From an uncultured Acidobacteriota bacterium (lineage in GTDB: Bacteria > Acidobacteriota > Thermoanaerobaculia > Multivoradales > UBA5704): 64,000 nucleotides of DNA. The translations under genes were made by a program, and so were the position numbers. The DNA is taken from contig OY969474.1 of assembly GCA_963700145.1 (NCBI GenBank), positions 4,832,001 to 4,896,000 on the forward strand, given 5' to 3'. Each line of letters begins with the position of its first letter. Position 1 is the stretch's first letter. Below, piece after piece: positions 1 through 64,000 of the stretch. The notes beneath the pieces are model-generated. The model was not told the origin of the DNA, made no database searches, and saw only the letters and a list, made by a program, of their open reading frames with translations.

Positions 1-129
1 GCCGTCGCGGAAGACCACCGTGCGGAAGCCGTCCCATTTGGGCTCGAACTGCCAGCCCTCGCCCTCCGGCAGGGCCGGGGCGGACTTCGACAGCATGGGG
101 GCGAGCGGCGGGGCGAAGGGCAGGCGCAT
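1..129 (-). CDS. ligC: ATP-dependent DNA ligase (LigC-type), 5' part; runs off the window edge
   Basis: Manual translation from ATG at 129 gives MRLPFAPPLAPMLSKSAPALPEGEGWQFEPKWDGFRTVVFRDG. This contains the ligase motif I (KxDGxR) and the upstream PML motif. Confidence 0.8.
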   Translation of the reverse strand, partial: MRLPFAPPLAPMLSKSAPALPEGEGWQFEPKWDGFRTVVFRDG

Positions 130-139
130 GGCCTCCCCG

Positions 140-2203
140 TCAGGGATCGACGACGACCGGGATGCTCGGGCCGCCGGCGATGTCGAGCCGGTGCGCGCCG
201 GGGAGGGTATCGACCACGCCGAAGCCGGCGGTGAGAGGGACACCGTCGCGGGTGGCGGCGGTGCCGGTCCAGGCGTAGGCCAGGAAGGGGCCCAGCCGCG
301 CGCCGGGGGCGCCGGCACTCTGGATGGCGATGAGGACGCCTTCGGGCGGCGGCTGGAACTCGCGGGTATTCGGCTCCGTGCTCTTGTCGCAGGTGCCGAC
401 GACCAGCTTGTTGAGGCCCGCGACGTTGAGGCCTTGAGGGGCCGCGGTGTTGTGCACGTAGATGATGTCGCTCGTACCGGGGGGCACGTAGAAGCGGTTG
501 GCGTTGTAGCGCAGGCAGTTCACGGGCATCGACGACGGACCGACGTCCCGCAGCGGGATGTCCGCTTCGCGGGTGAAGAGGCTGCGCTGCACGGTCCCCG
601 CGACCGGATCGGTGTTCGACGGGATCGAATAGAGCGCGGCGCCCCGCCCGGCGGTGTTGCCGAGGAAGCGGCAGCCGTCGGCGTCGAGCGTCGAGCCGCG
701 CACCTGGATGGCGCCTCCCGAGAAGACGGCCGAGTTGCCGGCGAAGGTGGTGCCATAGAGGTTAGCGAGCGATGCCCCGACCAGCGACAGGCCGCCGCCG
801 GCGCCATTAGTGCCGCGGGCGCTGGAGCCGAGAACGAGCCCGTCGCGCATCTCCAGCTTGACCAGGTCGGCGCGGAGCGCGCCGCCGCTGGCGGCGGTGG
901 TCCCCCGCGCGTTCGCCGAGCAGCCGCTGAAGACCGTCCCTTCGAACACGACTTCGGCGCGGTTCGCCGCCAGCCCGCCCTGGGGGGGCACGCCACCGCC
1001 TGTCACCCGCGGGCCATCGCCTCCCGCCAGCAGGCAACCCCCGGAGAGGGCGCCGGCGAGGCCGGCGTCGAGCGGTCCCTGCAGGAGCGAGTCGCGGAGC
1101 ACGACGCGGGCGTTGGGGCGGTTGATGGCGCCGTTGTCGGTCGAGGGGTCCGACTGGTCGGCGGAGAGGGCGGCGATCGTGCCGCCGAAGCCGTCGCCGG
1201 CGCGGTGGTCGCGGAAGATCGTGCCCGTCGCGTCCAGCACCGCACGGTAGAGGTTGACGGCGGCGCCGACTGCGGCACTGTTGGCCTCGAAGGCGCTGTC
1301 GAAGACGGTGACGGTGACCTGGTCCTCGGCGTGGATGGCGCCGCCCTGGGTGTCCGAGGTCGCGCTCTGACCGGGCGCCGGGCCGGTGCGGTTGCGGAGG
1401 AAGGTCGTGCGCTCCAGGCGCACGGTGGTGCGCGGCGTCGTGCCCCAGGTGCCGAAGGCATAGAGCGCGCCGCCTACCCAGGCCGCCTCGTTGCCGGAGA
1501 AGAGGACGTCGGTGAAGCTGGCCGTCGAGTTGAAGAGATAGACCGCGCCGCCTACGGCGTTGGGGGTGTGCCCGGGCAGGTTGCTGCGGTTGTCCACGAA
1601 GCTGCCGCCGGTCGCCACCAGCGTCGAGCTCAGCACCTCGACGGCGCCGCCGCGGCGGGTCGAGCCATTCTTGTCAAAGGTGTTCTCCACGAGCGTCACG
1701 TGCGCGTTGCGGGCGAGGCGCAGGGCGCCGCCGCCGACCGACACCCCGGACGTTGTGTTGTCCGTGAAGTAGCAGCGGACGAAGCTCGCCTCGGCCGCCT
1801 CGACGGTGACGCCGCCGGCGTCGGTCTTGCCTAGCGTTGCCCGGCCACCCTGGAAGGTGAGGCGACGGAAGATGACCTTCTTGCCGCGCGAGCGGTTGCC
1901 GTTCTTGAAGCGCAGAACTGGCCGCTGGTCCCCACCATCGAGCACCACGGTGGCCTTTGGGACAGGCTGGATGGCGAACGACTTCCTCAGGTTGGCGATC
2001 AAGAAGCCGCCGGGGGGCGAGGGGTAGACCCCGCCGGCCATCTCGATGATGCAGCCGTCGGCGACGTTGCGGATGGCGGCGATGAGCTCGGCGGAGTTGT
2101 GGACGACGATCTTCTTGCACGGCGCCGCCGCGGCGGCGCCGGGAAGCGCCAGCGCGGCCGTGACGACCGCCGCCGCGGTCAGGAGGTGAAAGCGGGAGCG
2201 CAC
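140..2203 (-). CDS. Secreted beta-helix protein with Pmp-like GGA(I/L/V) and FxxN repeats
   Basis: 687-aa ORF with an Ala-rich signal peptide and repeated FxxN...GGA(I/L/V) units (FTDN..GGGAL, FDKN..GGAV, FSGN..GGAL, FEAN, FAGN..GGAI). Confidence 0.75.
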   Translation of the reverse strand: MRSRFHLLTAAAVVTAALALPGAAAAAPCKKIVVHNSAELIAAIRNVADGCIIEMAGGVYPSPPGGFLIANLRKSFAIQPVPKATVVLDGGDQRPVLRFKNGNRSRGKKVIFRRLTFQGGRATLGKTDAGGVTVEAAEASFVRCYFTDNTTSGVSVGGGALRLARNAHVTLVENTFDKNGSTRRGGAVEVLSSTLVATGGSFVDNRSNLPGHTPNAVGGAVYLFNSTASFTDVLFSGNEAAWVGGALYAFGTWGTTPRTTVRLERTTFLRNRTGPAPGQSATSDTQGGAIHAEDQVTVTVFDSAFEANSAAVGAAVNLYRAVLDATGTIFRDHRAGDGFGGTIAALSADQSDPSTDNGAINRPNARVVLRDSLLQGPLDAGLAGALSGGCLLAGGDGPRVTGGGVPPQGGLAANRAEVVFEGTVFSGCSANARGTTAASGGALRADLVKLEMRDGLVLGSSARGTNGAGGGLSLVGASLANLYGTTFAGNSAVFSGGAIQVRGSTLDADGCRFLGNTAGRGAALYSIPSNTDPVAGTVQRSLFTREADIPLRDVGPSSMPVNCLRYNANRFYVPPGTSDIIYVHNTAAPQGLNVAGLNKLVVGTCDKSTEPNTREFQPPPEGVLIAIQSAGAPGARLGPFLAYAWTGTAATRDGVPLTAGFGVVDTLPGAHRLDIAGGPSIPVVVDP

Positions 2204-2230
2204 ACCTCGAAAACGGGGCCGCCAACGAGG

Positions 2231-2698
2231 CTATTCCGCAATCCGCGCCGCTTTTTCTTCCAAGTCGCGGCGGTCCAGCTCCTCGAGGGGCAGCGCCGCC
2301 AGGCGCTCCACCCGGCCGGCGAGGGCGCGCGCGGCCTCCGCGAAGGCCGCCCGCCGCTCGGCCTCGTCCCCCTCGACCGCCGTCGGGTCCCGCATCCCCC
2401 AGTGCGTCACCGCGGTGCGCCCGGGCCAGAGGGGGCAGCTCTCGCGGACGTCGTCGCAGACGGTCACGACGAGGTCGAACTCGATGTCGGTCAGCTCGCG
2501 CCAGGACTTGCTGCGGGCGGCCGAGGCGTCGACGCCGTACTCCTCGCTCAGCACTTCGAGGGCCAGCGGGTGCACCTCGCCGCGCGGCTGCGAGCCGGCG
2601 CTCCAGGTCTCGAAGCGGTGGGGATCGAGGCGGCGGAGGAGGTGCTCGGCGAGGATGCTGCGCGCCGAGTTGCCGGTGCAGAGGAAGAGGACTTTCAC
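2231..2698 (-). CDS. arsC: Arsenate reductase / LMW protein-tyrosine-phosphatase family
   Basis: VLFLCTGNSARS P-loop, SAGS, VVTVCD...CP and HWGMRDP motifs. Confidence 0.85.
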   Translation of the reverse strand: MKVLFLCTGNSARSILAEHLLRRLDPHRFETWSAGSQPRGEVHPLALEVLSEEYGVDASAARSKSWRELTDIEFDLVVTVCDDVRESCPLWPGRTAVTHWGMRDPTAVEGDEAERRAAFAEAARALAGRVERLAALPLEELDRRDLEEKAARIAE

Positions 2699-2721
2699 CC
2701 GCGGCGGGCCGGCGGGCGACG

Positions 2722-3384
2722 CTAGCCCGTGGCGGCCTGGTGGCGGACGTCGCGCCCGGAGACGTAGTAGATGACGTCCTCGGCGATGTTCGTCGAGTGG
2801 TCGGCGATCCGCTCCAGGTTGCGCGAGATGAGCAGCAGGTGGAGCGCCCGCGTCACCTTCTCGCGGTCCTCGGTCATGTAGCCGAGCAGCTCGCAGAAGA
2901 GCTTCTTGTAGACGCCGTCCACCTCGTCGTCGCCGCGGCAGACGTCGATGGCGAGGCGGTCGTCGCGACGCACGAAGGCGTCGAGGCTCTGGCGCACCAT
3001 CGCCTGCACGAGCTGCGACTGGTGGGGGATGTCGACGTAGGGCTTGAAGACCGGCTCTTCGTTGAGCTTGACGACTGACTGCGCGATGTTGACCGCCGAG
3101 TCGCCGATCCGCTCGAGGTCGCTGTTGATCTTCATCACCGCGACGAGGAAGCGGAGGTCGACGGCGGTGGGCTGCTTGCGCGACAGGATGCTGTGGCAGT
3201 CCTCGTCGATCTCGATTTCGAGCAGGTCGATCTCGTGGTCGCGGTCGACGACGTCGCGGGCGAGCGGCGTGTCGCGGTCGACCAGCGCCTGGGTGGCGTC
3301 GGCGACCATCTTCTCGACCAGCCCGCCCATCCGCAGCAAGCTCTGACGGATGCGGTCGAGGTCGTAGTCGAGGTGCCGTTCCAT
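2722..3384 (-). CDS. phoU: Phosphate signalling complex protein PhoU
   Basis: Two repeats, KINSDLERIGD and SRNLERIADHSTNIAEDVIY. Start reassigned to ATG at 3384 (MERHLDYDL). Confidence 0.93.
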   Translation of the reverse strand: MERHLDYDLDRIRQSLLRMGGLVEKMVADATQALVDRDTPLARDVVDRDHEIDLLEIEIDEDCHSILSRKQPTAVDLRFLVAVMKINSDLERIGDSAVNIAQSVVKLNEEPVFKPYVDIPHQSQLVQAMVRQSLDAFVRRDDRLAIDVCRGDDEVDGVYKKLFCELLGYMTEDREKVTRALHLLLISRNLERIADHSTNIAEDVIYYVSGRDVRHQAATG

Positions 3385-3493
3385 GCGCCGTAATGCCTTT
3401 CGCCGTCGCATCTTACCCCCTGGGCATTCCGAGTGGAAGGACACGGCGGCGCCAAGCGGCGGGGAAGCGTGTGACAATCTCGCGGTGCCGCTC

Positions 3494-4303
3494 ATGTCCG
3501 TCGCCGCCTGGAAGAAGGAGACGAAGCGACCGCGCGCGCGCCTCGCCGTGGCGGCCGCCGCGCTCGCTCTCCTCGGCGGCGCGCCGGCGGCGGCCGAGGA
3601 GCTGTACGTCTTCGCCGCCGCCAGCCTGACCGAGGCGCTCGAGGAGCTGGCCGCGGCGCACGAGAAGCAGACCGGCACCAAGGTGCTGCTCAACCTCGGC
3701 GCCTCCAGCACGCTGGCGCGGCAGATCGAGGAGGGGGCCCCGGCCGACCTCTTCCTCTCCGCCGACGAGGCGAAGATGGACCACCTGGCGGCGCGCGGGC
3801 TGATCCTCCCCGGCAGCCGGCGGAGCGTCCTCTCGAACACGCTGGTCGTCGTGGTGCCGGCCGAGGACGGTCTGCCGATCGCCGCGCCGCGCGACCTCGC
3901 CGGGCCGCGAGTGAAAGCGATCGCTCTCGCCGAGCCGCAGACGGTGCCGGCCGGGATCTACGCCAAGCAGTACCTCGTCGGCCTGAAGCTCTGGGACGCG
4001 GTCGCCGCCCGCATCGTGCCGACCGAGAACGTGCGCGCCGCGCTCGCCGCGGTCGGCGCCGGCAATGCCGACGTCGGGATCGTCTACAAGACGGACGCGG
4101 CGATCTCGAAGGAGGTGCGGGTGGCCTTCGAAGTGCCGGCCGCCGAGGGGCCGCGCATCTCCTACCCCTTCGCCGTGGTGCGCGCCAGCCCGCGCCCGGA
4201 GGCGGCGCGCCGCTTCCTCGCCTTCCTCGACTCCGCCGCGGGGCGGGAGGTCTTCGCGCGGCGCGGGTTCCTCCTGCTGCCCCCGGCCCCGCCCCGCCCG
4301 TGA
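3494..4303 (+). CDS. modA: Molybdate ABC transporter substrate-binding protein
   Basis: VFAAASL, GASSTLARQIEEGAPADLFLSAD, VPAGIYA and VYKTDA motifs, plus a signal peptide. Start codon uncertain. Confidence 0.9.
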   Translation: MSVAAWKKETKRPRARLAVAAAALALLGGAPAAAEELYVFAAASLTEALEELAAAHEKQTGTKVLLNLGASSTLARQIEEGAPADLFLSADEAKMDHLAARGLILPGSRRSVLSNTLVVVVPAEDGLPIAAPRDLAGPRVKAIALAEPQTVPAGIYAKQYLVGLKLWDAVAARIVPTENVRAALAAVGAGNADVGIVYKTDAAISKEVRVAFEVPAAEGPRISYPFAVVRASPRPEAARRFLAFLDSAAGREVFARRGFLLLPPAPPRP

Positions 4304-4974
4304 GCGGGGAAGAGTGGCGGGTCGTCGCCTTCACCGTCCGCACCGCCGCCCTCGCCACCCTCGTCATCCTGCCGCCGGGCCTCGCCCTCGCCTGGCTCCT
4401 CGCCCGCCGCACCTGGCCCGGGAAGTCGCTGGTCGAGACCGCCGTCGCCCTGCCGCTGGTGGTGCCGCCGGTCGCCACCGGGTTGATCCTGCTCGAGCTG
4501 TTCGGCCGGCGTGGGCCGCTCGGCGCCTTCCTCCACGAGCGCCTGGGGATCGACGTCGTCTTCACCTGGCGGGCGGTGGTGCTGGCGATGGCGGTGATGT
4601 CGTTCCCGCTCCTGGTGCGCTCGGCGCGCACCGCCTTCGAGGGGGTGCCGCGGCGGCTGGAGCAGATCGCCCGCACGCTCGGCGCCGCCGGCCCGCGCGT
4701 CTTCTTCACGATCACCCTGCCGCTGGCGGCGCGCGGCGTCGTCGGCGGGACGCTCCTCGCCTTCGCCCGCGCGCTCGGCGAGTTCGGCGCCACGATCCTG
4801 GTCGCCGGCAACATCCCGGGGCGCACCTCGACGCTGTCGCTCTCGATCTACCAGCAGGTGCAGCTCGGCCGCGACGACCACGCCTTCCGCCTGCTCGCCG
4901 TGTCGGTGGCGGTCGCCTTCGCCGCGGTGTGGACGGGGGAGTGGCTGCTGCGCCGGCGGCCGGAGGGAGCGTGA
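4300..4974 (+). CDS. modB: Molybdate ABC transporter permease
   Basis: LPLVVPPVATG and FARALGEFGATILVAGNIPG motifs; GTGA overlap with modA. Confidence 0.93.
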   Translation: MSGEEWRVVAFTVRTAALATLVILPPGLALAWLLARRTWPGKSLVETAVALPLVVPPVATGLILLELFGRRGPLGAFLHERLGIDVVFTWRAVVLAMAVMSFPLLVRSARTAFEGVPRRLEQIARTLGAAGPRVFFTITLPLAARGVVGGTLLAFARALGEFGATILVAGNIPGRTSTLSLSIYQQVQLGRDDHAFRLLAVSVAVAFAAVWTGEWLLRRRPEGA

Positions 4975-5666
4975 GGCTGGCGCTGCGGTCGATCCGCCTG
5001 CCGCTCGCCGGCTTCGAGCTGGCGGTGGACGCGGAGCTCTCGGTGGACGTCACCGCCCTCTTCGGCCCCTCGGGCGCCGGCAAGACCGCGCTCCTCGACC
5101 TGGTGGCCGGGCTGCGCCGCGCTCCCTCGGCCTGGATCGCCCTCGACGGCCGCGTGCTCACCGACACCGCCGCCCGCTACGAGCTGCCCGCCCGCCGCCG
5201 CCGCATCGGCTACGTGCCGCAGGACGGGGCGCTCTTCCCGCACCTCTCGGTGCGCCGCAACCTCCTCTACGGCCACCGGCCGCCGCCGGGCGAGCCCACG
5301 CCGGTGACGCTGCAGCACGTCGCGGAGGTGCTGGAGATCGAGCCGCTGCTGGACCGCGGGATCGGCGCGCTGTCGGGCGGGGAGCGGCAGCGGGTGGCGC
5401 TGGCGCGCGCCCTCCTCTCCTCGCCGCGGCTGCTGCTGCTCGACGAGCCGCTCGCCGCCCTCGACCGCCCGCTCAAGGCGCGGATCCTGCCGTACCTCAA
5501 GCGCGTGCGCGCCGAGTTCGGGGTGCCGATGCTCTACGTCACCCACGACCCGGAGGAGGTGCTGGCGCTGTGCGAGGAGGTGCTGGTCTTGGAGCGCGGC
5601 AAGCTCGTGGCGCGCGGCGCGCCGCGGGAGATTCTCGGCCCGCCGTCACCACCCCCGACGACGTAG
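4971..5666 (+). CDS. modC: Molybdate ABC transporter ATPase (short, no TOBE domain)
   Basis: GPSGAGKT Walker A, LSGGERQRVALARAL, LLLLDEP and YVTHD motifs. The GTG start overlaps the modB stop. Confidence 0.88.
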   Translation: MRLALRSIRLPLAGFELAVDAELSVDVTALFGPSGAGKTALLDLVAGLRRAPSAWIALDGRVLTDTAARYELPARRRRIGYVPQDGALFPHLSVRRNLLYGHRPPPGEPTPVTLQHVAEVLEIEPLLDRGIGALSGGERQRVALARALLSSPRLLLLDEPLAALDRPLKARILPYLKRVRAEFGVPMLYVTHDPEEVLALCEEVLVLERGKLVARGAPREILGPPSPPPTT

Positions 5667-5693
5667 CGCCCGGCCCACGTGCCGGGCGTTTTT
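5667..5693 (+). terminator. Intrinsic terminator after modC
   Basis: cgcccggc-ccacgt-gccgggcg followed by ttttt, between convergent genes. Confidence 0.7.
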
Positions 5694-5694
5694 C

Positions 5695-6882
5695 TTACAA
5701 CGGCAGCCTGACGCGGAACGTCGACCCCTGCCCGGGCCGGCTCTCGACCTCGACCTGGCCGCCGTGGCTCTGCGCCACGTGCTTGACGATTGCGAGCCCG
5801 AGGCCGGTCCCCCCCTCCTCGCGCGCCCGGCCCTTGTCTACGCGGTAGAAGCGCTCGAAGAGGCGCGGCACGGCCTCGGGCGGGATGCCGATGCCGGTGT
5901 CGCGCACCTCGACGACGGCGCGCTCGCCGTCGCGCGCCAGGGCGAGCGTCACCGTGCCGTCGGGGCGGTTGTACTTGATCGCGTTGTCGAGGAGGTTGCA
6001 GAGGAGGCGCTCGAGGGCGTCGGCGTCGCCCGGCACCGGCGGCAGCGGCGCCGCCTCGAGCGCCAGCCGCACGCCGCGCTCCTCGGCCCGCCGCGCCACC
6101 AGCTCGAGAGCGCCGCGGGCGAGCCCCTCGAGGTCCACCGCCTCCGCCTCGACCGGCGGCCCGATGCTCTCCAGGCGCGACAACGTGAGGAGATCGGCGA
6201 GGAGCGCCTCCAGCCGCCGGCTCTGCTCGAGGATGCGGCCGGTGAAGCGGCGGGCGGTCTCGGGCTCGTCGAGCGCGCCGTCGCGCAGCGTCTCGGCGAA
6301 GCCGCGGATCGCCGAGAGCGGCGTCTTCAGCTCGTGCGAGACGTTGGCGACGAAGTCGCGCCGCGTCTCGGCGAGGCGCGTCGCGTCCGTGGTCTCGCGC
6401 GCCACCAGGACGGCGCCGCCGTCGGCGCCGGCGCCGTCGCGCAGCGGCGCGCCCGCCAGCGCGAAGGTCCGCCGCTCCGGGCCGCGCAGCACGAGCTCGC
6501 CTGCCTGCGGCGCGCCGGTCGCGAGGGTCGCCGCGACCAGCCCCGCCAGCTCGGGCTGCCGCACCAGCTCGAGGAGCGCCCGGCCGGCGACCTCGCCGTG
6601 CACCGCGAAGAGGCGGCGGAAGGCGGCGTTGGCGAGGAGCGCCCGGCCGTCCGCGCCGACGACCAGGACGCCGTCGGCCATCGCGGCGAGGATCGAACCC
6701 AGGAGGTCGCGCTCGGCGCGGGCCGCGGCGGCCTGGCGGTCGCTCTCCTCGGCGAGCCGCCGGGCCTCGGCCGCCAGCGGCGCCAGCCGCCCGGCGAAGC
6801 GGCGCTCGAGCCAGAGCCGCAGCAGGACCGCGGCGGCGGCGAGGGCGGCGAGGACGAGGCCGGCGGCGGCGGCGCGGCTCAC
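5695..6882 (-). CDS. phoR: Sensor histidine kinase PhoR-like (PAS-HisKA-HATPase)
   Basis: RRDFVANVSHELKTPL, NLLDNAIKYN and [27 protein letters not shown] motifs. Confidence 0.88.
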   Translation of the reverse strand: MSRAAAAGLVLAALAAAAVLLRLWLERRFAGRLAPLAAEARRLAEESDRQAAAARAERDLLGSILAAMADGVLVVGADGRALLANAAFRRLFAVHGEVAGRALLELVRQPELAGLVAATLATGAPQAGELVLRGPERRTFALAGAPLRDGAGADGGAVLVARETTDATRLAETRRDFVANVSHELKTPLSAIRGFAETLRDGALDEPETARRFTGRILEQSRRLEALLADLLTLSRLESIGPPVEAEAVDLEGLARGALELVARRAEERGVRLALEAAPLPPVPGDADALERLLCNLLDNAIKYNRPDGTVTLALARDGERAVVEVRDTGIGIPPEAVPRLFERFYRVDKGRAREEGGTGLGLAIVKHVAQSHGGQVEVESRPGQGSTFRVRLPL

Positions 6883-7592
6883 CGGCGCAGCCGGTACCCG
6901 ACCCCGATCACCGTCTCGATCCGCTCGGCCTCGGGGCCGAGCTTGCGCCGCAGGCGCCGGATGTGGGTGTCGACGGTGCGGCTGTCCACGTCCTCGGCGT
7001 AGCCCCAGACGTCGGCGAGGAGCTGGGCGCGGCTCTGCACCCGGCCGCCGCGCTCGAGCAGGAGCTTGAGGAGGCGGAACTCGGTGGCGGTCAGGGGCAC
7101 CTCCTCGCCGCGCACCCAGAGGCGGTGGGCGGCGGCGTCGAGCCGCACGCCGCCGCTCTCGATCGTCTCCTCCGGCGGGCCCTCGGGATGCCGGCGGCGG
7201 AGCACCGCCTTGATCCGCAGCACCACCTCGCGCGGGCTGAAGGGCTTGGTGATGTAGTCGTCGGCCCCGAGCTCGAGGCCGACGATCCGGTCCACCTCTT
7301 CACCCCGGGCGGTGAGCATGACGATGGGCACCCGGGCGGTCGAGCCGTCGCGCTTGAGGGCGCGGGTGATCTCCAGGCCGTCGACGCCGGGGAGCATGAG
7401 GTCGAGGAGGACGAGGTCGGGGGGCTCGCGGCGGATCGCCTCCAGTCCCTGCTCGCCGCGGCGGGCGGTCTCGACCGCGAACCCCTCCTTCTCGAGGTTG
7501 TACTGGAGCACTTCGACGATGTCCGGCTCGTCTTCGATGAGCAGGATGCGGTCGCGGGGCACGCTTGGAGAGCCTACCATCGGGGCGCTCAT
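6879..7592 (-). CDS. phoB: OmpR/PhoB-family response regulator
   Basis: ILLIEDE, LLDLMLPGVDG, GADDYITKPFS and RTVDTHIRRLRRKL motifs. It is the C-terminal part of the 6879..10190 ORF; start reassigned to 7592 (7580 is an alternative). Confidence 0.85.
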   Translation of the reverse strand: MSAPMVGSPSVPRDRILLIEDEPDIVEVLQYNLEKEGFAVETARRGEQGLEAIRREPPDLVLLDLMLPGVDGLEITRALKRDGSTARVPIVMLTARGEEVDRIVGLELGADDYITKPFSPREVVLRIKAVLRRRHPEGPPEETIESGGVRLDAAAHRLWVRGEEVPLTATEFRLLKLLLERGGRVQSRAQLLADVWGYAEDVDSRTVDTHIRRLRRKLGPEAERIETVIGVGYRLRR

Positions 7593-7961
7593 CGAGTTCT
7601 CCACAGGAGCTGCGGAAAAGTCTGTCGAAAAAGGGGTGGAAACGGGCCTGGAACCGGCCTCCCACCGCGGTTTTGACCGCTTTGAACAATCCCTTGTGCA
7701 AATCGCATAAGTGGCTGCCCTGCCGTACTTTGTATCTTTTGCTTCGGAAGCGGCCGGCGCGGCGCCGGGGACGGCCGGGCCAATTTCCGCAATGTCCCCC
7801 GGGGCGTCCCGTCCGCCGGTTCCATAAGTACCTGTACATGAGGAACTTACCGCTGCGCCCGCGGCGCGGCCGCGGCGATCCTGCAACGGCCGTGTGACAC
7901 CTTCGGCCCGCCTCCGGTCCGCCGCCGCGGAGCGCGGGCGGCGCGATAACATCCCCTTTCC

Positions 7962-10073
7962 GTGTCCGAGCCCGAACGCACCTCCGCCGTCCATCCGTTC
8001 CCGGAACCGGCGGAGGAGACCACCCCGTACCTCAACCGCGAGCTCTCCTGGCTGGAGTTCAACCGGCGCGTCCTGGCCGAGGCCGAGAGCGCGGAGAACC
8101 CGCTCCTCGAGCGCCTGAAGTTCGTCGCCATCTTCGACGGCAACCTCGACGAGTTCTTCATGAAGCGGGTGGGCGGCCTGCGCCAGCAGCTGGCCAGCAA
8201 CCTGCGCGAGCTGCCCCCCGACGGCCACAGCCCGCGCGAGCAGCTCGGCGCGATCAGCCGCGTGGTGCGGCCGTTGATGGCGCGGCAGCGGCAGCTCCTC
8301 CACGGCGAGCTGCTGCCGGCGCTGGCGCAGCACGGGCTCGAGATCCTGACCTGGGAGGACCTGCGGCCGGGGGAGCGGCGGCACCTGTCGGAGGAGTTCG
8401 AGCGGAAGCTCTTCCCGATCCTGACGCCGCTCGCCGTCGATCCCGCCCACCCCTTCCCCTTCATCTCGAACCTCTCGCTCTCGCTCGCCGTCTCGGTGCG
8501 GCAGCCGGGCGAGGAGCAGCTCCGCTTCGCGCGGGTCAAGGTGCCGCAGACCCTGCCGCGCTGGATGCAGGTGCCGCACACCCTGCGCTTCGTACCGCTC
8601 GAGGAGGTCATCGCCCACAACCTGGAGCGCCTCTTCCCCGGCATGGAGGTGCTCGACGCCCGCCCCTTCCGCGTCACCCGCAACGCCGACGTGCGGCGCA
8701 ACGAGGAGACCGCCGACGACCTGCTGGAGGTGATCCAGGAGGAGCTGCGGGTGCGGCGCTTCTCCTCGGTGGTGCGCCTGGAGGTCGTCCCCGGCTGCCC
8801 GGACTGGATGCGCGAGCTCCTCTGCTCGGAGCTCGAGGTGCGGGAGCAGGACGTCTTCGAGGTGGTGGCGCCGCTGGCGCTGCGCGACCTCATGCAGCTC
8901 ACGACGGTGCCGCTGCCCTCGCACCGGGCGCGCCCGTGGACGCCGGTCACCCACCCGCGCCTCCACGCCGCCGACACGGAAGACATCGACATCTTCCAGA
9001 CGATCGCCGCCGGCGACCTCCTCCTCCACCACCCCTACGACTCCTTCGCCACCAGCGTCAAGGAGTTCGTCGACTGCGCCGCCGACGACCCGGCGGTGGT
9101 GGCGATCAAGCAGACCCTCTACCGCACCTCCGCCAACTCGCCGATCATGCAGTCGCTGATCCGCGCCGCCGAGAACCGCACGCAGGTGGCGGTGACGGTC
9201 GAGATCAAGGCGCGCTTCGACGAGGCGGCCAACATCGAGTGGGCCGAGGCGCTGGAGAAGGTCGGGGCGCACGTGGCCTACGGCGTCGTGGGGCTCAAGA
9301 CCCACGCCAAGCTCTGTCTCGTCGTGCGGCAGGAGGGGGACGGGCTGCGCTGCTACAGCCACGTCGGCACCGGCAACTACAACTCCGAGACCGCCAAGCT
9401 CTACACCGACCTCGGGCTCCTGACCGCCTCCCCCGAGGTCGCCGCCGACGTGGCGCAGGTCTTCAACCTGCTGACCGGCTACGTCCACCAGCCGCGCTTC
9501 CGCAAGCTCCTGGTGGCACCGGTCAACATGCGCGCGCGCTTCCTCGAGCTGATCGCGCGCGAGGTGGAGCAGGCGCGCGACGGCAAGAAGGCGCGGATCG
9601 TCGCCAAGATGAACGGCCTCGACGACCCGCAGCTCGTCGAAGCGCTCTACGAGGCCTCGGCGGCGGGGGTGGAGATCGACCTCGTGGTGCGCGGCATCTG
9701 CCGGCTGCGGCCGGGGCTGGCGGGGAAGAGCGAGACGATCCGCGTGCGCTCGATCGTCGGCCGCTTCCTCGAGCACGCCCGCATCTTCGCCTTCGCCAAC
9801 GGCGGGCGGCCGGAGTACTTCATCGGCTCGGCCGACTGGATGACCCGCAACCTCGACCACCGCGTCGAGACGGTGGCGCCGGTCGAGGAGCCGCGCCTGC
9901 AGGAGGAGCTGCGGACGGTCTTGGAGCTGCAGCTCGCCGACAACGTCAAGGCCTGGGAGCTGCGGCCGGACGGCAGCTACGAGCGCCGTCTCCCCGCCGA
10001 CGGCGAGGAGCCGCGCAACAGCCAGGAGCTGCTCATGCAGCGGGCGCTGGAACGGGCCGGACGGGCCGGGTAG
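7962..10073 (+). CDS. ppk1: Polyphosphate kinase 1
   Basis: YLNRELSWLEFNRRVL, HHPYDSF, KQTLYRT, KTHAK, GTGNYN and SADWMTRNLDHRVE motifs. Confidence 0.97.
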   Translation: MSEPERTSAVHPFPEPAEETTPYLNRELSWLEFNRRVLAEAESAENPLLERLKFVAIFDGNLDEFFMKRVGGLRQQLASNLRELPPDGHSPREQLGAISRVVRPLMARQRQLLHGELLPALAQHGLEILTWEDLRPGERRHLSEEFERKLFPILTPLAVDPAHPFPFISNLSLSLAVSVRQPGEEQLRFARVKVPQTLPRWMQVPHTLRFVPLEEVIAHNLERLFPGMEVLDARPFRVTRNADVRRNEETADDLLEVIQEELRVRRFSSVVRLEVVPGCPDWMRELLCSELEVREQDVFEVVAPLALRDLMQLTTVPLPSHRARPWTPVTHPRLHAADTEDIDIFQTIAAGDLLLHHPYDSFATSVKEFVDCAADDPAVVAIKQTLYRTSANSPIMQSLIRAAENRTQVAVTVEIKARFDEAANIEWAEALEKVGAHVAYGVVGLKTHAKLCLVVRQEGDGLRCYSHVGTGNYNSETAKLYTDLGLLTASPEVAADVAQVFNLLTGYVHQPRFRKLLVAPVNMRARFLELIAREVEQARDGKKARIVAKMNGLDDPQLVEALYEASAAGVEIDLVVRGICRLRPGLAGKSETIRVRSIVGRFLEHARIFAFANGGRPEYFIGSADWMTRNLDHRVETVAPVEEPRLQEELRTVLELQLADNVKAWELRPDGSYERRLPADGEEPRNSQELLMQRALERAGRAG

Positions 10074-11112
10074 AAGCGCCGGCCGTCTCGCCGGCCTTGC
10101 CGCCCGGAGCGGCCTTCGCCAGCCGGCGCGCCAGGGCTTCGACGTCGCCGAGGAAGCGCCCCGCCCGCGCCCCCAGCCACCCTTCGTCAAGACCCCGGAA
10201 CAGCTCGTCCCGCCGCGCCCGGTTGCGCGCGGCGAGGGCGAGGAGCCCGGCCTGTGGCGTGCGCCCGCGGGTGCGCTTGCGCAGCGCCTCGGGGTCGCCG
10301 TCGAGGGTTGCTTCGAGGAGCCCGCGCGCCCGCTCGGCGGCCGCCTCGCCGAGCGCTGCCGCCAGCTCGTCCTCGAGAACGTGCGCGTCGTGGAGCTCGC
10401 CCAGCAGCTCCTGGAGCCCCTTGAGCCGCTTCACCAGCCCCCGCGCCTCCTCGACCTCCTCGGCCAGCGGCTCGAGGAGATACCGCAGGCGCTTGCCGGC
10501 GATCCGCGCTTCGTGCGCCGCCTCGACGTCGCCGGCTTCGGCGACCGCGGCGAGCCGCTCCCCCAGCTCGCCCGTCGCCGCCTGGAGCGCTTCGCCGGCG
10601 GCGGCGGCGAAGGCCGGCGCCGCCGCGGCGCCGTCCAGCCGCACCTCGGCGCGGTAGACGCCGAGCCGCCGCCGCAGATCGCCGGCGAGGTCCGCGAAGG
10701 CGTCCTCCAGGTGCTCGCCCGCCGCGGCGTAGCCTGCCTGCCGCTTCGCCTCCAAGCGCGCCGCCAGCCACCGCCCACCGTGGCGCTGAGCAGGGGCGAG
10801 GTCCGGCTCGGCGGCGCGGAGCCAGGCGAGCTGCACCTCGGCGTCGCGTCCGCCGCCGGTGGCGCGGCCGAGCTTCTTGAGCTTGCGCTCGAGCCGCTTC
10901 GAGAGGCTCCCTTCCAGCGCCGGGCGGTAGGCGCGGAGGGTGCTGCGCAGGCGCCGCACGGCGACGCGGAAGTCGTGGAGGGCCTCGGCGTCGCCGGGAT
11001 CGGCGAGGCGGGCGTGCGCCGCGGCGGCGGCGTCGAGCAGGCGGAGCGCCAGGAGACGCGCGGCCTCGGCGGGTGGGCGGCCGAGCAGCTCCGCGGCGGC
11101 GTCCACGCTCAC
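10033..11112 (-). CDS. CHAD domain polyphosphate-binding protein
   Basis: EALHDFRVAVRRLRS, HEARIAGKRLRY and LQELLGELHD motifs. The GTG start overlaps the sixA stop. Confidence 0.88.
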   Translation of the reverse strand: MSVDAAAELLGRPPAEAARLLALRLLDAAAAAHARLADPGDAEALHDFRVAVRRLRSTLRAYRPALEGSLSKRLERKLKKLGRATGGGRDAEVQLAWLRAAEPDLAPAQRHGGRWLAARLEAKRQAGYAAAGEHLEDAFADLAGDLRRRLGVYRAEVRLDGAAAAPAFAAAAGEALQAATGELGERLAAVAEAGDVEAAHEARIAGKRLRYLLEPLAEEVEEARGLVKRLKGLQELLGELHDAHVLEDELAAALGEAAAERARGLLEATLDGDPEALRKRTRGRTPQAGLLALAARNRARRDELFRGLDEGWLGARAGRFLGDVEALARRLAKAAPGGKAGETAGASTRPVRPVPAPAA

Positions 11113-11612
11113 CCCGCGAGGGCCCGGAGCTGCGCCGGGGTCAGCGCCCAGAGGAGCGTCGCGGCGCCTGCCGCCGGCTCGCCGCCGAGGTCCAGCAGGC
11201 AGGCGCCTCCCTTGCGCATGGCGAGGATGCGGCGCTCGCCGCCGGTCAGGAGCCAGGAGACGATGAGCGCGAGCGAGGGCTCGTGGCCGACGACGGCGAT
11301 CGTCTCCTCGCGGCGCGTGCGCAGCCAGGCGAGGAAGTCCTGCGGCGTCGCCTCCGGCGCCAGCTGCTCGATCTCGACCGTCGGCAGGTCGCCGTAGACG
11401 GCGTCGAGGATGGCGCCGGTCTGTGCCGCGCGGGTGAGCGGGCTGGTGGCGAGGAGGTCGATCTGGGGCACCAGGGAGCGCAGGCCGCGGGCGCCGCGCC
11501 GCATGCGCTTCCGCCCCTCGTCGGTGAGCGGCCGCAGGCGGTCGTCGCGGCCGGTGCGGGCAAACTCCTCCGGCTCCTCGGCGATGGCGTGACGGACGGC
11601 CAGCAGGCGCAT
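11109..11612 (-). CDS. sixA: Phosphohistidine phosphatase SixA family
   Basis: VRHAIA, RPLTDEG, TSPLTRAAQT and VVGHEP motifs. Confidence 0.88.
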   Translation of the reverse strand: MRLLAVRHAIAEEPEEFARTGRDDRLRPLTDEGRKRMRRGARGLRSLVPQIDLLATSPLTRAAQTGAILDAVYGDLPTVEIEQLAPEATPQDFLAWLRTRREETIAVVGHEPSLALIVSWLLTGGERRILAMRKGGACLLDLGGEPAAGAATLLWALTPAQLRALAG

Positions 11613-11624
11613 GGCCGCCCGATC

Positions 11625-12638
11625 CTACCGTGCGGCGGTGGCGGCGGCCTTCGCGGCGGCGAGCGCGGCGGCGATCTCCTTGCGCAGCTGGCGTTCGACC
11701 GAGCTGCTCCAGCCGCTGCGGTTGTAGACCACCTCGCCCGCGTGATTGACCAGCATGTAGGTGGGGAAGGAGTGGACGCCGCAGCGGCGGCTGAAAGCGC
11801 TCCCCTGGTCCCAGACCTGCGGCCAGTCCATCTTGTGGCGGGCGACGAACTTCTCGACCAGGGTGGGGGTGCGGTCGACGCTGACGCTGAGCAGGACGAA
11901 GGGCTCGTCCGCCATCTCGTTGGCCAGCCGCCGCAGCCGCGGGACGGCGGCGACGCAGGGCCCGCACCAGGTGGCCCAGAAATCGAGCAGCAGCACCTTG
12001 CCGCGGAAGTGCTCGTCGCGCAGCGGCTCGCCGGCGAGGGTCTCCAACGCGAAGTCGGGAAGGATGGCCTTGCGCACCCGCGCGGGGTCGCCGAGCAGCT
12101 CGCGGGCGCGGGCGGCGGAGGGGCCGTCAGGCTCGCGGCGCAGGTACTCCTCGAGCAGCTCGACCGCCTCGTCCTTCCGCTCGAGGCGGAGCAGCGCCTC
12201 GGCGCGGTTCACCCGCGCCGCGTTGGCGCTGCCGCCGCTGATCGCCAGTACCTGCGCGAAGGCCTCGGCGGCTGCCTCGTAGCGCTTGGCGTCGCGCGGC
12301 GCGAGCGCCAGGAGAGCGAGGCCGCGCTCGTTGAGGGCGTGGGCGCGCAGGAAGTCGTCCGGGGCCGCGGCGAGCGCCGCGTCGGCCGCCGCCAGTGCGC
12401 CGAGGTAGTCGGGCACCCGGTTGAGCGCCTTGGCGAGGCCGAGCTGGCAGTCGGCGCAGCGGCCGCCCGCGAGCTTGTCGGCCTGGCGGAAGGAGCGCGC
12501 CGCCTCGTGGTACCTCTGCTGCTGCAGCGCGCGGCGCGCCTTGTCGAGCTCGGCCTCGGCCTGCGGCGGCGGAGCCTCGGTGGCGACGGCCGCCGCGGGT
12601 AGGGTCAAGAGAGCGAGCGCGAGGAGCAAGGCGCGCAT
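11625..12638 (-). CDS. Exported TPR + TlpA-like thioredoxin protein
   Basis: Signal peptide MRALLLALALL, helical TPR-like repeats, then LLDFWATWCGPC. Confidence 0.82.
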   Translation of the reverse strand: MRALLLALALLTLPAAAVATEAPPPQAEAELDKARRALQQQRYHEAARSFRQADKLAGGRCADCQLGLAKALNRVPDYLGALAAADAALAAAPDDFLRAHALNERGLALLALAPRDAKRYEAAAEAFAQVLAISGGSANAARVNRAEALLRLERKDEAVELLEEYLRREPDGPSAARARELLGDPARVRKAILPDFALETLAGEPLRDEHFRGKVLLLDFWATWCGPCVAAVPRLRRLANEMADEPFVLLSVSVDRTPTLVEKFVARHKMDWPQVWDQGSAFSRRCGVHSFPTYMLVNHAGEVVYNRSGWSSSVERQLRKEIAAALAAAKAAATAAR

Positions 12639-12673
12639 CGGAGGTCCATAGAATACGCCAGGACTGGGAGGGG

Positions 12674-13860
12674 CTAGCGCCGCCGCGGCAGCGTCCAGCG
12701 CTCGGCGCCGGTGAGGCGGGCGAGGCGGGCGACGGCCGCTTCGAGCCCGGCGCGGCGGCCGCTGGTCTCTTTGACCCCCGGCTCCCACCAGACCTTGCGC
12801 ACGGCGAGCAGGCCGCGGTTGCGGTGGAGCTTCGGATCGAGCCGGCCGACCAGGCGCTCGCCTTCGAGGATCGGCAGGACGTAGTAGCCGTAGCGGCGCT
12901 TGGCCGCCGGGACGAAGCATTCCAGCGTGTAGTCGAAGCCGAAGAGGCGCTGGGTGCGCCGGCGGTCGTGGAGGATCGGGTCGAAGGGGGAGAGGAGGCG
13001 CAGGCGGCGCGGCGCCTCCGGGGCGGCGGCGGCGCGCTCGCGCCAGTCCGGGAAGGCGTAGGCGCGGCGCGGGCGCGCGCCGTCGGCGCTCTCGACCTCG
13101 ACCGCCACGATCTCGCCGCGCGTCGCGGCCTTCTCGCACCAGGCGCTCGCCGCGGCGGGCTTGATCCCCCGCCAGAACGCCGCCAGCTCCTGCGGCGTCG
13201 CCGTTCCCAGCCGCTCGAGCGCGCCGCGGAAGGACCAGTCCAGATACTCCTCGGCCGAAGGCGCCGGCGCCGCGTGCGCCGCCGGCAGCACTCGCTCGGC
13301 GAGGTTGTAGACCTTGTGGAACTGCTCGCGCCGGGCGATCAGGAGCTCGCCGGTGTGCCAGAGGAACTCCAGCGCCGCCTTCTCGCGCGTCCACCCCCAC
13401 CAGGCCGACTTCTCGCCCGCGGGGCGATCGAAGTGCCGGGTCATGACCGGACCCTCGCGCCGCACTCGCTCGAGCACGGCGGCGGCGATGCTGTCCGGGT
13501 CTTCGCCGAGCCGCGCCATCCACCAGGCGTTGCCGAAGACGACCTCGCGGGCGTGGGCGAAGCGGTGGCGCCAGTACGGGTACCAGGCGGTGGGCACCGC
13601 CGCGGCGTCGTGCGTCCAGTGCTCGAAGAGCGACCGGTCGCGCTCGAGGAGGCGGTCGAGAAGTGCCGGCCGATAGCCGTCGAGCCGCGAGCCGAGCGTC
13701 AGATGCTGGGCGCGCGCGACGACGTTGATCGAGTCGATCTGCACGAACCCCATCCGTTCGACGACTTCGTACACCGCCGCCGGCGTCGCCCGCCGCCGCG
13801 GATCCGCGAGCAGCCCCTGCGCGTCGAGCAGCCGCCGCCGTGCGGCGGCTAAGGGAACGC
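12674..13860 (-). CDS. ycaQ: YcaQ/AlkZ-like winged-helix crosslink-repair DNA glycosylase
   Basis: FVQIDSINVVARAQHL, LFEHWTHDA, LLSPFDP and KRRYGYYVLPIL motifs. Family similarity extends upstream of the called GTG at 13774, so the start is unresolved. Confidence 0.82.
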
Positions 13861-13862
13861 GC

Positions 13863-14237
13863 TCAGCGGTAAAGCGTGATCTCCAGCGGGTTGCCGTCGG
13901 GGTCCTGGAAGTAGATCGACTCGGCGATGCCGTGGTCGATGGGGCCGCGGTAGGGGATGCCGAGGGAGCGCAGGTGCTCCTGCGCGGCGGCGAAGCCGGG
14001 GGCGTCGGTGCGCCAGGCGACGCGGTGCCAGCGCGGGGCTTCGCCGGTGGCGGGGCGGCCTTCGCCGGCCTGGAAGAGCGCCAGCGCCGGGCCGTCCTCG
14101 CGGCCGATCATCACCGGCTCGGGGTCCCAGCGGTGGCGCTCGGCGAGGCCCAGCACCTCGCCGTACCAGCGCGCCGCGGCGGCGAGGTCGCGGACCAGGA
14201 CTTCGACGTGGTCGATCTGGGTGACGGAGAAGGGCAT
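13863..14237 (-). CDS. VOC/glyoxalase family protein
   Basis: IDHVEVLVRDL...WYGEVLGL and SIYFQDPDGNPLEI motifs. Confidence 0.88.
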   Translation of the reverse strand: MPFSVTQIDHVEVLVRDLAAAARWYGEVLGLAERHRWDPEPVMIGREDGPALALFQAGEGRPATGEAPRWHRVAWRTDAPGFAAAQEHLRSLGIPYRGPIDHGIAESIYFQDPDGNPLEITLYR

Positions 14238-14291
14238 GCGGACGGGGCCTCCCGGACGGAGGCCCCATCCTAGCGCGGAGGACCTAGGCCC

Positions 14292-14738
14292 CTAGCCGGC
14301 TTCGGCGAAGAACTTGAGCGCCTCCTTGAGGGCGTTCCAGCGGTTGAGCTGCTGCGGGGTCAGGATCGCCGAGAAGGCGTCGTCGAAGGCCTCGAGCGCG
14401 GCGCGGATCTGCTCGCGCCCCTCGTAGAGGTCGATCTGGATCTGTCCGATGGCGCAGGCGTCCGGGCTCGCCGCCTCGAGCCCTTCGTGCAGGTCCTCGT
14501 AGAGCGCGCGCTGCTGCTCGCGCAGCGGCTTGAGCGCCGCCTGCAGCTGCTCGTAGAGCTGCTTGAACGTCGTCACCTGCGCCGGCGTGAGCTTCAAGTA
14601 CCGGGCGAGCTGGCGCGGGTTGCGGAAGAGCTGCTCGGGGTCCGGGCGGGCGGCGGCGGTGGTCTGGGCGGCCGCCGGCAGGACGAGCGCGGCGGCGAGG
14701 AGCAGGGCGAAGGACGCGGTCTTGGCGGCTCGGGTCAT
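14292..14738 (-). CDS. Periplasmic Spy/CpxP-like helical protein
   Basis: Signal peptide and two LTPxQ motifs (LKLTPAQ, ILTPQQ). Confidence 0.7.
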   Translation of the reverse strand: MTRAAKTASFALLLAAALVLPAAAQTTAAARPDPEQLFRNPRQLARYLKLTPAQVTTFKQLYEQLQAALKPLREQQRALYEDLHEGLEAASPDACAIGQIQIDLYEGREQIRAALEAFDDAFSAILTPQQLNRWNALKEALKFFAEAG

Positions 14739-14862
14739 GGGTCGTCTCCTATGTGCGTCTGCGGACCTGCAACACGCGGGCGGGGCCGATCCTACGCCCT
14801 TCGCGGCCAAAGCGCTGTGATACCGTTCCGCCGCACGCCGCCCCGCCGCGGGGACCCCCGAC

Positions 14863-15966
<1,104 letters not shown>

Positions 15967-16021
15967 CGCGGCGGCCGGGCGTAGCGCGAGCAACGACTTC
16001 GGAGGGAGGAGCCGAACCGGC

Positions 16022-16404
16022 ATGTATCCGACCGAGTATCTCTATTCGCGGGAGCACGAGTGGGTGCGGGTCGAGGAGGACGTCTGCGTGCTCGGCATCA
16101 CCGAGTTCGCGCAGCAGGAGCTGGGCGAGGTGGTCTTCGTCGAGCTGCCGGAGGTGGGGCAGGTCTTCGACAGCAACGACGAGGTGGGGACGATCGAGTC
16201 GGTGAAGGCCGTGGCCGAGATCTACACGCCGGTGGCGGGGGAGGTGGTGGAGGTCAACGGCGCCATCGAGGACGACCCCGAGCTGCTCAACGAGGACCCC
16301 CACGGCGAGGGCTGGCTGCTCAAGATCCGCTTCTCCTCGGCCGACGATCTGAAGAGCCTGATGACCGCCGAGCAGTACGAGGAGTACGCCCGGAGCGGCG
16401 AGGC

Positions 16405-16408
<4 letters not shown>
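16022..16408 (+). CDS. gcvH: Glycine cleavage H protein
   Basis: [16 protein letters not shown] and the lipoyl motif IESVKAV. Confidence 0.97.
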
Positions 16409-19345
<2,937 letters not shown>

Positions 19346-19353
<8 letters not shown>

Positions 19354-19786
19354 CGCCGAGCCGCCGCGGCCCGGCGCCGCCGGCGACCCGCCGCCGGGGC
19401 TGCTGGGCCGGGTGGGGATCGTCCTCCTCGCCCTCTTCCTCGCCTGCTGGGTGGTGCAGATCCTGGCGCTGGGCGGCCTGGTGCCGCTCGCCGGCCGGCT
19501 GCAGCTCTCGCTCTACAACCTCTACGGCTTCGCCGCGTTCCTCGGCTGGACCGCCGGCCTCCTCTACGTGCAGCGGGCGCGCGCCTTCCCGCCGCCGCTC
19601 CGCCGGCGCCTGGCGCTGATCTACTTCTCGGCCCCGCTCGCGCTCCCTTTCCTCCTCCGCGCCATGGCCCCGCTCGCCGAGCAGCACGCGGCTCCCTTCG
19701 TGCCCCTCTACGCCGCCGGGGTCTACGCCATCTTCTTCCTCGTGCCGGTCACCATGCGCATCCCGTTCCGCGCCGGCCGCGGCTGA
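19346..19786 (+). CDS. Hypothetical membrane protein (about 4 TM segments)
   Basis: Hydrophobic ORF overlapping the end of gcvP, with GC-biased codon usage. Confidence 0.65.
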
Positions 19787-19823
19787 CCGGCCGCCCGCAA
19801 GCCGCGTGCTAGCATCGATTTCG

Positions 19824-20711
19824 ATGCTGGACGCCGCCCTTTCCGCGCATTTCGAGACGCTGGTTTCCGACCTCGCGGAGCGGGGGTCGGTGCTGGTGGC
19901 CTACTCGGGCGGGGTGGACTCCGGGCTGGTCGCGGCGCTCGCCCATCGCGCGGTCGGCGAGAAGGCGCTGGCGGTGACGGCGGCGGCGGAGACCCTGGCC
20001 GGCGCCGAGCTCGACCACGCCCGCCGGCTCGCCGCCGAGATCGGCATCCGCCACGAGACCGTCACCTACAGCGAGCTGGCCGACCCCGAGTTCGCGGCCA
20101 ACCCCGCCTACCGCTGCTACGTCTGCCAGGGGCTGCGCATGGGGACGCTGGTGACGCTCGCCCGCGAGCGCGGCTACGCCGTCGTCTGCGACGGCACCAA
20201 CGCCTCCGACCCCGGCCCCGACCGCCCCGGCCTGCGCGCCGTGCGCGAGAAGGGCGTCTACTCGCCGCTCCTCGCCCACGGCATCGACAAGACGACGGCG
20301 CGCGCCCTCGCCCGCAGCCTCGGCCTCTCGGTCTGGGACCGCCCGGCCAACGCCTGCCTCTCGTCGCGCATCCCGCACGGCCAGCCGGTGACCCTGGGCA
20401 AGCTGCGCCGCGTCGAGGCCGCCGAGGACCTCCTCGCCGGCCAGGGGTTCCGCCTGGTGCGGGTGCGGCACGAAGAGCGGGCGGCGCGCGTCGAGGTCGG
20501 CCCCGAGGAGGTGGCGCGCCTCGCCGCGCTCTGGCCGGCGCTCGAGCCCCGCCTGCGCGCGCTCGGCTTCGACGGCGCCGTCTACGACCCGCGCGGCTAC
20601 CGGCGCGGCGGCGCCGACCCGCCGGCGCCCGTCGCGCTGGGCGCGCGACGGGAAGCGCGCCCGCAGAGTGATTGCAGCCCGGCGCGAAAGCCTTCGCGCC
20701 TTAGGCTTTGA
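19824..20711 (+). CDS. larE: LarE-family ATP-dependent sulfur transferase
   Basis: PP-loop AYSGGVDS, RCYVC, DGTNASD...RPG and ACLSSRIP motifs. Confidence 0.9.
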   Translation: MLDAALSAHFETLVSDLAERGSVLVAYSGGVDSGLVAALAHRAVGEKALAVTAAAETLAGAELDHARRLAAEIGIRHETVTYSELADPEFAANPAYRCYVCQGLRMGTLVTLARERGYAVVCDGTNASDPGPDRPGLRAVREKGVYSPLLAHGIDKTTARALARSLGLSVWDRPANACLSSRIPHGQPVTLGKLRRVEAAEDLLAGQGFRLVRVRHEERAARVEVGPEEVARLAALWPALEPRLRALGFDGAVYDPRGYRRGGADPPAPVALGARREARPQSDCSPARKPSRLRL

Positions 20712-21469
20712 GGCCCGAGGCGCTGCGCGAGCTGCTGGCGCGCGTCGCCGCCGGCGAGCTGACCCCCGACGCCGCCCTCGCCGCCCTCGCCGATCTTCCC
20801 TACGCCGACCTCGGGATCGCCAAGCCGGACCTCCACCGCGAGCTGCGCTCGGGGCTGCCGGAGACGATCTTCGGCGAGGGCAAGCGGAGCGAGGACCTGG
20901 TGGCGATCGCCGAGCGCCTGCTCGCCGCCAACGGCCGGGTCCTGGTGACCCGCGTCGGTCCGGAAGCCGCCGCGGCGCTGCGTGCGCGCTTTCCCGACGC
21001 GGTCTCCCACGAGCGCGCCCGCGTCGTGACCTGCGGGGAGCCGCACGAGGCGTCCGGAGCGCCGGCGGCGGTGCTCGCCGCCGGCACCTCCGACCTCGCC
21101 GTCGCCGAAGAGGCAGCGGTCTGCCTGACCTGGTTCGGCCACGCGGTCGAGCGCCACTACGACGTCGGCGTCGCCGGCCTCCATCGCCTGCTCGACGCCC
21201 TGCCGGCGCTGCGCCGCGCCGGGGCGATCGTTGCGGTGGCGGGGATGGACGGCGCGCTGCCCGCGGTCGTCGCGGGTCTCGTCGCGGCGCCGGTCGTGGC
21301 CGTGCCGACGAGCGTCGGCTACGGCGCCAGCTTCGGCGGCCTCGCCGCGCTCCTCACCATGCTCAACGCCTGCGCACCGGGGATCGGCGTCGTCAACATC
21401 GACAACGGCTACGGCGCCGCCGTCCTCGCTCACCGCATCCTGCGCTCCGCCAGCATCGCGTCGCCGTAG
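20708..21469 (+). CDS. larB: Nickel-pincer cofactor biosynthesis carboxylase LarB
   Basis: PETIFGEGK, AGTSD, DVGVAGLHRL, VPTSVGYG and VVNIDNGYGAA motifs. Confidence 0.93.
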   Translation: MRPEALRELLARVAAGELTPDAALAALADLPYADLGIAKPDLHRELRSGLPETIFGEGKRSEDLVAIAERLLAANGRVLVTRVGPEAAAALRARFPDAVSHERARVVTCGEPHEASGAPAAVLAAGTSDLAVAEEAAVCLTWFGHAVERHYDVGVAGLHRLLDALPALRRAGAIVAVAGMDGALPAVVAGLVAAPVVAVPTSVGYGASFGGLAALLTMLNACAPGIGVVNIDNGYGAAVLAHRILRSASIASP

Positions 21470-22464
21470 GAGTAGAAGCGGTAGCCGGCGGCGACCGCCT
21501 CGGCGTAGGCGGCGAGCACCCGCTCGCGGCCGGCGAAGGCGGCGACCAGCATGAGAAGCGTCGAGCGCGGCAGGTGGAAGTTGGTGAGGAGGACGTCCAC
21601 GGCGCGGAAGCGGAAGCCGGGGGTGATGAAGAGCTCGGTCGAGCCGGCGCCGGGCGCGACCTCGCCGCTCGCCGCGGCCACCGTTTCGAGCGCCCGCACG
21701 ACCGTCGTCCCCACGGCCACCACGCGCCGCCCCGCCGCGCGCGCCCGCCGCACGGCGTCCGCCGCGCCCTCGCCGATCTCCCAGCGCTCGCGCTCCATCC
21801 GGTGCTCGGCGGGCCGCTCGGCCGTGACTGGCTTGAAGGTGCCGGGGCCGACGTGCAGGGTGATCTCCGCCCGCTCGATCCCCGCCGCGGCGAGCGCCGC
21901 CAACAGCTCCGCGGAAAGGTGCAGCCCCGCGGTCGGCGCCGCCACCGCCCCCGGCCGGCGGGCGTAGACCGTCTGGTAGCGCTCGCGGTCCGCGGCCTCG
22001 TCGGCGCGCCGGATGTAGGGCGGCAGCGGCACGTGCCCCAGCCGCTCGAGGTGCGGCTCGATCGGCTCGGAGAAGCGGAGCCGCCGCCGGCCCGCGCCGC
22101 CGCGGCCGACGACCTCGGCGGTGAGCCCGGGCTCGAGCTCGAGCACCGTCCCCTCCCGAGCCTTCGCCGCCGGCCGCGCCAGCGCCTCCCACTCCGCCGT
22201 CTCGATCCGCTCGACGAGCAGCAACTCAATCGCGCCGCCGCCGGGGCGGCGGGCGAAGAGGCGGGCCGGGATCACCCGTGTGTCGTTGACGACCAGGAGG
22301 TCGCCGGCGCGCAGCAGCGCCGGCAGGTCGCGCACCCGGCGGTGGCGCTCAGGCCCCTCGCGGTCGAGCGCCAGGAGGCGGCTCGTGCCGCGCGGCAGCG
22401 GGCGCTGCGCGATGGCGCCCTCCGGCAGCGGGTAGTCGAAGTCGGCGGTCGAAAGCGGCTTCAA
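21430..22464 (-). CDS. queA: S-adenosylmethionine:tRNA ribosyltransferase-isomerase
   Basis: DFDYPLP, VVNDTRVIPARL, AAPTAGLH, TNFHLPRSTL and YRFYSYGDAM motifs; TTG start at 22464. Confidence 0.95.
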   Translation of the reverse strand: MKPLSTADFDYPLPEGAIAQRPLPRGTSRLLALDREGPERHRRVRDLPALLRAGDLLVVNDTRVIPARLFARRPGGGAIELLLVERIETAEWEALARPAAKAREGTVLELEPGLTAEVVGRGGAGRRRLRFSEPIEPHLERLGHVPLPPYIRRADEAADRERYQTVYARRPGAVAAPTAGLHLSAELLAALAAAGIERAEITLHVGPGTFKPVTAERPAEHRMERERWEIGEGAADAVRRARAAGRRVVAVGTTVVRALETVAAASGEVAPGAGSTELFITPGFRFRAVDVLLTNFHLPRSTLLMLVAAFAGRERVLAAYAEAVAAGYRFYSYGDAMLAERRMR

Positions 22465-23432
22465 GCGAGCGATCGCGGGTCGAGAACGTCGCGCAGGCGG
22501 TCGCCCAGGACGTTCAGGCCGATCACCGTCGCCGCGATCGCCGCGCCGGGGAAGGCCGAGAGCCACCAGGCGGTGGTCAGCACGTCGCGCCCCTCGGCCA
22601 CCATGTTGCCCCAGCTCGGGGTCGGCGGCTGGATGCCGATGCCGAGGAAGGAGAGCGCCGACTCGACGAGGATCACCTGGCCGGCGAGCAGCGCGCCGCG
22701 CACCAGCACGGGCGGCAGCGCGCCGGGCAGGAGGTGGCGGCGGAGGATGACCGCCGGCCGCTGGCCGATGCCGCGCGCCGCCAGCACGAAATCGCGGCCG
22801 CGCAGCCCCAGGACCTCGCCGCGCACCAGGCGGCTGATGTCCATCCAGGCGGTGCCGCCGAGGATCAGCACCAGCAGCGCGGGCCCCGGCCGGAAGAGCG
22901 ACGACACCGCCAGCAGGAGGAAGAGCCAGGGGAAGGCGAGGAGCGCGTCGACGGCGCGCATGAGGACGGCGTCGAGCCAGGGGCCGCCGGTCGCCGCGGA
23001 CGCCCCCACCGCGATCCCCAGCGTCGTCGCCAGCAGCACCGCCAGCAGCCCGATCGCCAGCGACACCCGCGCGCCGTGGAGCAGGCGCGAGAGGACGTCG
23101 CGCGAGAAGCGGTCGGAGCCGAGGAGGAAGACGCGGCGGTCGGCGACGCCGTCCTGGCTCCGGTTCCGGACCTTCGCCGCCGCCAGGTGCTCCACCCGCC
23201 CCAGGCGCTCGACGCGCAGCCCCTCCGGCGTCCACTCCACCCGCTCGGCGAGCCACCAGCGGCCGTCGTCGAGCCGGATCGCCGCCATCACCGTCCCCGG
23301 CGGGCGCAGGCGGCCGGCCACCGGATCGAGCTGCTCGGCCGGGTCGTAGGGAGCGAGGAGCGGCGCCGCCCCGGCGAGGAGGAGCAGGGCCGCCGCGGCC
23401 CCGGCCGCGAGGCGGAAGGGCGCCTCAGGCAC
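22461..23432 (-). CDS. Peptide/nickel ABC transporter permease (OppC/DppC-like)
   Basis: LGSDRFSRDVLSRL and ESALSFLGIGIQPPTPSWG motifs. Confidence 0.9.
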   Translation of the reverse strand: MPEAPFRLAAGAAAALLLLAGAAPLLAPYDPAEQLDPVAGRLRPPGTVMAAIRLDDGRWWLAERVEWTPEGLRVERLGRVEHLAAAKVRNRSQDGVADRRVFLLGSDRFSRDVLSRLLHGARVSLAIGLLAVLLATTLGIAVGASAATGGPWLDAVLMRAVDALLAFPWLFLLLAVSSLFRPGPALLVLILGGTAWMDISRLVRGEVLGLRGRDFVLAARGIGQRPAVILRRHLLPGALPPVLVRGALLAGQVILVESALSFLGIGIQPPTPSWGNMVAEGRDVLTTAWWLSAFPGAAIAATVIGLNVLGDRLRDVLDPRSLA

Positions 23433-24393
23433 CGCGCACCTTGGGGTCGAGCGCCCCGTGCGCCAGGTCGGCGGCCAGGGTACCGGCGATGACCAGCGCC
23501 GCCGAGAGCGCGGTCACGCCGAGGACCAGCGGGTAGTCGCGGGTCAGCACGGCGTCGAAGCCGGCGCGGCCGATGCCCGGCAGCGAGAAGACCACTTCGG
23601 TGACCAGCGAGCCGCTGAGCAGCGCCGGCAGCGAGATGGCGAGGACCTGCACCACCGGCACCGCGGCGTTGCGCAGCGCGTGCACCCAGAGGACGCGCCG
23701 CTCCGGCACGCCGGCGGCGCGGGCCGTGCGCACGTAGTCCTGTCCCAACACCTCGAGCAGCCCGTTGCGCACGAAGCGCGCGGTGGCCGCGGCGAACCAG
23801 AGGCCGAGGACGAGCGACGGCAGGACGAGGTGCCGCGCGATGTCGAGGAGCCGCGCCGGCGCCGGCAGCGCCTCCGCCCCGACCGATCGCAGGTGGCCCG
23901 CCGGCAGCACCGGCCAGACGTGGCTGAAGAGAAGGATCGCCATCAGGCCGAGCCAGAAGCCGGGGAGGGAGTAGACGAGGAGCGAAGCCCAGCGGATCAG
24001 GTGGTCGGCCGCCCGCCCGCGCCGGCGCGCCGCGGCGATCCCGAGGGCGAGGCCCACGACCGCGTCGATCGCGAAGGCGACGCCGGCGAGGAGGAGCGTC
24101 GCCGGGAGCGCCTCCGCCAGGACGGTGCGCACCGGCCGCTTGTGGACGAGCGAGACCCCGAAGTCGCCGCGCAGCGCCACCGCCTCCAGCCAGGCCGCGT
24201 ACTGCTCGGAGAGCGGCCGGTCGAGCCCCCAGAGGGCGCGCAGGCGCTCGCGCTGCGCGCGCGGCATGCGGTCTTCCGTCAGCAGGTCGCCGGGATCGCC
24301 CGGCGCGGCGTGGATGAGGAAGAAGACGGCGGAGAGGACGAGGAAGAGCAGGAGAGCGGCGGCGGCCAGGCGCCGGGCGAGGAACCGGAGCAT
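23425..24393 (-). CDS. Peptide/nickel ABC transporter permease (OppB/DppB-like)
   Basis: APGDP, DYVRTARAAG...HALRNA, EVVFSLPGIG and RDYP motifs. Confidence 0.9.
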   Translation of the reverse strand: MLRFLARRLAAAALLLFLVLSAVFFLIHAAPGDPGDLLTEDRMPRAQRERLRALWGLDRPLSEQYAAWLEAVALRGDFGVSLVHKRPVRTVLAEALPATLLLAGVAFAIDAVVGLALGIAAARRRGRAADHLIRWASLLVYSLPGFWLGLMAILLFSHVWPVLPAGHLRSVGAEALPAPARLLDIARHLVLPSLVLGLWFAAATARFVRNGLLEVLGQDYVRTARAAGVPERRVLWVHALRNAAVPVVQVLAISLPALLSGSLVTEVVFSLPGIGRAGFDAVLTRDYPLVLGVTALSAALVIAGTLAADLAHGALDPKVRGA

Positions 24394-24402
24394 GGCCGGC
24401 CC

Positions 24403-26091
24403 TCAGGAGGCCGGGGCCATCCACCACTCCTCGAGGTCGAACAGGGAGAAGAGGATGTTGGATTGGATGTTCTGGAGCCGCCGGCTGGCGCCGTGGAGAC
24501 GCTGCGACTCCCAGAGGTAGGTGAAGGGCTGGTCGCGGTGCAGGATCTCCTGCAGCTCGTAGAGCTGCGGCCGCGCCTTCAGGATGTCCGGCGTCCGCCG
24601 GATCGTCTCGATCAACCGGTCCACCTCGGGGTTGCGGTAGCGGGCGAAGTTGTTGCCTTCGCCGATCGAGCGGCTGTGGAAGACCGAGTGGAGGTCGAGG
24701 CTGGTGTCCATGCCGAAGCCGAACAGCGCCGCGTCGAAGGAGCCGTCGTCGAGCTGCTCGGAGAGAGCGTTGACCTCGAGCACCTGCGGCTCGACCTCGA
24801 CGCCGATGCGGCGGAGCTGCTCCTGGATCATCACCGTGGCGTCGGTCCGCTGCTGGTTGCCGCTGTTGGTCACCAGCTCGAAGGCGAAGGGCTTGCCGTC
24901 CTTGTCGAGCACGCCGTCGCCGTCGCTGTCGCGCCAGCCGTGCCTCGCGAGGAGCTGTTTGGCCTGCTGCGGGTCGTAGGGCAGCGGCTGCAGGCGCGGG
25001 TGGTGCGCCCACACATGGGTGATGATCGGCGAGGAGCCGATCCGCGCCAGCTCCCCCCAGAGGCTGTCGACGATCGTCCGGCGGTCGATGCCCATCGCCA
25101 GCGCCCGGCGCACCTCGGGGTCGGCGAAGCGCGGGTCGTCGTTGTTCCAGGCGACGAAGACGAAGAGCTTGAACCAGTAGGCGACGAGCTGGAGGTCGGG
25201 GTCGGCGCGCACGGCCGGCACGTCGGTGGCGGAGAGGTTGTTCGTGAAGTGGACTTCGCCGTTGCGCAGCATGGCGAGCAAGGCGCTCTGGTCGGGCACC
25301 ACGCGCAGGACCACCCGATCGAGATGGGGGAGCGCGGGGTCGTAGAAGCGCGGGTTGCGCACCAGCACGACCTCCTGCTGCGGCGTCCACGCCCGGAGGA
25401 GGAAAGGGCCGTTCGTCACCAGGTGCTCGCGGAACCAGTCGGCGCCCTGCTGCCACTCCGCGAAGGGCAGCTTCTCCCAGGCGTGCTTGGGCAGGATCAC
25501 GCCTTCGTTGGCGTCGAGGAGCTGCTTGCCGTAGGCCTCGCGGAAGTGGAAGCGCACGGTGTGCGGATTCACCACCTCGACGTCGGTGATCCCCTCCTTG
25601 CTCGCCGAGTCCCCCCAGCCGACGGCGGGATGGGTCTGCGCCTGCCAGGTCCAGCGCACGTCCTCGGCGGTGACCGGCACGCCGTCGCTCCACACGACAT
25701 CGTCGCGCAGATGGAAAGTCAGGGTCCGGCGGTCGGGGGAGAACTCCCAGCGCTCGGCGAGCTGCGGCTCGAAGGTCGGCGGGTGCTCGTCGAAGTCGCC
25801 CTGCTCCTGCACCAGATGGAGGAAGATCTGGAAGAGGACTTCGTCGTTGACGTTGCTCGCCGGGACGATCAGCTCGTTGACCGCGGAGATGTCCGAGCCC
25901 CAGCCGATGACCGCGGTGCCGCCGCGCACCGGCCGCGCGGCCGCGGGCGGGGCGCCGTCGATCCCGGCGGGGGTGCCCTCGCCGCCCTCCCGCGGCCGGC
26001 AGCCGCCGATGCCCAGCCCGGCGCCGGCCAGGCAGGCGGCGAGCGCCACCGCGAGCGGCCACGGCGGGAGGCGGCAAAGGGGCGGGCGCAT
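24403..26091 (-). CDS. ABC transporter substrate-binding lipoprotein, family 5
   Basis: Lipobox-like IGGC, FHLRDDVVWSDGVPVTAEDV, TNGPF and DPEVRRAL motifs. Confidence 0.9.
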   Translation of the reverse strand: MRPPLCRLPPWPLAVALAACLAGAGLGIGGCRPREGGEGTPAGIDGAPPAAARPVRGGTAVIGWGSDISAVNELIVPASNVNDEVLFQIFLHLVQEQGDFDEHPPTFEPQLAERWEFSPDRRTLTFHLRDDVVWSDGVPVTAEDVRWTWQAQTHPAVGWGDSASKEGITDVEVVNPHTVRFHFREAYGKQLLDANEGVILPKHAWEKLPFAEWQQGADWFREHLVTNGPFLLRAWTPQQEVVLVRNPRFYDPALPHLDRVVLRVVPDQSALLAMLRNGEVHFTNNLSATDVPAVRADPDLQLVAYWFKLFVFVAWNNDDPRFADPEVRRALAMGIDRRTIVDSLWGELARIGSSPIITHVWAHHPRLQPLPYDPQQAKQLLARHGWRDSDGDGVLDKDGKPFAFELVTNSGNQQRTDATVMIQEQLRRIGVEVEPQVLEVNALSEQLDDGSFDAALFGFGMDTSLDLHSVFHSRSIGEGNNFARYRNPEVDRLIETIRRTPDILKARPQLYELQEILHRDQPFTYLWESQRLHGASRRLQNIQSNILFSLFDLEEWWMAPAS

Positions 26092-26156
26092 GGGCGAGCG
26101 GTCATGGTAGCCGCGCACTCCGGCAGGGTCAAACCGAAAGCGGTTATCCTGCCTCC

Positions 26157-27602
26157 ATGCTCGCCGCGCCGGCCTCCGCGACCCGCCGCCGGCTGCTCGT
26201 CGGGCTGCTGCTCTTCGGGCTCTTCGTCCTCTTCGACATCGCGCTTTTCGGCTGGCTGATCTTCCGCTCGCTGTCGCAGCGGGAGATCGAGCGGGTGCTG
26301 CTCGAGACCCGCTCGGAGGCCGAGGGCCTGGCGCGGCAGATCGAGGAGCGCGCCGAGCGGCAGGGCAACGACCTCTTCACCGCCGTCGCCCTGGAGCGCG
26401 AGACCCAGACCTACATCGACTCCGTCCTCCGGCGGCGCGACATCGTGCGCACGGTCGAGATCCGCGACCGCCAGGGAACGCTGGTCTTCCGCATCACCAG
26501 CGAGTACCCCCTCCGCGTCGATCCGCCGGCGCAGTCCCTGCCGGGCGCGCCGGAGGTGCCGCTGCGCCTGCCGTCCAACCCCGACGTCTACGGCGGGCGC
26601 GAGGAGCGGCGCGAGGAGACGCGGCTGGAGTACTACGACGTGCCGCGCGTCGAGGTGCCGATCGGCAACCTCGGGCAGCTCGAGATCGGCATCAGCGACG
26701 CCGAGATCAGCCGGCGCACCGCGCTGCTGCGGCGCGACCTGGTGCGGCAGGCGGCCTGGATCGGCCTGGTGACCGTCGTCCTGCTGCTCACCGCCGCGGC
26801 GGCGCTCTGGCGCCTCCTGCGCCGCTCGCAGCGCGCCGAGGCGCGCGCGGCCGAGGCGGCGCGCATGGCCTACGTCGGCACCCTCGCCTCCGGCCTGGCG
26901 CACGAGATCCGCAACCCGCTCAACTCGCTCAACCTCAACATGCAGATGCTGGAGGAGGAGATCGCGGCGCACGGCCGGCCGCCGTCGGGGCCGCGCCTCC
27001 TGGCCATCACCCGCAGCGAGATCGGCCGCCTCGAGCGGCTGGTGAGCGACTTCCTGGCCTACGCCAAGCCGCGCCCGCTGGAGCCCCAGGACGTGCCGGC
27101 GGCCGAGGCGCTGGAGCGGGTGCGCGAGGTGCTGGCGGCGGAGGCGGCGCGGCGCGGCGTGCGGCTCGAGGTCGTGGACCTGGCAGGCGGCGCGCGCCTG
27201 CGCGCCGATCCGACGCAGCTCCACCAGGCGCTCTTGAACCTCGCCCGCAACGCGCTGACCGCCGCCGAGGAGGGGGCGCGCCCGCCGCGGGTCCGCCTCA
27301 CCGCCCTCCGCGAAGGCGACGATGTGCTCCTCGAGGTCGCGGACAGCGGCCCGGGCGTTCCGCCCGCCGAGCGGCCGCGGGTTTTCGATCTCTTCTACTC
27401 GACGCGCAAGGGCGGCACCGGGCTCGGGCTGGCGATCGTCGACCGCATCGTCAAGGCGCACGGCGGCCGGGTGACGGTGCGTAGCGAGCCGGGGGAGGGG
27501 GCGGTCTTCACGCTGGCGCTGCCGGCCGCCGCCGAAGGGCCGCAGCCCTCAGCCGCCCGCGAGGCGGAACAGCCGGGCGTGGCGGTCGGCGTAGATCTCT
27601 AG
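26157..27602 (+). CDS. Membrane sensor histidine kinase (NtrB-like; no adjacent regulator)
   Basis: Two TM segments, [20 protein letters not shown] and GGTGLGL motifs. Confidence 0.88.
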
Positions 27603-29504
27603 GAACAGCCGCCGGAAGGCGGGGTCGTCCGCGAGCCCGTAGTCCTTCGCACGCACCAGCAAGAGATGGTCGGCGCCGAGGGCGCGCAGCCGGGCGTGGA
27701 GCGCCGCCGGGTCGGCGAGGAGCGGCAGGACCTCCTGGAAGCCGTAGGGGCCGAACCAGTCGCCCAGGAAGCTCCCGCTGGCGAAATAGGCGTGGTTCTC
27801 GGCGTGCAGGGCGTAGACGGCGTAGCGCCGGCCGCAAGTCCGGTCGAGGAAACGGAGAGCGGGGTAGCCGGGGAGGGCGCGAGCCAGGTAGGCGTCGCGC
27901 GCCGCGACGGTCGCTGGCAGCGGTCCCTGGCGATCGAGGCGCCAGACCGCGTAGAGCCAACCCGGCAGGAGACAGAGGACCGTGAGGACGGCGACCGCCG
28001 CAGCCCGGCGCCGCTCGGCCAGGCGCGCGATGAGGGGCAGGAGCGAGAGCGCGGTCGCCAGGCTGACGAGCGGCAGGACCGGGACCAGGTAGCGCGCGTC
28101 CGGCGGCAGCAGCGGGAAGAGGGCGAGCCAGCCGGCGACCGGAACGAGGAGCCAGCGCACGCGGCGCTCGCGCAGGGCGCCGGCGGCGAGGACCGGCAGC
28201 GCCAGCAGGTAGAGCGGCGAGAAGGGGGGCTGGCGGCTGGTCAGCTCGCGCGTGAAGACCAGGTCCCAGGGGAGAAGCGGGAGCCGCGCCCACCGCCGCG
28301 CCAGCTCGCTCGGCGGCGCGTCGAACCCACGGTGGGCGGCCGGAATGACGCTCGCGTCCAAGCTCCAGGCGGACTCCCCGAAGACCTGCGGCAGCAGCGG
28401 GAAGAGCGGGTTGCCGGTGTGCGCCGCGATGCGGGCGTGGGTAGGGAGCAGGGCGGCGAGGGCGCAGGCCGCGACCAGCGCGGCCGCCCGCCAGCGCCGG
28501 CGCCGCGGCGCCAGCGCCAGCGCCCCCAGCACGGTCACCCCGACGAAGTAGAGCCCCTGGTACTTGACCGCCGCGGCGCTGCCGGCGAAGACGCCCGCCA
28601 GGGCGAGCCAGCCTCTGTGCGAGGTGCCGCGCCAGCGGTCGGCGGCGTAGAGGGCGGCGGCGACGAAGAGGGTGAGGAGCATCTCGACGTAGGCGGTGGC
28701 GGCGAGGTGGGCGACGATCGGGTTGCCGAGGAAGAGGCCGGCGGCGACGGCGCCGGCGGCGGGGGCGCCGGCGTGGCGTCCCCAGGCGAGGAGGAGGGCG
28801 GCGGTGAGGGCGGCGGCGAGGAGCTGGACGAGGTGGGTGGCGACGTCGCCGGCGAAGAGGAGGGCGATGGCGGAGAGGAGCTCGGCGAGGGCGGGGAAGA
28901 CGGGGAAGCGCAGGGTGGGGAGGAAGGGGAGGGCGCCGGATTGGGCGAAGGCACGGGCCATGGGGAGGTGGTAGGTGGTGGCGTCGAAGGCTGTGGGGGG
29001 GTAGAGGGCTAGGACGAAGAACGGCGCGGCGGCGGCGATGGCGGCGATTGCGAGGGTTGGCGCGAGGAGCCCGGCGGCTCTCCTCCGCCGGGAACCGGCG
29101 GGCGCTTTGTGGACTGCTGGATCTGAGGCGCCCGCCTGCGCTTCGCTGCGCGCGGGATCGGGTTCACCTACGGAGGGGATTGCCGGCGCTTGCGAAGAGC
29201 TTCCCGGCGGAGGAGAGCCGCCGGGCTCCTGGGACCGGGGGCGTTTCCTTACCCAGAAAAGAGCGGTGAGGAGGGCTGTGGCGGCGAGGAGTGGGAGCGG
29301 GGACAGACGGCCGACTAGGCCCAGGAAGAATGCGAGGTGGCCTATGAGGGCCAAGCCCAGTGTGGCGGCTAGGGCGTGGCGCTCTAGGCTGCTTATAGTC
29401 GGGAGGCGATGGGTTAGGGGGATGCCGGTGGCCCAGGCGGCGGTGGCTAGGCCTGCCAGGAAGAGGAGGTTGCGGGCTATGAAGGTGGCGGCCTCCGGGG
29501 TCAT
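27549..29504 (-). CDS. GT-C (ArnT/PMT-like) membrane glycosyltransferase carrying an in-frame repeat insertion
   Basis: Many TM segments, [31 protein letters not shown] and RYLVP motifs; start ATG at 29504. Confidence 0.72.
29065..29230. mobile_element. 166-bp REPIN/MITE-like element with perfect 30-bp inverted arms, inside a CDS
   Basis: 29065-29094 (aggagcccggcggctctcctccgccgggaa) is the exact reverse complement of 29201-29230. Each arm is itself a hairpin. Confidence 0.75.
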
Positions 29505-29540
29505 GGGCGGCTCAGCATGCGGTAGCGATCTTTTCGGGGC

Positions 29541-29579
29541 ATACCATATGTTGTACCCGGCGCGGGCGTTTGCTATCCT
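29541..29579 (+). promoter_or_regulatory. Putative sigma70 promoter of smc with an overlapping NrdR-box-like site
   Basis: TTGTAC (29551-56), 17-bp spacer, TATCCT (29574-79) with TG extension. ataCcAtATgTtGta at 29541-55. Confidence 0.4.
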
Positions 29580-29597
29580 GCCGACCTCTTCGCCGTC

Positions 29598-32500
29598 ATG
29601 CTGAAACTCGACCTCCTCGAGCTGTCCGGCTTCAAGTCTTTCGTCGATCCGGTGCGCGTCCGGTTCGCCGGCGGGATCACCGCGATCGTCGGGCCCAACG
29701 GGTGCGGGAAGAGCAATCTCTCCGACGCCATGACGTGGGTGCTGGGCGAGCAGAGCGCCAAGAGCTTGCGCGGCGGCACGATGGAGGACGTCATCTTCAA
29801 CGGCGCCGAGCAGCGCAAGCCGCTCGGTATGGCCGAGGTCACTCTCCAGCTCAAGACCCACCCTGGCGCGGCCGGCTCCGAGGACGGCCGCATCGCCTTG
29901 GGCCGGCGGGTCTTCCGCGGCGGCGAGAGCCAGTACCGGCTGAACGGCCGCACCGTGCGGCTCAAGGACGTGCGCGACCTGCTGATGGACACGGGGCTCG
30001 GCATCCGCGCCTACTCGGTGATCGAGCAGGGGAAGATCGGGCTGATCCTCTCCGGCAAGCCGCAGGAGCGGCGCAAGCTCCTCGAAGAGGCCGCCGGCAT
30101 CACCCGCTACAAGGTGCGCAAGGGGCTCGCCGAGGTGAAGCTCGAGGAGGCGACCGCCAACCTCGTGCGGCTCGACGACATCATCGCCGAGGTCGAGCGC
30201 GCGCTGCGCTCGCTCAAGCGCCAGGCGGGCGCCGCGCGCCGCTACCAGCAGGCCGAAGGGGAGTACCGCGGCCTCCTCGAGCTGGTGCTGACCGGGCGTT
30301 GGGACGCGCTGGCTGCGCGCCTCGCCGCGGTGCGCGGGCAGATCGACGAGGCCGGCGCGCGCGAGGCCGAGCTGGCGGCCGCGCTCCACCGCGACGAGGC
30401 GGCGCTCGCCGCCGGCCGCGAGCGGCTCGACTCGATCGCCAGCGAGGTGGCGGCGCGCCACCAGCGGCAGGCCGACCTCGCGGCGCGGATCGAGGGCGGG
30501 CAGCAGTTCGTCAAGGCGAACCGCCAGACCGGGCAGGAGATCGCCGAGCGCGCCGCGCAGGCGCAGGCGCTCGCCGCGCGGCGGCGCGAGGAGCTGGCGC
30601 GGCTCGACGAGGCGCTCGCCGAGCTGGCGGCGGTGCGGCGCGACCTGGCCGCCGAGCGCGACACGGCCGCCGCGGCGGTCGACGCCGACCTCGCCGAGAT
30701 CGCCGCCGCCGACTCGGGGCTCAGCGAGGCGCAGGCGCGGCTGGAGGCGCGGCGCGCCGATCTCCTCGCCCGCACCGCCGAGACCAACGGCCTGCGCGGG
30801 CGCCTGCAGCAGACGCAGCTCGAGCTCGACCGCGGCGACTTCCGCCGCCACCATTTAGAACAGGAGCTGGGCCGGCAAGGGCAGGAGCTGGCGACCGCGA
30901 CCGAGGCGCTGGCCGCGGCGCGCGAGCGGACGGCGGCGCTGGAGGCCGACCTCGCCGAGCGCGCGGCCGCCCTCGACGGCGTCACCGCCGCCCTCGACAC
31001 GGCGATGCGGCGCGAGGCCGAGGCGACGACCACACGGCGCGAGCTGGAGGAACGCCTCTCGGCCGCGCGGCAGCGCCAAGCGATCCTCGGCGAGCTGTCC
31101 CGTGCCCACTCCGAGCGGCGGGCGGCGCTCGAGGAAGCGCTGCGCGAAGCCGGGATCGACTCTCCCGACTATCTCGCATCGCGCGCGCGAGCCCTCGAAG
31201 GCTGGGAGCGCGCCCTCGACTTCTACCTAGGCGCCCTGGCCGACGCCGTCATCCTCGCCCCCAACTCCTCGGCCCTCGACCTCGCCCGCACCCTAGCCGG
31301 CCGCGCCGCCGCCATCCTCATCGAGCCTCTTTGCACGTGGGACGGTGACGGGCCCGGGGGGCTCCCCTGCCGGGTAGCTCTTCGCAAGCGCCGGCAATCC
31401 CCCCCGCATCCGCCGCCGACGACCCTGCCGTCCTCCTCTCGCTCGGCCAAGCGCTCGGATTGCCGGAAGAGCTGGCGGCAGTTCTGCCGCCGGCCTACCT
31501 CGTCGAAGACCCCGCCGACGCCGAGCGCCTCGCCCGCGCCCACCCCGGCGCGGCCTTCCTCTCGCGCCACGGCGTCTGGGTCGCGGGCGGCACCTTCCAC
31601 GTCGAGGGCGAGGTCGTCACCCCCGGCGTCCTGGAGCGGCGGCGCGAGCTCGAAGGGCTCGACCGCGAGGTGCCGGACTTGGCCGCCCGCCTCGCCGCGG
31701 CCGCCGCGCGGCTGGAGGAGCTGGTCGCCGCCCGCGCCGCCCTCGCCGGCGACGCCAACCGCCTGCAGAGCGCGGTGGCGCAGCTGCGCCAGGAGCTGGC
31801 GGTGGCGAGCGCGCGCCACGAGGACGCCGCCCACCGCCACCGCCGCCTCGCCAACGAGACCGAGACCCTCGGCACCGAGCGCGAGGAGGTGGGGCGCGAG
31901 CTGGCGCGCACCGAGGCGCGCCGGGAAGGGCTGGCGCGCGACCTCGCCGAGGCCGAGCGCGCGCTCGTCTCCGCCGACGAGCGGCTCTCCGCCGCGCAGG
32001 CCGAGGTCGAGGCGGCCAAGGGCGGGCGCGAGAGCCTGCGCGCCGACAGCGCCGGCCGCAAGGGGCGGCTCGAGGTCCTCTCCGAGCGCCTGGCGGCGCA
32101 GGACCGGGAGGCGGCGCGGCTCGCCGCCGAGCTCGACGAGGGCCGGCGCCAGGTCGCCGCCTGGGACGACGAGGCGGCGCGCCTCACCGCCCGCCGCGCG
32201 CAGCTCGACGGCGAGATCGAGCGCGCCGAGCGCGACCTCCAGGAGTCGCTCGAGCTGCGGGTCGCGGCCGAGGAGGGGGTCCTCGCCGAGCAGGCACGGC
32301 TCGACGCCGAGCGCCAGGCGGTGCAGCTCCTGGACGAGCGGATCGCCGAGGAGCGCGAGCGGCGTGAGGGCGTGCGGCACGAGGTGGAGGAGCTGCGCGT
32401 CGACCGCGCCCGCCTGGAGCAGGACGCCGAGCACCTCCGCCTCACCTTCCACGAGGAGTTCGCGCGCGAGCTGCCGGCGGTCGAGGAGACCGGCGCGGGC

Positions 32501-33199
32501 GGCGGTCCGGCGGCCGGCGAGCTGGCCGAGCGCGAGGCCGAGCTGGCGCGCTGCAAGGCGACCCTCGAGCGGCTCGGCCCGGTCAACGCCCTCGCCGTCG
32601 AGGAGCACGACGAGCAGGAGCAGCGGCTGGAGTTCCTGACCGCGCAGCGCGCCGACGTCGCGAATTCCGTCGAGAGCCTGCGCGCCACGATCCGCGAGAT
32701 CAATCAGGCCTCGAGCGAGCGCTTCCTCGCGACCTTCGTCGAGGTCAACCGCCACTTCGGCGAGGTCTTTTCCCAGCTCTTCCGCGGCGGCGAGGCCGAG
32801 ATGCGCCTGATGGACGAGGAGGACGTCCTCGAGTGCGGCCTCGAGATCGTCGCCCGCCCGCCGGGCAAGCGCCTGCAGAACCTGATGCTCCTCTCCGGCG
32901 GCGAGAAGGCGCTCACCGCCATCGCCCTGCTCTTCGCGCTCTTCCGCACCAAGCCCTCGCCCTTCTGCATCCTCGACGAGGTGGACGCGCCGCTCGACGA
33001 CCTCAACACCCGCCGCTTCGTCGAGCTGCTCAAGGAGATGTCGGCCGAGACGCAGTTCCTGGTGATCACCCACAACAAGATCACCATGGAGGTCGCCTCG
33101 ACCCTCTACGGCGTGACGATGGAAGAGAAGGGCGTCTCCAAGCTCGTCGCCGTCCAGCTCGAAGAGATCCAGCCCGAAGCCGAGCGCGCCACCGCCTAG
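29598..33199 (+). CDS. smc: Chromosome segregation protein SMC, with one frameshift at about 31356-31361
   Basis: N-terminal GFKSF and GPNGCGKSN in ORF 29598; C-terminal LLSGGEKALTA and ILDEVDAPLD in ORF 31460..33199. Adding one G to the G6 run joins the frames. Confidence 0.92.
31352..31406 (+). repeat. Partial copy of the 29065-29230 element inside smc
   Basis: The 27 nt agctcttcgcaagcgccggcaatcccc (31376-31402) are the exact reverse complement of 29175-29201, preceded by a degenerate arm. Confidence 0.75.
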
Positions 33200-33346
33200 C
33201 CGTCCCCCCGGCGCCCGCGCCGCGGTCTATATCCAAAGTCGTAGAAAAGTCTGTCCTTTGCCGAATGGCGCCCGGGGCGCCGCCCGCCTAGATTGAGGTA
33301 TCTGCTCTCAATTCACGTTGTGGTCTCGAAAAAGGAGATCCCGATC

Positions 33347-34660
33347 ATGAGCGCCCCAAGTTTCTTGAGAAAGCGATGTATCAGTGCAGCGGTCCTCGCC
33401 CTCGCGGCGGCCGCCGCCGGCGCGCAAGTCCTGCCGCCGGACCTGACGGTCTGCGACGGCGTCACCTGCGACACCCTGCAGGACTCGGTGTGCAGCAGCG
33501 CCGGCTTCAAGATCACCCTGACCGACTTCACGGCCGGCAACACGAGCACCGACGGCTCGGCCTCTTACACCTACGAGGTCTGCAGCCCGGCCGCCGGCGT
33601 CTGCGACGGCTTGGTGCGCTTCGGCGAGGCGTGCCTGGACAACGGGTTCTGCCAGAGGAAGGGTCAAGCCACCGACCCCGCGGCGAGCTGCAGCCGGGAG
33701 TGCGCCACCGACTCGTTCCGCGGCCTCAGCCACTTCGACGTCAACTTCCCGGAGCTGGGCTTCAGCTGCCTAGGGGAGGCGACCGAGATCTCGGGGAGCT
33801 GCGCCTGCTCGACCAACACGAGCGGCACCTGCTCGGTGGGCGCCTTCGGTCTCGGCGACGGCTCGTGCTTCGGGCCCACCTCGCCGGTGGCCAAGTGCGA
33901 CAACACCAACCTCGGCCCCGGCGACTGCCTCACCATGACGCTGACGATCGCCGGCGAGCTCAACGGCCTCGGCTCCGGTCCGGTCGTCGTGGTGGACAAG
34001 GAATCCACGACCTGCACGGCGAGCTGCATGGCCGGGCCCTCGTGCACGCCCTGCGAGGAGATCGAGGAGGGCGAGGAGTGCCTGACGCGCACCATCGGCT
34101 TCTGGGGCAACCACCCCTGGATCACCAACGACTACGCCCCGGTCACCGTCTGCGGCAAGACGCTGGGCTGCTACGGCGCGCCGACGGCGAGCGCCAGCCC
34201 GGGATGCCCCGCCGGCTCCTGCACCTCGATCGTCGAGGGCCTTTGCTCCGTCCCTGGCGTCGAGCTGCCGAGCAACCAGTCCTACGTCACGCTGGTGCGC
34301 CAGTTGACGGCGGCCAAGCTCAACCTCAACGCCACCGCGGCCCTCTTCCCGGGAGGTGCCTGCTCGAGCTTCACCTACCTGGACAAGAGCATCGCGTCGT
34401 GGATCGCCGACTGCGAGGCGCTGTGCGGCGCCGACAAGGCGACGATCAGCAACAGCGGCTGCATCGCCGCTCTGGACACCTTCAACAACTCGCAGGACGC
34501 CGGCTTCGAGGTGACGCCTTCGCCGTTCGACCGGCCGCCGGTGGACGACTTCGGCAACATCTCGGGCGCCGACTCCAAGCAGTGCGGCAAGGCGCACGGC
34601 AACGGCGGCAGCCCGAAGCTGGTCATCGGCAAGAAGGTCGGCAGCAACGACTGCCGCTAG
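33347..34660 (+). CDS. Secreted cysteine-rich protein of unknown function
   Basis: AAAGGAG RBS, signal peptide, 32 Cys after the signal, and TIGFWGNH and QLTAAKLN motifs. Confidence 0.8.
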   Translation: MSAPSFLRKRCISAAVLALAAAAAGAQVLPPDLTVCDGVTCDTLQDSVCSSAGFKITLTDFTAGNTSTDGSASYTYEVCSPAAGVCDGLVRFGEACLDNGFCQRKGQATDPAASCSRECATDSFRGLSHFDVNFPELGFSCLGEATEISGSCACSTNTSGTCSVGAFGLGDGSCFGPTSPVAKCDNTNLGPGDCLTMTLTIAGELNGLGSGPVVVVDKESTTCTASCMAGPSCTPCEEIEEGEECLTRTIGFWGNHPWITNDYAPVTVCGKTLGCYGAPTASASPGCPAGSCTSIVEGLCSVPGVELPSNQSYVTLVRQLTAAKLNLNATAALFPGGACSSFTYLDKSIASWIADCEALCGADKATISNSGCIAALDTFNNSQDAGFEVTPSPFDRPPVDDFGNISGADSKQCGKAHGNGGSPKLVIGKKVGSNDCR

Positions 34661-34674
34661 ACGCGGGTTCCTCG

Positions 34675-34708
34675 GCGGGCGGGCGCTCCGGCGCCCGCCC
34701 GCGTTTTT
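34675..34708 (+). terminator. Intrinsic terminator
   Basis: 12-bp stem gcgggcgggcgc-tccg-gcgcccgcccgc followed by gttttt. Confidence 0.8.
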
Positions 34709-35346
34709 CAGATCAGCCCCTTCCCCTCCGCGTAGCGCCGCACCGCCACCCGCGTCTCCAGGTGGAGCTTCTTGTAGACGTTGTGCAGGTGGGCCTTGAC
34801 CGTGCCCTCGGCGATGCCCAGCCGCTCGGCGATGTCGCGGTTGCGCAGGCCCTCGGCGACCATGCGGATGAGCTCGATCTCGCGCGGCGTCAGCTCGCTC
34901 GCCGCCTCCCGCGCCCCCGCCTCGCGGCGCAGCACCTTCTCGAGCGCCGCCTGCACCGAGCGCTTCTCGACCCACTGCCCGCCGGCGTGGACCTTGCGCA
35001 GGGCCTGGATCAGCAGCCGCGGCGCCATCTCCTTGAGCACCACGCCGCCCACCTCGAGACGCACGGCCTCGACCAGCTCGTCCTCGCTGATCGCCGCGGT
35101 GAAGATCACCACGCGCGTCGGCAGCCGACGGCGCCGCAGCTCGCGCAGCACCGCGAGCCCGTCCAGGCCCGCCATGCGGACGTCGAGGACGAGCAGGTCG
35201 GGCCGGTGCCGGTCGACCGCCCGCAGCGCCTCCTCGCCGCTGACGCAGCGCTCGACGACCGCGAAGTCGCCGGCCAGCTGGACCAGCTGCTCGAGGCCGT
35301 CGAGGATCAGCGGGTGATCGTCGGCGAGCACCAGGCGGATCGGCAC
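34708..35346 (-). CDS. NarL/LuxR-family response regulator
   Basis: LADDHP, VLDVRM, LTPREIELI and GLRNRDIAERLGIAEGTVKAHL motifs. Confidence 0.92.
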   Translation of the reverse strand: MPIRLVLADDHPLILDGLEQLVQLAGDFAVVERCVSGEEALRAVDRHRPDLLVLDVRMAGLDGLAVLRELRRRRLPTRVVIFTAAISEDELVEAVRLEVGGVVLKEMAPRLLIQALRKVHAGGQWVEKRSVQAALEKVLRREAGAREAASELTPREIELIRMVAEGLRNRDIAERLGIAEGTVKAHLHNVYKKLHLETRVAVRRYAEGKGLI

Positions 35347-35347
35347 G

Positions 35348-37126
35348 CTAGGCTCCCCGGGCCTGGCGAGGCAGCTCGATGTCGAGGCGGGCGCCGGCGG
35401 CGGTCGAGGTGATCTCGAGGCGTCCGCCGAGCGCCGCGACGCGCTGCTTGAGCGACACCGGACCGAGCTTGCGGGCGGCGAGGGTCGCGAGGTCGTACCG
35501 GCCCTGGAACGGGAAGCCGCAGCCGTCGTCCACGACCGCCACGTGCAGCCAGCGGTCGTCGGAGCGCACGTCCACGGTCGCCCGCGAGGCCTTCCCGTGG
35601 CGCGAGGCGTTGATCAGCGCCTCCTGGACGATGCGGCAGATCTGGTGCGCGAGCTCGCCGCCGATCGGCTCGGCGGGCAGCTCGGCCCGCAGCTCGACGC
35701 CCAGGTCCCAGTGGCGCGCGATCCGCTGGCGCAGCTTGTCGAGCCGCTGCGCCAGGCTTTCGTTGCGCTCCTGCCCGCCGGCGCGCTCGGGCTCGAGGTC
35801 GCCGATGAAGTCGCGCAGCTCGCGCTGCTCCGACGCCAGCAGGTCCTGGGTCTCCTCGATCAGCCGGCCCGCCGCCGCGGGGTCGGCGCCGAGCAGCTGC
35901 CGCGCGGACTCCAGCCGCAGCGCCGCGCCGCTCAGCGCCTGGATGACGCCGTCGTGGAGATCGCGGGCGAGCCGCACCCGCTCGTCCGCCAGGGCCGCCT
36001 GGTGGGAGCGCTCGAAAAGGGCGAGCCGGTCCATCTCGACGGCGAGCCGGTGCGCCAGGATCTCGCCCAGGACCAGCTCGTCGGAGGTCATGTCGGGGCG
36101 GTCGAGCGCGAAGAACCGGCCGGCCAGGCTCTCCCCGCGCAGCGGCACCGAAAGCACCGCCCCGTAGCCGCAGCGGCGGCGCAGCTCGGGGGGCGTGGGA
36201 TCGCCGGACCAGGGTTTCACGCCGCCGGAGGTGATGAGGCGGAGAGGTGCGTCGCCGTCGGGTTGTTCGGCCGCGAAGAACGCCGCTTCGGCCAGCGCAG
36301 CGGGCGCCAGCGGCGCGAAGGCGTCCGGCGCTTCACGCTGCCAGTCGAGCTCGCCCGCCGACCAGAGAGCGACGTGGCACCACGGCTCTTCCATCTCCTC
36401 CCAGATGAGCAGCGTGCGCGGCGCCCCGAGCGCCTTCGCCGCGTGGCCGAGCAGCGCCCGCACCAAGCCCGCCGCCTCGGCCGGCATGCCGGCGGGCCAC
36501 TCTCCGAGGCCGGCGACCTTGGCGCGCAGCCGGTTCTCGTAGGCGCCCATGTAGCCGAGGAGCACCGCCGCCACGGCCAGGTAGATGCTCCGGATGATGA
36601 AGCGGTTGAGCTCGAACCCTGCCTCCGGAAAGCGGGCTGCCGAGTACAGCCCGATGGCGAGGAAGGCGGCGAGGCTGGCGATCGCGGTCCACAGCGTCCC
36701 CGCTTCCTGCCAGCGCACGGCGGCCGCCGCCAGGGCGAAGACGAAGTAGACGAAGAACGGGCTGCTCGGGCCGGCGGTGAAGAAGACCACGACGCAGAAG
36801 AGCGCCAGGTCGACGGCGTGAACCAGCAGCGGCAGCGCCGCCGGCGTCGCCTTGGCGCTCCACACCCAGAGCGCCAACGCGACGGAGTACACCGCATACG
36901 CCGCGATCAGCGCAGAGGCGACCGGCGCGGCGTGGGCGGGCTCCGAAGGATCCAGCCAGACGGCGAAGAGGGAAAGGAGCGAGAGAGCGACGCGGCAGCC
37001 GGCGATCAGCCGCTCGCGCCGGATCGGCTGGTACGACCGCGCCGCCGCCGGCGGCGGACCACGCCGCTCGAGGCCTGCCGAGCTCAACCAACGACGCCAA
37101 GGCATTGGTTCGATCGAGCGTAGCAC
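35348..37126 (-). CDS. HisKA_3 membrane sensor histidine kinase
   Basis: Multi-TM N-terminus, ERVRLARDLHDGVIQ, QEALINASRH and DDGCG motifs. Confidence 0.88.
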   Translation of the reverse strand: MLRSIEPMPWRRWLSSAGLERRGPPPAAARSYQPIRRERLIAGCRVALSLLSLFAVWLDPSEPAHAAPVASALIAAYAVYSVALALWVWSAKATPAALPLLVHAVDLALFCVVVFFTAGPSSPFFVYFVFALAAAAVRWQEAGTLWTAIASLAAFLAIGLYSAARFPEAGFELNRFIIRSIYLAVAAVLLGYMGAYENRLRAKVAGLGEWPAGMPAEAAGLVRALLGHAAKALGAPRTLLIWEEMEEPWCHVALWSAGELDWQREAPDAFAPLAPAALAEAAFFAAEQPDGDAPLRLITSGGVKPWSGDPTPPELRRRCGYGAVLSVPLRGESLAGRFFALDRPDMTSDELVLGEILAHRLAVEMDRLALFERSHQAALADERVRLARDLHDGVIQALSGAALRLESARQLLGADPAAAGRLIEETQDLLASEQRELRDFIGDLEPERAGGQERNESLAQRLDKLRQRIARHWDLGVELRAELPAEPIGGELAHQICRIVQEALINASRHGKASRATVDVRSDDRWLHVAVVDDGCGFPFQGRYDLATLAARKLGPVSLKQRVAALGGRLEITSTAAGARLDIELPRQARGA

Positions 37127-37172
37127 GGCCTAGCGCGGGCCAAGCCCGGCGCCCGAGCCGCCCGCCGGGCCC

Positions 37173-37208
37173 TTGACGTCCGAACCGTCTCGTACTAACG
37201 TACTAGTA
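37173..37208 (+). promoter_or_regulatory. Promoter and BlaI-type operator
   Basis: TTGACG (37173-78), 17-bp spacer, TAACGT (37196-201). The palindrome TACTA-N6-TAGTA (37193-37208) overlaps the -10. Confidence 0.6.
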
Positions 37209-37209
37209 G

Positions 37210-37590
37210 ATGCCGCCGCGCCGACCCCTCGCCGACCAGGAGCTCGCGATCATGACGATCGTCTGGGAGGGGGGCGCCACCACCGTGCGCGAGGTCTACG
37301 AGACGCTGCGCCAGCGCCGCCCCGTCGCCTACACGACGGTGATGACGATGATGAACATCCTCGAGCAGAAAGGCTTTCTCGAGCGGGAGCGGGAAGGCCG
37401 CGCCTTCGTCTACCGCCCGACGCGCAGCCAGCGCCGCGTCGTGCGCCAGATGGTGCGCGAGTTCGTCGAGCGGGTCTTCGGCGGCTCGGCGCGGCCGCTG
37501 CTCGTGCACCTGGTCGAGGACCGCAAGCTCACGCCCGAGGACCTGCGCGAGATCGCGCGCCTCCTCGAGCGCAAGAAGGAGGAGGGATGA
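37210..37590 (+). CDS. BlaI/MecI/CopY-family repressor
   Basis: ELAIMTIVW, AYTTVMTMMNILEQKG, GRAFVY and FGGS motifs. Confidence 0.92.
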   Translation: MPPRRPLADQELAIMTIVWEGGATTVREVYETLRQRRPVAYTTVMTMMNILEQKGFLEREREGRAFVYRPTRSQRRVVRQMVREFVERVFGGSARPLLVHLVEDRKLTPEDLREIARLLERKKEEG

Positions 37591-38825
37591 CCGCACCGCT
37601 CTGGGCCGGCAACGCTCTCGCCTGGGCGGCCCAGGTGGCCGTGGTCGCCGGCGCCGCACTTCTGCTGCCGCGGCTGCTCCGCCTCCGCCAGCCGCGCCTC
37701 CTCCTGGCCCTGGGCCAGGGCGCGCTCGTCCTCATCCTCCTGCTGCCGCTCGTCCAGCCGCGGCACGCGCCGGCGGCGGGCGTCCTGCCGTTCGTCACCG
37801 TCGCCGGCGAAGGCGCCGCAGCGGTCCCGCCGGCCCTCGGCGTGTCGTGGCGCGCCGCGGCCTGGCTCCTCGGCGGCGTCACGGCCGCCCGCCTCGTCTG
37901 GATGGGGGTCGGCCTCGCCTGGCTCGCCCGCTTGCGCCGCACCGCCCGTCCGCCGGCCGCCCGGCCCGCGGGCTGGGAGGAGCTCTGCGCCCGGATCGGC
38001 ACCGCGCCCCCCGAGCTCCTGGTCTCCGACCGCGTCCCCGGCCCGGTCAGCTTCGGCATCCGCCGTCCGGTGGTCGTCCTCCCGGAGAGCTTCGAGCGGG
38101 CGGACGCAGCCACCGCGCGCGCCGTCCTCTGTCACGAGGCGCTGCACGTCCGCCGCCGCGACTGGGCGGCCGCGGTGGCCGAGGAGACGGTGCGCGCGCT
38201 CTTCTGGTTCCACCCGGTGGTCGGCCGTCTCGTGGCGCGCATCCGCCTCTGGCGCGAGCAGGCGGTGGACGCGTCCGCCGTCGCCCTGACCGGCGACCGC
38301 GGCGGCTATCTCCAGGCCCTGCTCCACGCCGCCGCGGCACGCCCGCCGCGGCCGCTCCCCGCCGCCTCCTTCCTCCACCGCAACGACCTGGGGCAGCGCG
38401 TGGCGCTGCTCGTCGAGGAGAAACCGATGAACCAGCGCAGGCTCGTGTTGAGCGCCGCGGCCGTCGCCCTCGGGCTGGCCGCGGCAGGCGCCCTGTCGAT
38501 CGCCGTTCTCCCCCTCCGCGCCGCCGAGGCGGCGAAGAAGGGCGAGATCACCCTCCCCAAGATCGTCGAGAAGACCAATGCCGAGTACCCCGCGGAGCTG
38601 CGCAAGGAGAAGCTCGAGGGAGAGGTCGTGCTCCGGATCCTGGTCGACGAAACCGGCCGCGTCGCCTCGGCGGAGGTGGACGAGAGCCCGCACCGCGCCT
38701 TCTCCGAGTCGGCGCGCGAGGCGGTCCGCACCTGGCGCTTCGAGCCCGGCCGCGTGGACGGCGAGATCGCGCCCGTCGAGCTGACGCTCACCATCCGCTA
38801 CGTCCTCGACAAGCCCGACAAGTAG
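37587..38825 (+). CDS. M56 (BlaR1-like) peptidase fused to a TonB C-terminal domain
   Basis: HEALHVRRRD, FWFHP and REQAVD motifs, then YPAELRKEKLEGEVVLRILVDETG...WRFEP. ATGA overlap with the repressor gene. Confidence 0.85.
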   Translation: MTAPLWAGNALAWAAQVAVVAGAALLLPRLLRLRQPRLLLALGQGALVLILLLPLVQPRHAPAAGVLPFVTVAGEGAAAVPPALGVSWRAAAWLLGGVTAARLVWMGVGLAWLARLRRTARPPAARPAGWEELCARIGTAPPELLVSDRVPGPVSFGIRRPVVVLPESFERADAATARAVLCHEALHVRRRDWAAAVAEETVRALFWFHPVVGRLVARIRLWREQAVDASAVALTGDRGGYLQALLHAAAARPPRPLPAASFLHRNDLGQRVALLVEEKPMNQRRLVLSAAAVALGLAAAGALSIAVLPLRAAEAAKKGEITLPKIVEKTNAEYPAELRKEKLEGEVVLRILVDETGRVASAEVDESPHRAFSESAREAVRTWRFEPGRVDGEIAPVELTLTIRYVLDKPDK

Positions 38826-38873
38826 AGGAGGCCCGGTCCGAGCCACGGCGCGCCACGGTGTAAACCCTCGCCC

Positions 38874-38900
38874 GTCATCCCGAGCGCAGCCGAGGGATCT
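38874..38900 (+). repeat. REP-like extragenic palindrome
   Basis: gtcatcccgagcgcagccgagggatct, an intergenic hairpin (atccc...gggat) of the GTCATCC..AGCG..GGATCT type. Confidence 0.5.
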
Positions 38901-38957
38901 GGGCGGGGGGAAGGTCCGGATGTTGCACTCCGTCGGGGCACCTAACGAGGTGCCCCG

Positions 38958-40175
38958 ATGCGCAAACCGACTCTCGCCGCCGCCCTCCTAGTCGCCCTCC
39001 TCCTCCCAGCCTGCCGCATCGCGGACGACGACGAGTCCGCGACGCAGCCGGCCGTCACCCAGCCGGAGCCGGCGCCCGCGCCGCCAGGGCAGGTCTCGGT
39101 CCCCTCGGTGGGTTTCCAGCGCTTCGACCCGGCCGTCCTCGAGCGTTCCCGGCTCGACCCGGCCTGGCGCACTTCCGCCGAGAGCGACCGGCTCGGGCGG
39201 CTGCAGTCGGGGGCGGAGCCGCAGTCCGGCACGCCGGTACCGCCGCCGGCGACCACCGAGCCGCCGTCGCCGTCACCGACCACCACCGCTCCGCCCGAAG
39301 ACGAAGACCGCATCCTCGCGGCGCAGGTGCTCCTCGACCGCGCCCGCTTCTCGCCCGGCGTCATCGACGGCCGCTGGGGGCAGAACACCGAGAAGGCGCT
39401 CTACTGGCTGCAGTTCGCGCGCGGCCTCCAGCCGACCGGCGTCCTCGACGACGCCACCTTCGCCGAGCTGGAGCGGTCCGCCGCCGGCGAGCCGGTCGTC
39501 GAAGTGGAGGTCACGGCCGCGGACCTGGAAGGGCCGTTCACCGAAGTCCCCGAGGACCCCTACGAGCAGGCCGAGCTGGAGTGCCTCTGCTACGCCTCGC
39601 CCGCCGAGGCGATCGCCGAGCGCTACCACACGACGCCCGAGCACCTCGCCAAGCTGAACCCCGAAGCCGACCTCGACGCCCTGACCGCCGGCACGCGCCT
39701 CTCGGTGCCGAACGTCGAGCCGCTGGACCCCGCCAACCGCCAGCGCGCCGCCGGCGGCGACCAGGTCGCCCAGCTCCTGGTCTCGAAGCGCGGCTTCTAC
39801 ACCCAGGCGCTCGACGCCCGGGGGGTCGTCCTCTTCCACTTCCCCTCGACCGTCGGCTCGCAGTACGACCCGTCGCCGGACGGCGAGTTCCACGTCACCG
39901 GCGTCGCCTTCAACCCGACCTTCCACTACCAGCCGACCCTCTTCCACGAGGTGCCGGACGACAAGCCCGAGGCGCACCTCCCCGCCGGCCCCAACGCGCC
40001 CGTCGGCGTCGCCTGGATCGACCTCTCCAAGCCCCACCACGGCATCCACGGCACCGCTGTCCCCGAGACCATCGGCTACACCAGCTCCCACGGCTGCATT
40101 CGCCTCACCAATTGGGACGCCATCTTCCTGGCGCGGCGGGTGAAGCCCGGGGTGCCGGTCCGCTTCCGCGACTGA
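38958..40175 (+). CDS. L,D-transpeptidase lipoprotein with peptidoglycan-binding and LysM-like domains
   Basis: LPAC lipobox, QVLLDRARFSPGVIDG, and GIHGT...SHGCIRLTNWD motifs. Confidence 0.9.
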   Translation: MRKPTLAAALLVALLLPACRIADDDESATQPAVTQPEPAPAPPGQVSVPSVGFQRFDPAVLERSRLDPAWRTSAESDRLGRLQSGAEPQSGTPVPPPATTEPPSPSPTTTAPPEDEDRILAAQVLLDRARFSPGVIDGRWGQNTEKALYWLQFARGLQPTGVLDDATFAELERSAAGEPVVEVEVTAADLEGPFTEVPEDPYEQAELECLCYASPAEAIAERYHTTPEHLAKLNPEADLDALTAGTRLSVPNVEPLDPANRQRAAGGDQVAQLLVSKRGFYTQALDARGVVLFHFPSTVGSQYDPSPDGEFHVTGVAFNPTFHYQPTLFHEVPDDKPEAHLPAGPNAPVGVAWIDLSKPHHGIHGTAVPETIGYTSSHGCIRLTNWDAIFLARRVKPGVPVRFRD

Positions 40176-40236
40176 GCCCACTCGGGCTACAATGCCCCCG
40201 CTTCCCGGGAGACCCCTCCCACCAGGCCCACCTCGA

Positions 40237-40311
40237 GCCGACGTAGCTCAGTGGTAGAGCAGCTGATTCGTAATCAGCAGGTCATCGGTTCAAATCCGAT
40301 CGTCGGCTCCA
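40237..40311 (+). tRNA. tRNA-Thr (anticodon CGT)
   Basis: gccgacg/cgtcggc acceptor stem, gctga-ttCGTaa-tcagc anticodon arm, GGTTCAAATCC T-arm and encoded CCA. TACAAT lies at 40188-93. Confidence 0.96.
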
Positions 40312-40489
40312 GCAGCATCAATGCCTTAAAGGCACCAGCCGAGCTACAGCCGGCCCCTGCCTCGTTCCACCATGCCGAAGCACCCTCAGCATCACCTGTC
40401 GTGAGGGACATCCTGGGTCTCCTTCGTTATGTCATACGCCAAGCCGTCCAACTGCCTGTTGGACGAGCGACATGAAAGAAGGAGGAACA

Positions 40490-41812
40490 GTGGACACCAA
40501 AGCGATAACGCAAGACCCAGCGCCTCCCTCCGAAAGGGCTTCGCCGGAGAAAATCGAGAATGTTCATGATATTCACGATATGGCGCGGCGCCGGCGGCCG
40601 TCGTGTGAATGGCTCGAGCAGTCGGTGAATGAGTACCTGCATGACCAGTGGGGCAAGAAGCACAACTCGCTGAGTCACTGCGATGACTCGCATGAAGACT
40701 GTCCCTGCGGCAGGCCCGCAGGAGCAGCGGCGAAGAAGGTCGTTGATCTCGTCATCCTGCTGGACTCGAGCCTCTCGATGAACCTCGCGGCAACAGCCGT
40801 ATCGAATGCGGCCGCTGATGCGCTGGCTGCGGCCGCGAAGGAGTGTCCGTCGGACCTGCGCACACTCTGGGTGGTGGTCGACTCGACGAAGGCAGGAGCC
40901 GATCCTCCAGGCGATCTCGGCGACATCACGGCGACGCTGGCGGGCACTCCGTTCACGCAATCTCACCAGCAGTACCTCGTCGGCATCGGGAGCACCGGTC
41001 CCTTCAAGCAGGATGAGCCGCAGCCGCCGGGAGACGTCACGTATCCGGGGGAAGAAGGGGCGGACGCGATCGCTGACCTCTGCAATTTCTTCGACTGGCG
41101 CCGTAACGCCTGCAAGGCGATCTTCTACATCAGCGATACGAAGCTAGACGGCTATTCCGCGTTCGATGCCGCGGCGGCCGCCAATGCGCAGGCCGCGGCT
41201 TCGGCTCACGGCGTCGTGCTGTTCGCGCATCACATCGGCCCTGCAACACCGATCACGCTTGAGATGCAGAATTATCTCGACATGTGCAACCCGACCGGAG
41301 GAAGTGTCTACTTTGGCCCGGTCGATACCGATCAATACAAGGTTCTGCTTCGCAACGCGATTTGCAACGCCTGCGGCTCCGAGTGCAAGGAGCTCGATCT
41401 GCCGAAGATCGAACCGTGCGTCTCCATCGTCTGGGGCGACAGCGACTGCGACTGCTTCGAGACCGACGACGTCGAGACGGCCATCGTCACGATCTGCAAT
41501 TGTTACTCGAACATCTCGTTTGCGAACGTCCACGTGGCGTACTTCAACGTTACGATGTCTGACGGCTCGCCCGTTCCTCTGCTGCCTGACGGTACGCCGT
41601 CCGTGTCAATTCATCCGGTGGGTCCGGTCTGCTTCGGCGACATCGGCCCATGCAGGCCTGGCGGTTTGAACTGTGTCTCGAGAGAGATCGTGATTCGGAC
41701 GCGCGGCGCGAAGAGCGGCAAGTACAAGATTCTTGTCAATGGGATCTGCTACCAGGTCGTGCTCAGTCAACTGCACGACGAGTGCTTTGCATTGACGCTC
41801 TGCGCGGACTGA
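40490..41812 (+). CDS. vWA-like domain protein with a Cys-rich C-terminal domain
   Basis: DLVILLDSSLSM (MIDAS DxSxS) and IFYISD motifs. AGGAGG precedes the GTG at 40490. GC is lower than in host genes. Confidence 0.7.
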   Translation: MDTKAITQDPAPPSERASPEKIENVHDIHDMARRRRPSCEWLEQSVNEYLHDQWGKKHNSLSHCDDSHEDCPCGRPAGAAAKKVVDLVILLDSSLSMNLAATAVSNAAADALAAAAKECPSDLRTLWVVVDSTKAGADPPGDLGDITATLAGTPFTQSHQQYLVGIGSTGPFKQDEPQPPGDVTYPGEEGADAIADLCNFFDWRRNACKAIFYISDTKLDGYSAFDAAAAANAQAAASAHGVVLFAHHIGPATPITLEMQNYLDMCNPTGGSVYFGPVDTDQYKVLLRNAICNACGSECKELDLPKIEPCVSIVWGDSDCDCFETDDVETAIVTICNCYSNISFANVHVAYFNVTMSDGSPVPLLPDGTPSVSIHPVGPVCFGDIGPCRPGGLNCVSREIVIRTRGAKSGKYKILVNGICYQVVLSQLHDECFALTLCAD

Positions 41813-41837
41813 GCAAGCGAAGCGACGACTGAGGCGT

Positions 41838-41868
41838 GGCCGGGCCACCTCACCCGGCCCGTTTTTTT
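41838..41868 (+). terminator. Intrinsic terminator
   Basis: ggccggg-ccacctca-cccggcc followed by cg and T7. Confidence 0.75.
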
Positions 41869-42119
41869 GCGCAACGTCAGCCCGTCATGAACGCTACGGG
41901 TGGCATCATTGGTTGCCTGAACTGCCTAGTACGCCTGCAGTCGCGGCGCTGGCTGGCGCTTGGGCGGCTGAGCCGGATGACGCAATTGCACCTGATGGGT
42001 CGGCGCCGGATATGCCCGCCCGAGTTCCTCGGAGAGCGGGATTGGCTTCCGGCGGAGGCGCTGCGGGACAGTACGTGGGCCGTGTAGCATTCCAGGGGAG
42101 CGAGGGAGACGCGTTTTTC

Positions 42120-42452
42120 ATGGGCACCGCGAACCCCAGCGAGCGAGAAGAGATCCAGCAGATGATCCGGCGGATCGTCAGTCGGTTTCGTCCCGAGAGA
42201 ATCATCCTCTTCGGGTCGCATGCGCGTGGCGATGCGGGCCCCGACAGCGACGTCGATCTTCTCGTCGTCATGCCAGTGGAAGGATCGAGGCGAGAGAAGG
42301 CGGTGGAGATCGGCGTTGCGCTCCAGGACATCCGGCTCCCGAAGGACATCATCGTCACCACTCCGGAGGCCTTCGAAGCCCGCAGCGAGATCCCCGGCAC
42401 GATCGAGCGGCTGTCAGCGAGGGAGGGAAGAGTTCTGTATGCCCGCGGGTAA
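42120..42452 (+). CDS. Minimal nucleotidyltransferase (MNT antitoxin type)
   Basis: ILFGSHARGDAGPDSDVDLLV motif and C-terminal EGRVLY. Confidence 0.85.
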   Translation: MGTANPSEREEIQQMIRRIVSRFRPERIILFGSHARGDAGPDSDVDLLVVMPVEGSRREKAVEIGVALQDIRLPKDIIVTTPEAFEARSEIPGTIERLSAREGRVLYARG

Positions 42453-42758
42453 GAGCGGCACGACCTACCAGCACATCGTCCTCGACGAGAGCGGGTTCCC
42501 TGGATCGTTGGGGCGAACACCAGGATCGTCGAGCTCGTCTCGGAGGTCCAGGCCTACGGCTGGAGCCCTGCGGAGCTGCACTTCCAGCACCCGCACCTGA
42601 GCCTCGGCCAGATCCATTCGGCCCTGGCGTACTACTGGGACCACAAGGACGAGATCGACGCGGACGTACAGCGGCGTTTTGAGGAGGCCGAGACCCTGCG
42701 GCGCAACGCGGAGCCCTACCCCGTGGTGCGGGAGCTGCGGGCGCGTGGTCTCCTCTGA
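42439..42758 (+). CDS. DUF433 antitoxin-like protein, frameshift at about 42493-42495
   Basis: YQHIVLDESG, then in the shifted frame PWIVGANTRIVELV...GWSPAELHFQHPHLSLGQIHSALAYYWDH. Confidence 0.75.
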
Positions 42759-42850
42759 TGGGCGTCTGCGTGGACGACCTGGAGCTGATCGCCAAGACGC
42801 ACGAGCCCGAGGATCTACTAGGTCGTGCGGAGTACCTCCCGGTTTCCTGA
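42758..42850 (+). pseudogene. Internally deleted DUF5615/PIN-like toxin remnant
   Basis: TGATG-coupled 30-aa ORF MGVCVDDLELIAKTHEPEDLLGRAEYLPVS. It resembles only the C-terminus of DUF433-partner PIN proteins. Confidence 0.55.
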
Positions 42851-42861
42851 CGAACCTGCTG

Positions 42862-43113
42862 TCACGCGCGTACTGCCGCACCAGGTTCGGCGAACAGCTC
42901 TCCGAGCCCGCGGAACGGGTACTGGCCACCCTTGAGCAGCCATCGGGTGAAGAAGAGGACCTCGAGGTTCTCCACGGCGCCGGTGTGCGGGTTCCGGCGG
43001 GCCGCGACGTTGTAGGCGAGCTGCTCGGTGTCCTGCTCGGGGTAGGGCGGAACCTTGCTGATGTAGAGGATGTCGCCAGCCTCGTCGTAATCGAAGTTCA
43101 ACGGCGTTTCCAT
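42862..43113 (-). CDS. DUF2283 antitoxin-like protein
   Basis: FDYDEAGDILYI and GAVENLEVL motifs. Confidence 0.75.
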   Translation of the reverse strand: METPLNFDYDEAGDILYISKVPPYPEQDTEQLAYNVAARRNPHTGAVENLEVLFFTRWLLKGGQYPFRGLGELFAEPGAAVRA

Positions 43114-43460
43114 TCGACATCTCCTCTGGGCGGTCGGCGCGCGACGAATGCGGTGACGATCCAATGCCTGAGATTCGGCGGCTCGGCCGAGACGACGGCT
43201 ACGACCACGTTCTTGCCGTCCAGCAGCTCGCCGTACCAGCGGATGAAGAGCCGCGTGCCCGGGTAATCGGTGTCCGTTCGGACTTCATCTGGGTCGGTGA
43301 CTGTCTGCTCGACACGAGTGCGCTGCGCCGGCAGCAGCTCCGGGTGGCGTTCGGCGATATGCCGCGCCCGCTCGTCGGTCCATTCTACTTCCCCATCGAG
43401 GTAGGGGCACGGCAGCCGCACGCCCGGCGAGTCCGCGCCGGGAGCGGGCGATGTCTTCAA
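43098..43460 (-). CDS. Small RelE/BrnT/BECR-fold toxin-like protein
   Basis: TDERARHIAERHPEL, TVTDPDEV and WIVTAF motifs; overlaps the DUF2283 gene. Confidence 0.6.
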   Translation of the reverse strand: MKTSPAPGADSPGVRLPCPYLDGEVEWTDERARHIAERHPELLPAQRTRVEQTVTDPDEVRTDTDYPGTRLFIRWYGELLDGKNVVVAVVSAEPPNLRHWIVTAFVARRPPRGDVEWKRR

Positions 43461-44086
43461 GCGAGCCTCACTTCACTCTCGTCACCGAGGAGCCAAAGCT
43501 TCGGTTGCGCCAGCACTCGGGTCACGAACGTGTTCTCCTGGCTCACGCGTTGGGACAGCTCCTCCGAGGAATAGACCGTCAGGGCGACCTTGCGGCCGAG
43601 CTGCGCGGAAGCCTCTTCTAGGGCGGCGAACAGATCGGCATAGGTGAGACGGTCGCTGATCACCATCAGGTCGATGTCACTCGCGGCGTTGTCCTCGCCC
43701 TTGGCGATCGACCCGTAGATGAAAGCCGCCCGGATGCTCGGCGAGACGGGCGCCAGCGCCGCGCGGAGAACGTCGGCGAGCCCCACGGTCTTGAGCACCA
43801 GGGCTCGCAACTCCTCGAACACCGGCGAGGCGGCGTTAGCCTGGTAGTGCTTCTGCTTGCCGACGCGGGTGACGGTCACCAGGCCCGACGCCTCCAGCCG
43901 GGCGAGCTCTCGTTGCACGGCGCCGGTGCCCGAGCGTGCCAGGGCGATCACCTCGTTGGCGTAAAAGCTCCGCCGGGGATTGCCGAAGAGCACCGCCAGC
44001 ACGCGCTGCTGCACCTTGGCGAACAATGCGTCGGCCAGACCGGGGCTCTCCGGCTTGGGCCGTCGCGAGGCGGGATTCATTCCCAT
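43457..44086 (-). CDS. wHTH + nucleotidyltransferase (MNT-type antitoxin)
   Basis: GAVQRELARLEASGLV helix-turn-helix and FIYGSIAKGEDNAASDIDLMV motifs. Confidence 0.85.
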   Translation of the reverse strand: MGMNPASRRPKPESPGLADALFAKVQQRVLAVLFGNPRRSFYANEVIALARSGTGAVQRELARLEASGLVTVTRVGKQKHYQANAASPVFEELRALVLKTVGLADVLRAALAPVSPSIRAAFIYGSIAKGEDNAASDIDLMVISDRLTYADLFAALEEASAQLGRKVALTVYSSEELSQRVSQENTFVTRVLAQPKLWLLGDESEVRLA

Positions 44087-44206
44087 GGTGGGTATGATAA
44101 ACCCCGTTCTGGGTATGTCAAGCAGGCGGAGGGCCAGCTGAGCGGCTGGACCTCGTTCCGGGCGGTCCGCGCCGCTAAGTCTTTGCCTGCAAAGGCTTTC
44201 TTCTCC

Positions 44207-44458
44207 CTAGAAGATATTGTATCAGGGCCAGAGGAAACATCCTCTAGGCCAGAGGAAACAATTTCCGGACCGGAGGAAACATCCTTCGGACCGGAGGAAA
44301 CATCCTTTGGGACAGAGGAAACAATTCCTAGACCGGAGGAAACATCCTCTGAGACAGAGGAAACATTTCCTGAGACAGAGGAAACATCCTCTGGCCTAGA
44401 GGAAACATCCTTTGGTCCGGAGGATGTTTCCTCCGGTCCGGATACAGCATCTCCAGGC
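44207..44458. repeat. 21-bp tandem array of palindromic units (12 units including degenerate ends)
   Basis: Consensus cc(a/g)gaggaaacatcctctgg. Units start at 44228 + 21n, and nine carry gaggaaaca. Confidence 0.92.
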
Positions 44459-44503
44459 GCCCAGGACCTTCCCGCGGGGGCTCGCGGAGCTCCCGCGGCG
44501 GGG

Positions 44504-44776
44504 CTAGTACTCCGTCATCGTGTCGTCGGGGTAGCAGTAGAGCCAGCGCTCTTCGGGCTCGGCGGAGGCGATCACCGGGTGGCCGGAGAGGTGGGCGTGG
44601 CGGGTGGCGTGGCGGTTGGGGGAGGCGTCGCAGCAGAGGGTGGCGGCGCAGGTCTGGCAGGTGCGGAGGTGGACCCAGGGGTCGCCGGTCTTGATGCACT
44701 CCTCGCAGACGCGCCGCCGGGGCCACTTGATCTGCTCGACGCTCGCCAGGTGCTCGCAGACCGCCAGCGGGTCCAT
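44504..44776 (-). CDS. UBP-type zinc finger protein
   Basis: CEHL, CEEC, WVHLRTCQTC, CCDASPNRHATRH and WLYCYPDD motifs. Confidence 0.9.
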   Translation of the reverse strand: MDPLAVCEHLASVEQIKWPRRRVCEECIKTGDPWVHLRTCQTCAATLCCDASPNRHATRHAHLSGHPVIASAEPEERWLYCYPDDTMTEY

Positions 44777-44788
44777 CGCCCCCTCCGT

Positions 44789-45625
44789 TTAGGCCGTGCG
44801 CTCGACCGCGGCGAAGAAGCAATCGCCGAGCCACAGGCGGAGCCAGCTGCGCAGGACGGCGGGGTCGATCGGCTCCGGGACGTCGAGGGCGGCGAGGGCC
44901 TCGCCCAGGGTGCGCCGGCCGTCGAGGGCGGCGAGGAGGGCGTGCTGGTCGGTGAAGAGGGGGTGGAAGCGCACCCGGTAGTCGCGGCGGCTGACGGCGA
45001 GCGGGGTGGCGCGCGGGGCGGGGAGCGCGGGCGCTTCTCCGCGGTGGACGGCGGCGACGTAGTCGTGCACCGGGAAGTCGAAGCGGTAGAGCCGCAGGCA
45101 GGGCGCCGGAACGAAGCGGGCGGCGAGCAGGGCGGCCCGCGGCAGGGCGAGGATCTCCGCCGCGGGCCCCGGCGCCCCCTCCAGGCCGGGGCCGTCGTAG
45201 ACCTCCTGGCATGCCAGCTCGAGGGTGGCGAGCTCGACCAGGAGGTCGGCCCAGGGGGCGCGCTCCGCCGCCGGCCAGTCGGCGTCCGGGCGCGTGGCCG
45301 CGAGGTAGCCGGGGAAGGCGTCGGCCAGGCGCCCCAGGGTGTAGCCCGACGGCGGATGGCGGGCGAGATAGTCGGCGGCGAAGCGGTCGAAGAGCGGCTC
45401 GCCCAGGGCGTGCCGCAGCGCCGGGAAGACGGCGCGCAGGCACTCCAGGAGGCGCGCCTGGTAGGAGCGCTGGTAGATGCCGAGCCGCTCGGCGGCGGTC
45501 TGGGTCGCCGAGGCGGTGAGGACGCCGGCGGTGTCGGGCCCCGGCGGGCCGTCCGGCCGGGTGATCGCCGCCTGCAGCCAGCGCTGCCGCCGCGCCAGCT
45601 CGGGCGCCGGCTCCGGCTCGGTCAC
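44789..45625 (-). CDS. DUF2063 (HvfC/BufC-like) MNIO partner protein
   Basis: [25 protein letters not shown]...YLARHPP and LATLE motifs. The GTG start overlaps the DUF692 stop. Confidence 0.85.
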
Positions 45626-46557
45626 CCGAGCTCCGGCGCGACGAGGTGGGGCGGGTTGGAGAGCGGGAAGCCTGGCGCGCCGGACGCCGCGGCCCCGTCC
45701 ACCGCGCCGTCCCCATCCACCGCCGGCACCGCCGCCCCGCGCGCCCAGTCCCGCGCCTTCAGCACCTCGGCGTGGAGCACCGGGAAGGGCGGGATCCTGG
45801 CGTCCCACTCGAGCAGCGTCGCCACCCCGCGCGTCCTACCGTAGGCCAGCCGGTAGAGCTCCCAGACGCGGTCGACGACCGCGCCGTCGTGGGTGTCCAC
45901 GAGGTGGGTGCCGCAGTGCGTGTGGCCGGCGAGGTGGAACTGCACGATGCGCTCGGCCGGCACCGCCGCGACGTAGACCCGCGGGTCGAAGCCGTGGTTG
46001 ACGCTCGAGACGTAGACGTTGTTGACGTCGAGGAGCAGGCCGCAGCCGGTCTCCTCGCTCATGGCGCGCAGGAACTCCCACTCCGCGAGCGTGTCGGAGG
46101 TGAAGCTGACGTAGGTGCTCGGGTTCTCGAGCACCAGCGGCCGCTCCAGGAAGTCCTGCACCGTGCGGATGCGCCCGACGACGTGGCGCAGGGACTCCTC
46201 GTCGAGCGGCATCGGCAGGAGGTCGTGGGTGGTGCGGCCGAGGACGCCGGTCCAGCAGAGGTGGTCGGAGACCCAGGCCGGCCGCACGGCGGCGGCGAGG
46301 GTCTTGAGCTTGCCGAGGTAGGCGAAGTCGAGCGGGTCGCTGCTGCCGATCGAGAGCGACACGCCGTGCATGACCACCGGGTAGCGCTCGGCGATGCGGT
46401 CGAGCACCCAGCGCGGCCGGCCGGCCGAGTCGATGAAGTTCTCGGAGATGACCTCGAACCAGTCGACCGCCGGCCAGTGCTCGAGGATGTGGTCGAAGTG
46501 GATGTTGCGCAGCCCGACGCCGAAGCCGAGGTCGGGCAGGCCCAGCCGGTGCTCCAC
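45622..46557 (-). CDS. DUF692 multinuclear non-heme iron oxidase (MNIO)
   Basis: [59 protein letters not shown] and LEWD motifs. Confidence 0.95.
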
Positions 46558-46568
46558 GATCGCCGGCC

Positions 46569-48278
46569 CTAGCTCGGCGGCAGGACGAGCCGCAGGTTGG
46601 TCGGGGCGGCGGGCGGCTTCGCGTCGGGGTACGTCACCGCGAAGATCTTCCAGGCCGTGTCCCAGACGTTGTCGCCGGCCTTGAAAGTGATGCTCTCGTA
46701 CGTCCACTGCGTGCTGGGGTCCTTGGAGTTGAAGACCTGCGCCACCGGGATCGGCGCGCCGCAGCCGCCATTGCTTTGAGCGGTATTGACGCTCGGGAAG
46801 CTGCTCGGCGGGCTGGGGTAGCCGCAACCGCCCTGCTGACTGCAACTGTTGGCCCCGCTGCAGGTGTGGATGATCGCGTTGGCGCACGTGTTCTGGCCCG
46901 GAGCGTCGGGAGCGAGGCCCTGGCAGGCGTGGGGCGGGCGCCCGGGGTAGGGGAGGCCGCCCGTGGTGTCGACCCGCTTGAAGGCCGGCACGCCGTGGGC
47001 CGCCCAGACCGCGGCGACGCGGGTGTAGAGCGCCTGCATCGCGGCGTAGGGGAAGAGGTCGTCGGCGTCGATGTCGGTGCCCTGGCGGTTGCGCCACCGC
47101 GGGTCCTTCCAGCTCGCCTCGATCGCCAGCAGCAGGCTGCTGTAGCTCTGGTTGAGCGCGTCGTTGATCTGGCCGGCGGTCGCGGGGTCGTTGAGCGCGG
47201 CGGCGCGCTGCGCGGCGAACTGCTTGGTCGCCGCGTCGACGTGGTCGGGGTCGGTCACCAGGTCCTGCCACGTCCACCCGGCCGCGCCGCGCACCTGCCA
47301 CCACTGCGGCCAGGTCTCGATCTCGGGCAGCCAGAGCACGACCTGCTGGAAGCGCTCGAAGTGGCCGAGCTGGTCCCAGAGGTGGCGGACCGCCGCGTCG
47401 TCGGCATTGTAATCGGCCTTCATGCTCTCCTCGGACGGCACGTACTTGTCGTCCACCGGCAGGGTGCCGACGTCCGCGTCGCGCCCTTCGCCCTGCTCGG
47501 TGATCGCCGCGATCATCGTGTCGGCGATCTTTCGCGCGTCGGCCGCCGGCACCCCCAGCGGGAAGAAGACGTCGAACCCCGGGTACTCCTCGTCGGGGTG
47601 CCACTCGTCGGGGTCGGTGAAGTTGAAGAGGTCGATCTGGATCGACTGCGGGTCGTAGACCTTCTCCCAGAGGGTGACGGCGCCGCCGGCGCCCGGGTAG
47701 GTGAGGTCGAAGTACTCCTGGATGCACTCGTAGAGGTGGCCGATGGTGCCGAAGACCGGCAGCGGGTCGCCCGTCTTCCAGCCGGCGAACGGCACCGCGG
47801 GCCGCTTCGTCGGGCTGTCCCAGTCGGGGTTCTCGATCGCCAGGAAGAGGCGCACCTGGTTACGGTCGACCGGCCCGAGCACGACGCGGACATCCTCGTA
47901 GCCGGGCATGTCCTTGAGGTCGCCGATGCAGGGGACGGTGGTGCCGTCGTAGGTGGGCGCGTTCATCTTCGGCGCCACGCCCATCGCGCTCGCCAGGTTG
48001 CCGGCGAGCTGCAGGTGGAGCATCTCCTGCACGTAGACCGAGAAGATGGTGTTGTAGGCGAGCTGGTTGAAGGTGACGACGGTGGCGAACGGCCGCAGCC
48101 CCGGCCAGAGGTTCGGCCCCGGCGAGGGCGCGGCGTAGGTGCCCTGGAGGGAGTAGAGGGCCGTCATGTAGAGCGGGATCGTGAACAGCTCCACGTCCAC
48201 CGCCGACTGGATCAGCGCGTGGAGGGCGGCGGTGTCGGTCGGCAGGTCTTCGGGACAGCGGGTCGGGGTCGGGCTCAT
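46569..48278 (-). CDS. VioB-type ferritin-like domain protein with a C-terminal Cys-rich MNIO-precursor-like tail
   Basis: [32 protein letters not shown] and HFERF motifs. The tail reads [28 protein letters not shown]. Confidence 0.8.
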
Positions 48279-48362
48279 CGCGGGCGGTCTCCTCTCCTGG
48301 CCTACGCAGTTGGGAAATCAATGGGTCGTGATGTCGCGGGAGTATAGGAGAATCCCGCCGCC

Positions 48363-49100
48363 GTGACCACGCTCTCGGTCAACCTCAACAAGGTCTGCCT
48401 GGTGCGCAACTCGCGCGGCGGGACGGTGCCGGACCTGGTCGAGGCGGCGCGGCTGGCGATCGCCGCCGGCTGCCGGGGGCTGACGCTGCACCCGCGCGCC
48501 GACGCCCGCCACGCGACGCTCGACGACGTCCGCCGGCTGGCCGCGATGCCGGAGGTGGCGGACGGGCGGATCGAGCTCAACGTCGAGGGGGACCTGCGGC
48601 CGGAGGTGATGGAGGTGGTGCGCGAGACGCGGGCGACGCAGTACACGGTCGTGCCGGTCACCCCCGGCGAGGTCACCAGCACCCGCGGCTGGCGGGCCAC
48701 CGACGACGGCGACGCCCTCCGCCGCGCGATCGACTCCTTCGCCGGCGCTACCCGCGTCAGCCTCTTCGTGGACGCCGAAGGGGAGGGGATCGACCTCGCC
48801 GCCGCCGCCGGGGCGGGCTGCGTCGAGCTCCACACCTTCGACTACGCGGCGGCCTACCCGACGCCGCGGCGCGACGAGGTGCTCGCCCGCTTCGTGCGCG
48901 CCGCCGAGCGGGCGCGGGGGCTCGGCCTGCGCGTCCACGCCGGCCACGACCTCGACCTCGAGAACCTCGGCCTCCTCGTCGAGCGCCTGCGTCCCGACGA
49001 GGTGTCGATCGGCCACGCGATCGTCTCCCAGGCGATCCTCACCGGCCTGCCGCTGGTCGTCGCGCGCTACGCCGCGATTACGGGCGCGAACGCGCCGTAG
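48363..49100 (+). CDS. pdxJ: Pyridoxine 5'-phosphate synthase
   Basis: LSVNLNKV..RNSRGG, LHPRADARH, NVEG, ELHT, AGHDL and SIGHA motifs. Confidence 0.82.
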   Translation: MTTLSVNLNKVCLVRNSRGGTVPDLVEAARLAIAAGCRGLTLHPRADARHATLDDVRRLAAMPEVADGRIELNVEGDLRPEVMEVVRETRATQYTVVPVTPGEVTSTRGWRATDDGDALRRAIDSFAGATRVSLFVDAEGEGIDLAAAAGAGCVELHTFDYAAAYPTPRRDEVLARFVRAAERARGLGLRVHAGHDLDLENLGLLVERLRPDEVSIGHAIVSQAILTGLPLVVARYAAITGANAP

Positions 49101-49207
49101 GTATTCCGCGCCGCGCCGTTCTTTCGCTGGTACGGGCGTTGCACCCTTACGCCTCTTGGCCCGGGCGGCCGGACGTTCGTGCCCGCCCGCATCAAGGAGG
49201 AACCATC

Positions 49208-49844
49208 ATGCGTAAGGCCTTGACCACACTCACTCTCGCCCTCAGCCTGCCCCTCGTCCTCGCCGCGACCGCCGACGCGAGCCCCGGCAAGGGGAAGGGC
49301 AAGGACAAGGACAAGGGCAAGCAGCAGAAGCAGGTCCTGAAGCACGACAAGCACGACGACGACCACGGCAAGCACGACGGCAACATGCGCTTCCACGGCA
49401 TCGACAAGAACAACGACGGCCGCATCACCCGCGCCGAGTGGCCGGGCAACGACGTCTCGTTCGACAACCACGACTGGAACGACGACGGCGTCCTCTCCGG
49501 TGACGAGGTGCGTCCGGGCGCCCGCCGCGACGATGACGACGACGAGGTGCCGTTCGATCGCTTCGAGGCCCTCGACCTCGACAACAACGGCGTCCTGACG
49601 CGCTCCGAGTGGCGGGGGAGCGCGGCGCTCTTCGACCGCCTCGACCGCAACGACGACGGCGCCATCAGCCGGCGCGAGTTCCTCGACCGCATCCTGACGG
49701 GCGACGACCGCTTCGGCCTGATGGACGTCAACGACGACGGGCGCATCTCCCGCGGCCGAGTGGCGCGGCACGGCGGCGGCCTTCGACAGCCTCGACCGCA
49801 ACGACGACGGCTTCCTGTCGCTCGCCGAGTTCCTCCGCCGCTAA
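49208..49844 (+). CDS. Secreted EF-hand repeat protein, frameshift at about 49754
   Basis: Signal peptide and repeated DxNxDGxIxRxEW loops. The last repeat continues in the shifted frame to TAA at 49844. Confidence 0.78.
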
Positions 49845-49925
49845 GGCGGAACGCAACCGGGACCTCCGGAGGGGGCGCGCGAGGAACGCGCCCCTTCCGG
49901 TTGGACCTACCCGAAGGAGGCCATC

Positions 49926-51009
49926 ATGGCCAGGCCAACGAAGCTCCTCCTTCCCCTGACCTTCACGATCCTTCTCGCCGCCGCCTTCGCCCCGCCCGCC
50001 GGGGCCGAGGTGACCGTCAGCTTCGGCGTCTTCTTCGACGGGCTCGCGCCCTACGGCGCCTGGACCAACCACCCGCGCCTCGGGATGGTGTGGTCGCCGG
50101 ACGTCGCGCCGGGGTGGCGGCCGTACAGCGACGGGCGCTGGGCGTTCGCGGCCGACGAGGGCTGGACCTGGCTCGGCGACGAGCCCTGGGCCTGGGCGCC
50201 CTACCACTACGGCAACTGGATGTTCGACCCGGTCGCCGGCTGGCTCTGGGTGCCGGGGTACGACGAGTGGGCGCCGGCGGTGGTGGACTGGCGGGTGACG
50301 GACGACTGGATCGGGTGGGCGCCGCGCCCGCTCAGCGCCAGCTGGATCGTCGGCCCGCGCCTGCTGCCGGTCCACTACACCTTCGTCGAGCGGCGCTTCT
50401 TCGCCGAGCCGATCCTGACGCGCTACATCGTGCCGGTCGGCCGCAACGTCGAGCTCTTCGCGTCGCGCGGCCGGTCCGCGTCGTCGACGTCGATTGGATC
50501 GAGCGCGCGGCCCGCGCCGGATCGAGCGCGTGCGGCTGCGGGACCTCAAGGCGCCGCGGGCGCTCCGGGGCGAGCTGCGCGCCGCGTCGCGGGGGCGCGA
50601 CCGCGTCGTCGTCGAGCCGCGGGAGCACGGCCGCCCGCGGGTGAAGGCCGCCAAAGCCGGCCGCCGGGTCGATCGCGGCCCGAAGATCGAACGGTCGGCC
50701 CCGCGCCGGGTCCGCGAGCTGCGGGCCGAGCGGCCGGGGCGGAGCCGCGACGTCCTTGAGCGGCGGAGCCGCGGTAAGGCGGAGAGCCGGGTCGGCGCGC
50801 GGCACGTCGAGCGGCGCCCCGCCGTCAAACAGTCGCCGCCGCGCAACGCCCGTGAGCAGCGGGCGACCGGGCGGACGCGCGGCGGGGGCCGCAGTGATGG
50901 CGGCCATCAGTTCGACCACGGGCCGCAGCGCCAGCACCAGCACGGCGCGCAGCGCGGCGGCGGCGGGAAGGGCGGCGGGAAGAAGGGCGGCGGCAAGCCC
51001 CCCCAATAG
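49926..51009 (+). CDS. DUF6600-like secreted protein with a basic low-complexity tail; two apparent frameshifts at about 50470 and 50515
   Basis: LAPYGAW, WRPYSDGRW, PWAWAPYHYGNW, WAPAVVDW and IGWAP motifs. Confidence 0.7.
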
Positions 51010-51098
51010 CCAACCTTTCCCTTCCGCGGCCGTAGAAGAGGGCTGGACGCTATACTCGCGCGCCCAGCCCTCTTCGTCTTCCTTCGGAGGCCCCACGC

Positions 51099-53264
51099 AT
51101 GCACCGATCCGTTCGTCCCCGCTGGCCGCTCCTCGCGCTCGGCCTGCTCCTCGCCCCCGCCGCCTGGTCGCAGGTCCAGATCGACAGCGCGAACGCGCCG
51201 GCGGGCCGGCTCGCCCTCGAGACGCCCGCGCCGCCGGTGGCCACGACGCTGCCGGTCGAAACCAAGATCCACGGCCGCACCCTGGTCGATCCCTACGCCT
51301 GGCTGCGCGGTAAGGAGAAGCCGGAGGTCGTCGCCTACCTGGAGGCCGAGAACCGCTACACCGAAGCGGTGATGAAGCCGACCGCGGCGCTGCAGGAGAA
51401 GCTCTACAAGGAGCTGGTGGGGCGGATCAAGGAGACCGACCTCTCGGTGCCGTCGCGGCGCGACGATTACTGGTACTACTCGCGCGACCGAGCAGGGGAA
51501 GCAGTATCCGATCCAGGCGCGCAAGAAGGGAGGCCTGACGGCGCCGGAGGAGGTGCTGCTCGACCTCAACGCCGCTGCCGAGGGGCAGAAGTACCTCCGG
51601 CTCGGCGGCTTCCAGGTGAGCCCCGATCACGGCAAGCTCGCCTACCTCTACGACACCGACGGCAGCGAGCATTTCACCCTGGCGGTCAAGGACCTGGCGA
51701 CCGGCCGGCTCCTGCCCGACAGCGTCCGCGACCTCTCCTTCGGCCTCGCCTGGGCCAACGACAACAAGACCCTCTTCTACGTCGTCGCCGACCCGAACCG
51801 CCGCCCCTACAAGCTGATGCGCCACGTCCTCGGCAGCGACCCCAAGCAGGACGTGGCCGTCTACGAGGAGCCGGACGAGGCCTTCACCATCTCGATCGGG
51901 CGCACCCGCAGCGATGGCTACCTCGTGCTCTCCAGCGGCGCCACCAAGACGAGCGAGCGGCGGGTGCTCGAGGCCGATCGGCCCGACGGGGAGTTCCGGC
52001 TGATCCAGCCGCGGGAGAAGGGCGTCGAGTACTCCCTCGACCACCACGGCGACCGCTTCTACCTCCGCACCAACGTCGGTGCCGAGGACTTCCGCGTGGT
52101 CAGCGCCCCGGTCGCCACCCCCGGGCGCGAGCACTGGCAGGAGGTGATCCCGGCCCGCGCCGGCGTGCGGGTCGAGGCGCTGAGCATGTTCCGCGGCCAC
52201 ATGGTGGTGACCGAGCGGGTCGAGGGGCTGCAGCGGGTGCGCGTCCGCAACCTGGCGAGCGGCGAGGAGCACGAGGTGAGCTTCCCCGAGCCGACCTACT
52301 TGGTGTGGGTGGGGCCCAACCCGGAGTTCGACACCACGCTCCTCCGCTTCAACTACACCACGCTGGTGACGCCGCACTCGGTCTACGACTACGACATGGC
52401 GACGCGCAAGCGCGACCTGATGAAGCAGGAGGAGGTGCTCGGCGGGTACGACCCGACGCAGTACCGCAGCGAGCGACTCGCGGTCACCGCCGCCGACGGT
52501 ACGCGCGTCCCGATCTCGCTGGTCTACAAACAGGGGTTCGTCAAGGACGGCTCGCGGCCCTGCTATCTCGTGGCCTACGGCTCCTACGGTGCGCCCTACG
52601 AAGTCGACTTCTCCTCCAACCGGCTGTCGCTCCTCGACCGCGGCTTCTGCTTCGCTATGGCCCACATCCGCGGCGGCGGCGACCTCGGCGAGCGCTGGTA
52701 CGAGCAGGGGCGGCTGCTGGCCAAGAAGAACACCTTCACCGACTTCATCGCCGCCGCGGAGCACCTCGTCGCCCAGCGCTACACCTCGAAGGGCAAGTTG
52801 GCGATTCAGGGGGGAGCGCGGGCGGCCTGCTGATGGGCGCCGTCGTCAACATGCGCCCCGACCTCTTCGGCGCGGTCATCGCCAAGGTGCCGTTCGTGGA
52901 CGTCATCAACACCATGCTCGACGCCACGATCCCGCTCACCGCCCAGGAGTTCGACGAGTGGGGCAACCCCAAGGACCCGCGGTACTTCGAGTACATGCTG
53001 AGCTATTCGCCCTACGACAACGTGGCGGCGGTCGAGTACCCGCCGATGCTGGTGACGACCGGCCTCAACGACCCGCGGGTGGCCTACTGGGAGCCGGCGA
53101 AGTGGGTGGCGAAGCTGCGGGCGACCAAGAAGGGCGACGACCGCCTGCTGCTCAAGACCAACATGGGCGCCGGCCACCTCGGCGCCTCCGGCCGCTACGA
53201 CTACCTGCGCGAGATCGCCTTCGACTACGCGTTCCTCTTCGACGTGCTGGGGGTGGAGGGGTGA
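51099..53264 (+). CDS. ptrB: Oligopeptidase B (S9A), with two compensating frameshifts at about 51486 and 52809-14
   Basis: [46 protein letters not shown] and GAGH motifs, split across ORFs 51099 and 51553. Confidence 0.88.
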
Positions 53265-53297
53265 GAGTCTTCCCCCCCGCGGGCTACCTGAGCGACT
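53185..53297 (+). repeat. ptrB 3' end, directly repeated at 56959-57063
   Basis: ggccgctac(g/t)actacctgcgc(g/c)agatcgccttcgactacgc(g/c)ttcctcttcgacgtgctgggggtgg occurs at both sites. Confidence 0.9.
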
Positions 53298-53408
53298 TCT
53301 TTTTCGACGTGAGGCTCGACATCTAGGCGCATCACGGCCGGTCCCGCTTCCTCCACAGGAGACCCCACCCTTTTCGGAGGCGGGCATCGTTCTTGTAGAT
53401 TGGACAAG

Positions 53409-56396
53409 ATGGCCTCTCACATGGCAGAAGAAACTCAAGAACCGACTCACAGGCACGATGCGTTCATCAGCTACTCTCGTAGGGACAAAGAGTTTGCCCT
53501 GAGACTAGGCAAGGCGCTAAGGGCCTACAAGCCGCCCAAGGACCTCGACGTCCCACAGCGCAACCTCGATGTTTTCCGTGACGAAGAAGACTTCACCGGC
53601 GTGGAGTATCACGCCTCCGTGGGAAAGCACCTCAAGAGCTCGGCCAAGCTTATCGTCCTCTGTTCGCCAAACTCGCGCAAAAGCGAGTATGTCAACGCAG
53701 AAATCCGGCAGTTCACCGAAATCAACGGTGCGGACAACCTCGTCCCAGTCCTCGTGTCGGGCACTCCAAACAACGAAGCCTCGCCGGGAGAGGCAGACCA
53801 GATGGCGTTTCCAGACGCACTCTGTGACGCCTTGCAGATGCCTCTGGCCGTCGACTATCGGGACTTTGACCTGAAAAAAGACAAGGTGAACAAGGGCATC
53901 TTCTATGGGCCCTGGTACACAATCCTCGCCAACATCTACGGCACGAGCCGCAACCAGATCGAACAGCGCGAGAAGCAAAGAGAAGCGCGAAGACGTCGGA
54001 TTACGCGAGGCACTGTCAGCGGTGTTACGACCGTTCTACTTGTGGCTTTGGTAATCACCCTCTTCTTCTGGCGGCAGGCGGTTGAGCAGAGAACGGTGGC
54101 CATGGCCAGGCAATTCGCGGCTCAAGCTGAGCTCGTACGAAACCAACATGTGACCTTGCTCGAGCGGAGCGTCCTGCTGGCTGCGGAATCAATGAAGCGC
54201 GCACCCTCTCTCGAGGCAGACCTGGTTCTCCGGCCGCAAGTGGCGTTGCTGCCCCGTCCCCTCGCTGTCATGTCCCACGGCAGTGAGGTGAACGAGGTCG
54301 CCTTCAGCAGCGATCGAAAGCTCGCGGCGACGGGAACCGCAAGGGACGTCAAGGTGTGGGAACTGGCGACCGGCCGTGAAGTGGCCCGCTTGGTGCCGTT
54401 GGTTCCGGTCGGCGGCATCGTGTTCAGCCCCGACGGGAGATATCTGGCGACGGCGAGCGGAGCGACAGACCCTTTTTGGCCCAAAAACTATGCCGCTCAG
54501 GTCTGGGACCTACAGGACCGCCGGGAGGTCGCGCGCATGCCCCACGACGAGCCGGTGGAGGAATTGGCCTTTGGCCCAGATGGGAAGCACCTCGCCACGA
54601 TCGATGGCCGGAACGCCAGGATATGGGAGGCCGCCACGGGCCGGGAGGTCTTGCGGCTCCCGCATGAGGCGAGCGTGCTCGCCGTTGCCTTCAGCCCGGA
54701 TGGCCGATACCTGGCCACCGGAACGAATCACGGCACCGCCCGCATTTGGACTACACACACCAACCGAGAAGTCGTTCGCATGGAGCATGATGGAAGCGTG
54801 ACCGGCTGCGCCTTCAGCGCCGATGGGGAGCGTCTGCTGACGACCAGCGATGCCACCAGGATTTGGGAAGTAGCCGGCGGCCGTGAGCTGACGCGCATTT
54901 CGCACCCCGCTGTTAGCGCCGTATTCAGCCCGAGCGGGGAGGAGCTCGCGACTGCGGGTGGGGACGGCACCGCCAGGATATGGGACGCGGCGACCGGTCT
55001 GGAGCTCGCCCGTATGGCTCACGCCCGCATGGCTGACGGCCGCGCGGTCACGGACGTCGCCTTCAGCCCGGATGGCGCCTACGTAGCGACGGCCGGCTTC
55101 GACGATACCGCCAGAATGTGGACAATCGACGGTAAGGAGGTAACTCGCCTTCTCCATCGCTTCGTGAAGTTCGTAGCCTTCAGCGCGGGAGGCAGGCGTC
55201 TAGCGACCGCAAGCCTCGACGGTACGGTTCGGTTATGGGAGGCGACCGCTGGTCGCGAGGCTGCCGTAATGCCTCACGAGGATGCCGTGTTTGCGATTGC
55301 GTTCAGCCCGGACGGAAAGTACCTGACGACGAGGAGCAATGACCGCCCTGTGCGGGTTTGGGAGGCGTCCTCAGGCCGGGAAGTCGCCCATATCCCGCAC
55401 CTATATGGCGCAAATTACGCGGCGTTCAGTCCCAACGACGGAAAGTATCTCGCCATCGCCAGCGACGCGGGGGCTCAGCTCGTGGAGCCTGTCACCGGCC
55501 GTCGAGTTGTCTCGTTGCCGGGTGCGGGGAGCGTAGGACACCTTGCGTTCGCTCCGGACGGGAAACATCTCGCGACGGCAGGTCTGGATGGTTACGCCCG
55601 AGTGTGGAAGATACCGTCTGGCCGGGAAGTCGCCCGCATTCGTCATTCAGACGGGCTGGCCGCGATTGCGTTCAGCCCGGACGAAAAGCATCTGGTCACC
55701 GTCACCGTCAATACGGATCAGGTCGTTGTCTGGGAGGCGGCTACTGGCCGGGAAGTAGCGCGCATGACGTTCGAAGATAGTCTGGATGCCATTGTATTCA
55801 GCCCGGATGGTAAGTACCTCGCAGCGACCGCTGCTCTGGGCGTTGCCGTCGCGGGGGTATGGGAGGCCACCACGGGTCGGGAAGTCGGGCGCCTGGCCCA
55901 TGAGGGTGGGGCGACGTCCGCTGCTTTTAGTCCCGATGGGAGATACCTCGCGACGGCAGGTCTGGACGGGACGGGACGGGTGTGGAGGATCACCAGCGGC
56001 AAGGAAGTCGCTCGCTTGAGCGCTCCGGTCCATGCCGTTGTCTTTAGCGCCGATGGAACCTATCTGGCTACGGCAAGCATCGACGGCACTGCCCGGGTCT
56101 GGGAAGCCGCCACGGGGCGTGAGATCGCGCGGATGCAACACCAAGGTGTTGTGGTGGCGATCGCCTTCAGCCCCGACGGCAGGTATCTGGGGACCGCGAG
56201 CATGGACTCTACGTGGGGCATGGACTCTACGGCCCGGACATGGCTTGTGCGGCCGAATGACCTGGTCGCCGAGGCCTGCGCGCGCCTGACCCGCAACCTC
56301 ACTCGAGAGGAATGGCGTCAGTATGTGGGCGATGAGCCGTATTCCCCAACATGTCCGAATCTGCCGTCCCCTTCCCAAAGGTCTGGGGCGCCCTAA
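53409..56396 (+). CDS. TIR domain - transmembrane - WD40 repeat protein
   Basis: DAFISYSRRD, FRDEED and LCSPNSRKSEYVNAEI motifs, one TM segment, and 16 FSPDG-type repeats. GC is lower than in flanking genes. Confidence 0.88.
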   Translation: MASHMAEETQEPTHRHDAFISYSRRDKEFALRLGKALRAYKPPKDLDVPQRNLDVFRDEEDFTGVEYHASVGKHLKSSAKLIVLCSPNSRKSEYVNAEIRQFTEINGADNLVPVLVSGTPNNEASPGEADQMAFPDALCDALQMPLAVDYRDFDLKKDKVNKGIFYGPWYTILANIYGTSRNQIEQREKQREARRRRITRGTVSGVTTVLLVALVITLFFWRQAVEQRTVAMARQFAAQAELVRNQHVTLLERSVLLAAESMKRAPSLEADLVLRPQVALLPRPLAVMSHGSEVNEVAFSSDRKLAATGTARDVKVWELATGREVARLVPLVPVGGIVFSPDGRYLATASGATDPFWPKNYAAQVWDLQDRREVARMPHDEPVEELAFGPDGKHLATIDGRNARIWEAATGREVLRLPHEASVLAVAFSPDGRYLATGTNHGTARIWTTHTNREVVRMEHDGSVTGCAFSADGERLLTTSDATRIWEVAGGRELTRISHPAVSAVFSPSGEELATAGGDGTARIWDAATGLELARMAHARMADGRAVTDVAFSPDGAYVATAGFDDTARMWTIDGKEVTRLLHRFVKFVAFSAGGRRLATASLDGTVRLWEATAGREAAVMPHEDAVFAIAFSPDGKYLTTRSNDRPVRVWEASSGREVAHIPHLYGANYAAFSPNDGKYLAIASDAGAQLVEPVTGRRVVSLPGAGSVGHLAFAPDGKHLATAGLDGYARVWKIPSGREVARIRHSDGLAAIAFSPDEKHLVTVTVNTDQVVVWEAATGREVARMTFEDSLDAIVFSPDGKYLAATAALGVAVAGVWEATTGREVGRLAHEGGATSAAFSPDGRYLATAGLDGTGRVWRITSGKEVARLSAPVHAVVFSADGTYLATASIDGTARVWEAATGREIARMQHQGVVVAIAFSPDGRYLGTASMDSTWGMDSTARTWLVRPNDLVAEACARLTRNLTREEWRQYVGDEPYSPTCPNLPSPSQRSGAP

Positions 56397-56956
56397 GGCG
56401 TGCTCAGCGCCCGCTCGAGGAAGCGCGCGGCGCGGACGTAGAACTCGACGACGTTCTCGCGGCGGGAGAGGGAGTGGCCTTCGTTCTCCTTGACCATGTA
56501 CTCGACGGGGACGCGGCGGCGGCGGAGGGAGTCGACGATGAGGTCGGACTCCGAGCGCGGCACGCGCGGGTCGTTGGCGCCGGCGTAGACGAAGAGCGGA
56601 TCGACGATCCGGTCGGCGACGAGCAGCGGCGAGATCGAGTCGAGGAAGGCGTCGTCCTTGCCGAGCTCGCCGAACTCCAGGCGGAAGAGCTCGCGGATGA
56701 CGCCCATGGTGGTGCGCAGGAAGGTCTGCATGTTGGCGACGCCGAAGAGGTTGACGCCGGCGCGCCAGATGTCGGGATCGCGGGTGAGCGAGGCGAGCAC
56801 CGTATAGCCGCCGTAGCTGCCGCCCATGACCACCAGGCGCTGCGGGTCCGCCAAGGGAAAGCTGCGCCGCCGTCCAGCGCGCCGCGGTCTCGACGTCGCG
56901 CAGGGCGTTGGGCCGCAGGCGGCCGTTGTCGGCCATCTCGAGGGCACGCCCGAAGC
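56393..56956 (-). pseudogene. 3' fragment duplicate of the S9 peptidase at 57867-59825
   Basis: Near-identical to 57867-58426, with a 4-nt insertion near 56855. The 5' two-thirds of the gene is missing. Confidence 0.88.
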
Positions 56957-56958
56957 TC

Positions 56959-57063
56959 CCTCGGGCCGCTACTACTACCTGCGCCAGATCGCCTTCGACT
57001 ACGCCTTCCTCTTCGACGTGCTGGGGGTGGGGGGTAACTCCACCCCCGCGGCCTACCGCGACT
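56959..57063 (+). pseudogene. 3' fragment duplicate of ptrB
   Basis: Encodes [23 protein letters not shown], versus [23 protein letters not shown] in ptrB. Confidence 0.85.
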
Positions 57064-57078
57064 GACGGCCCCGGCTGC

Positions 57079-57129
57079 GGCGCGTGCTCGCAGCCGGTGA
57101 TGAGGCCGCCGGCGACCGTCACGCCGGGG
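57079..57129 (-). repeat. 3' fragment duplicate of the gene at 59861-61006
   Basis: 46 of 51 nt match 59865-59915 (VTVAGGLITGCEHA versus VTVTGGPVTGCEHV). Confidence 0.8.
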
Positions 57130-57167
57130 ACCCGGGGCACGGCCCTGGGTCCGCCACCCCGCGGTCG

Positions 57168-57791
57168 CTACTTCTTGGTGTAGGTGATCTCCATCATCTT
57201 CATCTCTTTGCCGTCCTTGCCGGGCCCGTGCATCTCGAAGACCTCGGTGGTCGGGCTGGTCCAGCGGCTCGTCATGCGGGCCTGCACCGGGCCCTTCTTG
57301 ATCGGATCGTTCCAGGAACCGGTGAAGGTACAGGCGCCGCTCTCGTCGCAGGTGCCCTCGCTCACCATCACCCCGGTCGACATGCTGTCGTTCCAGGTCG
57401 CCCAGTGCTTGCCGGTCACGTTGTCGTAGCCGCTCATGCCGTGGCCGGTGAAAGGCATGCCCATGATCGAGCTCTTGACCTCCTCGACCATCACTCGCCC
57501 GTCGAGCGCCATGGAGCGCGTCGCGGTGCCGGTCGACTCCATCGCCGGCCCGCCGGGCTCGTTCCAGCTCTTGATCAGGATGTCGTAGTCGCCGGCCATG
57601 GCGGCCAGCTTCTGGTGCGGGGCGCCGGGAGTCCCGGCCGCCATGTAGGCCGCCATCTCGGCCTTCTGCTCGTCGGTCATCTCCGGCATGGCCGGCTTCG
57701 GCTCGTCGCCGACGCTGGCGCGGACGACCAGAGGCGCGGCGAGGACCAGGACCACGACCGCTACGGTATAGCTGAAAGCTCTACGCTTCAT
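57168..57791 (-). CDS. DUF1579 family exported protein
   Basis: Signal peptide, TPGAPHQKL, GYDNVTGK..TWNDSMST and MEITYTKK motifs. Confidence 0.85.
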   Translation of the reverse strand: MKRRAFSYTVAVVVLVLAAPLVVRASVGDEPKPAMPEMTDEQKAEMAAYMAAGTPGAPHQKLAAMAGDYDILIKSWNEPGGPAMESTGTATRSMALDGRVMVEEVKSSIMGMPFTGHGMSGYDNVTGKHWATWNDSMSTGVMVSEGTCDESGACTFTGSWNDPIKKGPVQARMTSRWTSPTTEVFEMHGPGKDGKEMKMMEITYTKK

Positions 57792-57866
57792 TGCAGGCTC
57801 CTCCTCTTCGTCTTGGGTGGCTCGAAACCCCTCCAGTATACGACCGGGGGACGTGGCGACCGGCAC

Positions 57867-59825
57867 TTACGGCGCGCTCAGCGCCCGTTCAAGGAAGCGC
57901 GCCGCGCGGACGTAGAATTCGACGACGTTCTCGCGGCGGGCGAGGGAGTGGCCCTCGTTCTCCTTGACCATGTACTCGACGGGGACGCGGCGCCGGCGCA
58001 GCGAGTCGACGATCAAGTCGGACTCCGAACGCGGCACGCGCGGGTCGTTGGCGCCGGCGTAGACGAAGAGCGGGTCGACGATCTTGTCGGCGACGAGCAG
58101 CGGCGAGATCGAGTCGAGGAAGGCGTCGTCCTTGCCGAGCTCGCCGAACTCCAAGCGGAAGAGCTCGCGGATGGCGCCCATGGTGGTGCGCAGGAAGGTC
58201 TGCATGTTGGCGACGCCGAAGAGGTTGACGCCGGCGCGCCAGATGTCGGGATCGCGGGTGAGCGAGGCGAGCACCGTGTAGCCGCCGTAGCTGCCGCCCA
58301 TGACCACCAGGCGCTGCGGGTCCGCCCAGGGCTGCGCCGCCGTCCAGCGCGCCGCGGTCGCGACGTCGCGCAGGGCGTTGGGGCGCAGGTGGCCGTTGTC
58401 GGCCATCTCGAAGGCGCGGCCGAAGCCGCCCGAGCCGCGCACGTTGGGCTCGACGACGGCGTAGCCCAGCGCGGTGAAATAGCGGATCACCGTGCTCCAG
58501 CGCGCCCGCGAGACGCCGGCGGGCCCGCCGTGGTAGGAGACGACGACCGGCAGCTTGCGGCCGGCGGCTCCGGCCGGCACGTAGGTCAGGAGCGGGATGC
58601 GGCCGCCGTCGAAGGCCCGCGTCTCCGTGAGCGTGGTCTCGATCGCCGGCAGGCGGGCGAGCGTCGGGCGCTGCTCGTGGCGCAGCGGCCGCGCCTTCCC
58701 CCTCGCCGCCTCGACCGCGAAGAGGTCCCCCGGCACGTCGGGCGTCGACCAGGAGACCGGGAACCAGGTGCCGTCCTGGCTGAAGTCGCCGATGCCGCCC
58801 GAGCCGAGCGGCAGATCGGCCTCGACCTGCGGGCGCAGGGTCGCCGCGTCGAGGACCTTTGCTTCGGTGTGGTCGCCGGCGTCGACGAGGATCGCCAGCC
58901 GCTCGTCGCTCGCGAAGAGCTCGGAGACGGCGGCGGTCGGCGGGTCGGTCTCGACGTAGCGCGCCAGCTCGCGGCCGCTCTCGGCGTCGAGGGCGAGCAG
59001 CAGGGCCTCCTCGCCGCCGCCATCGGTTGCCACGTAGACCCGCCGCCCGTCGGGCGAGAAGCCGGCGTTGTGGATCGCCACCTTCCTGCCCTGCGGCGGG
59101 TAGAGCTCGCGCGCCTTGCCGGTCTCGAGGTCGAGGAGGAGCAGGGTGTTCTCGGTCCCGGTCGGGACACGGACGTAGATCGCCTGGCGGCCGTCGCGGC
59201 GGAGGCCCGCGACCACGCCGAAGACCGGGTCGGTGTAGACGCCCCGCGCCGCCGCTCCGGGGCCGAGCGCCTGCACGTAGACCGTCGTCGTCGGCTCGGC
59301 ATGTTGGCGGGCCGAGAAGACCATGCGGTCGGGCATGCCGTCGGCGACGAAGGGGAAGTCCCGGTTGAGCCGCTCGGCCGAGGTGAGCTCCACCGGCTCG
59401 CCGCCGGCGAGGTCGAGCCGGTAGATCGACCAGTTCTCGTCGGCGCCGCGGTCGGACTGGAAGAGGAGCGAGCGCCCGTCCGGCAGGGCCACGGGGTTTG
59501 CGACCCGCTCGCCGGTGCGCACCAGCCGCCTCGCCGGCGCCTCCGGCTGGTCGGCGGGGGCGAGGTAGAGCTGCGGCAGGCCGTCGCGGTTCGACACGAA
59601 GAGGACGCTCTTGCCGTCCCGGGTCAGCGCCGGGCTGTTGTTGGTGAAGGCGTCGAAGACCGCTTCGATGACGGTCGTCAGCTCCCCGGCGCGGGCGTCC
59701 GCCGGCGGCGCCGGGTCCGGCTCGACCCGCGGCGCGACCTGCGCCGCCGGCTGCGGGGCGCCGAGGGCAACGCCGGCGCTCAGGAACGCGAAAGCTGCCA
59801 GCCGAAGAGAGCGTGAAGCGCGCAT
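57867..59825 (-). CDS. S9 family (acylaminoacyl/dipeptidyl) peptidase, exported
   Basis: HGGP, PNVRGSGGFG, GGSYGG, NDPRVP and EGH motifs, with an N-terminal beta-propeller. Confidence 0.93.
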   Translation of the reverse strand: MRASRSLRLAAFAFLSAGVALGAPQPAAQVAPRVEPDPAPPADARAGELTTVIEAVFDAFTNNSPALTRDGKSVLFVSNRDGLPQLYLAPADQPEAPARRLVRTGERVANPVALPDGRSLLFQSDRGADENWSIYRLDLAGGEPVELTSAERLNRDFPFVADGMPDRMVFSARQHAEPTTTVYVQALGPGAAARGVYTDPVFGVVAGLRRDGRQAIYVRVPTGTENTLLLLDLETGKARELYPPQGRKVAIHNAGFSPDGRRVYVATDGGGEEALLLALDAESGRELARYVETDPPTAAVSELFASDERLAILVDAGDHTEAKVLDAATLRPQVEADLPLGSGGIGDFSQDGTWFPVSWSTPDVPGDLFAVEAARGKARPLRHEQRPTLARLPAIETTLTETRAFDGGRIPLLTYVPAGAAGRKLPVVVSYHGGPAGVSRARWSTVIRYFTALGYAVVEPNVRGSGGFGRAFEMADNGHLRPNALRDVATAARWTAAQPWADPQRLVVMGGSYGGYTVLASLTRDPDIWRAGVNLFGVANMQTFLRTTMGAIRELFRLEFGELGKDDAFLDSISPLLVADKIVDPLFVYAGANDPRVPRSESDLIVDSLRRRRVPVEYMVKENEGHSLARRENVVEFYVRAARFLERALSAP

Positions 59826-59860
59826 GCTCCTACGCTAGCAGAGCCTCCACCCGGCGCCGG

Positions 59861-61006
59861 TCAGGGCACGTGCTCGCAGCCGGTGACGGGGCCGCCGGTG
59901 ACGGTCACGCCGGGGTCCTTCCAGGCGTCGCCGGCGCTGTCGCAGGCGAGGGTGCCGTTGACGGTCGTGGCGCCGCGCAGCAGGGCGCGCGAGAAGGTGC
60001 TCACCACCGTGTGCCCCGTGAGCTGGCTCTCCAGGCCGTTCTCGGGAGAGGGGTCGGCGCTGAGCGTCGAGAAGGCGTCGAGGACGTTGGGGAGCGGGTT
60101 GCCCGACGGCCCCACGCCGGTCGAGGTCTGCTGCGCGCCGTACACCAGGATCTCCCCGTGGTCACCCGCCTGCAACTGCCCGGCGAACGGCCCGGCCCCG
60201 AACATCGCCGCGATCCCGTGCGAGAAGGCCGCGCCCGCCGTGCGGGTGACGTTGAGGCTGCAGGAGTAGGCGGGGTTGTCCTCGCTCACGCAGTCGATGT
60301 CGGCATAGGAATTGTTGATGGCGCGCACTCCCCGCAGGCCCGTCACCACGCTGTCGAGCAGCGACAGCACGCTGCCGCCGTTGGCCGTCGCGGCGGCGAC
60401 GACGTTGTTGTGCACCTGGCAGCCGCGGCAGAACCCCGAGGCATTGCGCTGCACGAAGAGGCCCGACTGGCCGTTGTCCGACAGCGTCAGCTCGGTGGCG
60501 TTGAGGAAGCTGCTGACGGAGACATGGACGCCGTTGGCCGGGTTGCCGACCATGCGGCAGTTGATCGCTTCGATCAGGGAGTACCAGAGGCCGAGGCCGT
60601 GGCCGGTGGGATGGACGAAGGAGAGGTTCTCGACGCGCAGGCCGTCCGAGTACCAGACCTCGAGCGCCGCGTTGGCCGGTGGAGTGACTACGCCGGCGAT
60701 GCCGTCGGTCAGGGGATCGAGGCCGTGCAGGGTCAGCCGCTTGCGCAGCACCTTGACGTTTTCGTTGCACAGCCCGCGCACCTCGAGGACGTCGCCGTCG
60801 ACGCTCTTGTCGATCGCCGCCTGCAGGCTGTCTCCCTTAGTGCAGTCGACGACGGGCGAGCCGCCGGCCTTGGCGGCGGCCGGCGTCGCCTGGAGGCGCG
60901 GCGCGCGGGCCAGGAGCTCCGCCTTGCGGGCGGACGGGGCGGCGCTGGCTGCGGCAAGCGGGCAGAGCACGGCCAGCGCGACGAGAACGAACGCGTTCCC
61001 TCTCAT
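59861..61006 (-). CDS. Secreted right-handed beta-helix protein
   Basis: Signal peptide, VDC..GDSLQAAID, GLCNENV and repeated N..GV/GL turns. Confidence 0.7.
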   Translation of the reverse strand: MRGNAFVLVALAVLCPLAAASAAPSARKAELLARAPRLQATPAAAKAGGSPVVDCTKGDSLQAAIDKSVDGDVLEVRGLCNENVKVLRKRLTLHGLDPLTDGIAGVVTPPANAALEVWYSDGLRVENLSFVHPTGHGLGLWYSLIEAINCRMVGNPANGVHVSVSSFLNATELTLSDNGQSGLFVQRNASGFCRGCQVHNNVVAAATANGGSVLSLLDSVVTGLRGVRAINNSYADIDCVSEDNPAYSCSLNVTRTAGAAFSHGIAAMFGAGPFAGQLQAGDHGEILVYGAQQTSTGVGPSGNPLPNVLDAFSTLSADPSPENGLESQLTGHTVVSTFSRALLRGATTVNGTLACDSAGDAWKDPGVTVTGGPVTGCEHVP

Positions 61007-61086
61007 GGTTCCCTCCTCTTGAACGGAATTTGAGGCAGCGTAGCACGCGTCCGCGCGCGCTATCCTTGCCCGCGGGAGGAGGCGCG

Positions 61087-61683
61087 ATGGACCGCGAGGC
61101 GGCGTGGCAGCTGGTGCAGGAGAGCGTGCAGGCGGCGGGGCTGCGCCGGCACATGCTGTCGGTCGAGGCGGCGATGCGCGGCTACGCCGCGCGGCTGGGC
61201 GAGGACCCCGAGACCTGGGGGCTCGCCGGGCTCCTCCACGACTGGGACTGGGAGATCCACCCGACGCTCGAGCAGCACCCGGCCGAGGGGGCCCCGGTCC
61301 TGCGCCAGCGGGGGTGCCCGGAGACCGTGGTGCAGGCGATCCTCTCCCACAACACGCCGGGGACCGGCGTCGAGCGCGCGCGCCCGATCGACTACGCGCT
61401 GTTGGCCTGCGACGAGGTGACCGGCTTGATCATCGCCGCCGCCCTCGTCCGCCCGAGCAAGGACGTGCGCGAGGTGGAGGTCAAGTCGATCCAGAAGCGG
61501 TGGAAGGAGAAGGCCTTCGCCGCCGGCGTCGACCGCCCGCACGTCGAGGAGGCCACCGCCGACTTCTCCGGCGCCTGCTTCGCGGGCCAGCTCGGCCTCT
61601 GGGAGCACGTCGGCAACGTGCTCGCGGCGATGCAGGGGGTGGCTACGGACCTGGATTTGGACGGACGGCTGGCTCGGGCGTAA
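61087..61683 (+). CDS. HDIG/HD-domain hydrolase
   Basis: RHMLSVEAAM, GLLHDWD, AILSH, ACDEVTG and KAFAAGV motifs. Confidence 0.88.
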   Translation: MDREAAWQLVQESVQAAGLRRHMLSVEAAMRGYAARLGEDPETWGLAGLLHDWDWEIHPTLEQHPAEGAPVLRQRGCPETVVQAILSHNTPGTGVERARPIDYALLACDEVTGLIIAAALVRPSKDVREVEVKSIQKRWKEKAFAAGVDRPHVEEATADFSGACFAGQLGLWEHVGNVLAAMQGVATDLDLDGRLARA

Positions 61684-63190
61684 CGATCGGGACCCGCCGC
61701 CAGGCGAGCTTCGCCGCCAGCCGCAGGTAGTCGACCTCCGCCGCCAGCCAGAGCCTGATCCCGCGCGCCGCCATGCGCACCGGGGCGAAGCCGAGGTTGT
61801 AGAAGGCGGCGACGCGGCGGCCGTCGTTGCGCCGGCCGGCCTCGCCGGCGGCGCGGCGGGCGAGGGCGATCTTCGCCAGGCGCCAGTTGTAGAGCCGCAT
61901 CAGGTGGTAGCTGAAGAGGGCGGGCTTGGGGCCGAGCACCGGCTGCCAGTGGAAGCGGCCGTGGAGCTTGTAGGCCGGGATCACCACGAACAGGTAGTAC
62001 AGCGCGGTGTCGATGAGGAAGGACGCCGACAGCAGGTCGTGCTCCCCCATGTAGAAGTACTTGTCCTTGTAGGCGGCGCGGAAGAAGCGCCAGTAGGAGC
62101 GCTGGAAGGCGGCGTTGTGCTCGGCGACGCGCGCCGCCACGTCCTCGCCGGCCGTCTGGGCGCCGACGATCCCGACCGTCGCGTCCACGGTGAAGGAGGC
62201 GTGGTCGAGGCCCGGCGAGTAGTAGGGGTCGAGGAAGGCGGCGGCGTCGCCGAGGAGCGCCCAGCCGGGGCCCATGTATTGGCGGCTGACGTAGGGGAGA
62301 TAGGAGTAGCCGCGCAGGTCCTCGCTGCGCAGCCGCGCTCCCTCGATCAGCTCGGCGAGGGCCGGGATGGCGCGTAGGAAGGCGACGAAGTCGGTCTCGC
62401 GGTCGCGCCCCTGGTCGAGGGCGTGGATGCGCCGGTCGTAGACCACGCCGATGCTGGTCTCGCCGTTGCCCAGCGGGATGACCCAGATCCAGTAGCCGAA
62501 CCCCATGTAGTGGTTGGTGGCCAGGCGGCGGGAGCCGACGTTGCCGCGCGACAGCGCCAGCGGCCCGCGCGCCGCCAGGTCGTCGACGTGGCGCACGCCC
62601 TGCCAGCGCCCCCAGACGGCGGCCGTCGGGTGCTCCTCGTTGCGCTCGACGAGCCCCAGCCGCTTGCCGAGGAAGGTGGCGCGGCCGGTGGCGTCGAGGA
62701 GCCAGCGGCAGACGACGGTCTCGACGCCCTCGGCGGACTCGATGGTCAGCCGGTGGTCGTGGTCGCCGAGCTCCACCTCGCGCGCCCGCGCCGGGCGGCG
62801 CAGCTCCGCCCCCTCGGCGACGGCGGAGGCGAGGAGGTGCTCGTCGAGGGTGTCGCGGCGGAGCTGGAAGGAGGGGACGGTGCTCCGCAGGTAGGGTCCG
62901 GTCTCGCTGGCGTTGGCGTGGCCGGAGACCCGGTCGTTCGAGAACCAGTAGCGGAGCCCCTCCTTGGGCAGGTGCTCGTTCTCCAGGTGCCGCCACTGGG
63001 CGAGGCGCCGGGTCAAGAACATGCCCGACATCTCGGTCGTCGCCTCGCCGACCTTGGCGTCGAAGGCCTCCTGCTTCTCGACGATCAGGACCGAGAGGTG
63101 TGGGTGGTCGCGGCGCAGCAGGAGCGCGGCCGAGGCGCCGCTGAAGGCCCCGCCGAGCACCACCACGTCGTAGCGCCGTACCGCGTCCAT
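61643..63190 (-). CDS. Flavin-dependent halogenase-like oxidoreductase
   Basis: DVVVLGGAFSG, KVGEAT, PKEGL, DATGR, WIWVIP and GDAAAFLDPYYSPG motifs. Confidence 0.82.
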   Translation of the reverse strand: MDAVRRYDVVVLGGAFSGASAALLLRRDHPHLSVLIVEKQEAFDAKVGEATTEMSGMFLTRRLAQWRHLENEHLPKEGLRYWFSNDRVSGHANASETGPYLRSTVPSFQLRRDTLDEHLLASAVAEGAELRRPARAREVELGDHDHRLTIESAEGVETVVCRWLLDATGRATFLGKRLGLVERNEEHPTAAVWGRWQGVRHVDDLAARGPLALSRGNVGSRRLATNHYMGFGYWIWVIPLGNGETSIGVVYDRRIHALDQGRDRETDFVAFLRAIPALAELIEGARLRSEDLRGYSYLPYVSRQYMGPGWALLGDAAAFLDPYYSPGLDHASFTVDATVGIVGAQTAGEDVAARVAEHNAAFQRSYWRFFRAAYKDKYFYMGEHDLLSASFLIDTALYYLFVVIPAYKLHGRFHWQPVLGPKPALFSYHLMRLYNWRLAKIALARRAAGEAGRRNDGRRVAAFYNLGFAPVRMAARGIRLWLAAEVDYLRLAAKLAWRRVPIVTPEPAVRPNPGP

Positions 63191-63249
63191 CGTCCCGGCC
63201 GATCCTACCGCGGGGGGCGGGGGCACGTCGCTTGCACTTTCCGGAAAGA

Positions 63250-63583
63250 CAGCGCCGCCGACCGCCTCTGGCACCACGTCGAGCGCCACGAGGGCCGGCC
63301 GCCCGCCGACTCCGGGCCCTGGGGCAGCTTCGCCAAGCTGGTGCAGGGGACCGCCAACCTGCTCGGCGACGCCGCGGCCCTCAAGTCCCTCAAGGAGGGC
63401 GAGGAGCACGGCCTCAAGGAGTACGAGGAGGCGCTCCGCAACACCGACCTGCCCGAGGACAGCAAGGAGCTGGTCCGCGAGCTCCTGGCCAAGCAGCGCC
63501 AGCACATCGCCACCCTCGACCGGCTGATCGAGGTCCAGCTCGCCGGCGCCCGCGCCGCGACCCCGCCCAGCACCCGGATGTAG
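63250..63583 (+). pseudogene. 5'-truncated DUF2383/PA2169-like four-helix-bundle gene
   Basis: SGPWGSFAKLVQGTA..LKEGEEHGLKEYEEAL motif, with no nearby in-frame start codon. Confidence 0.6.
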
Positions 63584-63755
63584 GGCTGTATGTTCAGGGC
63601 CGGCGCCCGCGAGGGCGCCGGCTCGGCTCTCCTCTCCCCACCCTGCCGCGACGTTCCTGCTGATATGATGTAACGGTCAATTCGGGCAGACAGCCTAAGC
63701 AGTAGGCCGCTCCGGCGGTGGCGCGGCCGGCGTCTCATCGCGGAGAGGACCAGCC

Positions 63756-64000
63756 ATGCGGTCTCGTTGTCTCCTCGGCACCTGCCTTCTCCTCCTCCTG
63801 GCCCGCGGCGCGGTGTCGGCCGCCACCCTGCCGCCCCCGTCATCCCCGGAAGCGCGGCAGCAGCGGCAGGAGCTGACCGACGTCCCCTACCGGCCGGCGG
63901 CGCCGACCCGCGAGCTGCGTCTCGGACTGGTCTGCTACGGCGGCGTCTCGCTCGCCATCTACATGCACGGCATCACCCGCGAGCTGCACAACCTGGTGCT
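63756..64000 (+). CDS. Patatin-like protein (DUF3376-associated type), 5' part
   Basis: Manual translation gives MRSRCLLGTCLLLLLARGAVSA...ELRLGLVCYGGVSLAIYMHGITREL. Confidence 0.8.
   Translation, partial: MRSRCLLGTCLLLLLARGAVSAATLPPPSSPEARQQRQELTDVPYRPAAPTRELRLGLVCYGGVSLAIYMHGITRELHNLV

Follow-up and report, generated by a model that had tools for sequence, protein, structure and literature searches.

A candidate bufferin-type maturation system for the Cys-rich C-terminal domain of a cytoplasmic ferritin-like protein

Pairs of MNIO and DUF2063 proteins are known to turn small peptides, most of them exported, into metallophores that bind copper. The question raised by one locus of an uncultured Acidobacteriota bacterium (contig OY969474.1 of assembly GCA_963700145.1) is what such a pair may act upon when the gene ahead of it encodes not a small peptide but a ferritin-like protein of 569 amino acids. 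An initial annotation of the stretch of 64,000 nucleotides analyzed here (the window) had proposed that the substrate is the Cys-rich tail of this very protein or, as a second option, that the ferritin-like part might assist in maturing it. We have followed up both proposals through gene neighborhoods, profile searches, phylogenies, structural models, and searches of the organism's own genome.

The operon and its ferritin-like protein

According to the ORF list of the window, four close-packed genes are found on the minus strand, in the order ferritin-like protein, MNIO, DUF2063 protein, and zf-UBP protein. The MNIO gene has a GTG start 11 bp past the stop of the ferritin-like gene, the DUF2063 gene overlaps the MNIO gene by 4 bp, and 12 bp separate the DUF2063 gene from the co-oriented zf-UBP gene; ORFs and spacing agree with the four tightly coupled genes described at the outset. 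An RBS-like GGAGAGGAG is located ahead of the ATG of the ferritin-like gene, and a promoter match is located in the 84-bp divergent gap between pdxJ and this gene. The features are, in coordinates of the window:

44504-44776, minus strand: stand-alone zf-UBP zinc-finger protein, 90 aa (PF02148)
44789-45625, minus strand: DUF2063 partner (PME type 1/BufC-like), 278 aa (PF09836)
45622-46557, minus strand: MNIO (DUF692) of the BufB type, 311 aa (PF05114 and NF050167)
46569-48278, minus strand: ferritin-like protein gene, 569 aa (ORF call)
46959..48278, minus strand: ferritin-like body of the CC_0557/3hl1 type, residues 1-440 (PF12902, 3hl1 fold, AF2)
46749..46958, minus strand: Cys-rich bufferin-type stretch, putative MNIO substrate, residues 441-510 (conserved columns, BLASTP, hhalign)
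46569..46748, minus strand: hairpin-helix module and C-terminus, residues 511-569, with the stop codon (AF2, conservation)
48341..48369, minus strand: sigma-70-like promoter match, 9 of 12 consensus positions (consensus match only)

The 569-aa protein is recognized by PF12902 (Pfam, 1.2e-28, residues 23-313; 100.9 bits against a gathering threshold of 22.3), and this family, PF05114, and PF09836 were all matched at the genes where they had been expected. The ferritin-like body matches PDB entry 3hl1 in sequence (E 6e-19), and its model aligns with 3hl1_B over 275 residues (VIA-align, Z 29.2, rmsd 2.7, model 4..434). This structural-genomics entry, for which literature searches found no function, represents CC_0557 of Caulobacter vibrioides, a PF12902 protein that has its fold in common with the N-terminal 434 residues of the window protein. 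The motifs ELxTIPxY, EMLH, and EQGEG, pointed out earlier for this domain, are present in the translation, their counterparts in CC_0557 being ELWTIPYY, QEMLH, and DQGEG. Unlike the window protein, 3hl1 is only 317 aa long and has no Cys-rich tail. The AF2 pLDDT exceeds 90 across residues 1-440, and the candidate di-metal ligands in this part are E30, E85, H88, E149, E264, and H306, of which E30 is at least 90% conserved and the others invariant in 119 sequences; as read from sequence only, the pattern is E30/E85-x-x-H88/E149/E264, H306, the fourth motif not being ExxH. The N-terminus leads directly into the first ferritin helix, and a crude hydropathy and RR-motif check detected a signal peptide-like N-terminus in none of the 119 fused proteins, with neither an RR motif nor a separate hydrophobic segment, consistent with the earlier statement that the protein carries no signal peptide.

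The tail, its gene neighborhood and its solo forms

The Cys-rich stretch contains cysteines 452, 465, 473, 479, 485, and 506, along with H450, H471, N477, and the motifs GGC485G and GGC506G, and the six-Cys tail had been correctly placed as starting from position 46931, where the H450 codon begins. In 119 relatives, five of the six cysteines are invariant, and the invariant residues comprise H450, C452, Q453, H471, C473, N477, C479, G484, C485, G486, G504, G505, C506, P509, and Q514 (invariant columns are likewise seen in a set of 57 sequences). The C-terminus of these 119 sequences reads ..LRLvLPPS, with R563 and P568 invariant and P567 and S569 conserved in at least 90%. Weighing against the reading favored below, dN/dS of the Cys stretch relative to the two nearest relatives (L001 and L002) is 0.39-0.49, only moderately below 1; the values for the last 59 codons, 0.61 and 1.5, are noisy. 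When a profile of the tail was searched against 1.84 billion proteins, no more than 198 representatives were recovered, most of them 500-800 aa long and carrying the domain C-terminally; an ESM Atlas look-up with the tail gave no usable match. By these alignments, the tail is a conserved domain.

As to the gene neighborhood, relatives of the ferritin-like gene were found in 322 species genomes, and synteny was assessed for the best 80 of the 322. In 78 of these 80 loci the tail-bearing gene, the MNIO gene, and the DUF2063 gene directly adjoin in this order, and the two other loci are both interrupted by contig ends, making it 78 of 78 informative loci; the co-occurrence of ferritin-like, Cys-tailed proteins with DUF692, for which a neighborhood survey had been suggested, is borne out in these loci. 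The 80 loci belong to Pseudomonadota (64), Bacteroidota (7), Acidobacteriota (3), Actinomycetota (3), and Myxococcota (3). Given tail motifs without variation across 119 relatives and a three-gene order maintained in 78 of 80 loci, the observation of this operon and this tail is, on these comparisons, far beyond chance. No further neighbor is conserved in more than 13 of the 80 loci, and the recurring ABC-F, LysR, and glutaminyl cyclase genes (13 loci at most) look like lineage synteny. The zf-UBP protein is a clear family member (PF02148, 3.6e-11, 43.6 bits against a gathering threshold of 22.7), and we rejected it as a system component, its tblastn match being limited to 1 of the 80 loci, that of L001. 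The gene is present, at the spacing noted, as the initial annotation had it when listing it as the fourth operon gene, but its membership in a conserved unit does not stand, and the loci compared indicate that it is a lineage-specific neighbor outside the conserved trio.

The tail domain is not restricted to fusions. Only two proteins, of 279 and 294 aa, came out of a word-based search for stand-alone relatives of shorter length; it was the tail profile search that brought to light small, stand-alone tail-like proteins encoded directly upstream of MNIO and DUF2063 genes, that is, in the precursor slot. One example is P0264 (BLASTP E 7e-17 with the tail), whose cluster has 13 members, each of 138 aa, on contigs of up to 34 kb. 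Another is a solo protein with a Tat signal, from locus L119 (BLASTP E 7e-12). The ferritin-like N-domain was encoded in solo-form operons at none of 80 loci, and PF12902 had no match in four of five metagenome-assembled genomes of solo forms. Because of these operons and genomes, the suggestion that the ferritin-like part helps to mature its own tail is disfavored.

The solo forms, some of them with Tat signals, imply that the domain can function detached, and the Cys stretch is modeled as flexible, having no secondary structure and an AF2 pLDDT of 59-72 in the full-length model (in a tail-only model, with mean pLDDT 61 and pTM 0.41, the Cys part reaches 44-53). Both would suit a scenario in which the whole fusion protein is made as a precursor: its ferritin-like part of about 440 aa would be an outsized leader or scaffold, from which the tail, once modified, would be cleaved to yield a peptide metallophore that is released or exported. 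We consider such a scenario highly improbable, as a conserved protease or transporter was found in none of the 80 loci, the extreme C-terminus is invariant, and the N-domain itself is highly conserved. Residues 511-569, moreover, are modeled with a pLDDT of 84-91, as a hairpin (524-533) and a helix (538-549), and the pTM of the whole 569-aa protein is 0.92.

The maturation enzymes and the candidate substrate

The window MNIO matches PF05114 at 3e-106 (Pfam) and scores 352.4 bits with NF050167 (MNIO_BufB, NCBIfam), the curated cut-off being 310, and its profile matches 3bww (2e-63), TglH, and MbnB. The DUF2063 protein matches PF09836 (2.1e-19, 70 bits against a cut-off of 27.2) and, weakly, HvfC (8.9e-11), and no solved structure was found by sequence for its profile. 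All 57 of 57 ferritin-linked MNIOs fall into one clade (SH-aLRT 99), which is nested among bufferin-type MNIOs. The MNIOs of solo-form operons, 66-72% identical to that of the window, join them in one clade in trees of 63 rows (FastTree, support 92) and of 31 rows (IQ-TREE, SH-aLRT 97). By these phylogenies, the MNIO clade tracks the tail domain rather than the ferritin-like domain.

The likeness of the tail to known precursors is more remote. No Pfam or NCBIfam family was matched by the window's tail, even at E<=10, and over 57 tails only sub-threshold matches were obtained, the top NCBIfam family being, weakly, BufA2 (6 of 57 members, best E 0.14). The curated cut-off of BufA2 (NF050166, 60 bits) is not reached by the window's tail, and neither does DUF2282 match it. 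When the tail is compared with BufA2 by hhalign, a score of 27.4 is obtained (E 2.7e-4, probability 41.5%); the maximum in a column-shuffle control is 20.5, with 0 of 100 shuffles reaching the real score, and the tail pattern CxGxNxC-x5-C is also present in BufA2.

The genome of the organism itself (5.46 Mb) encodes a single MNIO. The motif C.G.N.C is present in four of its open frames of at least 30 aa, of which only the tail is bufferin-like, and neither DUF2282 nor BufA2 is detected over the cut-off, the best BufA2 score, 12.8 bits, being outside the tail. Among the ORFs of the window, none in or beside the operon is small, Cys-rich, and equipped with a signal peptide. The initial annotation had noted the lack of a small signal-peptide precursor gene and had named a separate precursor elsewhere as a finding that would count against the tail; the first point holds, and the genome-wide search revealed no such precursor.

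It has to be considered whether the ferritin-like protein might instead serve the MNIO pathway as an auxiliary enzyme, for instance in tailoring, or by supplying metal, with its Cys and His residues forming a structural Zn or Fe-S site, and with the true substrate encoded elsewhere or being an unrecognized small peptide. This we regard as unlikely. The tail has homologs among small solo proteins, whose genes take the precursor position in operons devoid of the N-domain, the MNIO clade follows the tail, no other candidate precursor is found in the genome, and no small conserved ORF is present in the 80 loci, even if an enzymatic role would agree with the di-metal-like ligands and the confident, enzyme-like fold retained by the N-domain, with the lack of a curated precursor-family match for the tail, and with a caution, given by Antoine et al., that a large ORF located ahead of an MNIO gene may code for an enzyme (PMC12452194).

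Overall, the proposal that the MNIO acts on the Cys-rich tail of a ferritin-like protein lacking a signal peptide finds support in the synteny (78/78), the solo homologs in the precursor slot, the single MNIO clade, and the genome search revealing no alternative precursor, and it is because of these four lines of evidence that we favor it. The trio likely represents a bufferin/captophorin-type maturation system acting on the C-terminal domain (residues 441-569) of a 569-aa cytoplasmic ferritin-like protein.

Proposed chemistry and relation to known systems

By analogy with bufferins, the MNIO-DUF2063 pair most likely converts tail cysteines into 5-thiooxazole metal ligands. The DUF2063 partner would bring in the Cys stretch, which is modeled as flexible, and the MNIO, a multi-iron enzyme, would use O2 to form 5-thiooxazoles from some of the tail cysteines, in the way known for BufB/BufC and BufA1. 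Among the candidate sites, the invariant cysteines of GGC485G and GGC506G would come first, with the CxGxNxC pair C473/C479 as a less certain choice. The outcome would be a built-in soft-metal site, probably for Cu(I), in an intracellular protein; the N-terminal four-helix body would keep its di-metal-carboxylate-like ligand set, and the holo-protein may buffer or process metal in the cytoplasm. An ordinary Zn or Fe-S site would be an equally good reading of the six conserved cysteines and two histidines of the tail. A fused substrate has precedents: BufB1/BufC1 are described as modifying SUMO-BufA1 lacking its signal peptide (PMC11626156), and an MBP-FonA fusion co-expressed with FonBC as binding up to four Cu (PMC13097082), and N-terminal fusions are therefore tolerated.

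Different chemistry on the tail, such as formation of an oxazolone-thioamide, cross-linking, or carbon excision, yielding a cofactor for redox chemistry instead of a ligand for copper, appears quite improbable. Varied reactions are indeed described across MNIO subfamilies, the MNIOs of fused and solo forms make a clade of their own, and the GGCG flanks in the tail are unlike the Cys-Lys and Lys-Cys motifs featured in PMC13097082. However, the window MNIO scores above the BufB equivalog cut-off and nests among bufferin-type MNIOs, and, according to the same source, all characterized MNIO-PME1 clusters install 5-thiooxazoles (PMC13097082). A bolder version of the thiooxazole reading, which we offer as doubtful, is that the tail heterocycles act as a protein-derived cofactor holding copper or another metal beside the ferritin-like di-metal center, making a new cytoplasmic heterometallic oxidase or redox enzyme with a RiPP-built active site, the solo and Tat-exported forms representing the free-standing ancestor of the cofactor module.

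The system is of interest in that the MNIO/DUF2063 machinery appears dedicated to a domain of an intracellular protein of about 60 kDa with an enzyme-like ferritin fold. If modification of the tail is real, thiooxazole chemistry would extend from peptide natural products to protein post-translational modification, the reported link between DUF2063 partners and Sec-signal substrates would be broken, and a first functional handle would be gained on the uncharacterized PF12902/CC_0557 ferritin-like family. Comparing the fused forms with solo forms, cytoplasmic or exported by way of Tat, offers a natural system for asking what the ferritin-like body contributes.

As to published systems, literature searches found no description of a ferritin-like/Cys-tail fusion, in agreement with the initial statement that no characterized example is known, and the main text of PMC12452194 contains neither the word "ferritin" (0 occurrences) nor mention of a PF12902 partner. 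In published work, as presented in that source, DUF2063-type partners go with Sec-signal precursors (PMC12452194), a rule from which the window system would depart and which therefore counts against the reading favored here. Among the nearest known systems is Bufferin 2, or the "Cys-Lys" captophorin (BufA2-BufB2-BufC2; Buf_6/12Cys; NF050166, NF050167), which, like the window, combines a BufB-type MNIO with a DUF2063 partner in the order substrate, MNIO, partner, and whose BufA2-linked MNIOs are 49-59% identical to that of the window. However, its substrate is a Sec-exported peptide of 85-120 aa, versus the C-terminal domain of a 569-aa signal-less protein, and where it has CKG motifs, the window tail has GGCG motifs, to which a hairpin-helix module and an invariant C-terminal LPPS are added. 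Window-type MNIOs also form a clade apart from those of Bufferin 2, and, unlike in Bufferin 2, neither DoxX nor sigma/anti-sigma genes are conserved in window-type loci.

Bufferin 1 of Caulobacter vibrioides (BufA1/DUF2282-BufB1-BufC1-BufD1) likewise employs an MNIO and a DUF2063 partner that convert cysteines into 5-thiooxazoles, and its precursor is described as folding as a small protein whose signal peptide is dispensable for modification, the mass of BufA1 falling by 10 Da through two thiooxazoles and one disulfide (PMC11626156). Its MNIOs are only 40-44% identical to that of the window, and its precursor is a periplasmic DUF2282 protein, whereas the window protein is predicted to be cytoplasmic and has no DUF2282 match. 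Genomes with the ferritin-linked trio often contain a separate Buf1 operon too. The fusions reported by Antoine et al. in 2025 (Buf1|Cytochrom_C|FGE-sulfatase, MerC|Buf1, MerC|Buf2, and Buf_EGKCG|EF-hand_5) resemble the window protein in placing a bufferin-type domain on a larger functional protein (PMC12452194). Unlike the window protein, they are described as being either exported or anchored to the membrane, their bufferin domain being extracytoplasmic, and they have been read as a sign that MNIOs can modify proteins (PMC12452194).

A three-gene unit and its surroundings

Around the cluster in the window GC content runs from 0.69 to 0.78, with a large number of long but spurious frames lying across the real genes, and the four genes of the cluster were told from these frames by family match:

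46569-48278, minus strand, ferritin-like protein of 569 aa (PF12902, 1.2e-28, residues 23-313)
45622-46557, minus strand, MNIO (PF05114, 3e-106)
44789-45625, minus strand, DUF2063 protein (PF09836, 2.1e-19)
44504-44776, minus strand, zf-UBP protein of 90 aa (PF02148, 3.6e-11)

The three families named for checking by the initial annotation (PF12902, PF05114, and PF09836) were all matched in the predicted genes, and the spacings it gave (11 bp, a 4-bp overlap, and 12 bp) were borne out by the ORF coordinates. The MNIO scores 352.4 bits against the bufferin maturase model of NCBIfam, MNIO_BufB, above the curated cut-off of 310, and the cysteines in the C-terminal part of the ferritin-like protein are at positions 452, 465, 473, 479, 485, and 506. 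An RBS-like GGAGAGGAG is found ahead of the ATG of the ferritin-like gene, and a promoter-like match lies inside the 84-bp divergent gap between this gene and pdxJ.

As to the conservation of this arrangement, one genome per species was scanned, and 322 genomes encode a relative. In the best 80 loci of these 322 (tblastn), 78 have the MNIO directly downstream, followed by the DUF2063 gene, and in the two exceptions (L057 and L065) a contig edge falls within or just past the ferritin-like gene, so that the proposed co-occurrence of Cys-tailed ferritin-like proteins with DUF692 holds in all 78 informative loci. The loci belong to Pseudomonadota (64), Bacteroidota (7), Acidobacteriota (3), Actinomycetota (3), and Myxococcota (3), the closest being from Thermoanaerobaculia MAGs (89% and 68% identity). 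When the ORFs of these loci were all clustered against one another, there was no additional conserved neighbor in more than 13 of the 80 loci, and the recurring ABC-F, LysR, and glutaminyl cyclase genes look like lineage synteny; this is probably true of the glutaminyl cyclase (PF05096), near the trio in 10 of the 80 loci (L009, L040, L048, L058, and other Oxalobacteraceae). The stand-alone zf-UBP gene (44504-44776) is common only to the nearest relative, L001, being absent from the other 79 loci (tblastn). With no other widely common gene, the conserved unit therefore comprises three genes, and of the operon membership originally proposed for the zf-UBP, adjacency at 12 bp stands, while membership of the conserved unit (1 of 80 loci) does not. 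In eukaryotes, free C-terminal tails are what UBP fingers bind, and an invariant free C-terminus, LRLvLPPS, is present in the ferritin-like protein; linking the two would be pure speculation.

Other features of the vicinity can be recorded. In the gap downstream of the zf-UBP gene, a tandem repeat with a 21-bp unit and 9.5 copies (a 63-bp period also fits) occupies 44225-44424. GC drops to 0.59 there, and on the minus strand three of the units are marked as hairpins resembling terminators, with T-rich tails. Further along, two nucleotidyltransferase genes (NTP_transf_2/Polbeta; 41913-42452 and 43457-44086), with small unassigned ORFs between them (42862-43460), may represent toxin-antitoxin-like modules. 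Beyond pdxJ, a signal-peptide-bearing EF-hand protein (EF-hand_5/6/7; 49139-49800) and a DUF6600 protein (49926-50759) are encoded; fusions of EF-hand_5 to EGKCG bufferin domains are known (PMC12452194), the EF-hand protein of the window being a neighbor only. In eight loci of a Methylobacter/Undibacterium subgroup (in L003-L009 at approximately 6540-7930), an ORF of about 450 aa with no Pfam match, not present in the window, directly precedes the ferritin-like gene.

The tail domain, fused and solo

A word-indexed search recovered 554 relatives of the ferritin-like protein, and among the 120 listed, nearly all are 550-690 aa in length and possess PF12902. In a 119-sequence alignment, the invariant positions of the tail are H450, C452, Q453, H471, C473, N477, C479, G484, C485, G486, G504, G505, C506, P509, Q514, A542, R563, and P568, and in the N-terminal body E85, H88, E149, E264, and H306 are invariant, with E30 at least 90% conserved. 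A profile of the tail alone brought up just 198 representatives among 1.84 billion proteins, the majority being 500-800 aa long and matched in their C-terminal part. The Cys-rich tail thus constitutes a conserved domain. Even at E<=10 the tail of the window is matched by no model of Pfam or NCBIfam, and 57 tails scanned singly produced sub-threshold matches only, BufA2 being the commonest NCBIfam family (6 of 57, best E 0.14). When profiles were compared, using a BufA2 alignment of 14 sequences from Burkholderiales genomes (one unpublished genome excluded), HTCxGxNxCxxQGGCG of the tail paired with the second CKGQNxCKGxG of BufA2 (score 27.4, E 2.7e-4, probability 41.5%), versus a maximum of 20.5 (mean 11.2, sd 2.5) in 100 column shuffles of the BufA2 alignment.

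The tail profile also brought up small proteins. One cluster representative, P0264, stands for 13 sequences, every one of 138 aa, on contigs of up to 34 kb. Of its 87 relatives found in species genomes, 80 were used (L118-L197); none of these loci encodes the ferritin-like N-domain, and 70 include an MNIO. In the closest (L118-L123 and L126), the small gene is directly upstream of the MNIO and DUF2063 genes. The protein of L118 (Pyrinomonadaceae) has no signal peptide, while those of L119-L122 (Binatia and Verrucomicrobiia) have an SRRDF twin-arginine-like signal in place of a Sec signal, and behind it the same domain down to its C-terminal helix, W..ARK.FEA.M; more remote relatives are Sec or lipoprotein precursors carrying CKGQNSCKGQGGC repeats. 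The tail of the window matches P0264 with an E of 7e-17 (BLASTP, 39% over 109 aa) and the L119 protein with an E of 7e-12, and the MNIOs encoded in L118-L122 share 66-72% identity with that of the window, above most ferritin-linked MNIOs. PF12902 is found in one of the five solo-form genomes, all of them MAGs, and thus its absence is not proven. A second fused subfamily is represented by L117 (529 aa, HACQGLNAC), with the same downstream genes. The solo forms brought up by the tail profile provide the decisive link. The solo gene occupies approximately 6850-7300 in each of L119-L122, directly upstream of MNIO and DUF2063, and positions 7001-7414 of L118, a Pyrinomonadaceae MAG; the latter, signal-less and 138 aa long, is a cytoplasmic stand-alone version of the Cys domain, and could act as a minimal test substrate.

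Three trees of the MNIOs were computed. In a quick IQ-TREE search (77 rows), a branch (SH-aLRT 99) separates the 57 ferritin-linked MNIOs from all the others, and their group is nested within the bufferin-type enzymes. In a FastTree analysis of 144 rows, a 63-row clade (local support 92) consists exclusively of every fused form (57+1) and each of the five solo forms with the full domain, the lineage of the window grouping weakly with the solo forms. A further quick IQ-TREE search of 68 rows, with 25 of the 57 fused rows hand-picked, 21 signal-peptide repeat-type rows (18 random plus L150, L176, L123, and L124), and the long-branch rows L091, L093, L113, and L114 left out, placed the 31 tail-type rows in one clade (SH-aLRT 97). 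As fused and solo MNIOs form one clade, the enzyme tracks the Cys domain, fused or not.

The tail as a probable substrate

The genome of the window, a single 5.46-Mb contig, encodes exactly one MNIO. DUF2282 has no match over the cut-off in it (best 12.9 bits), nor was BufA2 matched (best 12.8 bits, in a frame interrupted by a stop), and among four open frames of at least 30 aa with the motif C.G.N.C the tail is the sole bufferin-like one; the search for a separate precursor elsewhere in this genome thus returned none. Five other trio-carrying genomes possess two to three MNIOs each, and of the extra copies two are beside ordinary DUF2282 precursors (L089 and L090) and one is beside a short Cys-Gly-rich ORF (L088). 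The ferritin-linked MNIO is therefore a separate system and no stray. We consider it probable that the tail is the substrate of the MNIO; that the ferritin-like protein instead acts as an accessory enzyme, its Zn or Fe-S cluster being a plain one and the substrate an unseen peptide, is unlikely.

An AlphaFold2 model of the fused protein (119 sequences) has a mean pLDDT of 90 and a pTM of 0.92, with residues 1-440 above 90, residues 441-510, including all six cysteines, at 59-72 and without secondary structure, and residues 511-569 at 84-91, forming a hairpin (524-533) and two helices (538-549 and 561-565). Folded alone, the tail reaches a pLDDT of 61, its Cys part 44-53. The sole Foldseek match is 3hl1, the uncharacterized ferritin-like protein CC_0557 (E 2.5e-10); VIA-align superimposes 275 residues of 3hl1_B on model residues 4-434 (Z 29.2, rmsd 2.7), followed by generic ferritin and Dps bundles at Z<=9.5. 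That this large body is a giant leader, cleaved later from a precursor, is highly improbable. By a crude test, an RR motif is lacking in all 119 fused proteins, as is any N-terminal hydrophobic segment apart from the first ferritin helix, and thus these proteins are cytoplasmic by that test, in agreement with the signal-less, cytoplasmic protein first described.

The MNIO profile has H64, H99, E144, D177, N180, H208, D221, H223, and E250 invariant, and these may correspond to the iron ligands of MbnB. If the tail is indeed the substrate, the DUF2063 partner would dock its flexible Cys stretch and the MNIO would oxidize some of the cysteines to thiooxazoles, so that an intracellular protein with a di-metal-like ligand set retained in its body would also bear a soft-metal site. 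The best candidate sites are GGC485G and GGC506G, as these invariant motifs resemble the Gly-flanked cysteines of EGKCG repeats. Thiooxazole chemistry and the bound metal are less certain than the substrate assignment, though a different reaction for this MNIO seems very unlikely. All characterized MNIO-PME1 clusters are described as installing 5-thiooxazoles, with products that generally bind Cu, and up to four Cu were bound when an MBP-FonA fusion was co-expressed with FonBC (PMC13097082).

Comparison with known systems

Full-text searches found no ferritin-like/bufferin-tail fusion (supplements may list such neighbors), in agreement with the view that no characterized example is known, and no text pairing MNIO with ferritin-like or DUF692 with PF12902. 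Among the matches listed for ferritin-like with DUF692, DUF2063, MbnB, or “multinuclear non-heme iron,” only an MbnB mechanism paper contains “ferritin-like”; those listed for ferritin with thiooxazole, captophorin, or bufferin include three MNIO papers, each without “ferritin,” and nothing relevant was found on PF12902 or 3HL1. Antoine et al. (2025; PMC12452194) set no size limit when gathering the ORFs that precede MNIO genes, and their main text, from which the word “ferritin” is absent, describes Buf1/Buf2 domains fused to cytochrome c/FGE-sulfatase and to MerC, and reports that DUF2063-type partners accompany Sec-signal precursors. The closest systems are Buf2 and the “Cys-Lys” captophorins. 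Unlike these, the protein of the window has no signal peptide and is fused to PF12902, its tail falls below the BufA2 cut-off and possesses GGCG motifs, a further module is present at the C-terminus, and the MNIOs form a clade of their own.
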